A program made the translations under genes and the position numbers. From Promethearchaeota archaeon (GTDB lineage Archaea > Asgardarchaeota > Heimdallarchaeia > Hodarchaeales > Hodarchaeaceae), in contig JBHLMN010000003.1 of assembly GCA_048938105.1 (NCBI GenBank), forward strand, positions 128,001 to 192,000: DNA of 64,000 bases, in the 5' to 3' direction. Below are positions 1-64,000 of this stretch, piece after piece. The notes under the pieces were generated by a model. The model was not told where the DNA came from, ran no database searches, and saw nothing but the letters and a program-made list of their open reading frames with translations. The number at the start of each line of letters is the position of its first letter. Positions within the stretch are counted from its first letter, which is position 1.

Positions 1-569
1 CTTCTAAATAGTGCTCCTAAAACACGATCTTCATTTTTTCGAACTTGAGAAAGAAAGAACTCTATACTCCCACCTTCTTTTTTTTCGGAATAAATTACTC
101 TCTTCTCAATGATTTGTATTTCTGCAGTAGCCTCTCTTTCTGTTACCCGCCAATTGGTAAGAGCATTACCTAATTCCTTGGGAAAACTCAAAGCTCCAGT
201 ATAAACATAGTTCTGTTTGATTCTGTTAGCTAAGTCCTCAGCTTTAAACTTAAGGAATGGAACCTTATTGTAGAGGAAGACTTGCTGATCTAGAGGTAAT
301 ATATAAGATAAAGAAGCAATACATGTGGGTTCCGAGGCATTTGCCTGACGAATTTGGAATAAAAGAATGAAACCTAGTTTATTCAACCCAGAAAAGGGAA
401 GGATAGCCTCAGCAGATTCCAAGTCTGTAGTACTCATCATTGTTAAGGTCATTTGCGATCTACGGGCAATATGAGAGGCCTCTTCCTGACTAATTCCTCC
501 TGAGAAAAATACTGGAACAGAAAGCCCTTTTTGTTTATCAAAAACGCTAAATAAAATACCTCTATCCAT
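1..569 (-). CDS. DENN/longin-like domain protein, 3' end runs off the window (not in ORF track)
   Basis: Manual translation from ATG at 569: MDRGILFSVFDKQKGLSVPVFF...EAILPFSGLNKLGFILLFQI...CIASLSYILP...EDRVLGALFR, open to base 1. The N-terminal ILFSxFDxxxG pattern resembles uDENN/NPRL2-type longin domains. Confidence 0.6.
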   Translation of the reverse strand, partial: MDRGILFSVFDKQKGLSVPVFFSGGISQEEASHIARRSQMTLTMMSTTDLESAEAILPFSGLNKLGFILLFQIRQANASEPTCIASLSYILPLDQQVFLYNKVPFLKFKAEDLANRIKQNYVYTGALSFPKELGNALTNWRVTEREATAEIQIIEKRVIYSEKKEGGSIEFFLSQVRKNEDRVLGALFR

Positions 570-804
570 CAAGGTTAATTTTCCTCTCAGAATTGAAATC
601 TATTCGAATTTTGAATATTTCCTTAAAATACTAGCTTTAATTCTAAACCAGAGTTCAGTTGATTTAAATCTTGCATCTTTTGAAAGTAAAGCAAAAAAGG
701 AGTTTTTAAGAGTATTTGATTAGAAAATCGAGGATAAATAACCTAAAACTCTAGATTACATTCTTTTATTGGAACAAATCCTTTTCAAGAGAATTTACAT
801 AGAA

Positions 805-1263
805 TCAAATTAAACTCCAGAAATCAATGATTTGTTGGGCATGTTCAGCAGTTCTTACTTTATCAAGACCTTCGTTTCCTCCAAAAATACCTTCGATTTT
901 TCCATTTTCATCAATCAAAAAGGTAATTCTGGAAACACGGTTTCCACGTTTATAAGTACCAAATTTTTTAGCTAATTCAAGGTTTTCATCCATAAGGAGG
1001 GGAAAAGGGAGATTGTACCTGTCTATAAATTTCTGATGTGATTTGGAGGTACCACCTGAAGACCCAAACACTTTTATTCCTTTATTTAGAAATACCTGAT
1101 AATTATCTCGGATGGAACACGCTTCTTTGGTGCAACCTGGAGTATTATCTTTAGGATAGAAGTATAGTACGTATTTATGCCCTTTTAAGGATTCAGAACT
1201 AATTATAACACCAGACTCCGTTTTTACTTTGAAACTAGGGGTATCATCACCAATTTTCAGCAT
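805..1263 (-). CDS. bcp: Peroxiredoxin Bcp/PrxQ
   Basis: YFYPKDNTPGCTKEAC motif. Confidence 0.95.
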   Translation of the reverse strand: MLKIGDDTPSFKVKTESGVIISSESLKGHKYVLYFYPKDNTPGCTKEACSIRDNYQVFLNKGIKVFGSSGGTSKSHQKFIDRYNLPFPLLMDENLELAKKFGTYKRGNRVSRITFLIDENGKIEGIFGGNEGLDKVRTAEHAQQIIDFWSLI

Positions 1264-1416
1264 TTTTTATACACCTAAGTATTTTTATTAAAACCAAATT
1301 AAAAAACTCTTGATATTTTTTCTTTATTCACAGTTAAAACAGAGTAAATTCTTAAGATTAGCGCTTTGATATTCAAAAAATCCAAAAATCGTTGAATTAA
1401 CTACAATTATAAAGAT

Positions 1417-3012
1417 GTGATACTTAGAATGAAAAAAAGAAAATACAGTACACCACTCGCAGAAGCAATACACATAGCTTATACGAGAGGTGAGGGTGAT
1501 GAAGATTTAGAGTCACTTGTACTTGTTGACAATGATAACAATCCGATTGGTCGTTTTATGCCTAATGATGCTTTAATTTTTGCGAATATTAGAGGTGAAC
1601 GAGAGGTTGAATTGACTCAAGCGCTTACATCCAAAAAATTTAGTCATTTTCAAACGGTGCCTCTCGATCTCTGTGTTACGACAATGATTCAATACCATCC
1701 TGATCTCCCTGTAAATATTGCATTTCCTCCTACAGCTAATCTTAACAATACATTGACAGAATTCCTCAGTGAACATGGGATGCGAGTATTAAAATGTGTT
1801 GAAAGTGAAAAGGCTATTCATTTAACTTATTTCTTTAATGGAAAACAACATACTCAATTCAACAACGAGGATCGCCTAATTATTCCTTCCCATGAAACAG
1901 AAAATTTAGCAACTTTTCCAGAAATGAAATCTCACGAAGTAGCCAGCGAGACTATCAAAGCAATGAAAAAAGGGAGATATAACTTAATTGTTACGAATCT
2001 ATCTCCATGTGATGTCATGGGACATATTGAGAATAAATCTGTAGTTGGTAAGGCAATACGTACGGTTGATGAGGAACTAGGGAATATAGTAGGTTCAGCG
2101 ATTATTTCTGGGTACACGGTTTTTGTAACGGCGGATCATGGAGTTGCAGAATCATGGCTTTATCCTGATGGAGCTATTGATACTGGGCATACTTCTAATC
2201 CAGTACCTTTTTTATTAATTTCTGAAAAGATTAATGAGCTGAAATTAAGAAGTGATGGTTCTCTGGTTGACATTGCTCCAACTATTTTAGAAATCATGGG
2301 ATTAGAAAAACCACTGGAAATGGAAGGAAAAACTCTCCTGAAAGACACGATGCAATATAAGAGCCAAAGAGTTCTTCTTTTAATCTTAGATGGATGGGGA
2401 TATAATCCGAATTCATATGGAAATTTATTCCTAGAATTTGGTACCCCAAATATGGACAATTTAAAAATTAAATACCCTTTTACAACTCTTATAGCCTCTG
2501 GGCCTCGTTTAGGTATGCCAGAAGGAACTGTTGGTAATAGTGAAATTGGTCACCTTCATATGGGGGTAGGGAGACGAGTAATTAGCGATCGTGTTAAGAT
2601 ATTTGAAGCCATTGATACAGGAGAATTTTTTCAGAATTCTGCTTTTCTAAAGGCTATAAACTATGCGAAGAATAATGAAACTTCATTGCATCTGCTAGGG
2701 ATTATTAGCTTCTATAGTTCCCATGGCTCAATTAAATATCTTGAGGCACTCATGGAGCTTGCCAAAAGAAAGAAAGTTGAAAAAGTTTATTTACATGGAA
2801 TGCTTGGCCGACGAGGTGAAAAACCTGAATCAGGAGCCCATTACGTAAATCAACTCGAACTTAAAGCCAAACAAATGGAAAATACGAAAGTAGTTTCCAT
2901 CATTGGTCGTCATTGGGCACTTGATAGAGAAGAGAATTGGGATAGAATTGTAAAAACATATGAAATGTTAGTAAAGGGTAAGGGAAGACAGATAGAAGAT
3001 ATAAATTCTTGA
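1417..3012 (+). CDS. gpmI: 2,3-bisphosphoglycerate-independent phosphoglycerate mutase (bacterial GpmI type), circularly permuted
   Basis: GpmI motifs present (ILDGWG, GNSEIGH, NIRGER, ESEKAIHLTYFFNG, PEMKS, CDVMGH, TADHG, HTSNPVP, DIAPT), but the canonical C-terminal part precedes the canonical N-terminal part. Confidence 0.88.
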   Translation: MILRMKKRKYSTPLAEAIHIAYTRGEGDEDLESLVLVDNDNNPIGRFMPNDALIFANIRGEREVELTQALTSKKFSHFQTVPLDLCVTTMIQYHPDLPVNIAFPPTANLNNTLTEFLSEHGMRVLKCVESEKAIHLTYFFNGKQHTQFNNEDRLIIPSHETENLATFPEMKSHEVASETIKAMKKGRYNLIVTNLSPCDVMGHIENKSVVGKAIRTVDEELGNIVGSAIISGYTVFVTADHGVAESWLYPDGAIDTGHTSNPVPFLLISEKINELKLRSDGSLVDIAPTILEIMGLEKPLEMEGKTLLKDTMQYKSQRVLLLILDGWGYNPNSYGNLFLEFGTPNMDNLKIKYPFTTLIASGPRLGMPEGTVGNSEIGHLHMGVGRRVISDRVKIFEAIDTGEFFQNSAFLKAINYAKNNETSLHLLGIISFYSSHGSIKYLEALMELAKRKKVEKVYLHGMLGRRGEKPESGAHYVNQLELKAKQMENTKVVSIIGRHWALDREENWDRIVKTYEMLVKGKGRQIEDINS

Positions 3013-3023
3013 TAAACATTCTA

Positions 3024-3455
3024 TCACGAATTATGATTCGATACTGTTTTGATGAAATTGGTAATTTGAAATAAAAGCTTTGGAATACTATTATATGAGT
3101 GAAGTGTGAGATTTGGAGAGGTGTTTCCCAAAATCATTGCTGATATAACTCTGTTTCCTTCATAAACTGCTAATACGGGTTTATTGAGATTTAAGGCTGT
3201 TGCTATTTCATAACCAACTCCTAAGCTGGGAATTGATACTTCAGCTATCATAATATCACATATTTGCAGCCAATTTATATCTTGGGTGAAAATCTCTGCA
3301 TTAGACATTGAATTTTCAATTTCAATCACATTGGGTGAAGCAACATGATGAGTTAAAACTTCGTGGCCATTGCTTTGGAGATGGTCATAAATTAGTGCAT
3401 AATTAGCCTGCAGCTCACGGCCTCCACGAATCGACGCGGATAGATAGATCTTCAA
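3024..3455 (-). CDS. Nucleoside 2-deoxyribosyltransferase family / DNPH1(Rcl)-like deoxynucleotide N-hydrolase
   Basis: KIYLSASIRGGR, DINWL..CD...AEVSIPSLGVGYE, SAMI motifs; TTG start. Confidence 0.85.
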   Translation of the reverse strand: MKIYLSASIRGGRELQANYALIYDHLQSNGHEVLTHHVASPNVIEIENSMSNAEIFTQDINWLQICDIMIAEVSIPSLGVGYEIATALNLNKPVLAVYEGNRVISAMILGNTSPNLTLHSYNSIPKLLFQITNFIKTVSNHNS

Positions 3456-4234
3456 TTAATCATCTCCTCTTTCTTTTTCGCATTAAGTAAAAGCTGACAT
3501 AATTCTCGTACTTTCGTATCAGCCGTCTCTTGAGCTAATAAATTGAGTATTTTCATTAATTGCGCTTTTTCAACTAATACTATTTGATTTTTCTTACAAA
3601 AATCTTTTATCTGACGATCTAGAATAGGATTGGAATGTAAAAGAGCTGCAAGAATTTGGAAAACTGTATTATCTTTGCGGCCTTTTCTTAGAGCTTTAAG
3701 AGCCTTATTAGGAGATTTATGGAAGTTTCCAGAACGATAGACTGAAATAATTACAGGATACCAATCTTTGGCTCGTGTTTTCAGCCAATCCTGAATTTCC
3801 TTAATATCATTAATTCTTTCTTCCCAGTGCTTTTTAAATTGCTCATCAGGAAATCCTAACTCAGGCCACGCTTGAATCTTGGCCAATAATTCTACATATT
3901 CCTGGTAACGCGAAATTTGAGCCTCTCTCTCTCGGATACTAAATTCTAACGTCCCTAGAATAAACCCAGGAGAAAATTCTTTCAAGCTAGATTCAAGGCT
4001 TTCTGTAAATATAATTGCTTTACCTTGGTTTAGAATTTCACGATTTTTCTCTAATACTTGTTTAGATTTCATAGGAATTTCTTTTGGGTGGTGATCAAGA
4101 TAATCTAACGCCCAAAAAAGGAACATAGCTTCAAGTTGAAACTTTGTAGAGCGTATAAAATTCGCTAGATCTTCTGGCTTTTCGTTAAGAAGAAGCGCTT
4201 TTACCTGTTCAAAATCAATTTTGGGATCAACCAA
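3452..4234 (-). CDS. Hypothetical helical protein
   Basis: 260-aa ORF co-directional with both neighbours; 4-bp overlap with the downstream gene. Confidence 0.7.
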   Translation of the reverse strand: MVDPKIDFEQVKALLLNEKPEDLANFIRSTKFQLEAMFLFWALDYLDHHPKEIPMKSKQVLEKNREILNQGKAIIFTESLESSLKEFSPGFILGTLEFSIREREAQISRYQEYVELLAKIQAWPELGFPDEQFKKHWEERINDIKEIQDWLKTRAKDWYPVIISVYRSGNFHKSPNKALKALRKGRKDNTVFQILAALLHSNPILDRQIKDFCKKNQIVLVEKAQLMKILNLLAQETADTKVRELCQLLLNAKKKEEMIN

Positions 4235-4302
4235 GTTCCTTCAAACCAAAATAACCAGAGAGAAGTAATCCTGAATAAAAAAAGAGAAAAAATGGTTGTA
4301 TC

Positions 4303-6507
4303 TCAACCAAGTAACATTCGGTAGACATCTTTAGGATCATGTTCACCAGGAGCTCGGATTTTGAAGCGAATCTCAACCTTCTGTCCAGGTTGAACCTCAT
4401 TATAAATCCATTTCATTGCCTTACCATCTTTCACAGAAGAATGCTCCTCAAATCCAACGGGTGGATCTTCCTTTGTATCAGACACTAATTCGAAACCCTT
4501 GGGCAAGAAATCACTTACTTCTACATTTTTGATAACAGCAGTACCCTCATTTTCACCTCGAATGACAATTTCATACTCATTCAGGGCCTCACTGGAAGTT
4601 GAACGCACCATCTTACCAATTTTTAATTTACGGCGTTCATGTATAACGGTGATTGGACCTGCTTCTGCTTCAGCTGTAACAGGTTTAACTGGGGGAAAAA
4701 TATTTGCCAATACTGTGATATTTCCCAGAAATTCATCATCTGGTGTAGCAGTAGCGAAAAACGGATAAGTAATCAGGAGTTCTTCATCTTGTTTCAGTGT
4801 TCCAATATCCGAATATTCGAGACGTTCTATTGTTATAATCAAATTACCATCCGTCACTTCCAAATTATAATCATCGTCTGAAACCTGTTTAGCACCTTTT
4901 ATAATCGAAATAACCTCTTTAGTTGGAGGTTCAAAGCCTTCTGGAATCTGATCTTGGAGTTGTAGATATTCAACATCTGTACTTCCAGTAGATCGAATAA
5001 CATTTTCAGTTTTAACCTCTGTACGCCTATAAGAAGGTATTACAAGAGGTGAGAAAGACTTTGAGACTTCAATATCCATAAATCGTAGTGCATAACCAGG
5101 GAGAGTACATTCAGCTACTATCTCAGCATCATATAGATATTTTACTGATAAATCCAGTTCACGACCAAATTGAGGAATAACTCCATCTTCTTCGACAGTG
5201 ATTGTCCATGGATCAAGACTGAATGTCTCACCAGGGTCAATAGACCGTTCCTCCTCAGGAAAATCACTGCCTAACCATTCTAGTCGAATATTTCCGTCTT
5301 CAAGAGGACCTTCATAAATCCTAACTTCCTTCAAATCCATCTCAAACTCGGAAGTGTTTTCTAATTCAAATTTACAGTCAAAATCACCAGGGTTCTCTTC
5401 CTGCTCATCGCGGGAGATAAATTGGAATACTGATGAAGAACCTGTAATTGTCTCTAGATTGATACCAGAAAGGCTTTTTTCAAAACATCTGTATGTAACA
5501 ACCGTATCTCCAACCTTATATGGTTCTGCTGTGTCTTCTGGTAGTGTAACTCGCATTTCGCAACTAGCCTTCGTTGTAGAATTTGCTGGAATTTCATCAA
5601 CTTTCCATTGAATGAATTCTCCTTCTTTATTGAATTCCCCATTTTCAGTTTGAAAATTTTCTACAATGGTAGAAGGATCAGAAATATGTTTTCTTAGAAC
5701 TACTTCTGTTAAAGACCAATCAAATTCATTAGTCAGTTCGATTGTGAAATGTATTCCTGTTTCAGTACCTCGAGCGAAGGTAGGAGGGGATTCTGGCTTG
5801 TCTAGATCCCAAAACTCTTCTTTAATTTTTACTCGTGGTGCTTCTACTTGGAAATCAAACTTTACACCTTTTGTTTCCTGCGCTGAGAGCTCTTTGATTC
5901 CAAATGAGTTACCAAAGACCACGATTTCTTGATCTTCACTACGATCGAAGGTTACTTCGTCTACACCTTCTAGGAAGGCATCTATCGCCCAAATTCGATC
6001 ATTTTTACCCATATTTGTGACACCGATTTCCCCCTTTCCTTGTAAAGATTCAATGGGTTCATCATTATCACCTATTAGATTGTTATCCTTATCAATTCGA
6101 TAGGTTAATGTTTCCCGCAATTTAACATTAAGCCCAGCTTGTTTTGCTTCATGTTCTTCTAAGGCACGAAAATCCTCCCTAGCTCTTGCTGCATCTTCTT
6201 CCGAAAAATCAGTTTCAGGAAGAGGAGTTCCTGATTCTCGAATGGCTTTGGCAGCATCACTTGCCTTATTTCTAGTACCTCGATCCTTGTCGTTTTTCCC
6301 GACCCTTTCAAGAACTTCAACAGCCTCTGGGTCGTTTAACTTAACAAGAGAATCAATGGCTTCTTTTCGTACATCTTTTTCATCATCTTGTTCGATAACC
6401 TTAAGCAGTGCTCGAAGAGCAGCTTTTGTACGAGTATTTCCCAGTGCTTCTGCTGATTCTTTTCGCTTATTTTTATCACTACTTTCCAAATTTTTCATTA
6501 CGGACAT
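4303..6507 (-). CDS. HEAT-repeat protein with beta-sandwich domains (mu-homology-like and DUF11-like)
   Basis: N-terminal HEAT/PBS repeats (RKESAEALG, VRKEAIDSL, TRNKASDA) followed by ~600 aa of acidic beta-rich sequence; no signal peptide visible. Confidence 0.7.
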   Translation of the reverse strand: MSVMKNLESSDKNKRKESAEALGNTRTKAALRALLKVIEQDDEKDVRKEAIDSLVKLNDPEAVEVLERVGKNDKDRGTRNKASDAAKAIRESGTPLPETDFSEEDAARAREDFRALEEHEAKQAGLNVKLRETLTYRIDKDNNLIGDNDEPIESLQGKGEIGVTNMGKNDRIWAIDAFLEGVDEVTFDRSEDQEIVVFGNSFGIKELSAQETKGVKFDFQVEAPRVKIKEEFWDLDKPESPPTFARGTETGIHFTIELTNEFDWSLTEVVLRKHISDPSTIVENFQTENGEFNKEGEFIQWKVDEIPANSTTKASCEMRVTLPEDTAEPYKVGDTVVTYRCFEKSLSGINLETITGSSSVFQFISRDEQEENPGDFDCKFELENTSEFEMDLKEVRIYEGPLEDGNIRLEWLGSDFPEEERSIDPGETFSLDPWTITVEEDGVIPQFGRELDLSVKYLYDAEIVAECTLPGYALRFMDIEVSKSFSPLVIPSYRRTEVKTENVIRSTGSTDVEYLQLQDQIPEGFEPPTKEVISIIKGAKQVSDDDYNLEVTDGNLIITIERLEYSDIGTLKQDEELLITYPFFATATPDDEFLGNITVLANIFPPVKPVTAEAEAGPITVIHERRKLKIGKMVRSTSSEALNEYEIVIRGENEGTAVIKNVEVSDFLPKGFELVSDTKEDPPVGFEEHSSVKDGKAMKWIYNEVQPGQKVEIRFKIRAPGEHDPKDVYRMLLG

Positions 6508-6774
6508 ATTAATCCCTTCAACACTTATGTATGCGTATTAATTCCGTTTAAATCACAAATTTAATAGATTGGATCAATTATTCTTATGTTATAAATACTT
6601 AATAACCGCCATCAGCTACTAACAATCATTGAACCATAAATCCTTGATATTAGGTAACGAAGAATTTCATTATTAAAACCATTTTATCATAAAAAATATT
6701 AGCATTTATTTCCAAATTTAAAACGACAAAAAAACCTAAGTACTAATACTCGAATTTTATAAATTCGTTTTGTA

Positions 6775-8049
6775 TTAATGAAAATGTCCAAGTAGTCCTT
6801 TCGCTTGTACTCGCCAAGTAGACAACCTTTTTTTAGAAAACCGTGTTTTTCTAGCTAATTCTTCCAATTCATATTCTACTAAGTCTTTTAGAGTTAATAC
6901 ACCAACGGTATTTAATCGTTGAGCTGTTTTAACCCCTACTCCTGAAATCGAGGTGAGCTGAGCACCATCAGCAGGGATTCGAGTTGGAGGGGTTATTCCA
7001 TCGGGTTTTTGACTAATAAATATTGTAGCACTCTTTTTCCATTTATTATAAGTATTTTCACTAGTTGAATCCTCAAATAATGTAAAAGATGAATCTAATA
7101 GATCTTTTACAGTCATAATCCCTCGTTGATTTAATTTCTGAGCTGTTTTAACTCCAATCCCCTTGATACTAGTAACTGGTTGAGCAAAAGGGTCGATTGT
7201 TTCTGGTTCTATAACCTCGGGTAGAACTATAGATTTTCCTATAGAAGAAAGAACTTTAGATAAGCGAGACATCGACATCCTCAAGGTTTTTCTCAGAGCT
7301 TCTAAATCATCGAAGTTTTCAAGATCTAATTTTGAAGTGATTCCAAGTTTAGCTAGTCTCTCAACTGATTTTGATCCAATCCCTTTGATAGACAGTAAGT
7401 CACTTGGTGGGATTGTAACATCCTCATCAGGGCGTTCAACTTCCTTACTTATGAGAAATTCAGCATCTTGAAGCATATGTATCAATTTAGTATCACTTAT
7501 CCGCATAACTTCAGCAAGAGAAACACGATCAGGATAATCTAAGAATTCTGAAATTGTAAAGACTTGGATTTTCACCAAGCGGGATGCGTAAGTCTTTCCA
7601 ATTCCCTTTATCGCTATTACAGATATTTTACTTGCCAAAATTCGCACTTCAGGAACAGGGAGAGGAATCCCTTGCTCTTCTAAAAGTTCCAAGGGACTTG
7701 TAGCAGCAAAGAGCATAGGCGGATCAATTCTCTCCTTGTGTTCCACATAAAAATGCTGACCAAAGGTTTCAGTATCTGCCTCCACTTGAATCCGCCAAAC
7801 ACCGAGATGTTCATTACGGATTGTATGTGGGATTGGCCAATCAAGTATAATTCCCTTATTAGATCCTTTTCCATAACGGTTCAATCGGGAATTGTTCCGA
7901 TGGTCTAAGACCTGTAAACGATAGTGATCTGGAATCTGTTCACCGAATTTCACATGGATGTTTATTCTTTCTCCTGGAACAAAGGCAAAAACATTATGCA
8001 TGGGTTCCTTCGTTTTCCGAATGGAGATTGTAGACATAGTTATACACAT
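6775..8049 (-). CDS. Multi helix-hairpin-helix protein with N-terminal Ig/MG-like domain
   Basis: Four HhH units: IKGIGKT, IKGIGSK, IKGIGVK, ISGVGVK. Confidence 0.8.
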   Translation of the reverse strand: MCITMSTISIRKTKEPMHNVFAFVPGERINIHVKFGEQIPDHYRLQVLDHRNNSRLNRYGKGSNKGIILDWPIPHTIRNEHLGVWRIQVEADTETFGQHFYVEHKERIDPPMLFAATSPLELLEEQGIPLPVPEVRILASKISVIAIKGIGKTYASRLVKIQVFTISEFLDYPDRVSLAEVMRISDTKLIHMLQDAEFLISKEVERPDEDVTIPPSDLLSIKGIGSKSVERLAKLGITSKLDLENFDDLEALRKTLRMSMSRLSKVLSSIGKSIVLPEVIEPETIDPFAQPVTSIKGIGVKTAQKLNQRGIMTVKDLLDSSFTLFEDSTSENTYNKWKKSATIFISQKPDGITPPTRIPADGAQLTSISGVGVKTAQRLNTVGVLTLKDLVEYELEELARKTRFSKKRLSTWRVQAKGLLGHFH

Positions 8050-8292
8050 TATAATATTTTCTTAATGGAGTTTGATCATTTATCTATCAAGATGATACTG
8101 TATGAATCTTAGATTTATGATAATTTTAATATTTAACACTCCTATAAATGTAACGCAAGTAGTAATTAAGATTACTACTTAATATGCTAAAACCTTTGAT
8201 TCATCAGCTGAGAAAGAAATAAGCATTAAATAAACTAAATAATTTCAATCATGAGCTTTTTCATTGATCCATTAAAGAGGACATTCAAATTG

Positions 8293-8680
8293 TCATTTTT
8301 TTCTTGATTTGAATTTCTGTACAAGAATAATCAAGGTATAAACAAATCCAAACAAGAAAAAAGTTATTCCTACAATGTTGAAAATCAAAGCAACATTTGT
8401 TATTAATCGAATGTAGGGAGTATCTATGTTTTCTATAAAATCACTCATTATTAAGGTAATACTACTAAGAAAAAACAGTACCGCAATAACATAAATTCTT
8501 TCTTCTTTCTTCAAAAGCAAAATACAACACATCTAGAGGAAAAAATATCTTATTATAACAACTAATATCTAAAACCATTGGATTCATAATAAATAGCTTT
8601 GTTTCTATTACACTCACTATAAAGAATATCAGTAAATATATCAATATACAGCTATAAATAATCTCCCTACAAATATCCAA
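8293..8680 (-). pseudogene. Probable frameshifted small membrane protein (two overlapping hydrophobic ORF fragments)
   Basis: 8465..8680 and 8293..8532 are both hydrophobic and overlap in different frames downstream of tmk. Confidence 0.35.
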
Positions 8681-8708
8681 CCAGGGGTAGGAAGGTTTAT
8701 TACTAAAT

Positions 8709-9335
8709 TTAAGAGCCTCTTATAATTTCAGAATCAAGTTGAACAAGAATTTGATGAATTTGAATCCAAACTTCATTGGGAGAAGCATCCCCATCAATTT
8801 GAAACCAGTTTTTTCTCTGTGTCACTGATTGCATTTTATATCTCATTTTCTTCAATCGTGATAAGCTTTCAAACATTTCCTGCTTCTCACCCCGTTTAGA
8901 GATTCTTTCTCTAGCAACTTCAGGGGTGACATCTAAAAAGAAAAAATACCGACTAGTAGGTAAAAAGCTTTCAAAAAAGTTATATCCGAAAAGAACTATT
9001 GGAGAAGGTAGATAACAAACTCCTAGAAGATAACGAGAGAAAATAATGACTTCTTCACCATTATGGCGATAAAATTTCAGCAGGGATCTGATAACATCAA
9101 TGGCATAGAAAAATGCAGCTTTTAAATGGCCTTTCTTCCCTCCTTCCTTTAAAGCAGACTTTGCAAAGCGACCAAAAGGGTTATCGATTGAAGGATGACT
9201 CCTAATACGAACCTTCATTCCTTTATTAAAGTAATAGCGAGCAACTAGCTTTGCTTGGGTATCTTTACCACAACCATCACCACCATCTATCACAATAAAT
9301 AATGGATTGGACTCTGGTATTCTGTTACTTTCCAT
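8709..9335 (-). CDS. tmk: Thymidylate kinase
   Basis: FIVIDGGDGCGKDTQ P-loop; FLDVTPEVARERI. Confidence 0.85.
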   Translation of the reverse strand: MESNRIPESNPLFIVIDGGDGCGKDTQAKLVARYYFNKGMKVRIRSHPSIDNPFGRFAKSALKEGGKKGHLKAAFFYAIDVIRSLLKFYRHNGEEVIIFSRYLLGVCYLPSPIVLFGYNFFESFLPTSRYFFFLDVTPEVARERISKRGEKQEMFESLSRLKKMRYKMQSVTQRKNWFQIDGDASPNEVWIQIHQILVQLDSEIIRGS

Positions 9336-9687
9336 TAGGAGTCATTGTGAAGATTAATCGCACTGATTTTTGAATATTTCTTCATAAAGATCGTCTTTTC
9401 TTTTGAGATGAAACATTATTTAAGTTCAAGAAAAACAACCAAATTAAGAAGAGAGACCGTTAATTTTGGAAAAAATCAGTACTTATAATTGTTTGAGGTA
9501 ATCAAAAATCAGCTGATTCATTTTTACTTTATTTGAAGAGTGAAAATGTCACTCCTTTCCTCCTTAAGTCAATCCCAAAAATATTTGAAAGCATTCTTCA
9601 GTGTTCAAGTAAATAGGAAATTTTAGTGAACTAAATCTGTTCTGAATAATTTCAAAGAAATAAAATGTACATTATGAGGCAAATTAG

Positions 9688-10053
9688 TTGGTTAAAAAAG
9701 GAAAACAAAAGCCTAGTCCAGATACTGAAATTGTACGACGTACGCGTTACCCTAAAGGCGCTGAAGTTATTGGTGTTGTAATCCGTAATTTAGGTGCAAG
9801 AAGAATGGAAGTATTATGCTCTGATAGAGTAAAACGCACTGCACGTATCCCAGGACGATTCAGACGAGGGTATAGAATCACTGTGAACGATGTTGTCCTT
9901 GTTGAACCTTGGGCAGACCTGAAAGGAGACAAAGCAGATATTACTTATCGTTATAAGAAAAACGAAATCAGACCCCTAGCAAGAAGATTCTCTAAAGAAC
10001 TTGAATCTCTTGACATTGAAATACCTAAAACAGAAGCAAAACCGCGACCATAA
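9688..10053 (+). CDS. eif1a: Translation initiation factor aIF-1A
   Basis: EVIGVV..NLGARRMEVLCSD...RTARIPGRFRR...NDVVLVEPW...KADITYRY; TTG start. Confidence 0.93.
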   Translation: MVKKGKQKPSPDTEIVRRTRYPKGAEVIGVVIRNLGARRMEVLCSDRVKRTARIPGRFRRGYRITVNDVVLVEPWADLKGDKADITYRYKKNEIRPLARRFSKELESLDIEIPKTEAKPRP

Positions 10054-10065
10054 CATTAGATTCAA

Positions 10066-10902
10066 GTGAAGACCCTCGATACTTATTTGAACTGGAAGAG
10101 GAGGGAAGAGATTCTTACAGGAAGCAAATCAATGAAATACATCAAAATTCTTGCTCATAGAGGATATCTTATCAATGGTGAACCTGGTAACTCCATCCCA
10201 GCTTTTCAAACGGCTATTCACCACGATGCAGATGGGTTTGAATTTGATGTTCATCTGACTTCTGATAACAAATTTATTTGCTACCACGATGACACTCTTG
10301 AAAAACTTGGACGGCCTTCTGATGCCATTAAAGATCTCTCATTCAAAGAATTGACTTCAATTGAGCTCTCAGAAGGGATAACTATTCCATCTCTTGAAGA
10401 AGTCTTTGATTTATTTGGGCAGAAAATCACTCTGAATATTGAGCTAAAATCACGAAAAAAAGGGGGGAATGAGCTTGTAGAATTGATCCATCAATTTAAC
10501 CTTACAGACGATTTAACAAAACTGATTGTTTCTTCTTTCTTCCATACTCCTCTAAAAGAAATAAAAACACTTGATCCTGAAATTCCAACAGGTTTACTTT
10601 TTCGTTCCCCTATAAACCAAATTCAAGTAGCAAAGGAATTGAATTGTAATGCAATCCACCCACATTATGATATCATCTCTAAAAAGTGGATAAAGTTTCA
10701 TTCTATTTGGCTTACTACTGTATTTCAAAATTTTTTTCTTCATAGATGCATTAAAAAAGCACAAAAACTCGGTTTGCTTGTTACTCCTTGGACAGTCAAC
10801 GATGAGAAATATCTAATAGCAGCAATTCAAAGACAAGTGGATAACATAATTACGGATAATGTAGAACAAGCTATCAAGTTGAGAGAACAGTTTTCTTGGT
10901 AA
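10066..10902 (+). CDS. Glycerophosphodiester phosphodiesterase
   Basis: AHRG, EFDVHLTSD, HDDTL, NIELK, WTVN, IITD motifs; true start probably MKYIKI. Confidence 0.92.
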   Translation: MKTLDTYLNWKRREEILTGSKSMKYIKILAHRGYLINGEPGNSIPAFQTAIHHDADGFEFDVHLTSDNKFICYHDDTLEKLGRPSDAIKDLSFKELTSIELSEGITIPSLEEVFDLFGQKITLNIELKSRKKGGNELVELIHQFNLTDDLTKLIVSSFFHTPLKEIKTLDPEIPTGLLFRSPINQIQVAKELNCNAIHPHYDIISKKWIKFHSIWLTTVFQNFFLHRCIKKAQKLGLLVTPWTVNDEKYLIAAIQRQVDNIITDNVEQAIKLREQFSW

Positions 10903-11027
10903 TAAAGATACTCCTGATCCATCCTGGTTCTTTTTTCCGATTTAAATCTATTATTTCTTAGATTTAACTGCGTATCACACAAATTTATAAACTTCAAAAC
11001 CTAGTCCTGTTAGTGGAGCCATTTTAA

Positions 11028-11168
11028 TTGAAATCAAGAAGTTCTTTTCGACATATAGCTCAATGTCTTCATCAACTAGTACGTAGTACACTTCCAGAAG
11101 AAGAATCAAAAGAAATTTATCGCTGTCTACGATGTGGTTGTGCTTTCAAGGTTGAAAAAATCTCATAA
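11028..11168 (+). CDS. Small zinc-finger-like protein, 46 aa (not in ORF track)
   Basis: TTG start after GGAG and a TTTATAA element: MKSRSSFRHIAQCLHQLVRSTLPEEESKEIYRCLRCGCAFKVEKIS; CxH...CxxC. Confidence 0.55.
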   Translation: MKSRSSFRHIAQCLHQLVRSTLPEEESKEIYRCLRCGCAFKVEKIS

Positions 11169-11277
11169 ATGCATAATTATTTCAAGGAAATTAAGTTAAA
11201 TTATGGTTTAAAGATAATATTATATATTTCATTTAAAGAACATCTTTCTTGGGGAGCTGAACAAAAAATATTTCTTT

Positions 11278-12096
11278 TTATGTAACATCAACCAATGATT
11301 CTATTTTTTCTATAGATTTTATCAAATCCTCCATACTATCAATGGTAAGAGTTATTGCATTTTGTGGACAAACAGCAACGCACCTCCCACACCCTCTACA
11401 CATTTCATTAATTACAGCTCGCTTATCGATAATACTGATGGCATGAACAAAACAGCTTTCTATACAGGTACCACACCCAATACACGCGTCTCCCACTGTG
11501 ACAGTTACACCAGGCATTTTGGTTACTTTTGAGGAAATTTTCTTTGATACATGTGGCAAGATTCGCCATAAACAACAACAATCGCAGCAATTGCACACAG
11601 TAAGAAGTTTATTACCTGGACTGATTTTAAGCCAAAAAGTATCAAGTTTGTTCCTCCCCACTAAATGGACTAATCCTGCTTCTCTGCACCTCTTTGCATG
11701 GTTTAATGCTTCTTCTTTACTCACTTTTCTTCCAAGCCTCGGATCGATCTTCATTGCGGCTTCCCCAAGAAATAAACATCCTAATTTTATTGGATATTTC
11801 TTACATGAAGAAGCAGAACGACAGATACACCAATCCATAATCCAATGATAATTTGCTGCTTTGATGAAATGCTCAAGAACACTTGATGGAACAACCATTT
11901 CTCCATGTCCTTCTATTTCTTTATCGATCTTGATTGTACTTACTTCATCCTTGGGCAAGTAGATGATATCATCATCCTGAAATAGCATATAATCCATTAC
12001 TCTTCCAAGAAGTGGAAGCTTTGTGAACCTAGCAAAAATACTTCTAATTGGAAATCCTTTTTTCAACAACCAGATAAATAACCTTGATCGGGGCAA
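11278..12096 (-). CDS. 4Fe-4S ferredoxin-domain protein
   Basis: CICR, VCNCCDCCC, and two CxxCxxCxxxC motifs. Confidence 0.9.
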   Translation of the reverse strand: MPRSRLFIWLLKKGFPIRSIFARFTKLPLLGRVMDYMLFQDDDIIYLPKDEVSTIKIDKEIEGHGEMVVPSSVLEHFIKAANYHWIMDWCICRSASSCKKYPIKLGCLFLGEAAMKIDPRLGRKVSKEEALNHAKRCREAGLVHLVGRNKLDTFWLKISPGNKLLTVCNCCDCCCLWRILPHVSKKISSKVTKMPGVTVTVGDACIGCGTCIESCFVHAISIIDKRAVINEMCRGCGRCVAVCPQNAITLTIDSMEDLIKSIEKIESLVDVT

Positions 12097-12144
12097 GAAT
12101 TTAATCTCTCCTAGATCGATTCATGGCATATCTTACATAGATCA

Positions 12145-12651
12145 TTAAGTTTCCCTTCCAAAGCTCCATTGTACGATTTCCTCACCATCATAGATGAATT
12201 TAGCCTCAACGATTTCCTGTGTTTCGAGTAATTTTGGAGTGAAAATTCTGTCTCCAGCCCACATCTTAGCATAAGGAATTTCTTTAATGGGAATCCATTG
12301 GAGTCTTCCTTCAGGGTTCTCAAAATTAAGTTTTTCGCTTACGTGAACATAATATAGAAATACTAACCAGTTAAATGCTGGGAGATCCTCAGTGATTTTA
12401 TCTCGATGGATTTCATCAAAATAAATGTAGCCTCTAAATTCAACCTCTTGAGATAACAATGAGTAACCTGTTTCTTCTTCCAGCTCACGTAAAATACACT
12501 CAAGAGGAGTCTCGCCTGGCTCAAGACGCCCCCCAATACCTATGTATTTCCCTTCATGGAAATCATCCTCTTTTTTATTTCGAAAAAGTAAGAGAACTTC
12601 TTCATTGTTATAAACTATATATGCTAATGTAGCTAATTTGTGAGCAACCAA
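12145..12651 (-). CDS. NUDIX hydrolase, MutT/MTH1-like 8-oxo-dGTPase
   Basis: GGRLEPGETPLECILRELEEETG Nudix box; EG.L.W; MWAGD. Confidence 0.9.
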   Translation of the reverse strand: MVAHKLATLAYIVYNNEEVLLLFRNKKEDDFHEGKYIGIGGRLEPGETPLECILRELEEETGYSLLSQEVEFRGYIYFDEIHRDKITEDLPAFNWLVFLYYVHVSEKLNFENPEGRLQWIPIKEIPYAKMWAGDRIFTPKLLETQEIVEAKFIYDGEEIVQWSFGRET

Positions 12652-12874
12652 TTTTTCCTACTCTCTAAGTAATTCTATTAAATGTATGTTGTGGTCGTTT
12701 GAGGAACATATCATCATCAAAATGTTAAGTTTCTTATTTTTACTATGAGAATGTTTGGTTAAATCAACTTATATTACAAGGGTATCGCGAAAAATATTTG
12801 TAAATTTTAAATTTATTCCTTCTATAATATAAATTCTTTTAGTAAGCATAAATCTGAACATTGGAGGTCAAACA

Positions 12875-13369
12875 ACGAAATCTAGTGTTTCTCATGATGA
12901 TTTAAGAATAAGAATTCGCCCTAGTACGATCGAAGATGCAGACAGATTTAACGAGATAGAAAAGGCCTGTTTTCCTAGTAAGTTACGCTATGGACCTTCC
13001 ATTTTAGTTGCTCTTGTCTCTATGGCGTCTAATTACATTGTTTTAACAGTTCAGCTTGTAAAAGATAAGAAAATAATAGCTTTTGCGGTTGGAGAACAGG
13101 ATGACGATGATAAAACCTTAGGACGAATTATTACAATCCAAGTAGATCCTCCTTATCAGGGAAAACAGATTGGAAGTAAATTATTATTAAAGCTAGAAAA
13201 GAGTCTTCAGTTGAATTATGAAGTTAAAAAATCTGAATTACAAGTCCATTATAAGAATGAGAGGGCCATCGAATTTTATCGGAAACATAATTATTATGTA
13301 AAAAAAAGGTTGCAAAACTACTATGATCGAAAAGAACATGCTTTTTTAATGGTCAAAACGTTTCCTTAA
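12875..13369 (+). CDS. RimI/Ard1-like GNAT N-acetyltransferase, probable ACG start
   Basis: Frame is open upstream of the called ATG (13022) and encodes IRPSTIEDADRFNEIEKACF; GGAGGT at 12863-12868 lies 6 nt before an in-frame ACG at 12875; YQGKQIG, NERAIEFY, NYY motifs. Confidence 0.75.
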   Translation, partial: TKSSVSHDDLRIRIRPSTIEDADRFNEIEKACFPSKLRYGPSILVALVSMASNYIVLTVQLVKDKKIIAFAVGEQDDDDKTLGRIITIQVDPPYQGKQIGSKLLLKLEKSLQLNYEVKKSELQVHYKNERAIEFYRKHNYYVKKRLQNYYDRKEHAFLMVKTFP

Positions 13370-13469
13370 CTTAAATAATGGCAGATTTAATAATTCCATC
13401 TATTGTTATTCAATTTAAGTATCGTAATATTCTTAATAATCTTCTTGAAAGATAGATAGCAGACTGGAA

Positions 13470-13931
13470 ATGACTGAAAATTCTAATGATCATATTCTCA
13501 TAGATATTAATGCTGAAGTGACAGCAAAAATAGATGTTTTGGTTGAAAAAGAGTTCTATCCAAATCGAGCTGATTTTATTGAAAAAGCGATACAAAATCA
13601 GCTGAATTTACATGATGCAACCTTTCAAGAGCTTGTTAAGACGAAAAATGTGATAATTGGTTGGGCAAATTATTCTGCAAAAGAATTGGAAGCAGTTGCG
13701 GCTAAAGGAAAAAAACTTGAGATAAAAGTACTTGGCGGTCTTTCATTCTCCGAGGATGTTACACCTGAATTAGTTGACCGAGCAATCGCTAAGATAAATC
13801 TTGCAGGAATTTTAAAGGCATCTAAGGAAATTCTACCTGCTATCAATGCCAGACGATTCACTATTCTCGGTAATAAATATGACGAATTTAAAAGATTACC
13901 TACAGGGGAAGATGATAATAAGGATAAGTAA
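13470..13931 (+). CDS. CopG/ribbon-helix-helix regulator
   Basis: IDVLVEKEFYPNRADFIEKAI. Confidence 0.8.
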   Translation: MTENSNDHILIDINAEVTAKIDVLVEKEFYPNRADFIEKAIQNQLNLHDATFQELVKTKNVIIGWANYSAKELEAVAAKGKKLEIKVLGGLSFSEDVTPELVDRAIAKINLAGILKASKEILPAINARRFTILGNKYDEFKRLPTGEDDNKDK

Positions 13932-13952
13932 ACGAATTGTAAAAAATTCCAA

Positions 13953-14717
13953 TTAAGACATTTCTTCCAGTACAGTAAATATTTTTGGTAGAATAAGTCC
14001 CGCTTTTCCTTGAATTGCTACATCAGCATAAATATTTAGAGGAGTAATCTCTCTATTAACAATGATCAATCCTGATCCAGTCTGAACTGCAAGTGATGGT
14101 AGGGCGGCAGCAGGATACACTGTTAAACTACTACCAATAACTATAACAAGATCAGCTGCCAGTATTTCTTCTCGTGATTGCTCTAACACATCATAAGGCA
14201 GCTGTTCGCCGAATAAAATGGTATTTGTTTTTATTAATCCGTTACATTGAGGACAGCGGGGAGGTATCAATCCTTGATCAAGCATTTCTTCAACTTCGCT
14301 AAAATGAAAGGTTTTATCACAGCTCAAGCAACGTGATGTTTGAGTTGTGCCATGAAGCTCCAGAACTTTGGTATTTCCAGCACGAGAGTGAAGAAAATCG
14401 ACATTTTGAGTGATTACTGATTTGAGTTTGCCATACTTATGCTCAAGGGATGCTAAAGCATTATGTGCTGCATTAGGTTGAGCATCTATCACCATTTCTC
14501 TTAATTCCATATGCATGGTCCAATACTTTTCTGGATATGAAAGAAAGGTTGAATATGTTGCATACTCATTGGGATTGTATTTTTCCCAAAGTCCACCTGG
14601 GCTGCGAAAATCAGGTATCCCTGATTCAACACTTATTCCTGCCCCTGTAAAAGCAACAATATATTTGGATTTCTTGATCAGTTCCGCAGCTTGTTTTATC
14701 TTGTCTTCTTGGCTCAA
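13953..14717 (-). CDS. cobB: NAD-dependent protein deacylase (Sir2 family)
   Basis: TGAGISVESGIPDFRS, TQNVD, ELHG, Zn CxxC pairs, IGSSLTVYPAA. Confidence 0.95.
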   Translation of the reverse strand: MSQEDKIKQAAELIKKSKYIVAFTGAGISVESGIPDFRSPGGLWEKYNPNEYATYSTFLSYPEKYWTMHMELREMVIDAQPNAAHNALASLEHKYGKLKSVITQNVDFLHSRAGNTKVLELHGTTQTSRCLSCDKTFHFSEVEEMLDQGLIPPRCPQCNGLIKTNTILFGEQLPYDVLEQSREEILAADLVIVIGSSLTVYPAAALPSLAVQTGSGLIIVNREITPLNIYADVAIQGKAGLILPKIFTVLEEMS

Positions 14718-14726
14718 TTCTATACC

Positions 14727-15959
14727 TCAGGGGATATAGGTGTAAATAGCTAGGTCTACTCGTTCATCAGATTTCCCATAAATAGTAATGTAATCCACAC
14801 GAGGAAGTTCATCACAATTTAGTGAAAATTCGTATTTTCCAATACTTTTTTGTTTAAAACGCTGTTTCTCAAACAGATTTATTACTACTTCTGCTTCTTC
14901 ACATTTGTCCAACGTAACACTATTACAGAAGATTATGACAGGAGCCTCAGGAAGATAAGGCCCTTCTTGTCTGGAAGGAGTTTGAATCCACGCTCTTTGA
15001 GGATACTTCTGGGTAATATGACCCTTATAATGGATTCTAAATCCTAATGGGGAAGTTAAGTTAGATATGGTTAGTAACCTGATCTTGAAAACAGCAACGC
15101 TTGGAACAAGCAAATGTTTGAGTGTTCCAAAGGTAGCTTTGTGCTTATGAACACGCATATGGGTTTGTCCAATTGATATATTTATAGCATCAGAAAGAGG
15201 GATGAACTTGCTAGAACCTTCTCTGCTTCTAGACCACAAACCTCCCCCTAAATTAACCTGTGTAAGATGGTAAAGCTCTTTTTCAGTTATCGTAGAATTA
15301 ATATCTTCCAGGTAATCCAAAGCTTTACGGATTTGTGATTTATCGAGCCGAGTCTGAGTGTCTTTAAGATTCTTTAAATATTGTGTACTATCATGAGGCA
15401 CCCCACACATGGCTAGAATACGAATGTGGCTATCAGCTCCCGCAGTAAACTTTGTGAAGTATCGAGCCAATATCCCCCCAGTAGAATGGGTAATCATTGA
15501 GATCCTATGGGCATTAGTAATTTGCTTAATCTCATCTATAATCTGTGATAAAAAATCACCCGCAGCATGTAATTCTTTATACTCATTATCAACTGCAAAC
15601 AATTTACGAAAACCATAATACCATAATTCACGAGCAAACCAATTGAAGATTGTGTGTGAAGATCTATAACCATGTACCAATAGAATTGGCTCATAAAAAC
15701 GAGCCTCAGTGGTTGGAATGAATTCTCCAGTCTCATCATCTGAGAGATAGGAAAAACGCCAAAGTTTAAGATGCCTACAATGATCCATTTGAATCCAAAA
15801 ATGATCGAGCTCTTTTAATCGTTCAGTTTCAGGGGTTACATCAACAAACCGTGGACGAGGAAACCTTTTAACCATGTTTGTCACATTTTCAACAATTGTA
15901 TATACATGGGAGAACTCTTGTGAAATGATATTGAGGCTCAAGTGTTGTGGTTTAACCAC
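14727..15959 (-). CDS. Alpha/beta-hydrolase (lipase-like) with C-terminal C2-like domain
   Basis: PILLVHGY oxyanion motif, ITHSTGG nucleophile elbow; beta-rich C-terminal tail. Confidence 0.7.
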   Translation of the reverse strand: MVKPQHLSLNIISQEFSHVYTIVENVTNMVKRFPRPRFVDVTPETERLKELDHFWIQMDHCRHLKLWRFSYLSDDETGEFIPTTEARFYEPILLVHGYRSSHTIFNWFARELWYYGFRKLFAVDNEYKELHAAGDFLSQIIDEIKQITNAHRISMITHSTGGILARYFTKFTAGADSHIRILAMCGVPHDSTQYLKNLKDTQTRLDKSQIRKALDYLEDINSTITEKELYHLTQVNLGGGLWSRSREGSSKFIPLSDAINISIGQTHMRVHKHKATFGTLKHLLVPSVAVFKIRLLTISNLTSPLGFRIHYKGHITQKYPQRAWIQTPSRQEGPYLPEAPVIIFCNSVTLDKCEEAEVVINLFEKQRFKQKSIGKYEFSLNCDELPRVDYITIYGKSDERVDLAIYTYIP

Positions 15960-16099
15960 TATGCCTTAAAGGCTATTTAATATTATTTGGTAAATGATAA
16001 GTACAAACCATATGGTTTTTAGTTCCATTGAGCAAAGCCTTATAATATATTGTATGAATTTAACAGGTACCTAATTAAGAAAAAAAGGAAGAAATTATT

Positions 16100-16600
16100 A
16101 TGCGATATTGCCCATTTTGTGGTTCTGAAGTCGATGAAGATAGTCTCTACTGTCTGAATTGTGGGAAAAAATTACCAGAAAAACCCGCAAAAGGTGTCAC
16201 AGCAGCTTGGGAAACCCCTCCAACTCAACCATATCCTAGCGCACCAGTTACATATCAGCCATTGTACCAACCAAGGCCGTATCATCCGGGCATGAAAGCG
16301 CCACTAGGCGAACGATGTATTGCATTGATCATTGATGATGTTATTAATCAATTCTGTTGTATTTATGATTTTATTAAGGATGGAATTCGGGAAGGACAAT
16401 CCATTGGTAAGGGTCTTATGGGGTTGCGGGTTGTTGACTTTCAAACGGGTATGCCCGCTACTATCGGCCAATCTTTCATCCGTAATTGTTGTCCTGGTTG
16501 TATTGATGGATGTTGTTGCTATCTAGTTGCTTTAATAGATCAGGATGGACGTCGGATTGGGGACCAGGCAGCAGGAACAGTAGTTATTCTTGATCAATGA
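16100..16600 (+). CDS. Zinc-ribbon + Pro-rich linker + RDD-family protein
   Basis: CPFCG...CLNCG; R..A.IID, GQSIGK..MGLRVV, RRIGD.AAGTVV. Confidence 0.85.
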   Translation: MRYCPFCGSEVDEDSLYCLNCGKKLPEKPAKGVTAAWETPPTQPYPSAPVTYQPLYQPRPYHPGMKAPLGERCIALIIDDVINQFCCIYDFIKDGIREGQSIGKGLMGLRVVDFQTGMPATIGQSFIRNCCPGCIDGCCCYLVALIDQDGRRIGDQAAGTVVILDQ

Positions 16601-16843
16601 GCTATCACTTTTCCTCCTCTTATTTTTTTACGGGCTCCACTCCAAACTAGTTTTTATTGGGAAGATATGTAAGAATGAAGAAGATGTCTTTCACAAGAAA
16701 AGCTCTTCTTTCTCCCAAAAGAAATTCGAATTAACTACATTTTAACTATTTATTGACATTATAAAGCACAATACTAATAACAGCTGAAATTCCTTAAGCA
16801 TCAAACCTTTATTGACCGAGAAATTATAATTAAGGGAAGAACT

Positions 16844-17878
16844 ATGACAATAGAAACTGATATTACAAAAATGTTTGGAATTAAATATCCTATTATAGCA
16901 GCACCCATGGGTCCTTTCTACACTACGGATTTGACTATAGCAGTGTCTGAAGCAGGAGGTTTAGGTGTACTCTCACATGTTGGCTTATCAGACGCAGATC
17001 CTGTTGAAGAAATGAAGAAAAATATGCAAACAGTCGTTGAACATACCGATAAACCCTTTGGTTTTAACATCAGGACATCTCGAATGGAACCAAATGCTGA
17101 AATGCTTTGTTGGGAAATCCCAAAATTCATTATGGAAAATCAGAAGATCAGAGATCAGTGTGTATATGCATTGACTTCCGCAGGCTCAGCTAAGATTCTA
17201 CCAAATACCCCACCTTATCAAAAGTTAAAAGAACAGTCAGAGATCAAGCATTTCCATGTTGCTCCTGCTCTGTGGTTAGCCGAAAAATGTGTTTCTGCAG
17301 GTGTTGACGGACTAGTGATCACTGGTGGTGAAGGAGGGGGACACCAGTCGTATGAGGGAGTGAGTACCCTTGTACTTCTTCAGCAAGTGCATCAAAAATA
17401 CCCTGAGATACCAAAGATTGCTTGTGGTGGTTTTGCCACAGGAGAAGGATTAGCTGCTGCGTTATCACTTGGTGCTGGTGCGGTAGCCATGGGATCGAGG
17501 TTTATCGCATCAAAAGAAAGTGAGTTTCATAGCACATACAAAAATGTTGTTCCACCTGCTAGAGCTCAAGATACTATAATGGCAACAGGAGTTTTTGGTC
17601 CCATTAGGCTCTGGAAGAATAAATATGCTTCAGAACATAAGCCTATTACTAGTAAAGAAGAGAAACTAGCTCAAGAGGCTGCTTTTGATGTTGATGAAAT
17701 AGCTAAGACTATCAGAGCTTACGAATTAGCCTACGAAGGCAACATCGACGATGGAGCTGTTCTCCTTGGGCAAACTATCGGTTTGATTGACAGCATTGAA
17801 AGTGTTACTGATATTCTAGAAAGAACCTTGAAAGATGCCGAGGCAGCTATCAGGAAAGCAGTAAGTCTAATAAAATAG
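16844..17878 (+). CDS. Nitronate monooxygenase / FabK-like FMN oxidoreductase
   Basis: YPIIAAPM, AVSEAGGLG, GGEGGGH, IACGG, MGSRFIAS.ES. Confidence 0.9.
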   Translation: MTIETDITKMFGIKYPIIAAPMGPFYTTDLTIAVSEAGGLGVLSHVGLSDADPVEEMKKNMQTVVEHTDKPFGFNIRTSRMEPNAEMLCWEIPKFIMENQKIRDQCVYALTSAGSAKILPNTPPYQKLKEQSEIKHFHVAPALWLAEKCVSAGVDGLVITGGEGGGHQSYEGVSTLVLLQQVHQKYPEIPKIACGGFATGEGLAAALSLGAGAVAMGSRFIASKESEFHSTYKNVVPPARAQDTIMATGVFGPIRLWKNKYASEHKPITSKEEKLAQEAAFDVDEIAKTIRAYELAYEGNIDDGAVLLGQTIGLIDSIESVTDILERTLKDAEAAIRKAVSLIK

Positions 17879-17926
17879 CTGATTCTTCCCTCCCTTTTTT
17901 CTATAATATCTGGATTTTGATATTCA

Positions 17927-18739
17927 TTGAAAAGCTCATCTGATGAAGAGCTAATCATTCAAAAGGAAAATACATTAAGAGCGTGGTTTACCCAAGGTCT
18001 TTCAGAAACGGATCGAATTATCGATGGATTTGATATCGGTTGGGGGGGTACAGCCCGTTGGACAACATCGCTCTTGGCTGAATACCTAAACCCCCACAAG
18101 AGCATTACAATCTTAGATGTAGCCTGTGGGTATGGAACCTTTTTAGTTGAACTCGGATGGCGTTTTCCTCAGGCTGAATTGATTGGACTGAATCTCGATT
18201 TTGATCCTCCTCACAGTAGCATTATTTCTTTGTTATCTCAAGGTGACGTAAAAGCTAATCTTATTTCAGCTGATGCATTACAGCTACCATTAATATCTGG
18301 GAAATTTGATTGCGTGTCGTGTTTCCTCGGACTACAAGATATTGCTATTACTCGCGGGAAAGAAAGCTTAGTAAAAGTTGTATCTGAACTCCTACGAACA
18401 GTTTCTCATCAAGGATTTTTAGCCCTTTTAGATAACTTCTCTAAAGAAGCTTTTGAAAAAATTCTCGTTCAACAGAGTTTTGGATATGAATTAGTGTTTC
18501 ATGATTCTTTCAACCCAAATTGTCAGTGGTCCCGTGAAATAGGGATGAAAGCGGTTGAAATGTACGCTCAAGGTTATTTACAACAGGAACTAGACAGTAA
18601 CAATCCCCCTGAGGACAGTGATAAAGCTTTAACTGATATTCGGAGGAAGATGTTGGCTGAACTTGAAAACCAGCTTGAATCTCAGGGTTACTATAATCCT
18701 TGGGGAACTATGCGTCTTGTTTTACTTCGCCGATTATAA
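17927..18739 (+). CDS. Class I SAM-dependent methyltransferase
   Basis: ILDVACGYG; ADALQLP..GKFD. Confidence 0.85.
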   Translation: MKSSSDEELIIQKENTLRAWFTQGLSETDRIIDGFDIGWGGTARWTTSLLAEYLNPHKSITILDVACGYGTFLVELGWRFPQAELIGLNLDFDPPHSSIISLLSQGDVKANLISADALQLPLISGKFDCVSCFLGLQDIAITRGKESLVKVVSELLRTVSHQGFLALLDNFSKEAFEKILVQQSFGYELVFHDSFNPNCQWSREIGMKAVEMYAQGYLQQELDSNNPPEDSDKALTDIRRKMLAELENQLESQGYYNPWGTMRLVLLRRL

Positions 18740-20307
18740 GCAATCAACGAGAAATCATTGATTTCCCAGAATGTTTTTCAAAGATGGGAATAAATCCCCT
18801 ATCGAATAAAATGACAATAGATGACGAACGTTTTAAGTTACTTACCCGTCAAGGTAGGTTTCATGATCTAATTAAAATGCTAGACGAAGAAATCCTCAAA
18901 GCTGAATCATACAAAAAGAAACTCTATTTAGAATACCAGCTAGCAGAGGCATATTATTCTATTCAGGATTCTAACAACGCCAAAAAGATAGTTGAAGGGC
19001 TTTTGCCAAAATTTCATGAACTTGGGAACCAATCAATGGTAGGTGATTCTGAAAACCTCTTGGGTAAGATTTATCGCTTACACCAACGATATTCTGAGGC
19101 ACTAGTTCATTATCAAAACGCAGAAAAAGCATTCAAGCTTGCAAAAAACAATGAAGGGTTATCGAAAATATATCATAACCTCGGAAATGCCTATATTTTT
19201 CTCGAACGTTTCAAAGAAGCTCAAAAATTCCATTTGAAAGCCCTAAAAATTGCTCAATCAGAAGGAAAACAAGATGCAATTGGCAGCTCGCATTTAAATA
19301 TTGGTAGTATGTATTTCCAGAATGGAGAGGTGGATCTTGCAATGTCTCATTTTGAGAAAGCACGAGATATATTCAAAGAAATCCAAGATATACCAAATCT
19401 TGCTGCAACCTACCACAATCTAGCGGAAAGTTATTTACTTAGAAGAGAATATATTAGCGCTCAGAAGAACAGCGCGAAAGCAGTATCACTATATGAGAAA
19501 CTGCAAAATAATTTAGGCCAAAATTTGGCTCTTACAACGCAAGCACGTTCTGCAAAAGCAGCAGGATCGTTAGATGAGGCAATTAACATCTTCAACCAGA
19601 TAATAAACCCAACTGATGAAATCCTTCTTGAGCTTGGCGAGTGCTATCTGAATCAGAACCAAACTGATAACGCCAAAAAAATCTTTGAGAAGATACTAGA
19701 GCTACCTACACGCACCTCACTCAGCGTCGGTTATTCTTTAGATTATTTAGCAAGGATTGCAATTAATGAGGAAGATTTTATTGAAGCTCGCAAGATTTTC
19801 ACTCAATTGTTAGAGCTTCTTCTTAGTATGAAGCCTCAAGATCCTGACAGCATTGCTTCTACGCAAGGAAATTTAGGCTATATGTACTTGAAAATGGGGG
19901 ATCCAAAGACCGCATGGGAATATTTAACCTTTGTAAGCGATTATTTCAAGAAAAGAAAAACCTGGGATGAAATGATCACATTAGGGAGTAATTATTGTAA
20001 TGAATTTGTATTAACAAAAGAATATTCTCGCGCAATCAGAGTGATACAGGAATTTATCCTCCCAGCAGTGAAAAAATCAAAAGATACGATGCTAGAAAAC
20101 CAATACCACTATGAAGTGGCTTTACTTTATCATTTAAAGGGTGAAACAGAAGAAGGTTTAGACTACTGGAATAAAATGCATAATAGAAAAATAACCTTTC
20201 AGAAATATTCTGCCCCATTTTTAGCTTCTATTCTTGATGAAAGTATTAAAAAAGAGCTCGAAAGACAACACCTCAGATTCTTAAAACAGCTGTTAATGCG
20301 TAAATAA
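18700..20307 (+). CDS. Tetratricopeptide repeat protein (start likely ~18811)
   Basis: Repeated YHNLGNAY / HLNIGSMY / YHNLAESY / QGNLGYMY helices. Confidence 0.9.
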   Translation: MGNYASCFTSPIISNQREIIDFPECFSKMGINPLSNKMTIDDERFKLLTRQGRFHDLIKMLDEEILKAESYKKKLYLEYQLAEAYYSIQDSNNAKKIVEGLLPKFHELGNQSMVGDSENLLGKIYRLHQRYSEALVHYQNAEKAFKLAKNNEGLSKIYHNLGNAYIFLERFKEAQKFHLKALKIAQSEGKQDAIGSSHLNIGSMYFQNGEVDLAMSHFEKARDIFKEIQDIPNLAATYHNLAESYLLRREYISAQKNSAKAVSLYEKLQNNLGQNLALTTQARSAKAAGSLDEAINIFNQIINPTDEILLELGECYLNQNQTDNAKKIFEKILELPTRTSLSVGYSLDYLARIAINEEDFIEARKIFTQLLELLLSMKPQDPDSIASTQGNLGYMYLKMGDPKTAWEYLTFVSDYFKKRKTWDEMITLGSNYCNEFVLTKEYSRAIRVIQEFILPAVKKSKDTMLENQYHYEVALLYHLKGETEEGLDYWNKMHNRKITFQKYSAPFLASILDESIKKELERQHLRFLKQLLMRK

Positions 20308-20357
20308 TAACGAGGACAACATAAGAAAATAATTTTAAGACATTAGGTCATTGAATT

Positions 20358-20948
20358 ATGTCTGCTCGTAATCTCGAACGTAGAATACTTGGCCCTTATC
20401 GAATTTCTCATCATCCTTTTTGCGATCATTTTAAGGATCATATCTATATTATTAGAGGAACTAAGGTATGTCGGGGTTGTGTAATGCAATATTCAGGTAT
20501 GATATTTACTTTTATTATTATAAGCATAGGATATCTCTTAGGATGGTGGTATGGTTTAACTGAAATTCAAGTAGGACTTGTTTTATATGCATTGGTTTTT
20601 CCCACAGTATTGACTGCTTTCTTGATTGAGAATCGCAAGATTAAGGACATTGCTCGGTTCTTATTAGGAATATCTTTTTCTTTGGCTTTTATTCAGTTCA
20701 TCTTCACCCCAAACTGGCTAATTAAGGGGTGGATCTTATTAAATTTTATACCTGGCTATATTTATCTTAATCACAGACGAGCGAAGAGCAATAACGAAGT
20801 CTGCAATCAATGTGAAGAAAATGATAAAATGCCTTATTGTACAGGATTTCAAATCTATACTGATCGTGAAAAGATTTTTCTGGCCCAAGCTGTTCAAGGT
20901 GGCATTCATGACCCATTTGCCTTACAACCAGACAAACTTGAAGAATGA
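20358..20948 (+). CDS. Membrane protein with Cys/His metal-binding motifs (DUF2085-like)
   Basis: SHHPFC, VCRGC, about four TM segments, C-terminal CxxC...C. Confidence 0.65.
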   Translation: MSARNLERRILGPYRISHHPFCDHFKDHIYIIRGTKVCRGCVMQYSGMIFTFIIISIGYLLGWWYGLTEIQVGLVLYALVFPTVLTAFLIENRKIKDIARFLLGISFSLAFIQFIFTPNWLIKGWILLNFIPGYIYLNHRRAKSNNEVCNQCEENDKMPYCTGFQIYTDREKIFLAQAVQGGIHDPFALQPDKLEE

Positions 20949-21108
20949 GTTCAAATTTTATTAAACTATAATCAATCAAGTTGATTAATCCTAAATTCAG
21001 GATAATTGATCTTGTACGATTTGAACAAGCGTAATGTTTTTTAGTTAAATCTTCGACATAATATGACATCCTCAAAGTTAAGGAAAATGTTTGGAGGTGA
21101 CGTGAAAA

Positions 21109-21444
21109 ATGTCAAGAACAGAAGCCCTGGTTCAAAGACAAGCACCATGCGCAGATCGTTGTGTAGCATATATAATAGACGGCATTATAACTAGCTGTCT
21201 TTCTATTGTCATTATTGGGGCATGTTATGGCCTATTTAAAGATGGTATAAGAGACGGTCAATCATTAGGTAAAGGGATGATGGGACTCAGAGTCGTTAAT
21301 TTTACTACTGGGAACCCTGCAACATTAGGTAGTTCTTGCCTTCGAAATTTATGTTCTTGTTGTCCAATATTACTTCTATTTACAAAAGGCAGAAGAAGAT
21401 TTGGAGACTTCATTGGTGGAACAATCGTCATTAAAGACAAATAA
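21109..21444 (+). CDS. RDD-family protein, paralog of 16100..16600
   Basis: RCVAYIID, GQSLGKGMMGLRVV, RRFGD..GGTIV. Confidence 0.85.
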   Translation: MSRTEALVQRQAPCADRCVAYIIDGIITSCLSIVIIGACYGLFKDGIRDGQSLGKGMMGLRVVNFTTGNPATLGSSCLRNLCSCCPILLLFTKGRRRFGDFIGGTIVIKDK

Positions 21445-21523
21445 TTCCCCCTTCCCTTTTTTTTCCTATCTTTTGTCAAAATATTTAACACATTTAATTA
21501 AAGAAAAGCTATTTTAACATTAT

Positions 21524-22903
21524 TTATTCTCGGGATATTGCCCTACCAACAAAAACAAGCGTTAGAGCGATTAAAGCAATTATTAAAACAACAGTGGCAA
21601 AGAATGTTCCTTCATCAGGCGTTGGTTGCGACCATGCTAACAGGGCAACCAAAAGATTCAATCCTGAGAGGCATCCGAATAAAGCAGTTAAAAAATTAAG
21701 CCTTTTAGTAGTTCGTTTTTCCTGTTCGAGAGCCAAAAGATTCATCTTCCCCTGTATATAGGAAGTAGCTCCTTCGACAGAACGTTCAACTGATTTCGCG
21801 AAGTCTATCCATGAATTCATGAGATTAAGATTGAAATTTGAAAATAATCTCTGAATTAATGGTTCTGACAACAAAGGTACAATTGGGCTTAATTGCCCTT
21901 GCATTCTCGAAATAGCAGGTTTAAGCTTAAGAAATTGGGCTTGAATAGCCTGGGTACGATCTAATAATTCACTTAACTGAGTAACAGTTGACCTTGTAAT
22001 AGTACGCATCTCTGCTGTTATCTCAGACAATTCTTCCAACATTTTTTGTAATGCAGGTTCAATCGTAAGCCACGCATTCACTAATCCCTTTTGCATTACT
22101 AGGGCTTCATTTACCTTCTGAAATAAAATAACAGGAATCTGATCATCTCCCATATGCACAAGGCATGTTTCAGGTTCATCTGATTTCTCATAATCTGGAG
22201 CCATAATATTAATCGTTAGATTATCTGCATTATCAAAGCGGAGGAAGTATGAGGCATAATATGAGGGGAAATTAGTGTACGCATTCTTTGAATGAGGATC
22301 AACATCGAATAATTCTAGAGGATCAATCTGATAGTTTTCTGTCAACCAAGTCTTAAGATCCTCAAATAAAGAATGAAGCTGAGAAAAAAGAGAAGCTCCT
22401 GCACGGGCAGGAAAACCAGCAAGACCGTATATGAGAGGATCGCGTAAAAAAGGGTCTTCATCATTAATATCACAGGGCCAATAAGTGTGTCTTATCGTCA
22501 TAACCCAATCAATGTGCTTTTCAAACACAATATCGAGCGTCCTAGCTTTTTTCCACTCATATAAAATTCCTAATTGACTAATTGGAACCTTTTGCAATCG
22601 GAATGCTGATCGAATTACTTCTTCAGTGATTCTGAGCGGCACTACAATTTGAAATCCAGCCATGAATTGAGCTTGGTCTTTCCAATGAGCCAACATTGCT
22701 TCTGCACCATGTTCTAAAAATATATTGCAAGAGGGACAACAGCTATTTGACGTATGAACCCGTTGTGGGCATAGTTCTACTGAACCTAGAGAAGCAGCAA
22801 CCTCACATCGGTCACAGCAGTTTAGAAAGTCAGGATCATTGGTAACAAGCATGGCGCCATGTTTACGGCACAGATTTTCAATCTCTGGGGTCATTCTACT
22901 CAA
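21524..22903 (-). CDS. Hypothetical protein: Cys-rich N-terminus, long helical stalk, two C-terminal TM helices (CorA-like topology)
   Basis: CCDRC..C..CCPSC; RLNFLTALFGCLSGLN followed by a second TM helix. Confidence 0.6.
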   Translation of the reverse strand: MSRMTPEIENLCRKHGAMLVTNDPDFLNCCDRCEVAASLGSVELCPQRVHTSNSCCPSCNIFLEHGAEAMLAHWKDQAQFMAGFQIVVPLRITEEVIRSAFRLQKVPISQLGILYEWKKARTLDIVFEKHIDWVMTIRHTYWPCDINDEDPFLRDPLIYGLAGFPARAGASLFSQLHSLFEDLKTWLTENYQIDPLELFDVDPHSKNAYTNFPSYYASYFLRFDNADNLTINIMAPDYEKSDEPETCLVHMGDDQIPVILFQKVNEALVMQKGLVNAWLTIEPALQKMLEELSEITAEMRTITRSTVTQLSELLDRTQAIQAQFLKLKPAISRMQGQLSPIVPLLSEPLIQRLFSNFNLNLMNSWIDFAKSVERSVEGATSYIQGKMNLLALEQEKRTTKRLNFLTALFGCLSGLNLLVALLAWSQPTPDEGTFFATVVLIIALIALTLVFVGRAISRE

Positions 22904-23159
22904 CTATCAATATAATAATGAGTATAAGAGAAAAAGATTTTTCTTGAGAGAAGGATTGCTAGATACGATTTCTCATTCTTTTTTGTTTTTATATATTTTG
23001 AATTAGCTATTCTTTGAGGTTATTGTAGTAGTTTGAGAATTGCTCACTAAGAGTATAATTTCGTATGTTTTCGAAAATCCTACATCTAAAGTGGGAGATA
23101 ATTAGAAAGGAGAATAATAGATTGAACTCATTGTTGGAAATTATAACCAACAATGAATC

Positions 23160-26120
23160 CTAATTAGAAATCACTTCTAGTGCAAGATTTAAATCGAATC
23201 CATTAATTAAAAAAGATTTTTTATCTTCCAAAGATTCAGAAAATAGTTCGTAAGCCAATGTTTCCGCTTTCACATATTCCCTGTACGATTCAATGCTTTT
23301 AAGTATTTCTAAGGAATTAGTTTCATATTTAACATTGATCCTCGTGTCTATATCAAGATTAGCTTCTTTCCTCAAACGTTGTATTACCCTGACTATCTCT
23401 CGTGCCATACCTTCCCGTTTTAATATTGGAGTCATCTCAGTTACGAGTAGTAAAGCTAAGTCATACTCTTTAGACTTTTGAAGGAGATATTTTTGATTTA
23501 TTACCTCCTTAGTTAAATCTTGGATATATTTAAGCTCTTTAACATTTAATTCTTGCCTAAGGTATTCAAACAACTGTGTTGCGTACTTACTAGAGGTAAA
23601 TAATTGATCTCCTATGATGATAGCCAACGATAGTGGTTGACGAAGTTTAGTTTGGGCTTTATTCCTCAATGATCGACCTAGTTCAACAATATTCTGATAT
23701 TTTTGAAAAGATTCTAACACTTTTTCATGTGTGGAAGTGATATCTTTTTTCTTTGGAAGTGAACACAGATGAACACTTTCTGGTAACTGTTTATCAAATG
23801 GACGTCGGAGAAGTTGAAAGATGTGTTCGGATAAGAATGGCATAAAAGGAGCTAATAGATAGCTTATATTCATCAAAACTTCATATAATGTTGAATAGGC
23901 TGCATCTTTGTCGTCAGATGGATCTTTTTCTTTCCAAAATCTCCTTCGTGAACTCCGGATATACCAATTAGTAAGATCATTAAAGAATTCTTCAAGTAGA
24001 AGAGTGGGTTTTTTGCAATCCCAATTTGTTAAGCTCTCATGATAATTATTTATTAAATTAATCAGTCTAGTCAGAATCCATTGATCAAACACATTAGTAG
24101 AAGGTTGAGATAATTGAGAAGCTTCATTAACATCCAGAGCAGCGAAGTTTATAAAGAATCTAACCGCATTCCATAAAGGTACAAACTTACGTTGAATGTC
24201 ATTGGCAATGGTGAATCCAAAACGTAGAAATGCATCTGATTTTTGCGTTGCATAATTCCATCTCATAATATCAGCGCCCATTTCTGAGAGAGCGTGATCA
24301 AAACTAATTGCGTTACCAGAAGATTTATGCATAGGTGCACCATTTTCATCTCTAACTTCCTCGTACACTACAACTGTCTTGAATGGCGCACATTCTTCCA
24401 ATGTAACCGACATAAAGAGTTGTGAATAAAACCAAAGTCTAACTTGTTCGATCATTTCACAGACCATATCGGCAGGAAACCATTTTTCCCATTTTTTTCG
24501 ATTTTTTTGATAATTAAGAGTAGAAAATGGGACTATCCCAGCATCTAACCAACAATCACCTACTTCAGAAATACGTTCAACTAATTTACAACAATTTGGA
24601 CATGAAATTTTCACTTTGTCAATCCATGGACGATGTAGCTCGCTTAATTCTTCTACTTGCTGCGGATCTTCTGCTAATTCTTTTAATTCTTGAAGACTCC
24701 CAACCACTGTCACTTGTCCGCAACTGCAAACATAAAAAGGTAATGGCAATCCCCAATAACGCTTCCTAGAGATGCACCAATCACTCATATTTTCCAACCA
24801 ATCATGCATTCGTTTTCCTGCATGTGCTGGTACCCAATGAACATCGTTATTGGCTTGTTGAAGTAGGGGTTGTATCTCATCACATGAAATGAACCACTCG
24901 GTCTCTAGGTTAAAAACTAACTCGGTTTTACACCGCCAACAGACGGGATATCGGTGTTCAACTGTTTCTATCTTATATAGAAAGCCATTTTCAGTAAGAT
25001 GTTTAAAAACTGATGTAGCTGCTTCTTGTGTATTTAATCCACTAAGCTGATTTAAACCTTCAACAAGTTCCCCCCTATCATTGATAGGAGCAATGACATC
25101 TAGTTCATATTGTTGTCCTAATTCAAAATCTTCTGCACCACATCCAGGGGCGATATGAACTATTCCTGTTCCTTCATCGGAAGATACTTCTTTCCAAGGA
25201 ATTAGTTTGTGCTTAACTCCTTTTTGGAGCGGAAGATCTGTGAAAGGAGCTTTATATTTCAAGTTTAATAAACTAAAACCTTTAATAGAGTTTAATACTG
25301 AAAATTCACGGCCCAAAACTTCAATCGAATCCTCTGCAAGATAAAATTCCTTATCATTCTTTTTAACAAGCACATAAGTTAAATCTGGGTGTACTGCTAA
25401 AGCAGTATTTGCTGTTAGTGTCCAAGGAGTTGTTGTCCAGACCAAGAAATAACGATTAGGTGTTCCTATGACAGGAAGCTGCAAGAACACCGAAGGATGT
25501 TTCACCAATCTATATGAATCCGCCATTTCATGAGCAGAAAGACTGGTACTACAGCGTGGACACCATGGCATCACTAAACGCGAACGATAAAGCCAATTCT
25601 TTTCATGACAGGTTTTTAGGAAGAACCAGATGTGCTCAATATTCTGATCAGTGTGAGTATAATAACTGTTGTCCCAATCCATCTGTTGACCAAGCTTTCT
25701 TGATTGTTGCGTTATAACCCTTGAATATTTATTTATGCGAGCTTTACATTGATTGATAAAAGCCTCTATACCCATTTTCATAATATCTTGTTTTGAATTT
25801 AATCCAAGTGCTTTTTCGACTTCTACTTCAACCCAGAGACCTTGTGTGTCAAAACCATTTTGGAACCGTTGATTATAACCCTGCATAGCCCAGTAACGTT
25901 GAAAAATATCTTTCAAGGTACGACCGCGAGCTGTGTGTACTCCCATAGGGTTATTTGCCGTGATAGGGCCATCAATGAAGCTAAATTGTTGGTTAGACCT
26001 TTGAAGCTTAGTTTTTAATTTCTGAAAAATCTTTTTCTTTTCCCAGAATTCAAGTGTGGTCTTTTCGACTGCTGCCCATTCAAGTTTCGCAGTCACAGGA
26101 ACGAAGAGAGCATCATTCAT
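23160..26120 (-). CDS. ileS: Isoleucine--tRNA ligase
   Basis: FIDGPITAN, HIGH variant HTARG, WTTTPWTL, GTGIVHIAP, DWCISRKRYWG, KMSKS variant PMHKS. Confidence 0.96.
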   Translation of the reverse strand: MNDALFVPVTAKLEWAAVEKTTLEFWEKKKIFQKLKTKLQRSNQQFSFIDGPITANNPMGVHTARGRTLKDIFQRYWAMQGYNQRFQNGFDTQGLWVEVEVEKALGLNSKQDIMKMGIEAFINQCKARINKYSRVITQQSRKLGQQMDWDNSYYTHTDQNIEHIWFFLKTCHEKNWLYRSRLVMPWCPRCSTSLSAHEMADSYRLVKHPSVFLQLPVIGTPNRYFLVWTTTPWTLTANTALAVHPDLTYVLVKKNDKEFYLAEDSIEVLGREFSVLNSIKGFSLLNLKYKAPFTDLPLQKGVKHKLIPWKEVSSDEGTGIVHIAPGCGAEDFELGQQYELDVIAPINDRGELVEGLNQLSGLNTQEAATSVFKHLTENGFLYKIETVEHRYPVCWRCKTELVFNLETEWFISCDEIQPLLQQANNDVHWVPAHAGKRMHDWLENMSDWCISRKRYWGLPLPFYVCSCGQVTVVGSLQELKELAEDPQQVEELSELHRPWIDKVKISCPNCCKLVERISEVGDCWLDAGIVPFSTLNYQKNRKKWEKWFPADMVCEMIEQVRLWFYSQLFMSVTLEECAPFKTVVVYEEVRDENGAPMHKSSGNAISFDHALSEMGADIMRWNYATQKSDAFLRFGFTIANDIQRKFVPLWNAVRFFINFAALDVNEASQLSQPSTNVFDQWILTRLINLINNYHESLTNWDCKKPTLLLEEFFNDLTNWYIRSSRRRFWKEKDPSDDKDAAYSTLYEVLMNISYLLAPFMPFLSEHIFQLLRRPFDKQLPESVHLCSLPKKKDITSTHEKVLESFQKYQNIVELGRSLRNKAQTKLRQPLSLAIIIGDQLFTSSKYATQLFEYLRQELNVKELKYIQDLTKEVINQKYLLQKSKEYDLALLLVTEMTPILKREGMAREIVRVIQRLRKEANLDIDTRINVKYETNSLEILKSIESYREYVKAETLAYELFSESLEDKKSFLINGFDLNLALEVISN

Positions 26121-26675
26121 CGCGTCTCTTCCTCCGATCTCGGAAATTTACATTTGGTAATATCTGGACTAACTCGAAGAGAGTATGTTTTGTCCAATTC
26201 TGTTCAATTTGTTTCTCATTCTCTTTCTTATTCTTTTTACCAAATTTTACGATCCATCCTGAAGTCACCTATAAAAAATCTGTAAATGTTTTCAAAAACT
26301 CATTAGAATAGTTCTTCCAGTAGAAAAAACTAAAAAATTTTACGATTTTGGAGTCTAGTATCCATTGGTTAGTAAAAAAGGAGTTGCAGACAAATTTCGT
26401 GATCCCACATGGATTTTCACTCCGAACGACATTCTTACCTCATAACGTTTAAACATTTCCCTTTAGGTTGAAAAGATAGTATAATTTGTAGTAAAAAATA
26501 TCAAATAATATTTAGAATGATTATGGGACGAAATATAAAGAGATAGAATCTTTCGATGCAATACTTAACCAATTTAATATTTCCTTAACAAACTAATACT
26601 CTATATAGGAATTATTTATTATAGGGTTTATCCTCCCATAATGCATTCTGCTTTTTTATTTGGATAGATGAAAAC

Positions 26676-27842
26676 TTGAATGTAAATGCAAAAAGTGAAC
26701 AGAATCGGTTCTATCTCATAACTGTTGATCTATTGAAAGGATTCTCGATCTTTCCCATGATTTTTGGGCATTTTATTGGATGGTGGGATAATTCAATGGC
26801 TGTTAATTATGAGGAAAACGGCCTTCTCGTATCAATTATTATGATCTTAGGGTTGATGGTTTTCCCATGTTTTCTTTTCATCTATGGGTTCAATCAAGTT
26901 AATTCTTTTTTGAAACGAAGAGGAGATGTCTCAAATCGGCACAAGATTAGATCTCGTGCCATAAAACGAAGTATAATTTTCCTTATTTTCTTAGTTTTCA
27001 CAATGATAATAATGGCATTTTCTAGAGGAGAACCAGAAAAAATGCTCAATTATATTTTTAATTGGCACCTGTTTCATCTTTTTGCTTTTTCTACACTCTT
27101 TTTCCTTCTTATGTGGGAACTCGCATGTTGGATTGAAGAGAAAATTAATGGTTACTGGAGTTCGCAACAATGTTTAACTATCATTCTATTATTAAATTTC
27201 ATACTAGTTATCACCCTTTTCTTTTTATTCCATGATTATATGATAAAACAACCAGTGGGTTTTCCAGTACAATCTGAAATCAAAAGGATTATTGAATACG
27301 CTCTTCTTGATATTTCAACTAGTGGAGTGATTCCATGGCTTTCATTCCCGTTAGCTGGTGGCATTACTGCTTCCTTTCTCGATTTAAATAACATCCATAA
27401 AATTCGTGCTACTGAAAAATCAGTTATAATATTAAGTGCTAACTTAGCTTTCCTGGCCGTTGGGCTATTGTATTTAGCAGAAGAAAGATTTATCTCTCAC
27501 GGGATAGGATATACGTCATCTTTTTCTCATATATTCATTTCAATTGGATTAATCGGTTTTGTTTTTATGATAATAGTTTTATTACTTGATATCAACCAAA
27601 AAATCCCTCGTAAATCTGCCATTAGACTATTCTATCCTATAATCATTGTCAGTAAGATTTCTCTAACTGTTTATCTGATTCATCCTGTTTTTGGAGTCCT
27701 CAATCCTTCACTTATCCCTTCTAAATTAGTGTTAATGTTACTAGCATCTCTTTACAGTCTATTTTTTGTAATTTTAGCTCATTTTTGGCAAAAGTGGGAT
27801 TTCAAATATAGTTTTGAATGGATTATCAAAGAATTCTCTTGA
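26676..27842 (+). CDS. Polytopic membrane acyltransferase (DUF1624/HGSNAT-like)
   Basis: VDLLKG..I..M..GH, FLFIYG, PWL, SLTVYLIH, FEW. Confidence 0.7.
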   Translation: MNVNAKSEQNRFYLITVDLLKGFSIFPMIFGHFIGWWDNSMAVNYEENGLLVSIIMILGLMVFPCFLFIYGFNQVNSFLKRRGDVSNRHKIRSRAIKRSIIFLIFLVFTMIIMAFSRGEPEKMLNYIFNWHLFHLFAFSTLFFLLMWELACWIEEKINGYWSSQQCLTIILLLNFILVITLFFLFHDYMIKQPVGFPVQSEIKRIIEYALLDISTSGVIPWLSFPLAGGITASFLDLNNIHKIRATEKSVIILSANLAFLAVGLLYLAEERFISHGIGYTSSFSHIFISIGLIGFVFMIIVLLLDINQKIPRKSAIRLFYPIIIVSKISLTVYLIHPVFGVLNPSLIPSKLVLMLLASLYSLFFVILAHFWQKWDFKYSFEWIIKEFS

Positions 27843-28082
27843 GGAATTATATAGTGTTACTATAATCATTTTATTCATAGAAGAATTCCAGTAGATTAAT
27901 TTCTTATTGGCTATTCTTTAAATAAAATTATTCTCTAAAGCACTTTAATAATAATACTGATCAGGTGTTGCCTTCTTATCTTAAAAGAGCTTAGAAATAA
28001 TCCATCGATTTTCTAAAAAGATTTTTAGGAAAGATCAGATTAGAGGTTTTATGAGCTTCAGCTTTATTCTGATGAGATAATC

Positions 28083-28622
28083 ATGGCAAATAATAATCCA
28101 GAAAAGTCAGAGTCGGATCCTGTACAGAAACTGGCCAATCGGAGCAAAAATCGTGTTAAGTTGGACGCTAAAAGACTTACTCAGTTGTGGATTAATGCTG
28201 AAAAAGAGATTAAAGAGGCATATTCTCAGGATTCTCTGAGAAAAAAGGAGGAATTCTCGAAAAGACGTAAGTGGAAAAGGATAACACCCCCAAATCCTAA
28301 GATCCTAGCTAAATGGTGGCAAGAGGCCGATAACCATATTCGATTAGCTCATCCTCACGAGAGCCTGAAGATTCGCCAGGAACTAACCGAAAAATACGTC
28401 CTTTCTCGACTTAAAAAGCATTTAGAGAAACAGAAACAGTATAAAGAACCTCATCCAGAGGAAAAACAGATCTCTGAATGGTATGATGAAGAATTATTAA
28501 AACTACGCGAGGAAATCCCTCACAAACCTTTGAAGGAACGGGAAAAAATCGCTTCCGCAATTGTAGAAGAGAAAATTAGACAATATAGAAAAACTATAAG
28601 ACTAGATGAATTTCTTGATTAA
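28083..28622 (+). CDS. Basic hypothetical protein with three internal helical repeats
   Basis: W..(A/E)...(I/L)(K/R)....(S/P)L pattern occurs three times. Confidence 0.7.
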   Translation: MANNNPEKSESDPVQKLANRSKNRVKLDAKRLTQLWINAEKEIKEAYSQDSLRKKEEFSKRRKWKRITPPNPKILAKWWQEADNHIRLAHPHESLKIRQELTEKYVLSRLKKHLEKQKQYKEPHPEEKQISEWYDEELLKLREEIPHKPLKEREKIASAIVEEKIRQYRKTIRLDEFLD

Positions 28623-28660
28623 ATTTTAAAATAAGGTGTCTGGAAAAATAAATGTGATTT

Positions 28661-29263
28661 ATGATGAGTAATCACCCCGAAATATCTAAAAAACTGGTAT
28701 GCAAGGAATATTTAAGGCAACAGATTTATGTCGATCCAGATATCATCATTGACCGAATGAACACAATCAAATTTCAAGCACCAGGTTCAGGGAAAGTCAT
28801 CAATGAAATGATTAGGATTTTTTGCTTTCATGCAGAAAAATATAAGTTTAAAACTGAACCAGCTCCATATATTGCCTTCATTGAGGATTTAGCTGAAGAA
28901 TTAGGATTTGAAAGTCAAATTGCTGTTACTCATTTTCTCAAAAGATATAAAGATATGCAGAAAGGGAAGGTATTTGATCAATCGATTTATTTCATGACGG
29001 TACTTTCAAGTATTATTGAATCTTTTCAAAATAAAGTAATAAGTAGGCTTTCATTACGCTTGAAAAGAAAGTATACCAAAAAAACCAATAAAGAAATCGG
29101 AGATAAATTTGAAGTGTTATTTCAGAGTTCAAACTCGACATTTGGTCTATTAGTTAATATAGAGATCTTAAAAGAAATGGGGAGGCTCATTGGAGTTGAG
29201 ATGGATCCAATAATGACGGACTCTTTCGAGGAGGAATTGATCACTGTTTTAGATAACATCTAA
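28661..29263 (+). CDS. Hypothetical protein
   Basis: 200-aa ORF in operon-like arrangement. Confidence 0.7.
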   Translation: MMSNHPEISKKLVCKEYLRQQIYVDPDIIIDRMNTIKFQAPGSGKVINEMIRIFCFHAEKYKFKTEPAPYIAFIEDLAEELGFESQIAVTHFLKRYKDMQKGKVFDQSIYFMTVLSSIIESFQNKVISRLSLRLKRKYTKKTNKEIGDKFEVLFQSSNSTFGLLVNIEILKEMGRLIGVEMDPIMTDSFEEELITVLDNI

Positions 29264-29287
29264 TATTGTACAAAAGGACACCATATC

Positions 29288-30010
29288 ATGACGTATCGTT
29301 TATATCTCAAGGATTGTTACATTCGTGATTTTAACGCAAAAATCGCGGAGATAACTCCGAAAGGAATCACATTAAATCAATCTGCCTTCTATCCTGAAGG
29401 AGGAGGACAGTTAGGAGACCGAGGAGTGATAGAATGGGAAGAAGGGGAAACTTCTGTAATTAATACTCATCAAAGGCAAGGGAAAATTATTCACGAATTA
29501 GAATCCATTGAAGGGTTGAATGAAGGAATGCAAATTAAAGGAAAACTCGATTGGTCTCGTAGATATCAGCAAATGCGCGCTCATACCGCACAACATTGTA
29601 TCAGCCGTTTTTTTCAAGTCAATTATCAAGCTGAAACCGTCAGTAACCAGCTAAAAACGACATCAAATAGATTAGATCTCTCCCCTTTACATAAAATTCC
29701 TTCTAAAGAACTGAATAAGATTTCAAATAAGATTAATGACCTAATATCGACTAACATGCCTGTAATAATTTCTTTCCTCCCTCGTGACGAAGCAATTAGC
29801 TTTCTCAAAGAAAAAAAGTATCAAACACATTACCTTAACATGGTTCCAAAGTCTGTTCAAGAATTTCGGATTATATCTATTAATGATTATGATTGGGCTG
29901 CCTGTGCGGGAACCCACGTTAAGAATACATCTGAATGTGGCCATATTTCCTTGTATAAGACTGTAAATAAAGGAAAATTACGTGAAAGAGTGTATTATTC
30001 TTTAACCTAA
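29288..30010 (+). CDS. alaX: Alanyl-tRNA editing protein AlaX-M
   Basis: FYPEGGGQLGD, HTAQH, CAGTH. Confidence 0.92.
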   Translation: MTYRLYLKDCYIRDFNAKIAEITPKGITLNQSAFYPEGGGQLGDRGVIEWEEGETSVINTHQRQGKIIHELESIEGLNEGMQIKGKLDWSRRYQQMRAHTAQHCISRFFQVNYQAETVSNQLKTTSNRLDLSPLHKIPSKELNKISNKINDLISTNMPVIISFLPRDEAISFLKEKKYQTHYLNMVPKSVQEFRIISINDYDWAACAGTHVKNTSECGHISLYKTVNKGKLRERVYYSLT

Positions 30011-30110
30011 TGTGTAAATAATTACATTAATTGTTTTAAAGGGAATTATTCTTACCCGTAATTGCTTCAACATTAAATTACAGAATAAATAGGGCATTAT
30101 CAACTAATGA

Positions 30111-32093
30111 TTGAGCTTGATCAAAGTGCAAACTGTTTCAAATGGGATGTTTAATGTTGGTTTTGGGTGTCAAATTTCAAAAGACCAAATAGTACTAAAT
30201 CCAGACCATGATTGGTTCCGTGAGAATCTTAAACCTTATTATATTATTACTAAGGACTATCAATATCTTTTTGGTTCAACTCAACCAGGAAGACGCCCAG
30301 ATAGAGCATATTATATGGTTCCAGAAGGATATCGCCTTGGGAAGGGGCAAAAACCATTTGACCGTGAACGAGGAAAAAAACTCTATGAGGTTGTCCTTCG
30401 GTACCTAAAAGAAGAAAAAATACCAATCATAGTACAAGATGGCATTCAAGGGGAACATGGGTATGAAGTAGGACTTAGAGTAATCATTAGTGTCAAAAAT
30501 ATGCATAATGCTTACATTGGATGGTTCGGGAAGCTTATGATTTTCCCTCCAAAAGAGAACCAACACATTGATTGCTGGAATTTTGTGATTCAGGAAAATT
30601 TACCTTTGGAATATGTCAATGAGATCCGCAAATTCTTCCCCACTTTTGATCCAAAGGAACCCATTACTCTTTATGATTTTACTGAGATGGATCAAAACTG
30701 TCGGCGTGTTATGAGCTTGAGAGTCGATTATTTCGGTGGAGCTTATAAGAAACCCAATCTCACTTTAGTTTGGAATAAAGCCGAATCAGATGGCTATATA
30801 TCTTATCATGCTGGAATGACTTTTGATAGGGTTATTAAAGGACTTTCTGGAACTGGAAAGACAACTTTAACTGTTGGGCCAAAATTAGAGCAAGATGATG
30901 CCTGTGTGGGCAAGTTAATTCGAAATTCTGAAACAAATAAGATTGAAAAAGTGCAATTAATTGGCTTAGAAGCAGCTTCGTATGCTAAATCTCAAGATCT
31001 AGGGCCAAAAAGTCCAGAATGGCCAGGCCTTATGAAATCCCGTGAAATTGACGAAAATGGTAACCGACCAGTTGTACTTGCTCAAAACATTGACTGTGAA
31101 AATGTTGAATATCATTTCAAGAAAATTAATGATTATACGGTGAAAATACCAGAAGTAAAACCAGAAGTAAAACAAGGTTCTTTGACATGTACTCAATATC
31201 ATAGTTCTGGGACAACAAACGGTCGTTTCATTTTTCTTTTTTCTGAATTGAATAAAAATTGGGGAAAAAATGCCACCCCTCGTTATCTTAAAACAGTTGT
31301 CCTTTCTATGAAACGTTTCGACTTACTTGATCCAATGTTTCGTGTTACGGATCCAGTACTTGCCACAGCTCTTGATTCAGCAGTAGAATCAATTATTACT
31401 TCAGCTGTGGCAGAACAAAAACCAGGAACGCGTGTTCGTTCCTACGCTGCAACAGATTTCATGGCACGAGAACATTGTCACCAAGCATTATTGAAAATGG
31501 AAATGTATAGAGACCTTGGGCTAGGCCTTGATGGAAAATTAGTGTTCTTGGTGTCAAATGCGGGAGCTATTGGTGAACACGACATCAATGGGAACCAAAT
31601 CCGCATTAAAGATAAGAATGGAGAATTTATCCCCAAGATTGACTCTAATACTGGAAAAATTTTGAAGAATGAATTAGGTGAGATCGTTTATCAAGGGCAG
31701 GGTGAAAAAATCACAGTTCAAGACACTAAGAAGCTGTTAGATCTCGGAGAACATAGGAAAATATCGAGTTGGATTCCCCATCCTGTATATAGCGATAGTA
31801 TTCTACTACCTGATCCTAGGGAACTGGAAACAAAATGGGGAATGGAAAATTTCGGAAGACGCTTCAATCGTTTACGATATTACACTGTAGGCCAGTTCAT
31901 TGATTTTACACTGAGAGATATCAACGAACGTACACAATTTCTTAAGGATTTATTCAAAGGACAGGAGTGTGGAGCAGAGTTAGATGAAGTTATTCACATA
32001 TGGCAGAATTATAGAATTCCTGATCCTAAGACTATTGAAGATTACTATCGGAAATACTATTCGAGTTTCGGAAAATATTATTCGGATTTTTAA
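30111..32093 (+). CDS. pckA: Divergent phosphoenolpyruvate carboxykinase (ATP-type fold)
   Basis: GRRPDR, YFGGAYKK, SYHAG, GLSGTGKTTL, QDD, YAK, NGR. Confidence 0.72.
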   Translation: MSLIKVQTVSNGMFNVGFGCQISKDQIVLNPDHDWFRENLKPYYIITKDYQYLFGSTQPGRRPDRAYYMVPEGYRLGKGQKPFDRERGKKLYEVVLRYLKEEKIPIIVQDGIQGEHGYEVGLRVIISVKNMHNAYIGWFGKLMIFPPKENQHIDCWNFVIQENLPLEYVNEIRKFFPTFDPKEPITLYDFTEMDQNCRRVMSLRVDYFGGAYKKPNLTLVWNKAESDGYISYHAGMTFDRVIKGLSGTGKTTLTVGPKLEQDDACVGKLIRNSETNKIEKVQLIGLEAASYAKSQDLGPKSPEWPGLMKSREIDENGNRPVVLAQNIDCENVEYHFKKINDYTVKIPEVKPEVKQGSLTCTQYHSSGTTNGRFIFLFSELNKNWGKNATPRYLKTVVLSMKRFDLLDPMFRVTDPVLATALDSAVESIITSAVAEQKPGTRVRSYAATDFMAREHCHQALLKMEMYRDLGLGLDGKLVFLVSNAGAIGEHDINGNQIRIKDKNGEFIPKIDSNTGKILKNELGEIVYQGQGEKITVQDTKKLLDLGEHRKISSWIPHPVYSDSILLPDPRELETKWGMENFGRRFNRLRYYTVGQFIDFTLRDINERTQFLKDLFKGQECGAELDEVIHIWQNYRIPDPKTIEDYYRKYYSSFGKYYSDF

Positions 32094-32168
32094 AGTATTC
32101 TACTATTTGGAGACTGTCCACTAAATAGAAAGAAAATCCCCCCTTTTCCTCATGGTAATTAGAGAGTT

Positions 32169-32924
32169 TTAAGAAGGCATTTCTACATCAGGAGAAACTA
32201 CAATTCCTTTATCTGTTATTGAAAATGGGAAAATCCCCCGTTTATGGTTAATCCCTCGCATTTTTATTATTTCAATACCTCTTTGACGTTTAGCTCCTGT
32301 TCTTTCATTATAAAGTCTAATAATTCCAGCAGCTAGAAATTCTTCGACGCTGTATTCATCCGTTCCCTTAGATTCAACCACTGCAAGTGAAGTTACACCA
32401 AATCGTCGAATTACATCGAAAAATCTAAACATATTATATCGAATTTCGCGAATATCGTCAAAAAGGAGGGATATTATTGTCAATGGATCAATAACCATTC
32501 TTTTGGCTTCAATAGAATTAATAGCTTCTTTCAACTTTTTTGTCAGAGCTGGAAGATCTAATCTGTATTGTTGTAACGATAACTGCCCATCACCTAGTGC
32601 ACGACCATAAGAAAAGTCCAGTAAAATAAATTTCTTCTCAGATTCAAGTTTCTGTAAATCATATCCGTAAGCCAGCTGTGTTAGATAGAGTTCTTTTTTA
32701 GACTCGTTAAATGAGCAAAATATTCCTGGTTCGTCATAATCTTCGATCCCTCGGACGAGAAATCCTACAGAAAGGCATGTCTTCCCTGCACCAGGCTCAC
32801 CTGATAAGATGGTACTCCAACCCACAGGAATTCCACCACCAAGAAGCTTGTCGAGTCCTTTAATTCCAGTTTTGGTAAGAGGTAGTTCCATTGAATCACT
32901 TCTTTCTTGTTCATGAAATAGCAA
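32169..32924 (-). CDS. KaiC/RAD55-family RecA-fold ATPase (single domain)
   Basis: TGIKGLDKLLGGG, GEPGAGKT, EEF, KMRG. Confidence 0.9.
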   Translation of the reverse strand: MLFHEQERSDSMELPLTKTGIKGLDKLLGGGIPVGWSTILSGEPGAGKTCLSVGFLVRGIEDYDEPGIFCSFNESKKELYLTQLAYGYDLQKLESEKKFILLDFSYGRALGDGQLSLQQYRLDLPALTKKLKEAINSIEAKRMVIDPLTIISLLFDDIREIRYNMFRFFDVIRRFGVTSLAVVESKGTDEYSVEEFLAAGIIRLYNERTGAKRQRGIEIIKMRGINHKRGIFPFSITDKGIVVSPDVEMPS

Positions 32925-33069
32925 TATAGTATTTCATAATGATTTCATACATTATTGATATACAATTACTTATTTCTTTTAAAAATAGTTCGCTTTCTTT
33001 AATAGGATCAGTATTAAAGTTTTTTCTTCGATGTGAATCGTTTTTACATTGAAAAGAATTAATTTCTAG

Positions 33070-34503
33070 TTATTTATGCATGGTTGAAGCATTTATTAAA
33101 GCAATCTGGAGATCCATAACATTTGTCCCAGTGGGACCACTCAACAAAACAGATCCGCCTAATTCTTCAAAAAATTTACTTAGATTGTTTTCTTTTTGGA
33201 ATTTCGCTAGCTTCAATCCTTTTTTATGAACAACTGAGATGGATTTATCATCAATCAAGGCTCCAGCATAAGGAGAATTACCATCGATTCCGTCTGTGCC
33301 AGCAGAGAGAAATGTAATATCAGGAGGGAAAGGTAAAGATAAAAATTCATCTAAAACTGCTCCCACAACCTCCTGATTTCTCCCACCAATACCCTTTCCA
33401 TATACTTTCATTGTTGGTTCACCACCGCTGACAACTAGAAGAGGTTCTTGTGACCCCTCTGCTAGTCCGCAATAAATCCTAGCAAGTAAGCGCCCCAAAC
33501 ACCTAGCGTCTCCTTCTAATTTATCTGTTAGTAGAATAGCCTTTAAATCAAATCGCATTGCAGTTGAAATTATGTTCTTACAGGCCAGTTTATTTGATCC
33601 TAGTATATAAGTATCAACTCGTGAAAAAACTGGATCATCCTTCTTGAGTGTTTCAGGTATTATGCCTTCAATTCCTTGTTCAATTACTAATTTCACTGAA
33701 GCAGGAATTTCACCATCCCAAAGATGATACTGATCAAGTAGAAACTTGGAATCATGAAAAGTACTAGGATCAGGATAAAAATAACCAGAAGAGATACTTT
33801 CTAAATTATCCCCTACCACATCAGACAGAACTATTACTAGTATTTCTCCAGGAATCTGCATTGCTAGCTTCCCACCTTTAATTGTTGATATATGTTTTCT
33901 TACTACGTTTATCTCATGAATATTCATACCAGAATTAATCAATTGCTTGTTAAGAGCAATTAATTCATCAATAGTAATAGGAGATATCGGAGAAACCCAA
34001 ATTGCGGACCCTCCTCCACTAATTAAGGCAATTACTAAATCCTCAGGTTTAATATTCTCGACCATTTCTAAGATTGATTTAGTATTAATAACATTAACCT
34101 CGGAAGGAAGAGGATGAGACGATTCGAGGCATTGGAGTTTCTTTAGCTTTATCTCCCTTTTTATTCCCTTAGAAACACAAATTGTGCCACGATAATCTAA
34201 TTCCGTAAAAACTTTTTCTAGTGCTTCAGCCATCCGACCGATAGCCTTTCCTGCCCCTATAACCCAAATCTTTCTCTGGTCGATATTAAAATGTTGGTTT
34301 TTGATAATTAACTCCTTTTTTTCTGAATTGATGGTCAAATTATCATAAATAATCCGATAAGGATCAACAGCGTCTACTGCAGAACTAAAAAGTTTGAGTA
34401 CAGTTTCTCTTGAGCTACGTAAGCTAGAAGAAGCGAAATTAATAATTTCCCCATAATTTTGAATTTTCATATGCAATCGCTTCTCATACCTAACATCGTC
34501 CAT
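33070..34503 (-). CDS. Glycerate 2-kinase (DUF4147/MOFRL)
   Basis: GAGKA, SHPLP, ISGGGSA, KGGKL, SDV.GD, GGRNQE, GTDGIDG, TGTNVMD. Confidence 0.93.
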   Translation of the reverse strand: MDDVRYEKRLHMKIQNYGEIINFASSSLRSSRETVLKLFSSAVDAVDPYRIIYDNLTINSEKKELIIKNQHFNIDQRKIWVIGAGKAIGRMAEALEKVFTELDYRGTICVSKGIKREIKLKKLQCLESSHPLPSEVNVINTKSILEMVENIKPEDLVIALISGGGSAIWVSPISPITIDELIALNKQLINSGMNIHEINVVRKHISTIKGGKLAMQIPGEILVIVLSDVVGDNLESISSGYFYPDPSTFHDSKFLLDQYHLWDGEIPASVKLVIEQGIEGIIPETLKKDDPVFSRVDTYILGSNKLACKNIISTAMRFDLKAILLTDKLEGDARCLGRLLARIYCGLAEGSQEPLLVVSGGEPTMKVYGKGIGGRNQEVVGAVLDEFLSLPFPPDITFLSAGTDGIDGNSPYAGALIDDKSISVVHKKGLKLAKFQKENNLSKFFEELGGSVLLSGPTGTNVMDLQIALINASTMHK

Positions 34504-36067
34504 AACCTCCCCCTCCTGGTGTGTTGATAACTAGAGTTTCCCCCGCCTTGAAGTTAATTATAGCTCTTCCTGGAAGGACAATCTCTTCGTTATCCAATTT
34601 TCGTTTGATATTTAGTCCTTTTGCTCCATTAGAACCGCCAGCTAAACCATAAGGTGCGAGCTTTCTACGCTCCGTTTGCAGCGATACAACTGAATCCACT
34701 AAACATTCAATCTCTCGAATAAGCCCATCACCTCCTTTAACATATCCTCGACCACCAGAATCATTTCGAAAAGAATAACGTTTAACTCGGAGTGGATAAG
34801 CTAATTCTAATGCTTCAATTGGAGTATTGAGTGTATTTGTCATGTGAGAATGAACCCCAGGGATCCCCTGATAGTTTTTACTACTTCCTGTACCACCACC
34901 TATTGTTTCGTAATACGTGAATGCTTTTCCTGTTTGATCAAATCCTCCAATTGTAATATTGTTCATAGTTCCTTGAGATGCAGCAGGAATCTCTGGTATT
35001 GCTTGGGATAATGCTCCAAGCAGGATATCTACCAAACGTTGAGATGTTTCCACATTTCCAGATGAAACAGCTGCTGGAGGAGAAGGATCAAGTAAGCTTC
35101 CTTTCGGAATTTCAATGTCAATGTTACAGAATAACCCTGCATTTGTCATAATCGTTGGGTCAGTTAATGCTCTAAATACATAATAAACACATGAATAAAC
35201 AACGCTTTTTGGAGCGTTTACATTCCCTATTTGTTGAGAATCAGTTCCGTTAAAAGAAACTTTGATTTTATCGTCAATTTTGGTAATAGCTACTTTTATT
35301 CTAACTAAATCGTCAGTTACGCCATTTGAATCAAGAAAATCTTCAAATTGAAACTTTCCCTCTGGAAAATTAGCTAATTGGGATTTAAATGACTTCTCGG
35401 AGAGATCCATTAATTCCTTGACAATATTAAAAAGTGAATCTTGTCCATATTTATCTGTCAGCTCCTCAAGACGTTCTTGTCCTCTTAAGAGAGATGCTCG
35501 CTGAGCTCGAAAATCTCCCAATCTTTCTTCCTGAACACGCACATTAGATAAAATTAGCTTCATAACATCTTTCACTTCTTTCCCCTGATCATAAAGCTTG
35601 ATCGGAGGAATAACTAATCCTTCTTCAAAAAGTTCAGTAGATATACCTGGCATAGATCCTGGTGTGGAGCCACCTATATCGGCATGGTGCGCCCGATTAT
35701 TCACAAAGAAACTTAACTTATTATTTATGAAAATAGGCATTAAAAAGGTCACATCTGGAAGATGAGTGCCTCCAGTATAAGGAGAGTTAAGAATAATGAC
35801 ATCACCTGGGTTCATAGCCTCAATAGGGAATTCTTGCAGAATAGCAGCTATTGATGAAAACATAGCACCAAGATGAACTGGAATGTGCTCTGCTTGTGCT
35901 AATAGTTCAGCGTTTCGATCAAATATAGCACATGAAAAGTCCAACCTTTCTTTACAATTAGGACTGAAAGATGCTCGTTGAAGAATTATCCCCATTTCCT
36001 CAGCAATATTTTCTAATGCCTTTTGAATAACACTTAAGGTTACAATGTCAGTCTTCATTACTGTCAC
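34490..36067 (-). CDS. Hydantoinase B / 5-oxoprolinase subunit
   Basis: IPVHLG, GGTHLPD, AHHADIGG, HSHMTNT.NTP.E, TPGGGGYG. Confidence 0.93.
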   Translation of the reverse strand: MTVMKTDIVTLSVIQKALENIAEEMGIILQRASFSPNCKERLDFSCAIFDRNAELLAQAEHIPVHLGAMFSSIAAILQEFPIEAMNPGDVIILNSPYTGGTHLPDVTFLMPIFINNKLSFFVNNRAHHADIGGSTPGSMPGISTELFEEGLVIPPIKLYDQGKEVKDVMKLILSNVRVQEERLGDFRAQRASLLRGQERLEELTDKYGQDSLFNIVKELMDLSEKSFKSQLANFPEGKFQFEDFLDSNGVTDDLVRIKVAITKIDDKIKVSFNGTDSQQIGNVNAPKSVVYSCVYYVFRALTDPTIMTNAGLFCNIDIEIPKGSLLDPSPPAAVSSGNVETSQRLVDILLGALSQAIPEIPAASQGTMNNITIGGFDQTGKAFTYYETIGGGTGSSKNYQGIPGVHSHMTNTLNTPIEALELAYPLRVKRYSFRNDSGGRGYVKGGDGLIREIECLVDSVVSLQTERRKLAPYGLAGGSNGAKGLNIKRKLDNEEIVLPGRAIINFKAGETLVINTPGGGGYGRC

Positions 36068-38079
36068 CCCTTAGATATTCTCGAGAGAATTAAATGGCCG
36101 TCATTCTTAACTTCTGCTCTCCAACCAATATCAACTAATGTTGTAGAATCATTTTGTTCTATAACACTAGGCCCATCTACTACATTGTTGGCTTTTAATT
36201 TAGATTTTTGGTAAATATTAGCTTTAACCCAATTATTTTCCAAGAATATATCACGAGTCCCTGTTTGAGCATCTTCTGGATCAGTACCTCCGAATAATAA
36301 AGGAGAAAGCTCGAATTTTGGAAGAGGAACCATTGCAGCGACTCGAAGATTAACTATTTCACGAGGAGCTTGGGGAGAGGCGTACCCATATGCTTTTTTG
36401 TGGGCTTCATCGAAAGCATGTGAAGTAGCTTCAATCTTTCCGTAAAATGGTATAGTCAACTCATAGGATTGGCCTACTAGTCGAAGATCAAGGTTGCGGG
36501 CGATAATAACATCTTTCTTTGAAAAACCGTCTTCAACGCATAATTGAATCCCCTGTTGAACAAGAGATGTAAAAGCTGAATCAAGCTGCTCATTAGATAT
36601 TTCATCCAAAGGTTCCAAGAGAGAGTGAGAGAGATCATGACGGATATCAGCAGTTAGGAGGCCATAAGCAGACCAGACTCCTGGATATGGAGGAATAACA
36701 ACCTGCTTCAAAGATAAGCGATCTGCTAGAGAACATCCATGTAGAGGCCCTGCTCCTCCGAATGCCACTAAAACAAAATCACGACTATCATATCCACGTT
36801 CAGTAGAAACTTTACGAAGAGCCAAAGCCACATTGTTCTCAAAAATTTCAATAATCCCTGCAGCACATTCTTCGAGTGAAGAAAAATTGAGTTCATCAGC
36901 AAGAGGAGAGAGAACTCCTTTTGCCAATTTAGGATAAATTTCAATAGCTCCACCACAAAAATAATCAGGATTTAATAGGCCTCTGACCAAGTTTGCATCA
37001 GTAACAGTGGGTAATTTCCCCCCATTATTATAACAGGCTGGCCCTGGATCAGCTCCAGCGCTTTCTGGTCCAACAAGAAAAATTCCATGTTCATACTTAG
37101 CAATTGATCCTCCTCCTGCACCAATTGTTTGTACTGCTATGGATGGAAGATGAATAGGGTAACCTGCAATTTCATTTACATTGGATATTTCTATTTTTCC
37201 ATTTACAATGCTTGCAACATCGGTAGAAGTCCCTCCAATATCCAAGGTGAGAGCATTTTTAATTTGGAGTTCATTACAAGAATAAAAACCTCCAAGTACT
37301 CCTCCAGCCAAACCTGAAAAAATCGTTTCAACAGAAGCTGCATTTTTAATTTGAGTAACTCCTCCTGTAGAGAGAAGAATAAGAGGAGGTACCATTATTC
37401 CTTTTTCATTAATTCTATGTAAAAAAGAATTGAAGTATTTTTTACATAAAGGCGCAATATAAGCATCTAGTACTGTTGTACTCGTTCTATCGTATTCACG
37501 AAATATAGGAAGAATTTGGCTTGAACGTGACACATTTATCGAAGGAAGTTGCTGTATAATTTTATTAGCGATTTTCATTTCATGTTGAGGATAAAAAAAA
37601 GAGAATAGGAGGGAGATAGCTACAGACTCAACTTTCGTTTCCTGTAGAGCGTTTACAATTCCCCCTAAATCATTGAGATCCAACGGTGTAAGTATTTCAC
37701 CAGAAGCACTAATACGTTCTTTCACACCAAATCTTAGCTCTTTAGCAACAAGAGGTTTAACTCTTATAGGATAGAGTGAATAGAGATTCAAGCGGTTTTG
37801 ACGACCAATTTCTATAATATCTGAGAAACCTTCGGTTGCAATCAATGCGGTCTTAGCTCCTTTATGTTCTAATATGGCATTTGTTGCAACGGTAGTTCCA
37901 TGAACAACGACGTTTAGATTCTCTAATGTGGTTTTTAGTTTGGTTAATCCAACCTCCACTCCAATAGATTGATCATTAGGTGTACTGGAAACTTTTTCAA
38001 GGATAACAGAGTTACTTTCTGAATTAACAACGATTAAATCTGTGAAAGTACCACCTATGTCTATACCAAGACATTTCAT
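36064..38079 (-). CDS. Hydantoinase A / 5-oxoprolinase subunit
   Basis: DIGGTFTD, HGTTVATNA, DIGGTSTD, GAGGGS, SAGADPGPACY. Confidence 0.95.
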   Translation of the reverse strand: MKCLGIDIGGTFTDLIVVNSESNSVILEKVSSTPNDQSIGVEVGLTKLKTTLENLNVVVHGTTVATNAILEHKGAKTALIATEGFSDIIEIGRQNRLNLYSLYPIRVKPLVAKELRFGVKERISASGEILTPLDLNDLGGIVNALQETKVESVAISLLFSFFYPQHEMKIANKIIQQLPSINVSRSSQILPIFREYDRTSTTVLDAYIAPLCKKYFNSFLHRINEKGIMVPPLILLSTGGVTQIKNAASVETIFSGLAGGVLGGFYSCNELQIKNALTLDIGGTSTDVASIVNGKIEISNVNEIAGYPIHLPSIAVQTIGAGGGSIAKYEHGIFLVGPESAGADPGPACYNNGGKLPTVTDANLVRGLLNPDYFCGGAIEIYPKLAKGVLSPLADELNFSSLEECAAGIIEIFENNVALALRKVSTERGYDSRDFVLVAFGGAGPLHGCSLADRLSLKQVVIPPYPGVWSAYGLLTADIRHDLSHSLLEPLDEISNEQLDSAFTSLVQQGIQLCVEDGFSKKDVIIARNLDLRLVGQSYELTIPFYGKIEATSHAFDEAHKKAYGYASPQAPREIVNLRVAAMVPLPKFELSPLLFGGTDPEDAQTGTRDIFLENNWVKANIYQKSKLKANNVVDGPSVIEQNDSTTLVDIGWRAEVKNDGHLILSRISKG

Positions 38080-38249
38080 TTGGAATTACCTAGATGAGAT
38101 GGAATTTTTTACTGCTGTTTAAGTGAAATAGTCATAATAATATTTGCTTAATGCTACTTTATATTTGTAGAATTAAATAAAAGTCTACTCACAGGGTTGA
38201 TCGCATATAATATATTACAAATGAACTCCTATTCAGTAAACCTATCAAG

Positions 38250-38879
38250 TTGAATAGGGTTATTCAAGTGGTAAAAATCAAAATTCTGTGCATTGGTGAC
38301 TCACATACTGCAGGATTTCCACTCTTTGACCCAATATACGGAGGAGAGGTTCGAAGTTCTTATGAATACTGGTTCAACATTCTTCTGACCAATTGTTTTC
38401 CAGAGATTTCATTCCTCATTGATAATAAAGGCATTTGTGGACAAACATCAGGTGAAGTATTTCAACGTCTTAGAACCCACCTAACCAAGTCCAGCTATCA
38501 TTTAGTTATTTTCTGGGGAGGGGCAAACGATATAGCTATAGGCTACTCTGTGAATGCAATTTGGAACAACTTATGGCGGGTATTTAAATTCACACAAGAA
38601 AATTCAACAGCATTGATACTCGTTACAATTCCACCAATGAATTGGCCTGAAACTAAAGAAATAATTCTGCAGCTGAATGAAAAAATACGATTTAAAAGTA
38701 GTTTTAAGACCTATATGTATTCTGATGTATATAACGCTTTAGTTCTAGAGGAACAGGGTATTTTAGATCCACTCTTTGATGCGGGTGATGGAGTTCATCT
38801 TTCAATTGATGGATATGAACAAGTAGGCCGAAAGGTTTTTAATACAGCCTCCCCATTCATCACGAACCTTTTGAAATAA
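38250..38879 (+). CDS. SGNH/GDSL hydrolase
   Basis: GDSHTAG, GICG, GGAND, DGVH. Confidence 0.9.
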   Translation: MNRVIQVVKIKILCIGDSHTAGFPLFDPIYGGEVRSSYEYWFNILLTNCFPEISFLIDNKGICGQTSGEVFQRLRTHLTKSSYHLVIFWGGANDIAIGYSVNAIWNNLWRVFKFTQENSTALILVTIPPMNWPETKEIILQLNEKIRFKSSFKTYMYSDVYNALVLEEQGILDPLFDAGDGVHLSIDGYEQVGRKVFNTASPFITNLLK

Positions 38880-39015
38880 TTTCTATCGCTATTTAAGAGA
38901 CAACAAACATCATTAAATCTTAAATTCGGGAAAACAAATCGATATTTAACGTGGTCTTTTTTGATATAGGGATAAAAAAAACTTTGGAGTTTAAAATCCT
39001 TAAGGGAGAAGACCA

Positions 39016-39612
39016 TTGAAGTATATGAATTTACCCTTAAAATGGCAGTCTCGCTTTAGACGACGAATATGGTCAAAAACTCGACTCAATCACACAACAA
39101 ATTGGAAAAAACATTTAATTTCGCTTTATATAATCCGATCTGATGGTATTTGTTTGTTCTCCCACCATTTTCAAATAGGTCTAATATCTCAAATTGAAAC
39201 TCAATTAGTAGGAATGGGATTTACAGCTATCTCTCAAATGATGCAAGAAATTGTCGATTCATCATTAAGTTTGGAATTGATAGATCTTGGTCCGAAAAAG
39301 GTTTTAATTGAGGAATACGAGAATATTTTAGCCATTTTAATCGCTACAACAAACTCTGACTTCTTACGAGCTAAACTTAAAGAACTAGCGGATCATTTTG
39401 AAAAAATGTTTGAACTCCAGCAAAGAATAAGCGCCGAAACACGAGTGAGTTTGGAGGATTATGCGTTGACAGCAGAATTAGTTTCGATGGTTTTTCAAGA
39501 TCAACCCACGCGTGTCTTAGAGATAATTCCCGTGATTTTCAAGTCAATTAGAAAAAATAAAACCACTAAATCTGGGCAAAAAACTCTTTCTACCATTTTA
39601 CACAGTTACTAA
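39016..39612 (+). CDS. Longin-domain protein
   Basis: SLYIIRSDGICLFSHHF...LVGMGFTAISQMMQEI...KKVLIEE, a longin-like beta-beta-alpha-beta pattern. Confidence 0.7.
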   Translation: MKYMNLPLKWQSRFRRRIWSKTRLNHTTNWKKHLISLYIIRSDGICLFSHHFQIGLISQIETQLVGMGFTAISQMMQEIVDSSLSLELIDLGPKKVLIEEYENILAILIATTNSDFLRAKLKELADHFEKMFELQQRISAETRVSLEDYALTAELVSMVFQDQPTRVLEIIPVIFKSIRKNKTTKSGQKTLSTILHSY

Positions 39613-40746
39613 AATCAGGAGTAATGGGATCGCTTCTATCATCAGATGGAAACCGAGTGCAGTTTCAAAATCACGTCGTACAAATAAATAAAACAGAGGG
39701 AGACTTCTGAATAGAACTGTTCTAAGAAGATATGGTAATACTGCTAACCAAAAAGTAATTGGATATAATAGTTCAACCTCAACAAATATTACAAAGATAA
39801 TTGCTCCCCAACAACGATATTCTACTTTATCAAGAGGTCTAAACAGAATATAAGCTATTGGGATTAAGAATAATCGTGCCCAAACTTCTTCATTAAGTCC
39901 AAAACACAAAAAATTATACACTAGAGTAAACTCAGCAAGTGGCTCTCTTCTTGAAAACGCAACAAGTGGTTCCCACCAATAGAAATCGGTCCCCACATTG
40001 AAAGTAATAAGACTTACAGATGCTAAGCCCCAAGGAATCCCTAGAAAAAGCCCAACGCATAAGCTCCTTAATGCGGGATAGAAGTCTTTGTCCAATAGGT
40101 TCACTTGAATAAAACCAGTTTTCCTGATCAGGAATAATCCTGCATGAACAATAGAGAAAAAGCATATTAATAAAACTGAGGTTATAATCAAAACTCCCAA
40201 AGAAATATCCTCTGGAGGAATGACAGATTTATGAAAAATTACCCTCCAGATAGTCTCCCAAAAAACGAAACCAATAACCAAAATAATAGTTACTATAATC
40301 ATCCAAGGATCAATCATTCGAGTTTTTAAAATAAAAAAACTAATAATTCCCACGGCGGTCAAACCTAGTATTAATGTTCCAATCAAGTCGATACTCTGCG
40401 ACGGACCAAAGACTGCAACCAGAAAAATTATGATAGATGGTATTATTAGTGTTATCATTGGACTCTCTTTGAATGATTCATCAATGAATGGCCTTCTTAT
40501 CCTCTGTTCAGATTGTTTTTCTAGGTAGTCTTCTGTCCATGGTTCCTTATTAAGCCAAAAGTAAGTTGAAATTATAATTATTAAAAGAATAACATAATTT
40601 ATAAGGTTTGAATCAAGTCCGAACGAAAAGTTGGCTATAATAATGAAAACTGAACCAATAATTATTGCCAATATTACTATTAACTCTTCTTTCCAATTAG
40701 ACATTTCCAATTTAGAGATCATGGAAGGCACCAGCGATATTTTCAA
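39598..40746 (-). CDS. CPBP (Abi/CAAX) family intramembrane glutamic endopeptidase-like protein
   Basis: Multiple TM segments; NEEVWAR and C-terminal FH motifs. Confidence 0.6.
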   Translation of the reverse strand: MKISLVPSMISKLEMSNWKEELIVILAIIIGSVFIIIANFSFGLDSNLINYVILLIIIISTYFWLNKEPWTEDYLEKQSEQRIRRPFIDESFKESPMITLIIPSIIIFLVAVFGPSQSIDLIGTLILGLTAVGIISFFILKTRMIDPWMIIVTIILVIGFVFWETIWRVIFHKSVIPPEDISLGVLIITSVLLICFFSIVHAGLFLIRKTGFIQVNLLDKDFYPALRSLCVGLFLGIPWGLASVSLITFNVGTDFYWWEPLVAFSRREPLAEFTLVYNFLCFGLNEEVWARLFLIPIAYILFRPLDKVEYRCWGAIIFVIFVEVELLYPITFWLAVLPYLLRTVLFRSLPLFYLFVRRDFETALGFHLMIEAIPLLLILVTV

Positions 40747-40747
40747 A

Positions 40748-41539
40748 TCAGAGTTTTTGAATGAATCCTGGGGAAGGTTCGAAAAAGATTCCCTTCAACA
40801 ATCCCTGTTCTATCGCTTGTTTTACAGAGCTAAAAGGAACTCCTTTCTCGTTTGCTATCTTATTGAGTGTCTCAAGTTTAATAGGTTTATCAGTAATGAA
40901 CGACAAGACATCTGCCGCAGTTTCATTGGCCATTAAGAAATCTTTGAAATCCTGTTCCAAATTATCTGCATCTTCTTGGGAAATACTTTTCTTTTGCAAT
41001 GATGTCTGTAGTAAATCTTGAAATATGGTTTTTGCATCCGAGGCTGATTCAAGATAGCACCTGATATGATAGAATTTGTGAGAAAAAAACTTGCGACCAC
41101 CATCCAATTCAACTTGTGAGGGTTCAGCAACACGAAGAATTCCTTTTTCTATCTTTTTCTCACAGATTCTACAAGCTCCTCGCGAACTCTTCGAATACTC
41201 AAGAAAAGATTTACGTGTAGCAGCAGTTCTTTGAGGGCTATCAATAACCTCCTTTTTTCTTTTTTTCAGAGATTCGAAGATTTTCGCTTTATCCTCTGCA
41301 TCTATTGTGGAAGACGAGTCCAAGAATTCCATTATTATGTCTATTTTATCTTGAGGAACACAGGCTACATGATAGAAACCATGAGAGGTGATTGTTTCGC
41401 CGTCTGGTTTAGTAAAAAGATAAGGAATACCAATCCGAAACTCATTTTTAATGATTTTTTGACGACAAGTCCTACAAGATGCTCTACTTGTCTTTGCAGG
41501 CTCAATTTTTAGTTTAATTTTCCCAGACATCAAGCTCAC
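40748..41539 (-). CDS. Tandem PARP-type zinc-finger protein
   Basis: IEPAKTSRASCRTC...FYHVAC and LEYSKSSRGACRIC...FYHIRC; probable C-terminal winged helix. Confidence 0.85.
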   Translation of the reverse strand: MSLMSGKIKLKIEPAKTSRASCRTCRQKIIKNEFRIGIPYLFTKPDGETITSHGFYHVACVPQDKIDIIMEFLDSSSTIDAEDKAKIFESLKKRKKEVIDSPQRTAATRKSFLEYSKSSRGACRICEKKIEKGILRVAEPSQVELDGGRKFFSHKFYHIRCYLESASDAKTIFQDLLQTSLQKKSISQEDADNLEQDFKDFLMANETAADVLSFITDKPIKLETLNKIANEKGVPFSSVKQAIEQGLLKGIFFEPSPGFIQKL

Positions 41540-41682
41540 TTCTGGGTAGAATTAGTAATTCAACTAAAAGACCTCTCCTCTATCTTTCTTTTAAAACTTC
41601 CTTTTATTTCTTCTATTAACGGAAAAACCTACCTTATTTCTTAGAGGATATCGTGCCGAGAAGGTGCGAACCTTTCGCAAGG

Positions 41683-41694
41683 AAGGTTTATAAG
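41683..41694 (+). promoter_or_regulatory. Putative archaeal BRE/TATA promoter
   Basis: AAGGTTTATAAG with purine-rich upstream flank; no plus-strand ORF follows. Confidence 0.5.
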
Positions 41695-41713
41695 GGTTAG
41701 TGTGTTAGGGTTT

Positions 41714-41896
41714 GGTAGGATCAAACTGAAAGATGTAGTTCCTACGGTGGCGCGTTGGGTAAAGATGTGTGTTCTGGAGATGCACCAGAATCGTTATACC
41801 TACTACATCCTAAGTAATCCTATCGGGCTCTTTAATCAAGGGAAGGCGAGTTGAACCTTCGGTTCACTCTTACCTTGCATAAATAGGATTACAGTA
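41714..41896 (+). ncRNA. Candidate structured ncRNA with a 5' segment antisense to the SSU rRNA 5' end (boundaries may extend to 41611-41913)
   Basis: GC-richer non-coding segment; stems GATGTAGT/ACTACATC, TTCTGG/CCAGAA, GTAATCCTAT/ATAGGATTAC, CAAGG/CCTTG, TGAACC/GGTTCA. Confidence 0.6.
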
Positions 41897-41980
41897 GGTG
41901 AGAGTTAATAGAATCGAGTATTACAAATAAAATCGCATTAATCAGTGGTAATAACAAGGGACTCCAAAATTTTGTGGAAT

Positions 41981-42943
41981 TCATGAAAGAAAAATAAATC
42001 TAGTGCTCTTAATGCCTTCGCTTGACTTTTGTGAAAATGAAGAATGAGTTTCTGAGGCTGCAATAAATTCCTCTAAATTATTTGCAATGAAAGTTATCAT
42101 TTCTTCCTTTAGGATGTCAAATTTTCCGTAAATCTCTGGAATAACATATGTAAAGAAGACAAAAATCTTGTCATAGCATTTAAAATGCCAGATGACCGAA
42201 TCACGAAGTCGCTTGGCTCCTATTAAAGACATATTATCTCTGTATTTGCTTAATAGATACTCTTGTTTAATATAATTGGAAATAGAGGCTAATAAAGGAT
42301 CTGAAATGTCTTCGTGAGTTTGACTTTTTGCAGTTGAGAATAAATAATTCCCATTTTCATCGTAAACGAGAATGAATGAGACAAATTCTTCTAGATCAGT
42401 TTTAATTTTACTTAAAATTTTCCAATATATTGAAGCATCTTCCCCCAATGGTCCCTCGATGGCTTTTTCGAAATTCTCTTCCAAACCTACATATTCAGGG
42501 TTTTCTAGGTTTGCTTGCATTGGAGAATAATGACTAAGTAAATTTGTTGGTAATTGTTGAAATTCAGGAGAAGTAGATATTGATACTAGCGATATCCCGT
42601 TTGGAGCCTTCGCATAATCGACATATAGTGGTTTATTTTCTTTTTTGGATATGTCTAAGAGAGTAGGTCTAACAATATCTTTCAATTGTATTATAGCTTC
42701 CAATAGGCCTGACATTAGAAGTATTCTCTCATTTTTTGGACTTACTTCTTGACTTTGACGAGTGTGTATTTCTCCTGATTTATTTATATGAATAGATCGA
42801 GTATAGACGGGGAGGCCACCCTCATCAGCAAGAATCACCATTAAATTACTTCCCCTTAAGGAGGATTGACAAACGAGAGGCTGATTCTCATTGGCTAGCT
42901 GGTCAAATGACAATCTTTTAGAATTTTCATTGGACAAATTCAA
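41981..42943 (-). CDS. Tandem longin/roadblock-like domain protein
   Basis: MVILADEGGLPVYTRS...LLMSGLLEAI and FILVYDENGNYLFST...LLASISNY. Confidence 0.6.
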   Translation of the reverse strand: MNLSNENSKRLSFDQLANENQPLVCQSSLRGSNLMVILADEGGLPVYTRSIHINKSGEIHTRQSQEVSPKNERILLMSGLLEAIIQLKDIVRPTLLDISKKENKPLYVDYAKAPNGISLVSISTSPEFQQLPTNLLSHYSPMQANLENPEYVGLEENFEKAIEGPLGEDASIYWKILSKIKTDLEEFVSFILVYDENGNYLFSTAKSQTHEDISDPLLASISNYIKQEYLLSKYRDNMSLIGAKRLRDSVIWHFKCYDKIFVFFTYVIPEIYGKFDILKEEMITFIANNLEEFIAASETHSSFSQKSSEGIKSTRFIFLS

Positions 42944-43066
42944 TTCACATCATATAATAAAATAAACCCAATGATAAACCTATTCACAAAATAGTTCTTA
43001 AGATGAACTAGAGAATCTTTTCGAAGGTTAATATCCCCATCCTAAAAGTAGGCTTGTAAAAAGGAT

Positions 43067-44083
43067 TTAAAAGAACCCTGACATTAAGATATTATCCCAA
43101 CTTACCTCATTGAAAAGATAGAGGAATTCTTTAAATGTTAAAATCGGTTTTTTGAAATTAATATGATCATCAATAGCTATTCGTGGACAAGCTGTATCTA
43201 CCCAAGCATCAACCCAAGTGATGTTGGCAAGATTCTCAAAATTGAGATTTTCCGCAATAACAGAGATTTTTGATCTATTATGATCGATTAATATCTTTTC
43301 GATCTTAGTTATTTGATCAGGATGATATTGGCCAAGTTTCGAACTCCCTAAAATTCCCCATACTTTTGCATTACGACCTTGGTTAATAATGTGAAGCCTC
43401 TTGCGAATTAATTTATTTCTCTCTTCATTTGGGAAGTATTGTATTTCACCTGTAAAGGGATTTAATTGTAAGATAGGGATTGATGTACAGAGGAGTAATC
43501 CATAAGTGTGAAAGTACCCAGCATGAAGGCTGATTATCCCATCAACTTCTTTCGGAAATCCTCTAATATTCTTAACATGGCATCCAAGTATTTGACCTTC
43601 TCCCTCACTATTATAATTTATTCCTATAGTATCTAAAAAGGTTTTTAATTCTTGTAAATTCCTCAAATGCTGAACTGTTGCTATTAAACCCACATTATTC
43701 CATTTTAATTCCTTTAATTTCTCAGATAATTTAGTAAAGTAAGAAGATATTCCAAACGTAACGAAAGCAGGAATTATTAATATTTCAAGGGATTTATTGA
43801 TTATAGAATTGATTTTTTGCTTAAAGCCAAACTCATTATGCCCAAAGTGGATGAGTAATTCACATTCCAATTGAATAGCTAAATTGACAGCTAAATCGCA
43901 TATTCCATAACTAGGATCACCCACTGCAATGATTTGAACATCAAGAGGTTCTAATGTTTCAAGTAACGTTTTAAGAGGAGTATCAAGTAACCCTTCAGGC
44001 ATTTGGATTAGAATTTTTTTGTATCGCTTATCTAAGATTATTTGTGTGATTTTATCTAATTCTAGATTGTATAATTGACTCAT
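43067..44083 (-). CDS. dph2: Diphthamide biosynthesis enzyme Dph2
   Basis: QMPEGL, YGICD, HFGH, GQILGC, TACPRI (three Fe-S cysteines). Confidence 0.93.
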   Translation of the reverse strand: MSQLYNLELDKITQIILDKRYKKILIQMPEGLLDTPLKTLLETLEPLDVQIIAVGDPSYGICDLAVNLAIQLECELLIHFGHNEFGFKQKINSIINKSLEILIIPAFVTFGISSYFTKLSEKLKELKWNNVGLIATVQHLRNLQELKTFLDTIGINYNSEGEGQILGCHVKNIRGFPKEVDGIISLHAGYFHTYGLLLCTSIPILQLNPFTGEIQYFPNEERNKLIRKRLHIINQGRNAKVWGILGSSKLGQYHPDQITKIEKILIDHNRSKISVIAENLNFENLANITWVDAWVDTACPRIAIDDHINFKKPILTFKEFLYLFNEVSWDNILMSGFF

Positions 44084-44205
44084 TATGTCTCAACTATTCC
44101 ATATGGGAGAATACTTTCCTCTATAGTGAAAGAATCAAATATTTCACACCATTAACACAAAAATGCAAAAGAATTTAAAAACTGTACATTTAATAGAAAA
44201 GTACT

Positions 44206-45156
44206 TTGCTTGAGACAATTCTTATTGACCAGGGGATAATCCAATCACAACGATTAAGTCTTTTATGTGTTCCTGACTACTTATTTTTTAGAACGCACTC
44301 TCATAGGCTTTATAGAGAGTTTAAAGGTATTCCACGATATTCCATAATAACTCGAAAGGTCACTGATCAGCTTGATACCGCCTTACATTATGATCACGCT
44401 TGTTCTCTAAAAACGCTTTTTATTGTTGACGGTTCAACAGCCTTAACAAATGCTCCCTTTTACTTTCAACTTGCAAAACAGTTAGACCTATCTATTGTTG
44501 GGACAAACTTGGATATTAATGAACTCCCCAAACTTAGGTATACTCCGACAAAAAGTATGAACTTTCAGAAATTTGAACCTCTCACTATTGTTAGTAGTGA
44601 AGTCCATTATCATGCTCCACTACATGAAAGTGGTTTGGAAAACAATGCCATAACTCTCCCTCCAACATTTAACCTCTTTACCCAACCAATTACTATAACC
44701 CAAAACACCATTGCAATAGGTTCTGTCAAAAACATAAATGATTTTTTTCCTATCAATTTTGATTTAATGAGAATTAATTTAGGAGATTTTGTCGAATACA
44801 ATCAGCGTTTTCCAAAAACATCTGGAAGTAATGATAATACAAAAAAGAGCCGAAAACAGGCAATTCTTGAGGGGATAAATAGAATCATTAATGTATTCAA
44901 TATTTCTGTTATACTTATTTCACTTTATAAACTCTCTAAATTTTTCGCATCATCAACAGATCCGATAAAACACCAAGTACAAGATATTTGTGACAATTGG
45001 AACTTCTCCGAGGCGATGCTTATAAATAATGAAAAAAGGAGAGTCTGGGAAAAGGAGCCAATGGAGAATTTAAAGGATTTGTTTGATGCCCAAGGTTATA
45101 TTGTAATATTCAATCAAGAAAGAAGGCCAAAAACAGTTTCTCAAGTTAAATATTAA
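44206..45156 (+). CDS. Hypothetical protein
   Basis: 316-aa ORF with no recognised motif. Confidence 0.65.
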   Translation: MLETILIDQGIIQSQRLSLLCVPDYLFFRTHSHRLYREFKGIPRYSIITRKVTDQLDTALHYDHACSLKTLFIVDGSTALTNAPFYFQLAKQLDLSIVGTNLDINELPKLRYTPTKSMNFQKFEPLTIVSSEVHYHAPLHESGLENNAITLPPTFNLFTQPITITQNTIAIGSVKNINDFFPINFDLMRINLGDFVEYNQRFPKTSGSNDNTKKSRKQAILEGINRIINVFNISVILISLYKLSKFFASSTDPIKHQVQDICDNWNFSEAMLINNEKRRVWEKEPMENLKDLFDAQGYIVIFNQERRPKTVSQVKY

Positions 45157-45308
45157 GATAATTCAGAAAAAGACTTCCTCATCGAAGGATGATGGATCAA
45201 AAAAGAGAATGAATCAAAAAGGAATTAGTTTTAAAAGTAGTAATAAAGAGTTAAAATAGTAGTATAATTTCGTACAAAATGGTGAAACAAGAATAGGGTG
45301 GCAGTTAA

Positions 45309-45821
45309 ATGAGTGAAGAAACCTTTAAAATTGAAGAAATCATACCCATAATCGAGAAGGTTAAAAATACTATTGTCACAATGGAAAATGAGTTAGAAGA
45401 AAAACAAAAAGAGGCCGAAGATAAGGAAAAACTTTTAGCTGAACGAGAGGCAAAGTTGAATGAAGCCCAAATTCAGCAACAACAACTAGAATTTGAATAT
45501 GCAAGCCTTGAAACCGAGTTCAAAAAAATATCTGGGCTTTTTGCAGAACTCTCGGAAAAAGAGGAAGCCTCACTTGATGTGAAGCAACTTCTTAGCATCT
45601 ACATTGCTTTACTCGAGAAAGTGTTCGAGGGTAAACCCCATGCAAAGATCTTATACCTCTTACATGGAGATAAATCTGAAATGACTCGTCAAGAATTAGC
45701 AGCAGCTACAGGTTTTTCTCCTGCAATTGTTCTTCATTCATTACATGAGTTAAATAGAGCAGAACTAATCAAATATGATGAAGAACTAGCTACAGCTTCT
45801 CTTGTGAATAGAATATACTGA
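45309..45821 (+). CDS. Coiled-coil + winged-helix protein
   Basis: Heptad-rich N-terminal half; KILYLL...MTRQELAAATGFSPAIVLHSLHEL...LIKY. Confidence 0.75.
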   Translation: MSEETFKIEEIIPIIEKVKNTIVTMENELEEKQKEAEDKEKLLAEREAKLNEAQIQQQQLEFEYASLETEFKKISGLFAELSEKEEASLDVKQLLSIYIALLEKVFEGKPHAKILYLLHGDKSEMTRQELAAATGFSPAIVLHSLHELNRAELIKYDEELATASLVNRIY

Positions 45822-45948
45822 GTGGAATGTCTTTTATTTTAGTACTTGTAGTACTGATTCTCATTGAGGGAGGATGAAGCTTTTTTGATTGTGTCATCTA
45901 CGTATTCTTATTCTTTAGAAAGTATTTGACGACATTTTTTACAAAAAT

Positions 45949-46839
45949 GTGGATGAATTTCATTTGCTAATTGATGACTTTCTTATCACTCTTGAAATTG
46001 AAAAAGGGTATTCACCGAAGACTATTCGTGAATATTCTTATGATCTGAAAATGTTTGAACGGTTTAATGGTAGTAAACCAATTGAAACCACAACTACAAC
46101 GGACTTACGACGATTCCTACTCCATCTTAAGCGAGATAAGGAGTATGCAGCAAGAAGCTTACACCGAAAAATCTGCGCATTGAGATCATTTTTTAAATTC
46201 TTGAAGAAAGAAGGTTTCATCACATTAAATCCAACTGATAATATAGAGTCCCCGAAAATCCCGAAATCTCTGCCTAAAACCATTACAATAGAAGAAACAT
46301 TAAAGCTTCTGACTACTCCTGACAATCCACGAGACAAAGCAATTCTTTATCTGTTGTATGGAACAGGTATGCGAGTATCAGAGCTTAGTAATCTTAATAT
46401 CAATCAACTAGATCTCAATGATAGAATAATTCATGTAGTTGGTGGAAAAGGTGGGAAAGATAGAATAATTCCTCTCCCTATTGGAATTATTGAACTCTTA
46501 ACAGATTACATTAAAACTCGTCCAACTGATACAAAAAATCCTGCGTTCATATTGAACCGTTCAGGGAAGCGTTTAACCCCTCGTTCAATACAAAGGATTG
46601 TCAAAAAGTACAAAAAAGCAGCAAATCTATTAGAAAAGAAGGTAACCCCTCATACATTACGACATGCGTTTGCCACCCATCTTTTATCAAATGATGTTGA
46701 TATCCGTGTAATCCAAGAACTTCTAGGCCATGCTTCACTTTCAACAACACAGCTTTATACACATGTTTCTTTAGAACATCTCAGAAAATCTTATGATTTA
46801 GGACATCCATTATCAAACCAACAAGTTTTTGATGGCTAA
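45949..46839 (+). CDS. xerA: Tyrosine recombinase XerA (XerC/D family)
   Basis: GMRVSEL, GKGGKDR, TPHTLRHAFATHLL, LLGHASLSTTQLYTH. Confidence 0.9.
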   Translation: MDEFHLLIDDFLITLEIEKGYSPKTIREYSYDLKMFERFNGSKPIETTTTTDLRRFLLHLKRDKEYAARSLHRKICALRSFFKFLKKEGFITLNPTDNIESPKIPKSLPKTITIEETLKLLTTPDNPRDKAILYLLYGTGMRVSELSNLNINQLDLNDRIIHVVGGKGGKDRIIPLPIGIIELLTDYIKTRPTDTKNPAFILNRSGKRLTPRSIQRIVKKYKKAANLLEKKVTPHTLRHAFATHLLSNDVDIRVIQELLGHASLSTTQLYTHVSLEHLRKSYDLGHPLSNQQVFDG

Positions 46840-46898
46840 AGAAGTATCTCCTATAGTTTAACGACTATGTATGCGGAGTAGAGGAGGCTTCCTTATCA

Positions 46899-47654
46899 TT
46901 GAAGTATAATCATTCCAATTCATACGCCTTCATAAAACAAATTCAAAAACAACAGCTTAGTATTATATGTTATATTTTATGGTATTTTTATCAGAAACGT
47001 CAAAAAACAGAACTAGCATTTTCTAGTGACCCTTTCCAATATATTTTCCGTTATGAAAATAAATATACTCTTATGGGAGAAAATGTTTGGCAATTTGAAA
47101 ATAAAGTGCGGTGGTTTAAAACTAACCTTGTCTTAATATTTGAAAAAAAGAGATGGGGAGAAATAATACAACGTTTTGAGAATTTTCGGGATTTAGAGAC
47201 GAATCAAAGAATTGATTCATACAATACATACCTATCTCTTAATCTTTCAAGAGATCTCTTTTCCTTTTCTAACCCCGATAATCAAATTATCCAAATTCCA
47301 TCTCTAAAATACCCTCTCCCTAAGCGATACCGTCCTTATGGCGGTGGTTTAAGCTATGGACTGATTAAGAATAGAAATATTGTATGCTTTGCAGCAGCTC
47401 CTCACATTCTGTCCCAAGAAACCTTTTCTTTTGCTATATTACGAGGAATAGAAACAAAGATCATTGAGAGAAGGCAACATTATGCGTTGAAAACTGTTGG
47501 GGTTTTATGTAAAGAATTATTCTCCCGCTACAACTTGTCGAACATTTTTTTGTGGGTAGATGAAAAGAATAAGGCTGCTCGTAATTTGTATAAGAAATTA
47601 GGTTTTTTTGAAGAAGGAAAAACATATACTACTTATTGTGATTTGAAAAAGTAG
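46899..47654 (+). CDS. GNAT family N-acetyltransferase
   Basis: C-terminal WVDEKNKAARNLYKKLGF. Confidence 0.75.
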   Translation: MKYNHSNSYAFIKQIQKQQLSIICYILWYFYQKRQKTELAFSSDPFQYIFRYENKYTLMGENVWQFENKVRWFKTNLVLIFEKKRWGEIIQRFENFRDLETNQRIDSYNTYLSLNLSRDLFSFSNPDNQIIQIPSLKYPLPKRYRPYGGGLSYGLIKNRNIVCFAAAPHILSQETFSFAILRGIETKIIERRQHYALKTVGVLCKELFSRYNLSNIFLWVDEKNKAARNLYKKLGFFEEGKTYTTYCDLKK

Positions 47655-47698
47655 ATTATATCATTAGCAACTATTCAACTCAAGATAGGACATTTAGA

Positions 47699-48769
47699 TC
47701 AGTTTTTTGACAAGAATATCACTTCTTTTACTGTTTTTTTTGTTGATGTTAAGGCATATTTGTAATCTTTTGTTTGTACTATAATATTTTTTTTGTAACT
47801 AAGTAATATCTTCTTTATTGTATCAATATCTGGAATACCAGGGTCTCTATAGGATATAATCATTTTATAATCTCGGAATTTCTCAATAGTTTTCTCAAAT
47901 TCCTGTAAGACTTTTTTTGGACTTGTCCATCCGTTGTGTATTATTTTTAATCGCCTATGTTTTGATTCATAGTCAATCATACTTTCCCAACAATCATAAT
48001 TACAAATACCCTCTAAGAAATGATAAAAATCCCGATAATCAATGCCAATCCCTTGAGAAGAAACATAAGGAGGATCAAGATAAACTAGATCGTAACCCTC
48101 ATCTGGTAAAGGTAGATCTAAAATTGGATAATTAAAAGCTTTATTTACCCTTTGATTATCAAAAACGGCGTGATTCCCCTCTTTGATTGCTTTCAAAAAC
48201 AATTGCTCAAATGGAGTGTCCCAAGTCTTTTTATTCCCGAAACTTCGTTCAACCTTATTTAAACGGAGATAAAGATTCTTTCTATGAAAAAGATTAAAGG
48301 GACGTTTCTGAATACAAGCTTGAAAAAGAGCGAAAAAACAAATGGCTTTTTCAAATTGGTTTTCAAGCCGAAAGATATTTTGTACTACAATATCTAATAG
48401 TTCATTCTCTTTATCAATATAATAAATATCTTGGAATTGATCCTGTATAGTAGTAAGATAAGAAAAACCTTTTTTTTTCTCAAAAAGCGACCTTACTTTT
48501 AATAGATCAAATTTTGTTGAATTATTCTCAATCAATGCTTTTCCAATATACCAATTTGAGGTAAGTATGTCATTATAAGTTACTTCTTTCCCCATTCTTT
48601 TAAACATATGACTGACTGCGCTTGTGCCTCCAAATGCATCTAGTACAGTGTCAAATTCAATATTATGAAATATAGGCTGAAACCAATCAAGTAATTTTAG
48701 TTTACTTCCCTGGTATCGAGTTTGTGGGAAAAGAACTTGCATTTTCATCATCTCGAAGGGAGACCACAA
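47699..48769 (-). CDS. Orphan DNA adenine methyltransferase (D12 class, FokI/StsI-like)
   Basis: RYQGSK, DAFGGT, YLDPPY, KRPFNLFHRKN. Confidence 0.88.
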   Translation of the reverse strand: MWSPFEMMKMQVLFPQTRYQGSKLKLLDWFQPIFHNIEFDTVLDAFGGTSAVSHMFKRMGKEVTYNDILTSNWYIGKALIENNSTKFDLLKVRSLFEKKKGFSYLTTIQDQFQDIYYIDKENELLDIVVQNIFRLENQFEKAICFFALFQACIQKRPFNLFHRKNLYLRLNKVERSFGNKKTWDTPFEQLFLKAIKEGNHAVFDNQRVNKAFNYPILDLPLPDEGYDLVYLDPPYVSSQGIGIDYRDFYHFLEGICNYDCWESMIDYESKHRRLKIIHNGWTSPKKVLQEFEKTIEKFRDYKMIISYRDPGIPDIDTIKKILLSYKKNIIVQTKDYKYALTSTKKTVKEVIFLSKN

Positions 48770-48802
48770 ATAATTTTTCCCTCCTTCCCCCTCTATAGTG
48801 GC

Positions 48803-50131
48803 TTAGATTTTTTCAACTCGGTCAGTAAATCCTATATTAAGTTCCTCTAACTCTTTCAAGACTGGTTCATAAATATTCTTTTGTACAGGAATTATGACAC
48901 CCTTATCGGTGATTTTACCTTCTAAAATCATATGAACACCTATTGCGCATGGTAAGCCAACTGTTCGTGACATTGAAGTGGGACCATCCTTAATTCCAAG
49001 ATCAACCATGGTACTAGTGCGTTTTTCTTTACCTTCAGGCAATTCATATTTGAACTCGTGAACCATAATTAACATATCCCGTTCACCAGGCGAATATTGG
49101 AGATGAGTCTCCCATTGATGACACAAAGCATCAAGGGGTGATATCTTAGTAGAAGGTACTTGGTCATTCCCAAATAGTCCCATCCATTCAAAACGATGAA
49201 TGATATCATCGGTCACCACAAGATTGAATTTTTTCATGAATTCTTCTTTAGAATCCGCATCCAAAGATACTCCTAGAAGTTTATTAGTAAGTTGGTTATA
49301 AGTGAATCCTGAAGGGAGTTCTAGTTCCTCTAAATCCATATATCCCGAGTCAGCAACCTTTTTAAGAGCACGACACCATCCTGTATTACGTAGAGTCCCC
49401 CGAAACATCGTCTTGGTCTCGGAAATCTCATAAATATTAATATAAGGTGTTGAATCACGATTAGGATAAGCTTCATAATCATCTTCTAAACCATCGACTG
49501 GATAAGGATAGTAATTGTCAAACAGCTCTTCACCAGGAATTTCTATTATTTTACCATCTTCTTTGTATTTTGCAGGATTACGGCCTGCCAGAATCACCCC
49601 ACGAGGTGACCAAGATAATTTATATTTCCATGGTGTTGTTACAGCATCTGGGGCAGGTAATCCTCCGCAATATGATTTGAAGGAAAGAATTTTTCCTCCT
49701 CTTTCATGAACATCATCAATGATTTTTTTCGCTGACATATGGTCTATTCCTGGGTCAACACCTATTTCATTCAAAATTGTGATCCCTGCTTTCTTAGCGT
49801 CTTCATCTAATGCTCGCATTTCAGGACTAACATAAGAAGTGGTTACCATGTGTTTTTTGTATTTAATACAAGACTTGGCTACATGCACATGATAGATATA
49901 AGGTAACAAACTGACAACTAAATCGCTTTCCTTCACTAACTGATCTAACTCTTCTTCAGATGCCTTTGTGATATCAAATTCTTTTGCTATACCATTAGGA
50001 TGATCTCCAATTAGATTTATAGCTTTACTCTTAGTACGACTTGCTACTGTGACTTGATAACCATGGTCTAATAAATAAGTTACAGGAGGCCCAGCAACCA
50101 TTCCTGCGCCAAGAATCAAAACTTTTTTCAA
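48803..50131 (-). CDS. Saccharopine dehydrogenase (Lys9/AASS-SDH type)
   Basis: LGAGMVA, VSLLPY, EIGVDPGIDH, SYCGGLP, YKLSWSPRG, YPNRDS, RGTLR. Confidence 0.95.
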   Translation of the reverse strand: MKKVLILGAGMVAGPPVTYLLDHGYQVTVASRTKSKAINLIGDHPNGIAKEFDITKASEEELDQLVKESDLVVSLLPYIYHVHVAKSCIKYKKHMVTTSYVSPEMRALDEDAKKAGITILNEIGVDPGIDHMSAKKIIDDVHERGGKILSFKSYCGGLPAPDAVTTPWKYKLSWSPRGVILAGRNPAKYKEDGKIIEIPGEELFDNYYPYPVDGLEDDYEAYPNRDSTPYINIYEISETKTMFRGTLRNTGWCRALKKVADSGYMDLEELELPSGFTYNQLTNKLLGVSLDADSKEEFMKKFNLVVTDDIIHRFEWMGLFGNDQVPSTKISPLDALCHQWETHLQYSPGERDMLIMVHEFKYELPEGKEKRTSTMVDLGIKDGPTSMSRTVGLPCAIGVHMILEGKITDKGVIIPVQKNIYEPVLKELEELNIGFTDRVEKI

Positions 50132-50183
50132 TTCTAATTACTCCTTACTAATTAATATAATTATTTTTAGGTTCATGGGGTTT

Positions 50184-51527
50184 CTATACGCCCTTAAAGG
50201 TATCAAATTCCTCAATATATTTATAGTTAGGTGTCAACTCTCCCAGATGAACAATGACTGCATTCTTGATTACTGGTGGTAAATCTAATTCAGAGAAAGG
50301 TTTTGAGTAATCAGCTTTTGCAATTATCGGTACATATGGCTTTAACGTCTCACTGAAACTAGTTGAGGATTCAACGGGTAATTCGCAAGGGAGATTATCC
50401 ACAGCCATAATTGCCATTCCTATTCCCTTCAATCCAACAGTTCCTTCATCAGTAAAAGGATTATAGATAAATACTGGGTTATCAGGTTTTGTTGTCTGTA
50501 ATGTGGCTTCAATGCCTCCTTCAATATCACAAGAAATGTCACCTATGATTTGGCACTGAATTTCTTCGTCAGATTCGAATTGAGACTTAAGGAATTTCTT
50601 AGTTATTAATCTGGGGTATTTATCACTCCAATAAATCGCATTTATGAGGATTGATATGTATGGGAAATATTGCTCGAAAATTCCTCTATATTTTGTTTTA
50701 CCATGATCATAGTAATGTTGTAAGTTAAATTCACCTTCAATTGGTTCAACCATATGCTCCTCTTTAAATACGACTTTGTAAACGCAATTCGGGGAGAATT
50801 CTCCCCGATCAAAAAAATCTTTTAGTTCCATTGGGTCAATCTCTTCGACTGGCAAAAATTCTAACATGGATTGGGCGCCAGTTGACACATTTCCATAACC
50901 AGCAAAACCAATCACAAGAGGAACGAGTTCTTTTGGAAGTCCTTTTTCAATTATTTCTTCACCCACCTCAGATACAGCTTTTCTTGCACTATCTAGACTT
51001 TCGTATTCCCAAGTATGTTTGAGTTTCTGGAATGGATTTTCTACTTTTTTATTTAATTTCACTCTTTGGCCATATCCCCAAAGAATTTCAACCATCCCAG
51101 CTAAGCCAGCCCAATTTCCAAAAAAGATAAGACGAAATCCTTTTTCATTAACCACCTTTTCATAATCAATGAGAGTAGCCTTCCTCTCCATTATTTTTTT
51201 CAACATTGGCATATTGTGTTTCTGACCTTTTATTGTATGCGAAAAGAATATATAGGTTTTTGGAGATTTTTGAGCCTCAACGACTGGAAGTGGGATTTCT
51301 TTTATTGCAAAAATCACATTTGCTTCTTCAATGTCAGGGATCACTTTTACTCCAATTTCACGGTAGTATTCATCTTTGAAAGCCCGAATTGAAGAGGATT
51401 GTACAACAAAATCGATAGATTCTTTGTTAATTAACTCTTTCATATCATTAGGAACAATGGGGACTCTTCTTTCCCATACATTTTTATTTTCCAACCTAAC
51501 ACCCACTTTATTTTTCATTAAAACCAC
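50184..51527 (-). CDS. Lysine-ketoglutarate reductase (AASS LKR-domain type)
   Basis: WERRVP, FFSHTIKGQ..NM, LIDYE, GYGNVS.GA, DISCD, AVDNLP.ELP. Confidence 0.92.
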   Translation of the reverse strand: MVLMKNKVGVRLENKNVWERRVPIVPNDMKELINKESIDFVVQSSSIRAFKDEYYREIGVKVIPDIEEANVIFAIKEIPLPVVEAQKSPKTYIFFSHTIKGQKHNMPMLKKIMERKATLIDYEKVVNEKGFRLIFFGNWAGLAGMVEILWGYGQRVKLNKKVENPFQKLKHTWEYESLDSARKAVSEVGEEIIEKGLPKELVPLVIGFAGYGNVSTGAQSMLEFLPVEEIDPMELKDFFDRGEFSPNCVYKVVFKEEHMVEPIEGEFNLQHYYDHGKTKYRGIFEQYFPYISILINAIYWSDKYPRLITKKFLKSQFESDEEIQCQIIGDISCDIEGGIEATLQTTKPDNPVFIYNPFTDEGTVGLKGIGMAIMAVDNLPCELPVESSTSFSETLKPYVPIIAKADYSKPFSELDLPPVIKNAVIVHLGELTPNYKYIEEFDTFKGV

Positions 51528-51791
51528 TTTCCAACTAGATTTACTTATTTTATAACCTGATGATTTTACAATAAATAGAAATTCCTCTTCTATGATATTT
51601 GTTTGAAATGATTATTTGATTTTTGAACTCCTCTAAATAAATCTTGTTATGATACATGTTCGGAAAATGTTGGATCCCCTCTCCTAAAAGAGATTAAGAT
51701 ACTTTACTAATAACAAAAAGTCATAGAACAAATAAAAGAAAAATAAAAAATATGGTATGAGATTTGTAAGAAAGAATGATTCAGGTTGAAA

Positions 51792-52325
51792 TTACCAGCG
51801 AGTTCTCTCACGATCTCGTGAACGGCCCCTATCACCCGAAAAACCACGATCACCGCGATCACCGCGATCACCGCGATCTCCACGGTTGTATCCACCATAA
51901 CTCCGGCGTGGCCTTCTTCTTCTGCGAGTATCCTCATGGACTTCTTCAGATCGGTCATTATCCATATCAACAGAATCAAGAGTAATTTTTTCATCTGTTT
52001 CTTCAAGAGAACCCCACTTTCCTAGCGCCAGACGCATATGTTCTTGGAAGACATTCACATAACCATTCTTAACCATATAAGTGTCTCCTTCATTGACTCG
52101 GTCAATTGTGTCGTCCCAGAGGGTAAGGATAATGGTACCTGTTGGATCCCCAATTTTTACATCAGCTAATGTATGTTCTTCATTTGTTTTTCGGGATGTA
52201 ATTGTACGTGATTCACCTTTCTCAATAACAACGAATGTTACTTGAAGCTTTCGATCGAAAGGTGATAATTCACTAATTTTCTTTTCATTTAATTCAATAT
52301 TACTGTCGTCTTGAGATTCGTTCAT
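51792..52325 (-). CDS. ssb: Single OB-fold ssDNA-binding protein with R/G/D-rich tail
   Basis: KIGDPTGTIILTLWD, VKNGYVNVFQ..MRL.LGKWG; start MNESQ at 52325 preferred over 52379. Confidence 0.88.
   Translation of the reverse strand: MNESQDDSNIELNEKKISELSPFDRKLQVTFVVIEKGESRTITSRKTNEEHTLADVKIGDPTGTIILTLWDDTIDRVNEGDTYMVKNGYVNVFQEHMRLALGKWGSLEETDEKITLDSVDMDNDRSEEVHEDTRRRRRPRRSYGGYNRGDRGDRGDRGDRGFSGDRGRSRDRERTRW
51847..51882. repeat. 9-bp coding tandem repeat (CGATCACCG)x3 plus one degenerate unit
   Basis: Read directly; encodes RGD repeats in the SSB tail. Confidence 0.9.
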
Positions 52326-52946
52326 AATTTTCACGTGTGTTTTCTTTTCACGATGCTTAAAGCTTCGCTTGATAATCACATAAAAGAAGAATCAGGTTAA
52401 ATCGAGTAAACTGATGCATATTCGAGCCTTTTGATGTGAATAAAAGCGTTTTTCGTGCAAATTACTTGAAAAAAAAAGAGAATTATTAACCTTTTTATTT
52501 TTGGTTGAATAAATCCACTAATATGATGGTGTTTTGTATTAAACCTGCCAATATTATTGAAGCTTCATAGAGAACAACTAATCAAATATAGTAACAAATT
52601 CAAGCCTGTTTAAGACTTCTCAAGAATAATACCAGAGAAAGTATAAAAATCTCTGGTGTAAAATAATATCGATAAACTAATTTATTTATTTTATAGCCAA
52701 AACTAGTGAGATTTTATGGTAGACTATGAAATTTTTGACAACCAGACGATCTACTATAAGAGTTCAGCCTCCGCTTCCCAAAATTACAGTTTTCACGCAT
52801 CATCTCCTCGAAAATACAGCTGAACCAATATTTCCTGACGTAATAACCTTAAAAAGTAACAAGCAATACATTATAATGTGTCACATTGTCTGATTATGAG
52901 TTGAGAATCAGATAGCTAATATTAGAAGTTAATCTAACAAATCCAC

Positions 52947-53176
52947 TGAGATTGTCAGGGTTCTCTTTAACAAAATGAAAAACAGAAATACTCTATAAAG
53001 ATCAATCGAAAATTATCAAAAAAGGAGAGGCGTTAAGAAGTAAGAAGTTAGAATTTTCACTTTCACTGATCTCTCTCAGGTACAGAATTATAAGATTGCA
53101 TCATCAATATATAAACAACTACAAGTACGCTGAAATATCAATTATAATTTCAAAAGTAAGATCGCTGACAATCTCA
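52947..53176. repeat. Perfect 12-bp inverted repeat pair upstream of tnpB
   Basis: TGAGATTGTCAG (52947-52958) and CTGACAATCTCA (53165-53176). Confidence 0.7.
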
Positions 53177-53219
53177 CTTTTATTCTCTCAGGAAATTCAA
53201 CCAGAGTGAAGTTCTCCTA

Positions 53220-54428
53220 ATGATGGTCACACGAACAGAACAAATCTGGTTAAAACCGAATAAAACCCTCTCTTGGTTCTGTCATCTGTCAAAGAACCTC
53301 TACAACGAAGGAAATTACCAAATCCGTCAGGAGTTTTTCAAACATAACAAATGGATTCACTATCAATCCCTGTATCACATACTAAAAACCTCTAATAGCT
53401 ATTGTCAGCTTCCTGCTCAGACTGCTCAACAGGTCTTGAAAATCCTTGATAGAAATTGGACGTCCTTTTTTAGAGCGATTAAAGAGTGGAGGAATAACAA
53501 ATCAAAATTTAAAGCAAAGCCTAATCTCCCTCGATATAAACCGAAGAATGGGGAGTTTATGTTGGTTTTTACCAATCAACAGGTGAAATTAAAAGATAGA
53601 ATCCTCCGATTTCCTAAGAGAGTCGGATTAGAAATAAAAACAAGACTTCCTGAGAATACTGACATTAGAGAAGTAAGAATAATTCCGAAAGGAGTCGGAT
53701 ATGTATTAGAAATTGTCTATATTAAAATATCTAATCTAAAGGCTTTGAATAAGAATAATATTATTGCAATTGACCTAGGGGTGCGCAACCTCGTAACTGG
53801 GGTCAATAACAATGGATTAAATCCATTTGTTATTAAAGGCGGGGTTGTTAAATCCATTAATCAATACTATAACAAAGAACGAGCGAGAATTCAATCAATA
53901 TATGACCGACAGGGAATAAAAACAGGAAGAAAATTGTCAAAACTGACCAGTAAGCGCAATAAAAAACTTAATGACTATTTTCACAAGATTAGCAAGCGGA
54001 TAATAAACTATTGTGTGGAAAATGACATCGGGACATTAATAATTGGGTATAATCCCAATTGGAAACAAAACTGTCAGATTGGTAAGAGGAATACCCAAAA
54101 TTTTGTCACCTTACCTTTTTATAGACTTGTACATCAGCTTGAATATAAATCTGAGGAACAGGGGATAAAAATCATTAAACAAGAAGAAAATCATTCGAGT
54201 AAGTGTTCATTCTTAGATAATGAGCTAATAAAACATCATACAAGATATCTTGGAAAACGGATTACTAGAGGGTTGTTTAAATCCAAGAGAGGTATAATTA
54301 TCAATGCTGATGTGAATGGAGCATTTAATATTCTTAAGAAAGCAGTCCCAAATGCTTTACTCGCTGATGGGATAGAGGCTGTCGGGTTACAGCCATCACG
54401 ATGGAGATTAGCATCGGTGACGAGCTAG
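53220..54428 (+). CDS. tnpB: RNA-guided endonuclease TnpB (IS200/IS605 family)
   Basis: SKNLYN, AQTAQQ, IAIDLG, QEENHSSKCS, INADVNGAFNI. Confidence 0.93.
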   Translation: MMVTRTEQIWLKPNKTLSWFCHLSKNLYNEGNYQIRQEFFKHNKWIHYQSLYHILKTSNSYCQLPAQTAQQVLKILDRNWTSFFRAIKEWRNNKSKFKAKPNLPRYKPKNGEFMLVFTNQQVKLKDRILRFPKRVGLEIKTRLPENTDIREVRIIPKGVGYVLEIVYIKISNLKALNKNNIIAIDLGVRNLVTGVNNNGLNPFVIKGGVVKSINQYYNKERARIQSIYDRQGIKTGRKLSKLTSKRNKKLNDYFHKISKRIINYCVENDIGTLIIGYNPNWKQNCQIGKRNTQNFVTLPFYRLVHQLEYKSEEQGIKIIKQEENHSSKCSFLDNELIKHHTRYLGKRITRGLFKSKRGIIINADVNGAFNILKKAVPNALLADGIEAVGLQPSRWRLASVTS

Positions 54429-54480
54429 TTGATGACCTCAGGTGAATAAAAGTGATTTTTATTTCATCAGTTTTAATAAC
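53220..54480 (+). mobile_element. IS1341-like solo-TnpB element; left end not defined, right end ~54480
   Basis: No TnpA seen; imperfect hairpin at 54443-54466 followed by TTTTAATAAC as putative right end. Confidence 0.6.
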
Positions 54481-54981
54481 CTAAGAGTTCAGAAAATATC
54501 CTTAAAGAAAATTATTATCTGAGAAAGCTGGAATAAAATGGACTACTGAAAACTATTGCAATTCGAAATTTTTTGAATATTTAAGGTATTTAATTAATAA
54601 TTACGTGCCCATATAATTCCTCTCTTTCAGATCTAAATTTTTTAATAAAGTGCTATGATTTCAATTTAAAAATTGTTTCACTGTCATGATATAATCAACA
54701 AATCCGACTATATTCAAAATAAACATCATAATAGTTCAAGGTAGTTACTAGAAAAATTTAAAGAAATCATAATGTAACAGGATTTATTCAATAGGAATAT
54801 AAGTGTAAAGTAGATTAGGAACATTCATTCCAATTTTAAAATATCAAGAGAGGTGCGAATGAGATATTAAAACAGGAAAAAAAGTACCGCAATGAATAAT
54901 CTTGTGCCATGTTGTACCACAGAGAGCAAAGATAGTAAAATCGTTAAATTTATAAATAGAGAGATTTTTTAGCTATACACT

Positions 54982-56220
54982 GTGAATGGTGATTTTATGC
55001 AGGAGTTGGAAGGATCTCAGATTGATGATCAGATATCTTCAGATAAAGTCAGGAATTCAGAATTTTGGACAAACAAACAACGTCAAATGAATCATATCCA
55101 TTACACAGTTTCCTACCGCGGTTCTTTTAAACCTGAATTACCACATTTCTTTATATCGAAATATTTAGGGGATAATGGTAATTTAACAAAGTACTTCACT
55201 GATGACGAAGAAAAATTAGTGTTAGATCCTTTTGCAGGGCGAGGAACTACTATTATACAAGCAAACTTAATGGGTTATAATGCAATTGGTAATGATATAA
55301 ATCCATTATTTGAAAAAATATGTTACCCTTTAACTCATCCGCCGAAAATAAATGAAATAGAAGAACGAATTCATGAAATAGATTACTTTAAAAAATCACT
55401 TGATGATTTTAATCTAGAAAAAAAAGAAGATTTGCTTCCTTTTTACCATTCATATACGTTAACACAACTGTTAAATCTCAAAGAATATTTAAGAACGCAT
55501 CATGATGACATCGACAGGTTTATTGAGGTAATTGCTCTCTCTAGGCTCCATGGACATTCACCTGGGTTCTTTTCTGCATATTCATTCCCTCAAATATCAG
55601 TACCCCCCCAAAGGCAAAGAAAAATAAACCAAAAACACAGTTTACCTGTTGAAAAAAATATAGCTGAATTAATTTTGAGAAAAGCAAGAAGATCTCTGCG
55701 AGGAGATATATTTGAACTTGATACATTAAGAAAATATGGTAGGAATTCAATTTTTACTCATGATGACGCTCGAAACCTTCCAAAAGAATTCTATAAGGAT
55801 TCTTTCGTTGATTTAATAATTACTTCTCCCCCATTTTTAGCTCAAGTAGATTACTTAGGGGATAACTGGTTAGAATTCTGGTTCTTAGACATAGATCCTG
55901 ATTCATTTAAAGAAAATCTTGTAATGACCAATAGTATGGAAGTCTGGAAAGATTTCATTAGAAATTCACTAAAGGAAATGTATAGAGTTCTGAAAAACAA
56001 AGGAGTTGTAGTAATAGAAGTGGGAGATGTGAAATATAAACGGGAGAGAATAAATTTAGATGAAATAGTAGAAGATTTAGGTATAGAAGTAGGATTTTCA
56101 ATAATTAAGAGATATATTCATTTGCAGAAATTTACCAAACTCTCAAATTGCTTTAATGTAAGGAACAATATAGATGGAGTAAATACACAGCGAATGGTTG
56201 CCTTTAAAAAGAAAGTATAG
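54982..56220 (+). CDS. Amino-DNA methyltransferase (N4C/N6A, alpha order)
   Basis: SYRGSFKPELP, DPFAGRGT, DLIITSPPF; likely start ATG 54997. Confidence 0.9.
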   Translation: MNGDFMQELEGSQIDDQISSDKVRNSEFWTNKQRQMNHIHYTVSYRGSFKPELPHFFISKYLGDNGNLTKYFTDDEEKLVLDPFAGRGTTIIQANLMGYNAIGNDINPLFEKICYPLTHPPKINEIEERIHEIDYFKKSLDDFNLEKKEDLLPFYHSYTLTQLLNLKEYLRTHHDDIDRFIEVIALSRLHGHSPGFFSAYSFPQISVPPQRQRKINQKHSLPVEKNIAELILRKARRSLRGDIFELDTLRKYGRNSIFTHDDARNLPKEFYKDSFVDLIITSPPFLAQVDYLGDNWLEFWFLDIDPDSFKENLVMTNSMEVWKDFIRNSLKEMYRVLKNKGVVVIEVGDVKYKRERINLDEIVEDLGIEVGFSIIKRYIHLQKFTKLSNCFNVRNNIDGVNTQRMVAFKKKV

Positions 56221-56230
56221 TGATTCTTTC

Positions 56231-56839
56231 CTAAATTCTTGCTTCTAGAGTCTTTTTGGAGCTTGCAGAGCATTCAATCTTTGTTGTAAGCTCAATGATA
56301 GAAAGGTTAATTAAACGTACTTCATTAGGATAGACGTTAGGAATATCTTCGGTTGATTCTAAATCATAAATAAAAACTAAACCTAAATGATACCCTGATT
56401 TTTCTACTTTAAGACCACGTGGTGAAAGATATAGATAACGTGGACTTGAACCAGTTGTAGATCTCATTGTTTTAATCGTTAAGTAACCGCTGTCAATCTC
56501 AAATCTTGGATAACCAGCCCATCCCAAGCTTTCTATAGAAAGCTTTGTCTGTGTTCGTATCCTATCCTCAATTTCTCTTTGAAACCAAGAAGAAATTTCT
56601 GTTCTTAAATTTGATTCAGGTTCAGGGTCAAACTCCTGACCCCCTTTATTTTGTATGTCATTGATAAGATTATTAGCAACATTTAATAGCTCATTTTTAA
56701 GATTAACACATTCTGTTTTTGTTAAATCAAATTCCCAAACTTTAAAATTTGTTAAAATCTCAATAATTTCTTTTACAGATAATTTTGTATATTTTTCATT
56801 GAATTCTTTTATCAGTTCTTTAAATCTTTTATTTCCCAC
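56231..56839 (-). CDS. Restriction endonuclease-like protein with degenerate PD-(D/E)xK motif
   Basis: GYPRFEI...YLTIKT...SSPRYLYLSP; convergent with an MTase gene. Confidence 0.45.
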   Translation of the reverse strand: MGNKRFKELIKEFNEKYTKLSVKEIIEILTNFKVWEFDLTKTECVNLKNELLNVANNLINDIQNKGGQEFDPEPESNLRTEISSWFQREIEDRIRTQTKLSIESLGWAGYPRFEIDSGYLTIKTMRSTTGSSPRYLYLSPRGLKVEKSGYHLGLVFIYDLESTEDIPNVYPNEVRLINLSIIELTTKIECSASSKKTLEARI

Positions 56840-56950
56840 ATAAATCCCACCTTATGGATTTACTGCATATTTCTCTTAATAGCACCTATTTAATCCCTAT
56901 AAAGTTTTCAATTATTGAATATAAAAGCATTAAGAGGATATACAATGAGT

Positions 56951-57409
56951 TTAGGTAGTTTCATCATCATCTTCATTCATTTCTAGGTTTAATTCAAGGA
57001 GTTTTTCTATTAAAAGTTCTTCTATTGTTTCCGTTTTTGAATCATCTAGTAATAATTCATCTAGTAGGAATATCCCTGCATTAACAAACCTTTGGGCTTC
57101 TGTATAGACTTCTTTCTCCTTTTTTGGATCTAAATAGGTGAGATCACTTTTATATGCAGTCACAATAAAATGTGGTAAATCTTTATAATATCTTTCCAAT
57201 GCAATTCTACTTACTAATGGTTTATTACCTAAAGGCTCCTCTTTTTGCGTTTTTGCCTTATAACCGAAGGCTAATGCCCAAGCCCAAATCGTGGCATTGG
57301 TAGCTTTACTTTTAAATATTTCATGATTTGCTAAATTTAATACGATATCTTGAGCTCTTGATGGAAAACGTAAGTCTCTTGGTGCTTCTTCTATCTGTTG
57401 ATTGGACAT
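56951..57409 (-). CDS. Small DndE/PbeD-like protein
   Basis: IF....ATIWAWALAFGY...FVNAGIFLL; directly downstream of the SMC-like ATPase. Confidence 0.55.
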   Translation of the reverse strand: MSNQQIEEAPRDLRFPSRAQDIVLNLANHEIFKSKATNATIWAWALAFGYKAKTQKEEPLGNKPLVSRIALERYYKDLPHFIVTAYKSDLTYLDPKKEKEVYTEAQRFVNAGIFLLDELLLDDSKTETIEELLIEKLLELNLEMNEDDDETT

Positions 57410-57422
57410 TTAAATACCTCTA

Positions 57423-59378
57423 TTAAGAAATTTCTGTAGTACCTGAAATTTTATCATATTTTAGATTTATAATTTTATTGATAAATCGATCTAAACCTTT
57501 TTTAACAGCACCAGTGTACTCAGAAGGAGTTGCTAATATGGTTATTTGACTATTTTTTAAATATTTAGGAAGGTTTTGAGATATGTTCCGTCTAGCAGCT
57601 TCGCCTATTCTACCAAAAGGTGTATCAATTATAACAGGTAAATCGAATCCAGATACATCTCTCACAGCTGTGATAAATGCTAAGGCTAAGAAATTCTGTT
57701 CTCCTGCTGAAAGTGATCCTAGTGCTTCTTTCCCAAATTTTTTTATTGATAAACCACTCTCTGTTTCAAGTGAAATTGTATCAAAAGTGTTTTCATCTTT
57801 CCAATGAAACTCTCTAAAATAATCATTCATTTTTTTATTAACTTTCATCATTGTTTCTGATTCAATGTTAATTTTAGCTTTTTCTAAAATCTCTATTGCA
57901 GCATTAGTTAAATCACGTCTTTTAACACTTAATTTGTGCTTTTTTTGTTTATTTAATTCATTATTAATTTTAGTATCAACTTCTATTTCATTAGACTTAA
58001 ATTGATCAATAGAGTGCTCTAACCGACCAATAGATCGTGTTAAATCGTAAATTCGTTTTTCTAAAGATTTACGCTGTGTTTCAAGTGCTTTTACGAACTC
58101 TTCAGGATTGTCTTTTAAAATCTCACTGATTTGTTTGCTTCTGAGAGTGTTTAAATTAATTTGATTTTGAATTGCACTTATTTCACTCCTTAATCTTTTC
58201 AGTCTTATTGATAAATTTTTATACTTAGTTTGTTGAACTAATATTTCTTTATATTTTGTTTGCGCTATTTGAATAAATTCTTGTGTAATGAGAGTTTTTA
58301 AAAGAAATTCTACTTCCTTTCTGTGTATACTGCCTTCTGTTAATTCCTGTTTACATATACATAAACCTTGTTCTAATAATTGCTTAACAAAAGTATCCTT
58401 AATATCAGGAGGAAATTCACCGATTTTTTCCTTATTATCTATTAGTTCTCGAACTTTTTTAAGAGCTGAATTACTTAGAAAAAAAGGACCTTCATACTGA
58501 GTATATTTTAAACGTTCTTCTTCAAGACTTGAGCGATTTTTATTCAGTGTCTTCCTCTGAGTTTCTAGCTCTTGTCTTTCATTAGCTAATTTTTGGATAT
58601 CTTGACCTTTACATGTTTCGTATTCTCTATCAATCTTATTTTTTTCAGATTCAGCTAATGTTAAAGCCCTTTTATTTTCCATTATCTGAGATTGGGTTGT
58701 AGTTTTCTTACTTTCTAACATATCTCTTTCTTTTAATAAATATTCAAGATTAGGATTGTGCTTTGCTACTTCTTTTGCATAATCTTTTTTTACTTCTTTC
58801 AATTTCCGTATTGTCTCTTTAAGAATGTCAATTCGTGCTAATTTTTCAATTCCTTTTGCGACCGTATCGCTTACTGTTGATAGGAAATAGTTCTCTAACT
58901 GTTCTCCATCAAAAAGAAAGAAGTCAATTAAATCTTCAGGAATGTTTTGCCCAATAAAGATGTTTGGGTCAGTTAAAGATACAGGATTAGGATTATTTTT
59001 AGGTATTAAAACAGCAGTAAGCTTCTGCCCATCAATATCGCCATTGTAAATGGTAGATTCTCGTGTTATAATTAATTCATCATATTTCTTATTAGAATCT
59101 GCTAAATCAAAACTAATTTCTACCAATACTTGTTTAAGTTCGTTAGATGTTTCATTATCGAGTATTTGAGTAGGTATAGGAAGTTCATCGTAATCTGTGG
59201 TTTTCCGTTCCTTTCCATATAGACACCAAGAGATACTGTTTAGAAAGTTGGTCTTACCCTCTCCATTTTCACCAATTATAAGCGTGATATTCTTCCCCTC
59301 ATTATTATTCTTAAATTCTAATTCTTGATGTCCTTTAAATTGACGATAATTTTCTAATACAATCTTTTTGATTCTCAT
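57423..59378 (-). CDS. pbeC: SMC/Rad50-like ATPase (DndD/PbeC-like)
   Basis: LENYRQF, GENGEGKT, FFLFDGE, coiled coils with CIC hook, LSAGE, IIDTPFGR; start MRIKK at 59378. Confidence 0.65.
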   Translation of the reverse strand: MRIKKIVLENYRQFKGHQELEFKNNNEGKNITLIIGENGEGKTNFLNSISWCLYGKERKTTDYDELPIPTQILDNETSNELKQVLVEISFDLADSNKKYDELIITRESTIYNGDIDGQKLTAVLIPKNNPNPVSLTDPNIFIGQNIPEDLIDFFLFDGEQLENYFLSTVSDTVAKGIEKLARIDILKETIRKLKEVKKDYAKEVAKHNPNLEYLLKERDMLESKKTTTQSQIMENKRALTLAESEKNKIDREYETCKGQDIQKLANERQELETQRKTLNKNRSSLEEERLKYTQYEGPFFLSNSALKKVRELIDNKEKIGEFPPDIKDTFVKQLLEQGLCICKQELTEGSIHRKEVEFLLKTLITQEFIQIAQTKYKEILVQQTKYKNLSIRLKRLRSEISAIQNQINLNTLRSKQISEILKDNPEEFVKALETQRKSLEKRIYDLTRSIGRLEHSIDQFKSNEIEVDTKINNELNKQKKHKLSVKRRDLTNAAIEILEKAKINIESETMMKVNKKMNDYFREFHWKDENTFDTISLETESGLSIKKFGKEALGSLSAGEQNFLALAFITAVRDVSGFDLPVIIDTPFGRIGEAARRNISQNLPKYLKNSQITILATPSEYTGAVKKGLDRFINKIINLKYDKISGTTEIS

Positions 59379-59391
59379 ACTATATTCATTC

Positions 59392-59610
59392 CTATTTTGG
59401 GATGAATCCTTCAATGACTTTCTTATAATGCTTCTTGTATGTTTTAGCATCAGTTGTTATTAATCTATGTTCTGTATTCAATATGTTTTCAAGAAATGTT
59501 TTCATTTTTATCAAATCAAGTCCAGCGAGATCTTCTTTGCTATACTTATCACAAACATCAATAACTTTGGAGATAATTGTTTTTAAACTTCTTATTTGAT
59601 ACAGGGACAT
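59392..59610 (-). CDS. Small protein in the PbeB position
   Basis: 72-aa ORF preceded by GAGG, tightly packed between helicase and ATPase. Confidence 0.6.
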   Translation of the reverse strand: MSLYQIRSLKTIISKVIDVCDKYSKEDLAGLDLIKMKTFLENILNTEHRLITTDAKTYKKHYKKVIEGFIPK

Positions 59611-59621
59611 GTATTTTCCTC

Positions 59622-61691
59622 TTATTCTCTTCTACTTATTCTATCTCTTATTTTTAATAGTGTTGAAGCTGAAATCTCGGGATTCCGTGATGTTTTTGTA
59701 AATTGAACATATCTTTGAAGCTCTCTACTATACATTTGACTAAAATCATTGTCAAAAGAAGAGCCTCGTGCAGGAATTACAATAAAATCATGAATACTAG
59801 CAAATTCTTTATCCCTATATGTTCTTAGAATTCTCCCTCGTCTTTGTATGAATTCCCTTGGATTCATTGTACTTGCCATTATTACTGCATTTTTAATGCC
59901 AGGGATATCTAAACCTTCATCAAGGCATTTAATTGCAACTAATACCTTAATGGTACCTGTGTTGAATTTGTTTAATATTAAGCTTCTTTCTTTTTCTGTT
60001 TCTTGTGCTGTATATCTTTGATGTTGATATATATCAAGCTCATTGAGCATATTTTGAACTTCATAAACCTGTTCTAGATCTCCACAATAGATTAATGTTT
60101 TTTCTAATTTGATTAATCCATTTGATATTAATTCTTTTAAGCGAGGAGATTTTTTTGATGCTTTACGGATAATTTTTGCCCTTTCTATGAGGTTCTTTTT
60201 GACATTATCTGGAACATTCTCCTCATCTAATAAATATGCCATATTTTTGATTCTAGATGAAATTCGGATATATTCTCTTGATTCTTCGATATTTAATTCA
60301 ACGATATGAGGATAGTAATCATAAGGAACAAGATGTCCATCCTCAATTGCTTGTTTTAGAGAATACTGATAAATTATGTCATGAAAATAGTCTTTTATTG
60401 ATGTACTCCCCTCTTCATCAAACCAACGTTCTGGAGTTGCACTCAATCCTAATCTAAATTTAAAAATGTCAATCATCCCTGCTTGTCTATTTCGAGCTCC
60501 AAAATTATGGACTTCATCCGCAATAATCATAGCATTATTACATTTTTTCAAGTAATTAAGGGATTTTGGAGTAGATAATTTATCATATGTCAATACAATG
60601 AAAGTTATATTATTAGAACCCCATAAATGAAAATTAACAGCTTTTCTCAACTTATCTATCCATTGATGATCAAGTTTCCATACATTTTGTCCGTATTCAG
60701 TTAAAATCTTTGTCCATTGATCAACAATTACAACATATGGACAAACAATAACAACTAATAGTGATTTCGTTAGTTTTTCATGCAATTCGATGGCAGCTTT
60801 AATTGCTGCAAGTGTTTTTCCACTTCCTGTAGACATCTGCCAAATACCATTATGATCCGCAATATGCCATATCTTGATAGCTTCTAGTTGGTGTTTCCAG
60901 AGATCTGGAAGAAGTTTCTCCTCTTTCTTAATACATACGCCTTTATACCATCGTAATAGACGTGCTTTCATTGATTCAATAGATTTAGGTGCCATATTAA
61001 TTAGACGATCTTTCACTGCTTCTGGAACATCATATGTTTTTGCCCTTTTAAGAGAACCATCCCAATATTTTTTAAATTTGTTTAAATCTGCTTCAAGATA
61101 TCCTTTTTGAACTTCTTCCCAGCTTTTGTATACCTTAAACTCTTCTATATTACCCATCCAGCCTGTTATGGATTCATTAATTGATCCACTAAAAGAAACA
61201 CGTTCTCCAAAAGCATCTTTGAGAATACCAATCTTAGGATGAAACATGATATTAGACTTACCTGCTGGTATAACATTTCCTTTATTATCTACCATAACTA
61301 TGATTTTTATTTCAAGTTTCTTACTCGCTACTAGCCATCCTAATGCAGCTATATGATCTTGAATTATTTCTTTTTCAATTGTATTCAAATCAGATAAGAG
61401 TTTTTTTGATAACACATTACTTAATTCTTCTCCTGATTGAATCGCTTCGATATCACAGGTTCGAAGTTTAGCATCAGCCACTAACTTCATTTTGCCATCA
61501 TTAATAACTAGCCCTGCGATCCCTCTTGCTGCAATTAAAAGAGCACTAGAAGAAAATGAGCCAGTTACGCGGAGATATTCAACAGATCGTTCTAAAACTG
61601 GTTGAAAAAAACAAGAAACGATATTCTCATCTTCATCAGAATCATAAGAAAGCTTCAGGTCTAAGTCTCGGAAAGATTTTCTGTTTTTCAA
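59622..61691 (-). CDS. pbeA: PLD-nuclease + SF2 helicase fusion (PbeA-like)
   Basis: HPK...FSGSINES (HKD-type), MSTGSGKT, DEVH, GLSATP, CLDEGLD, QRRGRILR. Confidence 0.7.
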   Translation of the reverse strand: MKNRKSFRDLDLKLSYDSDEDENIVSCFFQPVLERSVEYLRVTGSFSSSALLIAARGIAGLVINDGKMKLVADAKLRTCDIEAIQSGEELSNVLSKKLLSDLNTIEKEIIQDHIAALGWLVASKKLEIKIIVMVDNKGNVIPAGKSNIMFHPKIGILKDAFGERVSFSGSINESITGWMGNIEEFKVYKSWEEVQKGYLEADLNKFKKYWDGSLKRAKTYDVPEAVKDRLINMAPKSIESMKARLLRWYKGVCIKKEEKLLPDLWKHQLEAIKIWHIADHNGIWQMSTGSGKTLAAIKAAIELHEKLTKSLLVVIVCPYVVIVDQWTKILTEYGQNVWKLDHQWIDKLRKAVNFHLWGSNNITFIVLTYDKLSTPKSLNYLKKCNNAMIIADEVHNFGARNRQAGMIDIFKFRLGLSATPERWFDEEGSTSIKDYFHDIIYQYSLKQAIEDGHLVPYDYYPHIVELNIEESREYIRISSRIKNMAYLLDEENVPDNVKKNLIERAKIIRKASKKSPRLKELISNGLIKLEKTLIYCGDLEQVYEVQNMLNELDIYQHQRYTAQETEKERSLILNKFNTGTIKVLVAIKCLDEGLDIPGIKNAVIMASTMNPREFIQRRGRILRTYRDKEFASIHDFIVIPARGSSFDNDFSQMYSRELQRYVQFTKTSRNPEISASTLLKIRDRISRRE

Positions 61692-62089
61692 AATTTTTCT
61701 CCATAGTTCCCCATTAATTAACTTTAAAAATTTGATAAAAAGAAGTTTTATTGACTTTTATAAATGTTCCTACGTAGAAGTGTTGGTTCTATATTATTAC
61801 TAATGAATTAATAATGATTCATCTAATAATAGGAGAGATATTCAGAATTTATGTATTTAAGCTGAAATTCCGAACCTATTAATGTTATGACTTTATTCCT
61901 ATAAGTTAATAAAAGATATATATTTGGTAAAAGTGAATTTAGTTATATTCTTTGAATCAATAATTGAAGAAATAAATTAATATTAAAATAATCAAGAGGG
62001 AAATTAATGATAATAATTAGATTATTAGTAAAAATAATAAAAATGAGTAATCTACATTTCTAGGAGGCAATATGGCATTGTGAGGAAAT

Positions 62090-62836
62090 ATGTCAAATGT
62101 CAATTTATGCTTCCAATTTCATTTTATACTTACAGCCTATTTTATTTTATGGTTCAAAACACATAACCTCTGGGAGAATATTTTTGTACTTGCTAAAGAC
62201 AAGAAACAGTATCATATTAATCCAAAGGCAATAGGAATTCCATATGCTGATAAATCAAACATAGGAAGATACTCTGTTGAAGATCTGAGAGACGCAGGAA
62301 ATATATGGTTAGTACCCTACTCCAAGACCACAGGAGCTACAATAAAAAAAGGCCATGAGGCACCTTTCCCAATAGAATTACCATATAAGTGTATCAAATT
62401 ATCTGAGGGAGAAACAATTCTAGATCCATTTGCTGGAACAGGAAGTACTCTAGCAGCTTCACGAATACTGAAAAAGAAGGGATTTGGATATGAGAAGTTT
62501 CCCCGTAAAGAGATTATTCGTAAAAGAATCATGGAAAGTTCTTTCCAAGATTCTCTCCCTGTACTTATTCCCCATATGGAACTAGCAATTAATATTCTTA
62601 CACATTATTGTAATAAGATTGAATATAATGATTTCAAAAAAGAAGGAACGCTAAAGCTCTCCCAAAAAGAAAAATCTGACTTGAATATTCTCAAAGATGT
62701 CTTAGATCGATTAGGACTTCAACTTCCCATTTTAGATTATTATTTTAATCAACAAGGAAAAAATCAGCTAGATAAAGAAAGTGTCAAGAAGACTGAGTCA
62801 CTTACAAAGTTTCTAAAAAAAAGCTTCAATGATTAA
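62090..62836 (+). pseudogene. 5'-truncated beta-class DNA methyltransferase
   Basis: Has WENIF, GNIW, HEAPFP, DPFAGTGST; the N-terminal SPPY/DPPY catalytic region is absent and the upstream DNA is AT-rich and non-coding. Confidence 0.7.
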
Positions 62837-62884
62837 CATCTTTCACATTCCTAAGGTAAGACATCAACCAGGAGCTAATTATTC

Positions 62885-64000
62885 TTGAATGAGTCAATTC
62901 AAGTCAGGAATTATGCCTTCAAACAGAACTTGAAAGATATTATTCCATCTGGTAACTATTTAACGCACAATCTATACTCTTATCCCGCAAAATTCATCCC
63001 ACACGTACCTTACTATGTTATATCAAAATTCACAAAAAAAGAAAATAGTATTGTATTGGATCCCTTTGCTGGAAGTAGTTCAACAGCAATTGAAGCCTTA
63101 CACTTAGGTCATAATTCAATTTGCATTGATATCAATCCTCTTACAAATTTCCTCACTGAAGTAAAAACCCAACGAATAGCATTTAATTTGACTCAACAAA
63201 CTCCAATGAAGTTAGATGGTTTCTTGGGAGCTGCTTATGACAAAAGAAACGAAAGAAAAATTAAAACCATTGATCTAAAGCTATTCATTGAAGAAATGCA
63301 AAAAAATGATGAAAGATTCTACCCTAAATGGAAAAATATTGATCATTGGTATCCTGAGGAGTTTAAACATATACTTGCGAAAATTTGGGGGTTTATTTAT
63401 TCTAAAGAAGACAAATATCCAAAAAACCTTATGAATTTACTTAAATTAACTGCATTATATGTTTCTCGTTATTTGTCGTATGGAGCGCGTGATGTACCTA
63501 AATTATTCAGATCAAAACGGAGAATAGTACAAGTTGAAGAACTACGTAAAAAAGTAGAAATTAATCCTAATATTCCATATAATACCTTCCGCAAAACACT
63601 CCTTAATAATTTTAATCAAATGAAAGAATTTGCAAGAATTCTTGAAAAAAAGAACATTACTCCAAAATATGAATATGAAATCAGCTCTAGCAGTATTCGA
63701 AACAAGACGATTAATACTAGGAAAATCGTCTGTTTAGGCGATACGGATGTTTTATCCTACAATTTTCCTATTTATGAAGAATTTATTGATTTAATTATTA
63801 CTTCTCCTCCATATATTTATGCTCAAGAGTATATCAGATCAACAAAGTTGGATCTCTATTGGATGAACCTAGTTGATGATGAGCGGGTGAGAGAACTTAC
63901 GAAAAAAGAATTAGGTACTAAAAAAGACGCTGATATTGAATTAATCAAAACCAAATTGGGAAATATTGACTCTTTTAATTTAACAGCTGAAAATATTGAA
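62885..64000 (+). CDS. Amino-DNA methyltransferase (alpha order, N4C-like), runs off the window (not in ORF track)
   Basis: TTG start after GGAG; THNLYSYPAKFIP, LDPFAGSSST, DINP, DLIITSPPY. Confidence 0.88.
   Translation, partial: MNESIQVRNYAFKQNLKDIIPSGNYLTHNLYSYPAKFIPHVPYYVISKFTKKENSIVLDPFAGSSSTAIEALHLGHNSICIDINPLTNFLTEVKTQRIAFNLTQQTPMKLDGFLGAAYDKRNERKIKTIDLKLFIEEMQKNDERFYPKWKNIDHWYPEEFKHILAKIWGFIYSKEDKYPKNLMNLLKLTALYVSRYLSYGARDVPKLFRSKRRIVQVEELRKKVEINPNIPYNTFRKTLLNNFNQMKEFARILEKKNITPKYEYEISSSSIRNKTINTRKIVCLGDTDVLSYNFPIYEEFIDLIITSPPYIYAQEYIRSTKLDLYWMNLVDDERVRELTKKELGTKKDADIELIKTKLGNIDSFNLTAENIE

Follow-up and report, generated by a model that had tools for sequence, protein, structure and literature searches.

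A predicted mu-homology domain in a probably cytoplasmic HEAT-headed protein of Hodarchaeales

The locus and its products

The window is a stretch of 64,000 nucleotides of contig JBHLMN010000003.1 (assembly GCA_048938105.1), and all positions below are counted from its first letter. It contains the gene for a protein of 734 aa, here called P0001, which occurs as a single copy in a 5.85-Mb Hodarchaeales-type genome. Homologues that are 44-87% identical to P0001 carry the names Hodarchaeales, Hodarchaeota or Heimdallarchaeota. The gene, the domains of its product and the two adjacent genes are as follows.

4303..6507, minus strand: whole P0001 gene, an open ORF of 734 aa
6232..6507, minus strand: residues 1-92, N-terminal head of three PBS-lyase-type HEAT repeats (HEAT_2)
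6133..6231, minus strand: residues 93-125, acidic linker and one long helix (103-122), pLDDT 53-79, net charge -6
5404..6138, minus strand: residues ~124-368, predicted mu-homology domain (MHD), from an AlphaFold2 domain model and structural alignment
Within the MHD: subdomain A, residues ~126-221 plus a returning strand at ~350-368, from the predicted structure
5482..5841, minus strand: residues ~223-342, MHD subdomain B, a DUF11-type sandwich inserted in subdomain A
5092..5403, minus strand: residues 369-472, domain 3 (D3), a sandwich (~375-470) bearing the most conserved motif of the family
4636..5091, minus strand: residues 473-624, domain 4 (D4), an Ig-like sandwich related to DUF11
4306..4635, minus strand: residues 625-734, domain 5 (D5), a DUF11 (TIGR01451) sandwich
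6775..8049, minus strand: upstream neighbour P0004, 424 aa, an N-terminal beta domain followed by four HhH pairs
3452..4234, minus strand: downstream neighbour P0002, 260 aa, helical, proposed as a partner of P0001 in the original prediction

The full-length model of P0001 has a pLDDT of 89.9. P0001 carries a net charge of -63, which makes it strongly acidic, and has only 4 Cys; its beta domains are each acidic or neutral, none with a net charge above +2. The N-terminus is hydrophilic, and the highest 19-residue Kyte-Doolittle mean is 1.01, in agreement with the earlier statement that P0001 has no signal peptide or TM segment. In 73 of 74 family members this maximum does not reach 1.6, and none of these has a TM segment or signal peptide.

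The HEAT head

The three HEAT repeats that had been read from the sequence are found by Pfam. In brief, HEAT_2 (PF13646) covers residues 5-85 with an E of 3e-13 (50.2 bits, curated cut-off 27.7), HEAT_PBS also matches (E 1e-5), and the full-length model places six helices with pLDDT above 90 between residues 2 and 92. Structural alignment with VIA relates the head to alphaRep, YibA and CpcE-type HEAT proteins (Z 12-15, rmsd 1.6-2.0 over ~90 aa). The best match is alphaRep 8aw4_B, with Z 15.2 and 31% identity; beta-adaptin scores below this, at Z 12.2.

The head was considered as an adaptin trunk and rejected as such. It comprises only 92 aa of HEAT, and Adaptin_N (PF01602, ~500 aa) misses P0001. 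PF01602 does match other ORFs of the genome, which are generic HEAT proteins, and it also matches in 6 of 14 control genomes.

The mu-homology domain

We aligned the AlphaFold2 model of residues 118-372 (255 residues, pLDDT 93, pTM 0.84) to 48,161 PDB chains using VIA. The ten best of these chains are all MHDs, with Z 11.8-16.2 and rmsd 2.5-4.1 over 197-211 residues, and each of the ten alignments covers both subdomains, within domain-model residues 4-245. Thereafter Z falls to 10.6, the value of single-sandwich matches that involve domain-model residues 106-225 only. The highest score is that of mu4 (4mdr_A, Z 16.2, rmsd 2.5, 202 aa), followed by mu2 (15.2), mu3A (14.7), mu1 (14.3), delta-COP (13.6), SGIP1 (12.4) and Syp1 (12.1). 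AP2 mu2, delta-COP and the muniscins, the three types of MHD against which a comparison had been proposed, are thus all matched by the model. Foldseek gave TM 0.60-0.67 to whole MHDs, with 0.61-0.67 for those of delta-COP and mu2. With the full-length model the alignment to mu4 reaches Z 17.6 and an rmsd of 2.3 over 217 of the 245 mu4 residues.

Residues ~124-368 are confidently predicted to carry an MHD with both subdomains in the eukaryotic arrangement. VIA, Foldseek and AlphaFold2 agree on a true two-subdomain topology with B inserted in A, which bears out the MHD-like domain suspected by eye. The region is not simply a row of tandem DUF11/CARDB-type Ig domains lacking MHD topology, because MHDs alone make up the ten best matches, each over both subdomains. 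When the full-length model is used, the MHD alignments reach residues 470-473 and gain ~15-27 aligned residues over the domain model. Judging from these alignment ranges, the last MHD strand is probably supplied by the strand at 457-469 of D3. D3 also holds the residues of its motif that are most conserved in the family: P373, C378, N384, S386, F388 and P445.

At the sequence level the similarity to MHDs is weak but specific. Pfam PF00928 aligns its positions 121-233 to residues 246-354 of P0001 with an E of 0.0013 and 18.5 bits, below the cut-off of 31.6, and PF10291 is marginal (E 0.08). PF00928 is found at E < 0.01 in 31 of 64 family members, with a best E of 1.9e-10, and one member, P0123, exceeds the curated cut-off with 34.9 bits. 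All of these PF00928 matches are confined to subdomain B. A family profile limited to the MHD gave 22 PDB matches at E < 1, and all 22 are MHDs. The best of them is delta-COP (E 0.007), aligned collinearly over profile positions 2-181, a range that starts at the first strand of subdomain A and extends into subdomain B. The E-values obtained against MHDs are all weak (0.007-0.04). The signal is nevertheless more than chance, since within the 5.85-Mb genome PF00928 matches this gene only, and a search of 14 control prokaryote genomes gave no match even at E <= 1.

The three segments quoted in the original prediction fall where an MHD would have them. VKLRETLTYRI...GKGEIGV is the first MHD strand pair, with the invariant residues E132 and G159 on the start of the delta-COP and mu2 MHDs. 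IELTNEF...IQWKVDEIP belongs to subdomain B and falls within the PF00928 match, and the counterpart of VTYRCFEKSLSGINL is the mu2 segment ending in SGLKV. The YxxPhi site of mu1-mu4 and the W-motif site of delta-COP are ligand pockets of MHDs. The first strand gives a weak HMM alignment, in which mu2 D176 and F174 face K129 and N127 of P0001, respectively, and the tyrosine-pocket residues are unmatched. We take D176 and F174 to be the residues that form the YxxPhi tyrosine pocket of mu2 (numbering after Owen and Evans 1998).

The C-terminal sandwiches

Further Ig-like sandwiches had been read from the sequence after the MHD, and the model and Pfam place them at residues 375-470, 476-622 and 628-720. 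D5 is a DUF11 domain (PF01345, residues 628-719, E 2.9e-11, 44.1 bits against a cut-off of 24.6) and matches TIGR01451 as well (E 7e-6). D4 (476-622) aligns by VIA to the pilins SpaD, RrgB, BcpA and EbpC and to cohesins with Z 12-15, and hhalign relates it to D5 with a probability of 96.9%. Subdomain B of the MHD is likewise homologous to the DUF11 domains of P0001 itself (hhalign 97.7% and 94.5%), the comparison with the C-terminal DUF11 domain giving 97.7% and an E of 1.9e-12.

By Pfam and with the full-length model, the C-terminal sandwiches fit Gram-positive pilin, cohesin and DUF11 folds best, and not adaptin ears. Pfam finds no match to the ear domains PF02883 or PF09066 in P0001. Among 64 members of the family, PF02883 (Alpha_adaptinC2) matches one, with an E of 7e-6, and AP3B1_C matches four, with a best E of 4e-4; the latter are stretches of ~35 residues inside DUF11 matches.

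Distribution of the family

The family has a match in 251 of 300 genomes of the Asgard phylum. It is also found in Marine Group II archaea, and thus outside the Asgard archaea. The widely conserved core is made up of the MHD, one family-specific sandwich and two DUF11-type sandwiches. The region before the core varies: it may be missing, or be a HEAT head, a domain of ~115 aa with the motif 'FG.VEL', or a polybasic stretch. The HEAT head is present in only 8 of 64 members, and the three-repeat form is an addition before the conserved core in Hodarchaeales and a few other Heimdallarchaeia lineages. An apparent truncation to the HEAT head alone, in genome G003, is due to a contig end.

Neighbouring genes

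P0004 contains four Pfam HHH_5 units (E 4e-26) that resemble those of Pol IV, RecG, RadA and RuvA. Apart from the present genome, its gene was found in 19 genomes of the genus, G014 and G015 among them, and in all of these it lies directly upstream of the P0001 gene, although these are related genomes and not independent observations. A multi-HhH gene also stands beside HEAT-headed forms in two other families (f4 and f6), there in divergent orientation. That the gene recurs in another orientation speaks against mere inheritance of synteny. Of all neighbours of the HEAT-headed forms, the HhH gene is the one most strictly conserved. It is absent from the HEAT-headed locus L041, and a multi-HhH neighbour was found at 0 of ~20 loci without a HEAT head. 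Read by eye, oligo-T runs follow both the HhH gene and the P0001 gene, which suggests separate transcripts. A 79-aa ORF at 8293-8532 was considered as a copy of the N-terminal domain of the HhH protein and is not one.

The linkage with the gene at 3452..4234 stands in part. P0002 is encoded next to P0001 in most genomes of the genus, but the linkage is confined to the genus, and in G014 and G015 the gene is found elsewhere. P0002 has no Pfam or NCBIfam match, and all scores of an atlas search with it were below 0.8.

Across 27 loci from many families, the recurrent neighbours are an MBL-fold gene beside short forms and the HhH gene beside HEAT forms. No conserved trafficking-type neighbour was found at these loci. 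Nor was a beta-propeller partner seen among the scanned neighbours: locus L017 has a PAS/hemerythrin protein and L019 a GH26 protein, while the neighbour at L020 lacks a Pfam match and, judged by eye, does not resemble a propeller.

Comparison with known proteins

The MHDs of AP-1 to AP-4 mu and of delta-COP (4mdr, 9fiw, 4ikn, 1w63, 4o8q) share the predicted fold of P0001 with Z 13.6-17.6 and rmsd 2.3-3.6 over ~200-235 residues. Collinearity with these MHDs holds for the first strand pair and for the SG-x-h-h return strand. Identity is only 8-16%, P0001 has no N-terminal longin domain, an extra domain of ~90 residues seems, from the model, to precede the last MHD strand, and two more sandwiches follow. 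P0001 is acidic and does not carry a basic lipid-binding patch.

Muniscin MHDs (SGIP1 5awr, Syp1 3g9h; PF10291) have the same fold (VIA, Z 12.1-14.0). As in P0001, the MHD of muniscins comes without a longin domain and is a C-terminal or internal module of a larger scaffold. P0001 lacks the disordered linker and the F-BAR or membrane-binding region that accompany the MHD in muniscins.

The DUF11/TIGR01451 proteins of bacteria and archaea are related to P0001 through D5, a clear DUF11 domain, and through D4 and MHD subdomain B, which are homologous to it. A typical DUF11 protein is found at the surface, carries an export signal and has many repeats in tandem. P0001, by comparison, has no export signal, and one of its DUF11-type units is built into the MHD.

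Asgard proteins with Adap_comp_sub (PF00928) are given as candidate eukaryotic signature proteins in Supplementary Table 3 of Eme et al. 2023 (Nature 618:992, PMC10307638). There they appear as weak Pfam hits only, with a sparse distribution and with AP domains not fused to each other. The ~36 of 44 table entries considered carry Loki-, Hel-, Hermod-, Jord- or Gerd-/Heimdall- labels, and no Hodarchaeales is among these. Two family members, P0079 and P0098, begin with the same residues as the Lokiarchaeales_B53_G9 and Helarchaeales_Hel_GB_B entries of the table. They match P0001 collinearly over residues ~150-725 (~570 residues; E 6e-35 and 8e-29) and have the same order of core domains, namely the MHD, the domain with the motif WDC..FEN.SEF and DUF11-type domains. 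By this sequence relationship P0001 is in the same family as the 2023 candidates, from which its subfamily differs in carrying the HEAT head. Where a structural-modelling paper from 2026 (PMC12962969) mentions Asgard adaptor-protein homologues, it describes them only as patchy. A literature search on Asgard mu-homology domains and Adap_comp_sub gave no match.

Function of P0001

We suggest that P0001 is probably a soluble cytoplasmic docking scaffold, in which the HEAT head would recruit a partner, most likely the neighbouring multi-HhH protein. To our knowledge, every characterised MHD (AP mu, delta-COP, muniscins, stonins) serves to dock short peptide motifs or protein partners. By analogy, the MHD of P0001 may be such a docking platform. 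The rigid beta rod would act as a spacer, and the lineage-specific head would recruit a lineage-specific partner, for the HEAT-headed forms most likely the multi-HhH protein next door.

The original prediction had gone further and proposed a single-chain protocoatomer-like protein. As a proto-coat or adaptor, such a protein would have its HEAT repeats as an adaptin-like trunk, an MHD that binds cargo and Ig domains resembling appendages, and would be active in membrane budding or cargo sorting. What stands of this is that HEAT repeats and a real MHD are fused in one chain, and the weak AP3B1_C (4/64) and Alpha_adaptinC2 (1/64) matches in the family and the placement of the host's archaeal group closest to eukaryotes by Eme et al. 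2023 (PMC10307638) also speak for it. Otherwise the parts of a coat were not found: there is no adaptin trunk, no specific ear was recognised, the full-length model has no beta-propeller, and upstream of the MHD there is no longin domain (PF01217, Clat_adaptor_s), the N-terminus being HEAT_2 plus a helix. A search of the whole genome with PF01217 gave a best E of 0.24, non-significant and on another contig. Repeats of bilin lyases, alphaRep and YibA resemble the head at least as closely as beta-adaptin does, and most of the family has no HEAT head. Against an appendage-like role, D4 and D5 fit pilin, cohesin and DUF11 folds, and the AP3B1_C matches fall within DUF11 matches. The net charge of -63, with no domain above +2, and the lack of a trafficking gene as conserved neighbour across lineages also weigh against the proposal, and our analysis of sequence and model found no evidence of membrane binding by P0001. 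P0001 is neither a subunit of AP or COPI nor, on its own, a coat, and we regard a proto-coat or adaptor role as quite improbable.

Another explanation is that P0001 is a chain of DUF11-type Ig domains, two of which pack like an MHD by chance, with no common ancestry with eukaryotic MHDs. The homology of subdomain B to the protein's own DUF11 domains fits this, as do the weak E-values against MHDs and the fact that Pfam DUF11 outscores PF00928 on the same stretch in some members (P0098, P0119). Against it stand the one rigid superposition over both subdomains (rmsd 2.3-3.3 A) and the presence of MHDs only among the ten best of 48,161 chains. The collinear delta-COP alignment, the position of E132 and G159, invariant in the family, in the conserved first strand pair of MHDs, the empty PF00928 searches of the control genomes and the one member above the Pfam curated threshold point the same way, and we find a mere analogy unlikely. 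A surface or secreted adhesin-like protein, leaving the cell by an unconventional export route, is brought to mind by DUF11 and Gram-positive-pilin-like folds, which are typical of surface proteins. This is very hard to reconcile with the finding that 73 of 74 members lack both signal peptide and TM segment, the hydrophilic N-terminus, the strongly acidic chain with its few Cys, and the HEAT head, as HEAT heads are typically intracellular.

The conserved neighbour could also mean that the acidic rod and the multi-HhH protein together tether or organise DNA or DNA-repair factors at the nucleoid, with no role in trafficking. In favour of this, no other gene in the genus keeps its place beside P0001 as strictly as the HhH gene, a multi-HhH gene stands next to HEAT-headed forms of two other families as well, there in a different orientation, and the HHH_5 units of P0004 resemble those of DNA-handling proteins such as RuvA. 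Adjacency is not interaction, however, HhH modules can also mediate protein-protein contacts, and oligo-T runs lie between the genes. Since the HEAT head and the HhH neighbour are both missing from most of the family, DNA scaffolding is not the conserved function of the core, and for P0001 itself we think it rather unlikely. The docking scaffold is the reading that we carry forward.

Implications for the origin of mu-homology domains

The MHD is the module with which eukaryotic vesicle adaptors (AP complexes, COPI, muniscins) grip cargo and partners, and its origin bears on the question of how membrane trafficking arose. Compared with the 2023 listing, our results add a confident structure prediction for a Hodarchaeales member, and they show a family formerly called sparse to be near-universal in the phylum. 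Sequence comparison ties subdomain B to PF00928 as well as to DUF11 domains of prokaryotes.

The context indicates a generic docking scaffold, possibly with a DNA-binding-type partner, and this is a caution against inferring a coat from one domain. We tentatively speculate, while holding it more doubtful than not, that the MHD arose in archaea by insertion of a DUF11-type sandwich into another sandwich, and that the MHDs of AP mu, delta-COP and muniscins all descend from the Asgard family. The ancestral job of the domain may then have been motif docking on a cytosolic rod, with exchangeable heads choosing the partner (an HhH DNA-binding-type protein in Hodarchaeales), and not the assembly of a coat.

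Gene and domain architecture

The gene for P0001, the protein under study, is one open frame encoding 734 aa (4303-6507, minus strand) in a window with a G+C content of about 35%. It is a single copy gene in its own genome (5.85 Mb, 99% complete) and was detected in 19 of 20 other searched genomes of the genus. In genome G003 the HEAT part alone was detected, because a contig end cuts the gene. A word-indexed search found the nearest homologues, of equal length and 44-87% identity, in MAGs named Hodarchaeales, Hodarchaeota or Heimdallarchaeota, so the source organism is a Hodarchaeales-type Asgard archaeon. HMMER, run exhaustively on 1.84 billion representatives, gave 2,100 matches at E <= 1e-3, of which 281 reach E <= 1e-10; many are a single stretch over P0001 residues ~125-734, and others cover the HEAT or DUF11 part only. 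The family alignment (74 sequences) was built from both searches.

Domain order of P0001 (residues)
1-92: HEAT head; Pfam HEAT_2 at 5-85, E 3e-13
93-125: acidic linker and one helix
124-368: mu-homology domain (MHD); Pfam Adap_comp_sub (PF00928) at 246-354, profile positions 121-233
369-472: domain 3, with the most conserved motif of the family (P373, C378, N384, S386, F388, P445)
473-624: domain 4, pilin- or cohesin-like
625-734: domain 5, DUF11; Pfam DUF11 at 628-719, E 3e-11

The original prediction of HEAT repeats, an MHD-like region and further Ig-like sandwiches in a protein without a TM segment agrees with this architecture, and a hydrophobic segment is absent from P0001 as well as from 73 of the 74 family members. 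The head is best matched in structure by the repeats of alphaRep, YibA and the bilin lyases CpcE/MpeQ (Z 12-15, structure aligner VIA), and beta-adaptin reaches only Z 12.2. The net charge of P0001 is -63, and its beta domains are all acidic or neutral.

The mu-homology domain

AlphaFold2 gave a full-length model with a mean pLDDT of 89.9 and a model of residues 118-372 with a pLDDT of 93 and a pTM of 0.84. We compared the latter with 48,161 PDB representatives without a prefilter. The top ten structural matches were all MHDs, each covering nearly the whole model; the predicted structure thus has MHD topology and does not consist of tandem Ig-type domains alone.

MHD matches to the domain model (VIA)
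AP-4 mu4: Z 16.2, rmsd 2.5 over 202 residues
mu2: Z 15.2
mu3A: Z 14.7
mu1: Z 14.3
Bovine delta-COP: Z 13.6
SGIP1: Z 12.4
Syp1: Z 12.1
Yeast delta-COP: Z 11.8

After the MHDs the list drops to Z 10.6, with single-sandwich matches to model residues 106-225 only, which is subdomain B, the lobe inserted into subdomain A. Foldseek likewise gave whole-MHD matches at TM 0.60-0.67, against TM < 0.26 and rmsd > 20 A for multi-Ig matches such as integrin legs. With the full-length model, MHD matches rise to Z 17.6 and their alignments reach residues 470-473, adding ~15-27 aligned residues; therefore the last MHD strand probably follows domain 3, which would be an insertion. As far as the predicted fold alone is concerned, we are highly confident that P0001 contains an MHD.

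Sequence support for homology is weak but specific. The PF00928 match (E 0.0013) scores 18.5 bits, under the cut-off of 31.6, and muHD (PF10291) is marginal (E 0.08). Among 64 diverse family members, 31 match PF00928 at E < 0.01 (best 1.9e-10), one of them exceeding the curated cut-off; no second gene in the P0001 genome matched. The three MHD-like segments, first picked out by eye, follow the expected order. Family profile HMM alignments to PDB chains match the first of them, where E132 and G159 are family-invariant, to the strand pair that opens the mu2 and delta-COP MHDs, and the last (SGINL) to the SGLKV segment of mu2.

The archaeal domain could also be a pure analogue of the eukaryotic MHD. 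All PF00928 matches are confined to subdomain B, itself a DUF11-type sandwich (hhalign 97.7%, E 1.9e-12, against the C-terminal DUF11 domain of P0001; 94.5% against domain 4), and for some members this stretch scores higher with Pfam DUF11 than with PF00928. However, all 22 PDB matches (E < 1) of an MHD-only profile built from 28 diverse loci are MHDs, and the top match, delta-COP (E 0.007), is one collinear alignment that begins in strand 1 of subdomain A and continues into subdomain B. PF00928 is also silent at E <= 1 in 14 control prokaryote genomes. We therefore regard pure analogy as improbable. Subdomain B may be read as a bridge, since it resembles both prokaryotic DUF11 domains and eukaryotic MHDs, which suggests that insertion of a DUF11-type unit gave rise to the MHD.

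Distribution of the family

Of 300 genomes drawn from the whole phylum, 251 had a match to the family profile (E <= 1e-20), as did 64 of 70 genera and 76 of 89 high-quality genomes, often with one to four copies per genome. Named members come from Heimdall-, Loki-/Promethearchaeia, Baldr- and Borrarchaeum. The branch of P0099, a family member with a proline-rich N-terminus that matches P0001 over residues 155-725 (E 9e-29), belongs to Marine Group II: its loci L031-L037 sit in MAGs titled Thalassarchaeaceae, Thermoplasmatota or Euryarchaeota UBA. Asgard archaea are thus not the only carriers of the MHD-rod family. The HEAT head is present in only 8 of 64 members; the rest open with the MHD itself, with a ~115-aa 'FG.VEL' domain or with a polybasic or proline-rich stretch.

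Gene neighborhood

Genes around P0001 in the window
3-572 (-): ORF crossing the window edge; no Pfam match at E <= 0.01; homologue syntenic in genome G011
1417-3012 (+): cofactor-independent phosphoglycerate mutase; Metalloenzyme (residues 103-298) precedes iPGM_N (396-525), an order consistent with circular permutation
3024-3455 (-): nucleoside 2-deoxyribosyltransferase-like (PF05014, E 2e-11); overlaps the P0002 gene end by 4 bases, so both are probably co-translated
3452-4234: P0002, downstream neighbor; helical, without family match
6775-8049 (-): P0004, upstream neighbor; 424 aa, N-terminal beta domain and four HHH_5 units (Pfam)

The linkage to P0002 that had been singled out is seen in most genus genomes; in G014 and G015, however, the P0002 gene lies elsewhere. 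The linkage says little in any case, because close relatives share synteny over the entire region. The most strictly conserved neighbor of HEAT-headed MHD genes is the P0004-type HhH gene, found directly upstream of P0001 in the 19 other genus genomes where detected, including G014 and G015. HEAT-headed members in two other Heimdallarchaeia families also adjoin a multi-HhH gene, there in divergent orientation. This neighbor is absent at one HEAT-headed locus (L041) and at ~20 loci without a HEAT head. The co-variation suggests, and does not prove, that HEAT head and HhH protein work together. Oligo-T runs after both the P0001 and P0004 genes suggest separate transcripts. Several genus genomes have extra small ORFs just upstream of the P0004 gene, resembling its first ~100 residues only.

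In four further families of the phylum, short (~595-aa) MHD genes are directly preceded, on the same strand, by a ~235-aa MBL-fold (Lactamase_B_3) gene at eight loci:

L011: 5203-5910
L012: 7938-8627
L013: 7870-8580
L014: 7846-8649
L015: 7844-8539
L016: 7853-8551
L022: 5179-5883
L029: 5219-5923

L011 and L012 retain an intact HxHxDH motif, but in L014 and L022 it is degenerate, which suggests a non-catalytic partner. L020:4459-5565 (+), which meets a Lokiarchaeia-type MHD gene tail to tail, encodes a 368-aa protein with a long basic Ser/Thr/Lys-rich tail and no Pfam match; a 28%-identical relative is encoded in the P0001 genome (C52:422399-423199). No trafficking-type gene was found as a conserved neighbor of family members across lineages.

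Proposed function and relation to published candidates

The proposal of a single-chain protocoatomer is not supported, because the HEAT head is a short, lineage-specific stretch of generic repeats, no longin domain, trunk, propeller or specific ear is present, and nothing points to membranes. We lean towards a cytosolic docking scaffold, in which the MHD would form a platform carried by a rigid beta rod whose heads can be exchanged, as the best-supported mechanism.

Eme et al. (2023, Nature 618:992, PMC10307638) attribute the sparse distribution that they give for the mu C-terminal domain to divergence, and their Supplementary Table 3 includes P0001-family members from Loki-, Hel-, Hermod- and Jordarchaeia. 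Our family hits include two that share starting residues with its entries; no Hodarchaeales entry was seen in the portions of the table considered here. In the literature searched we found no published test of the fold or description of the family architecture. The P0001 gene is a further member of a family that was already in the literature as a candidate, to which we add structural support for the fold, a near-universal distribution, the link to DUF11 and the HhH association.
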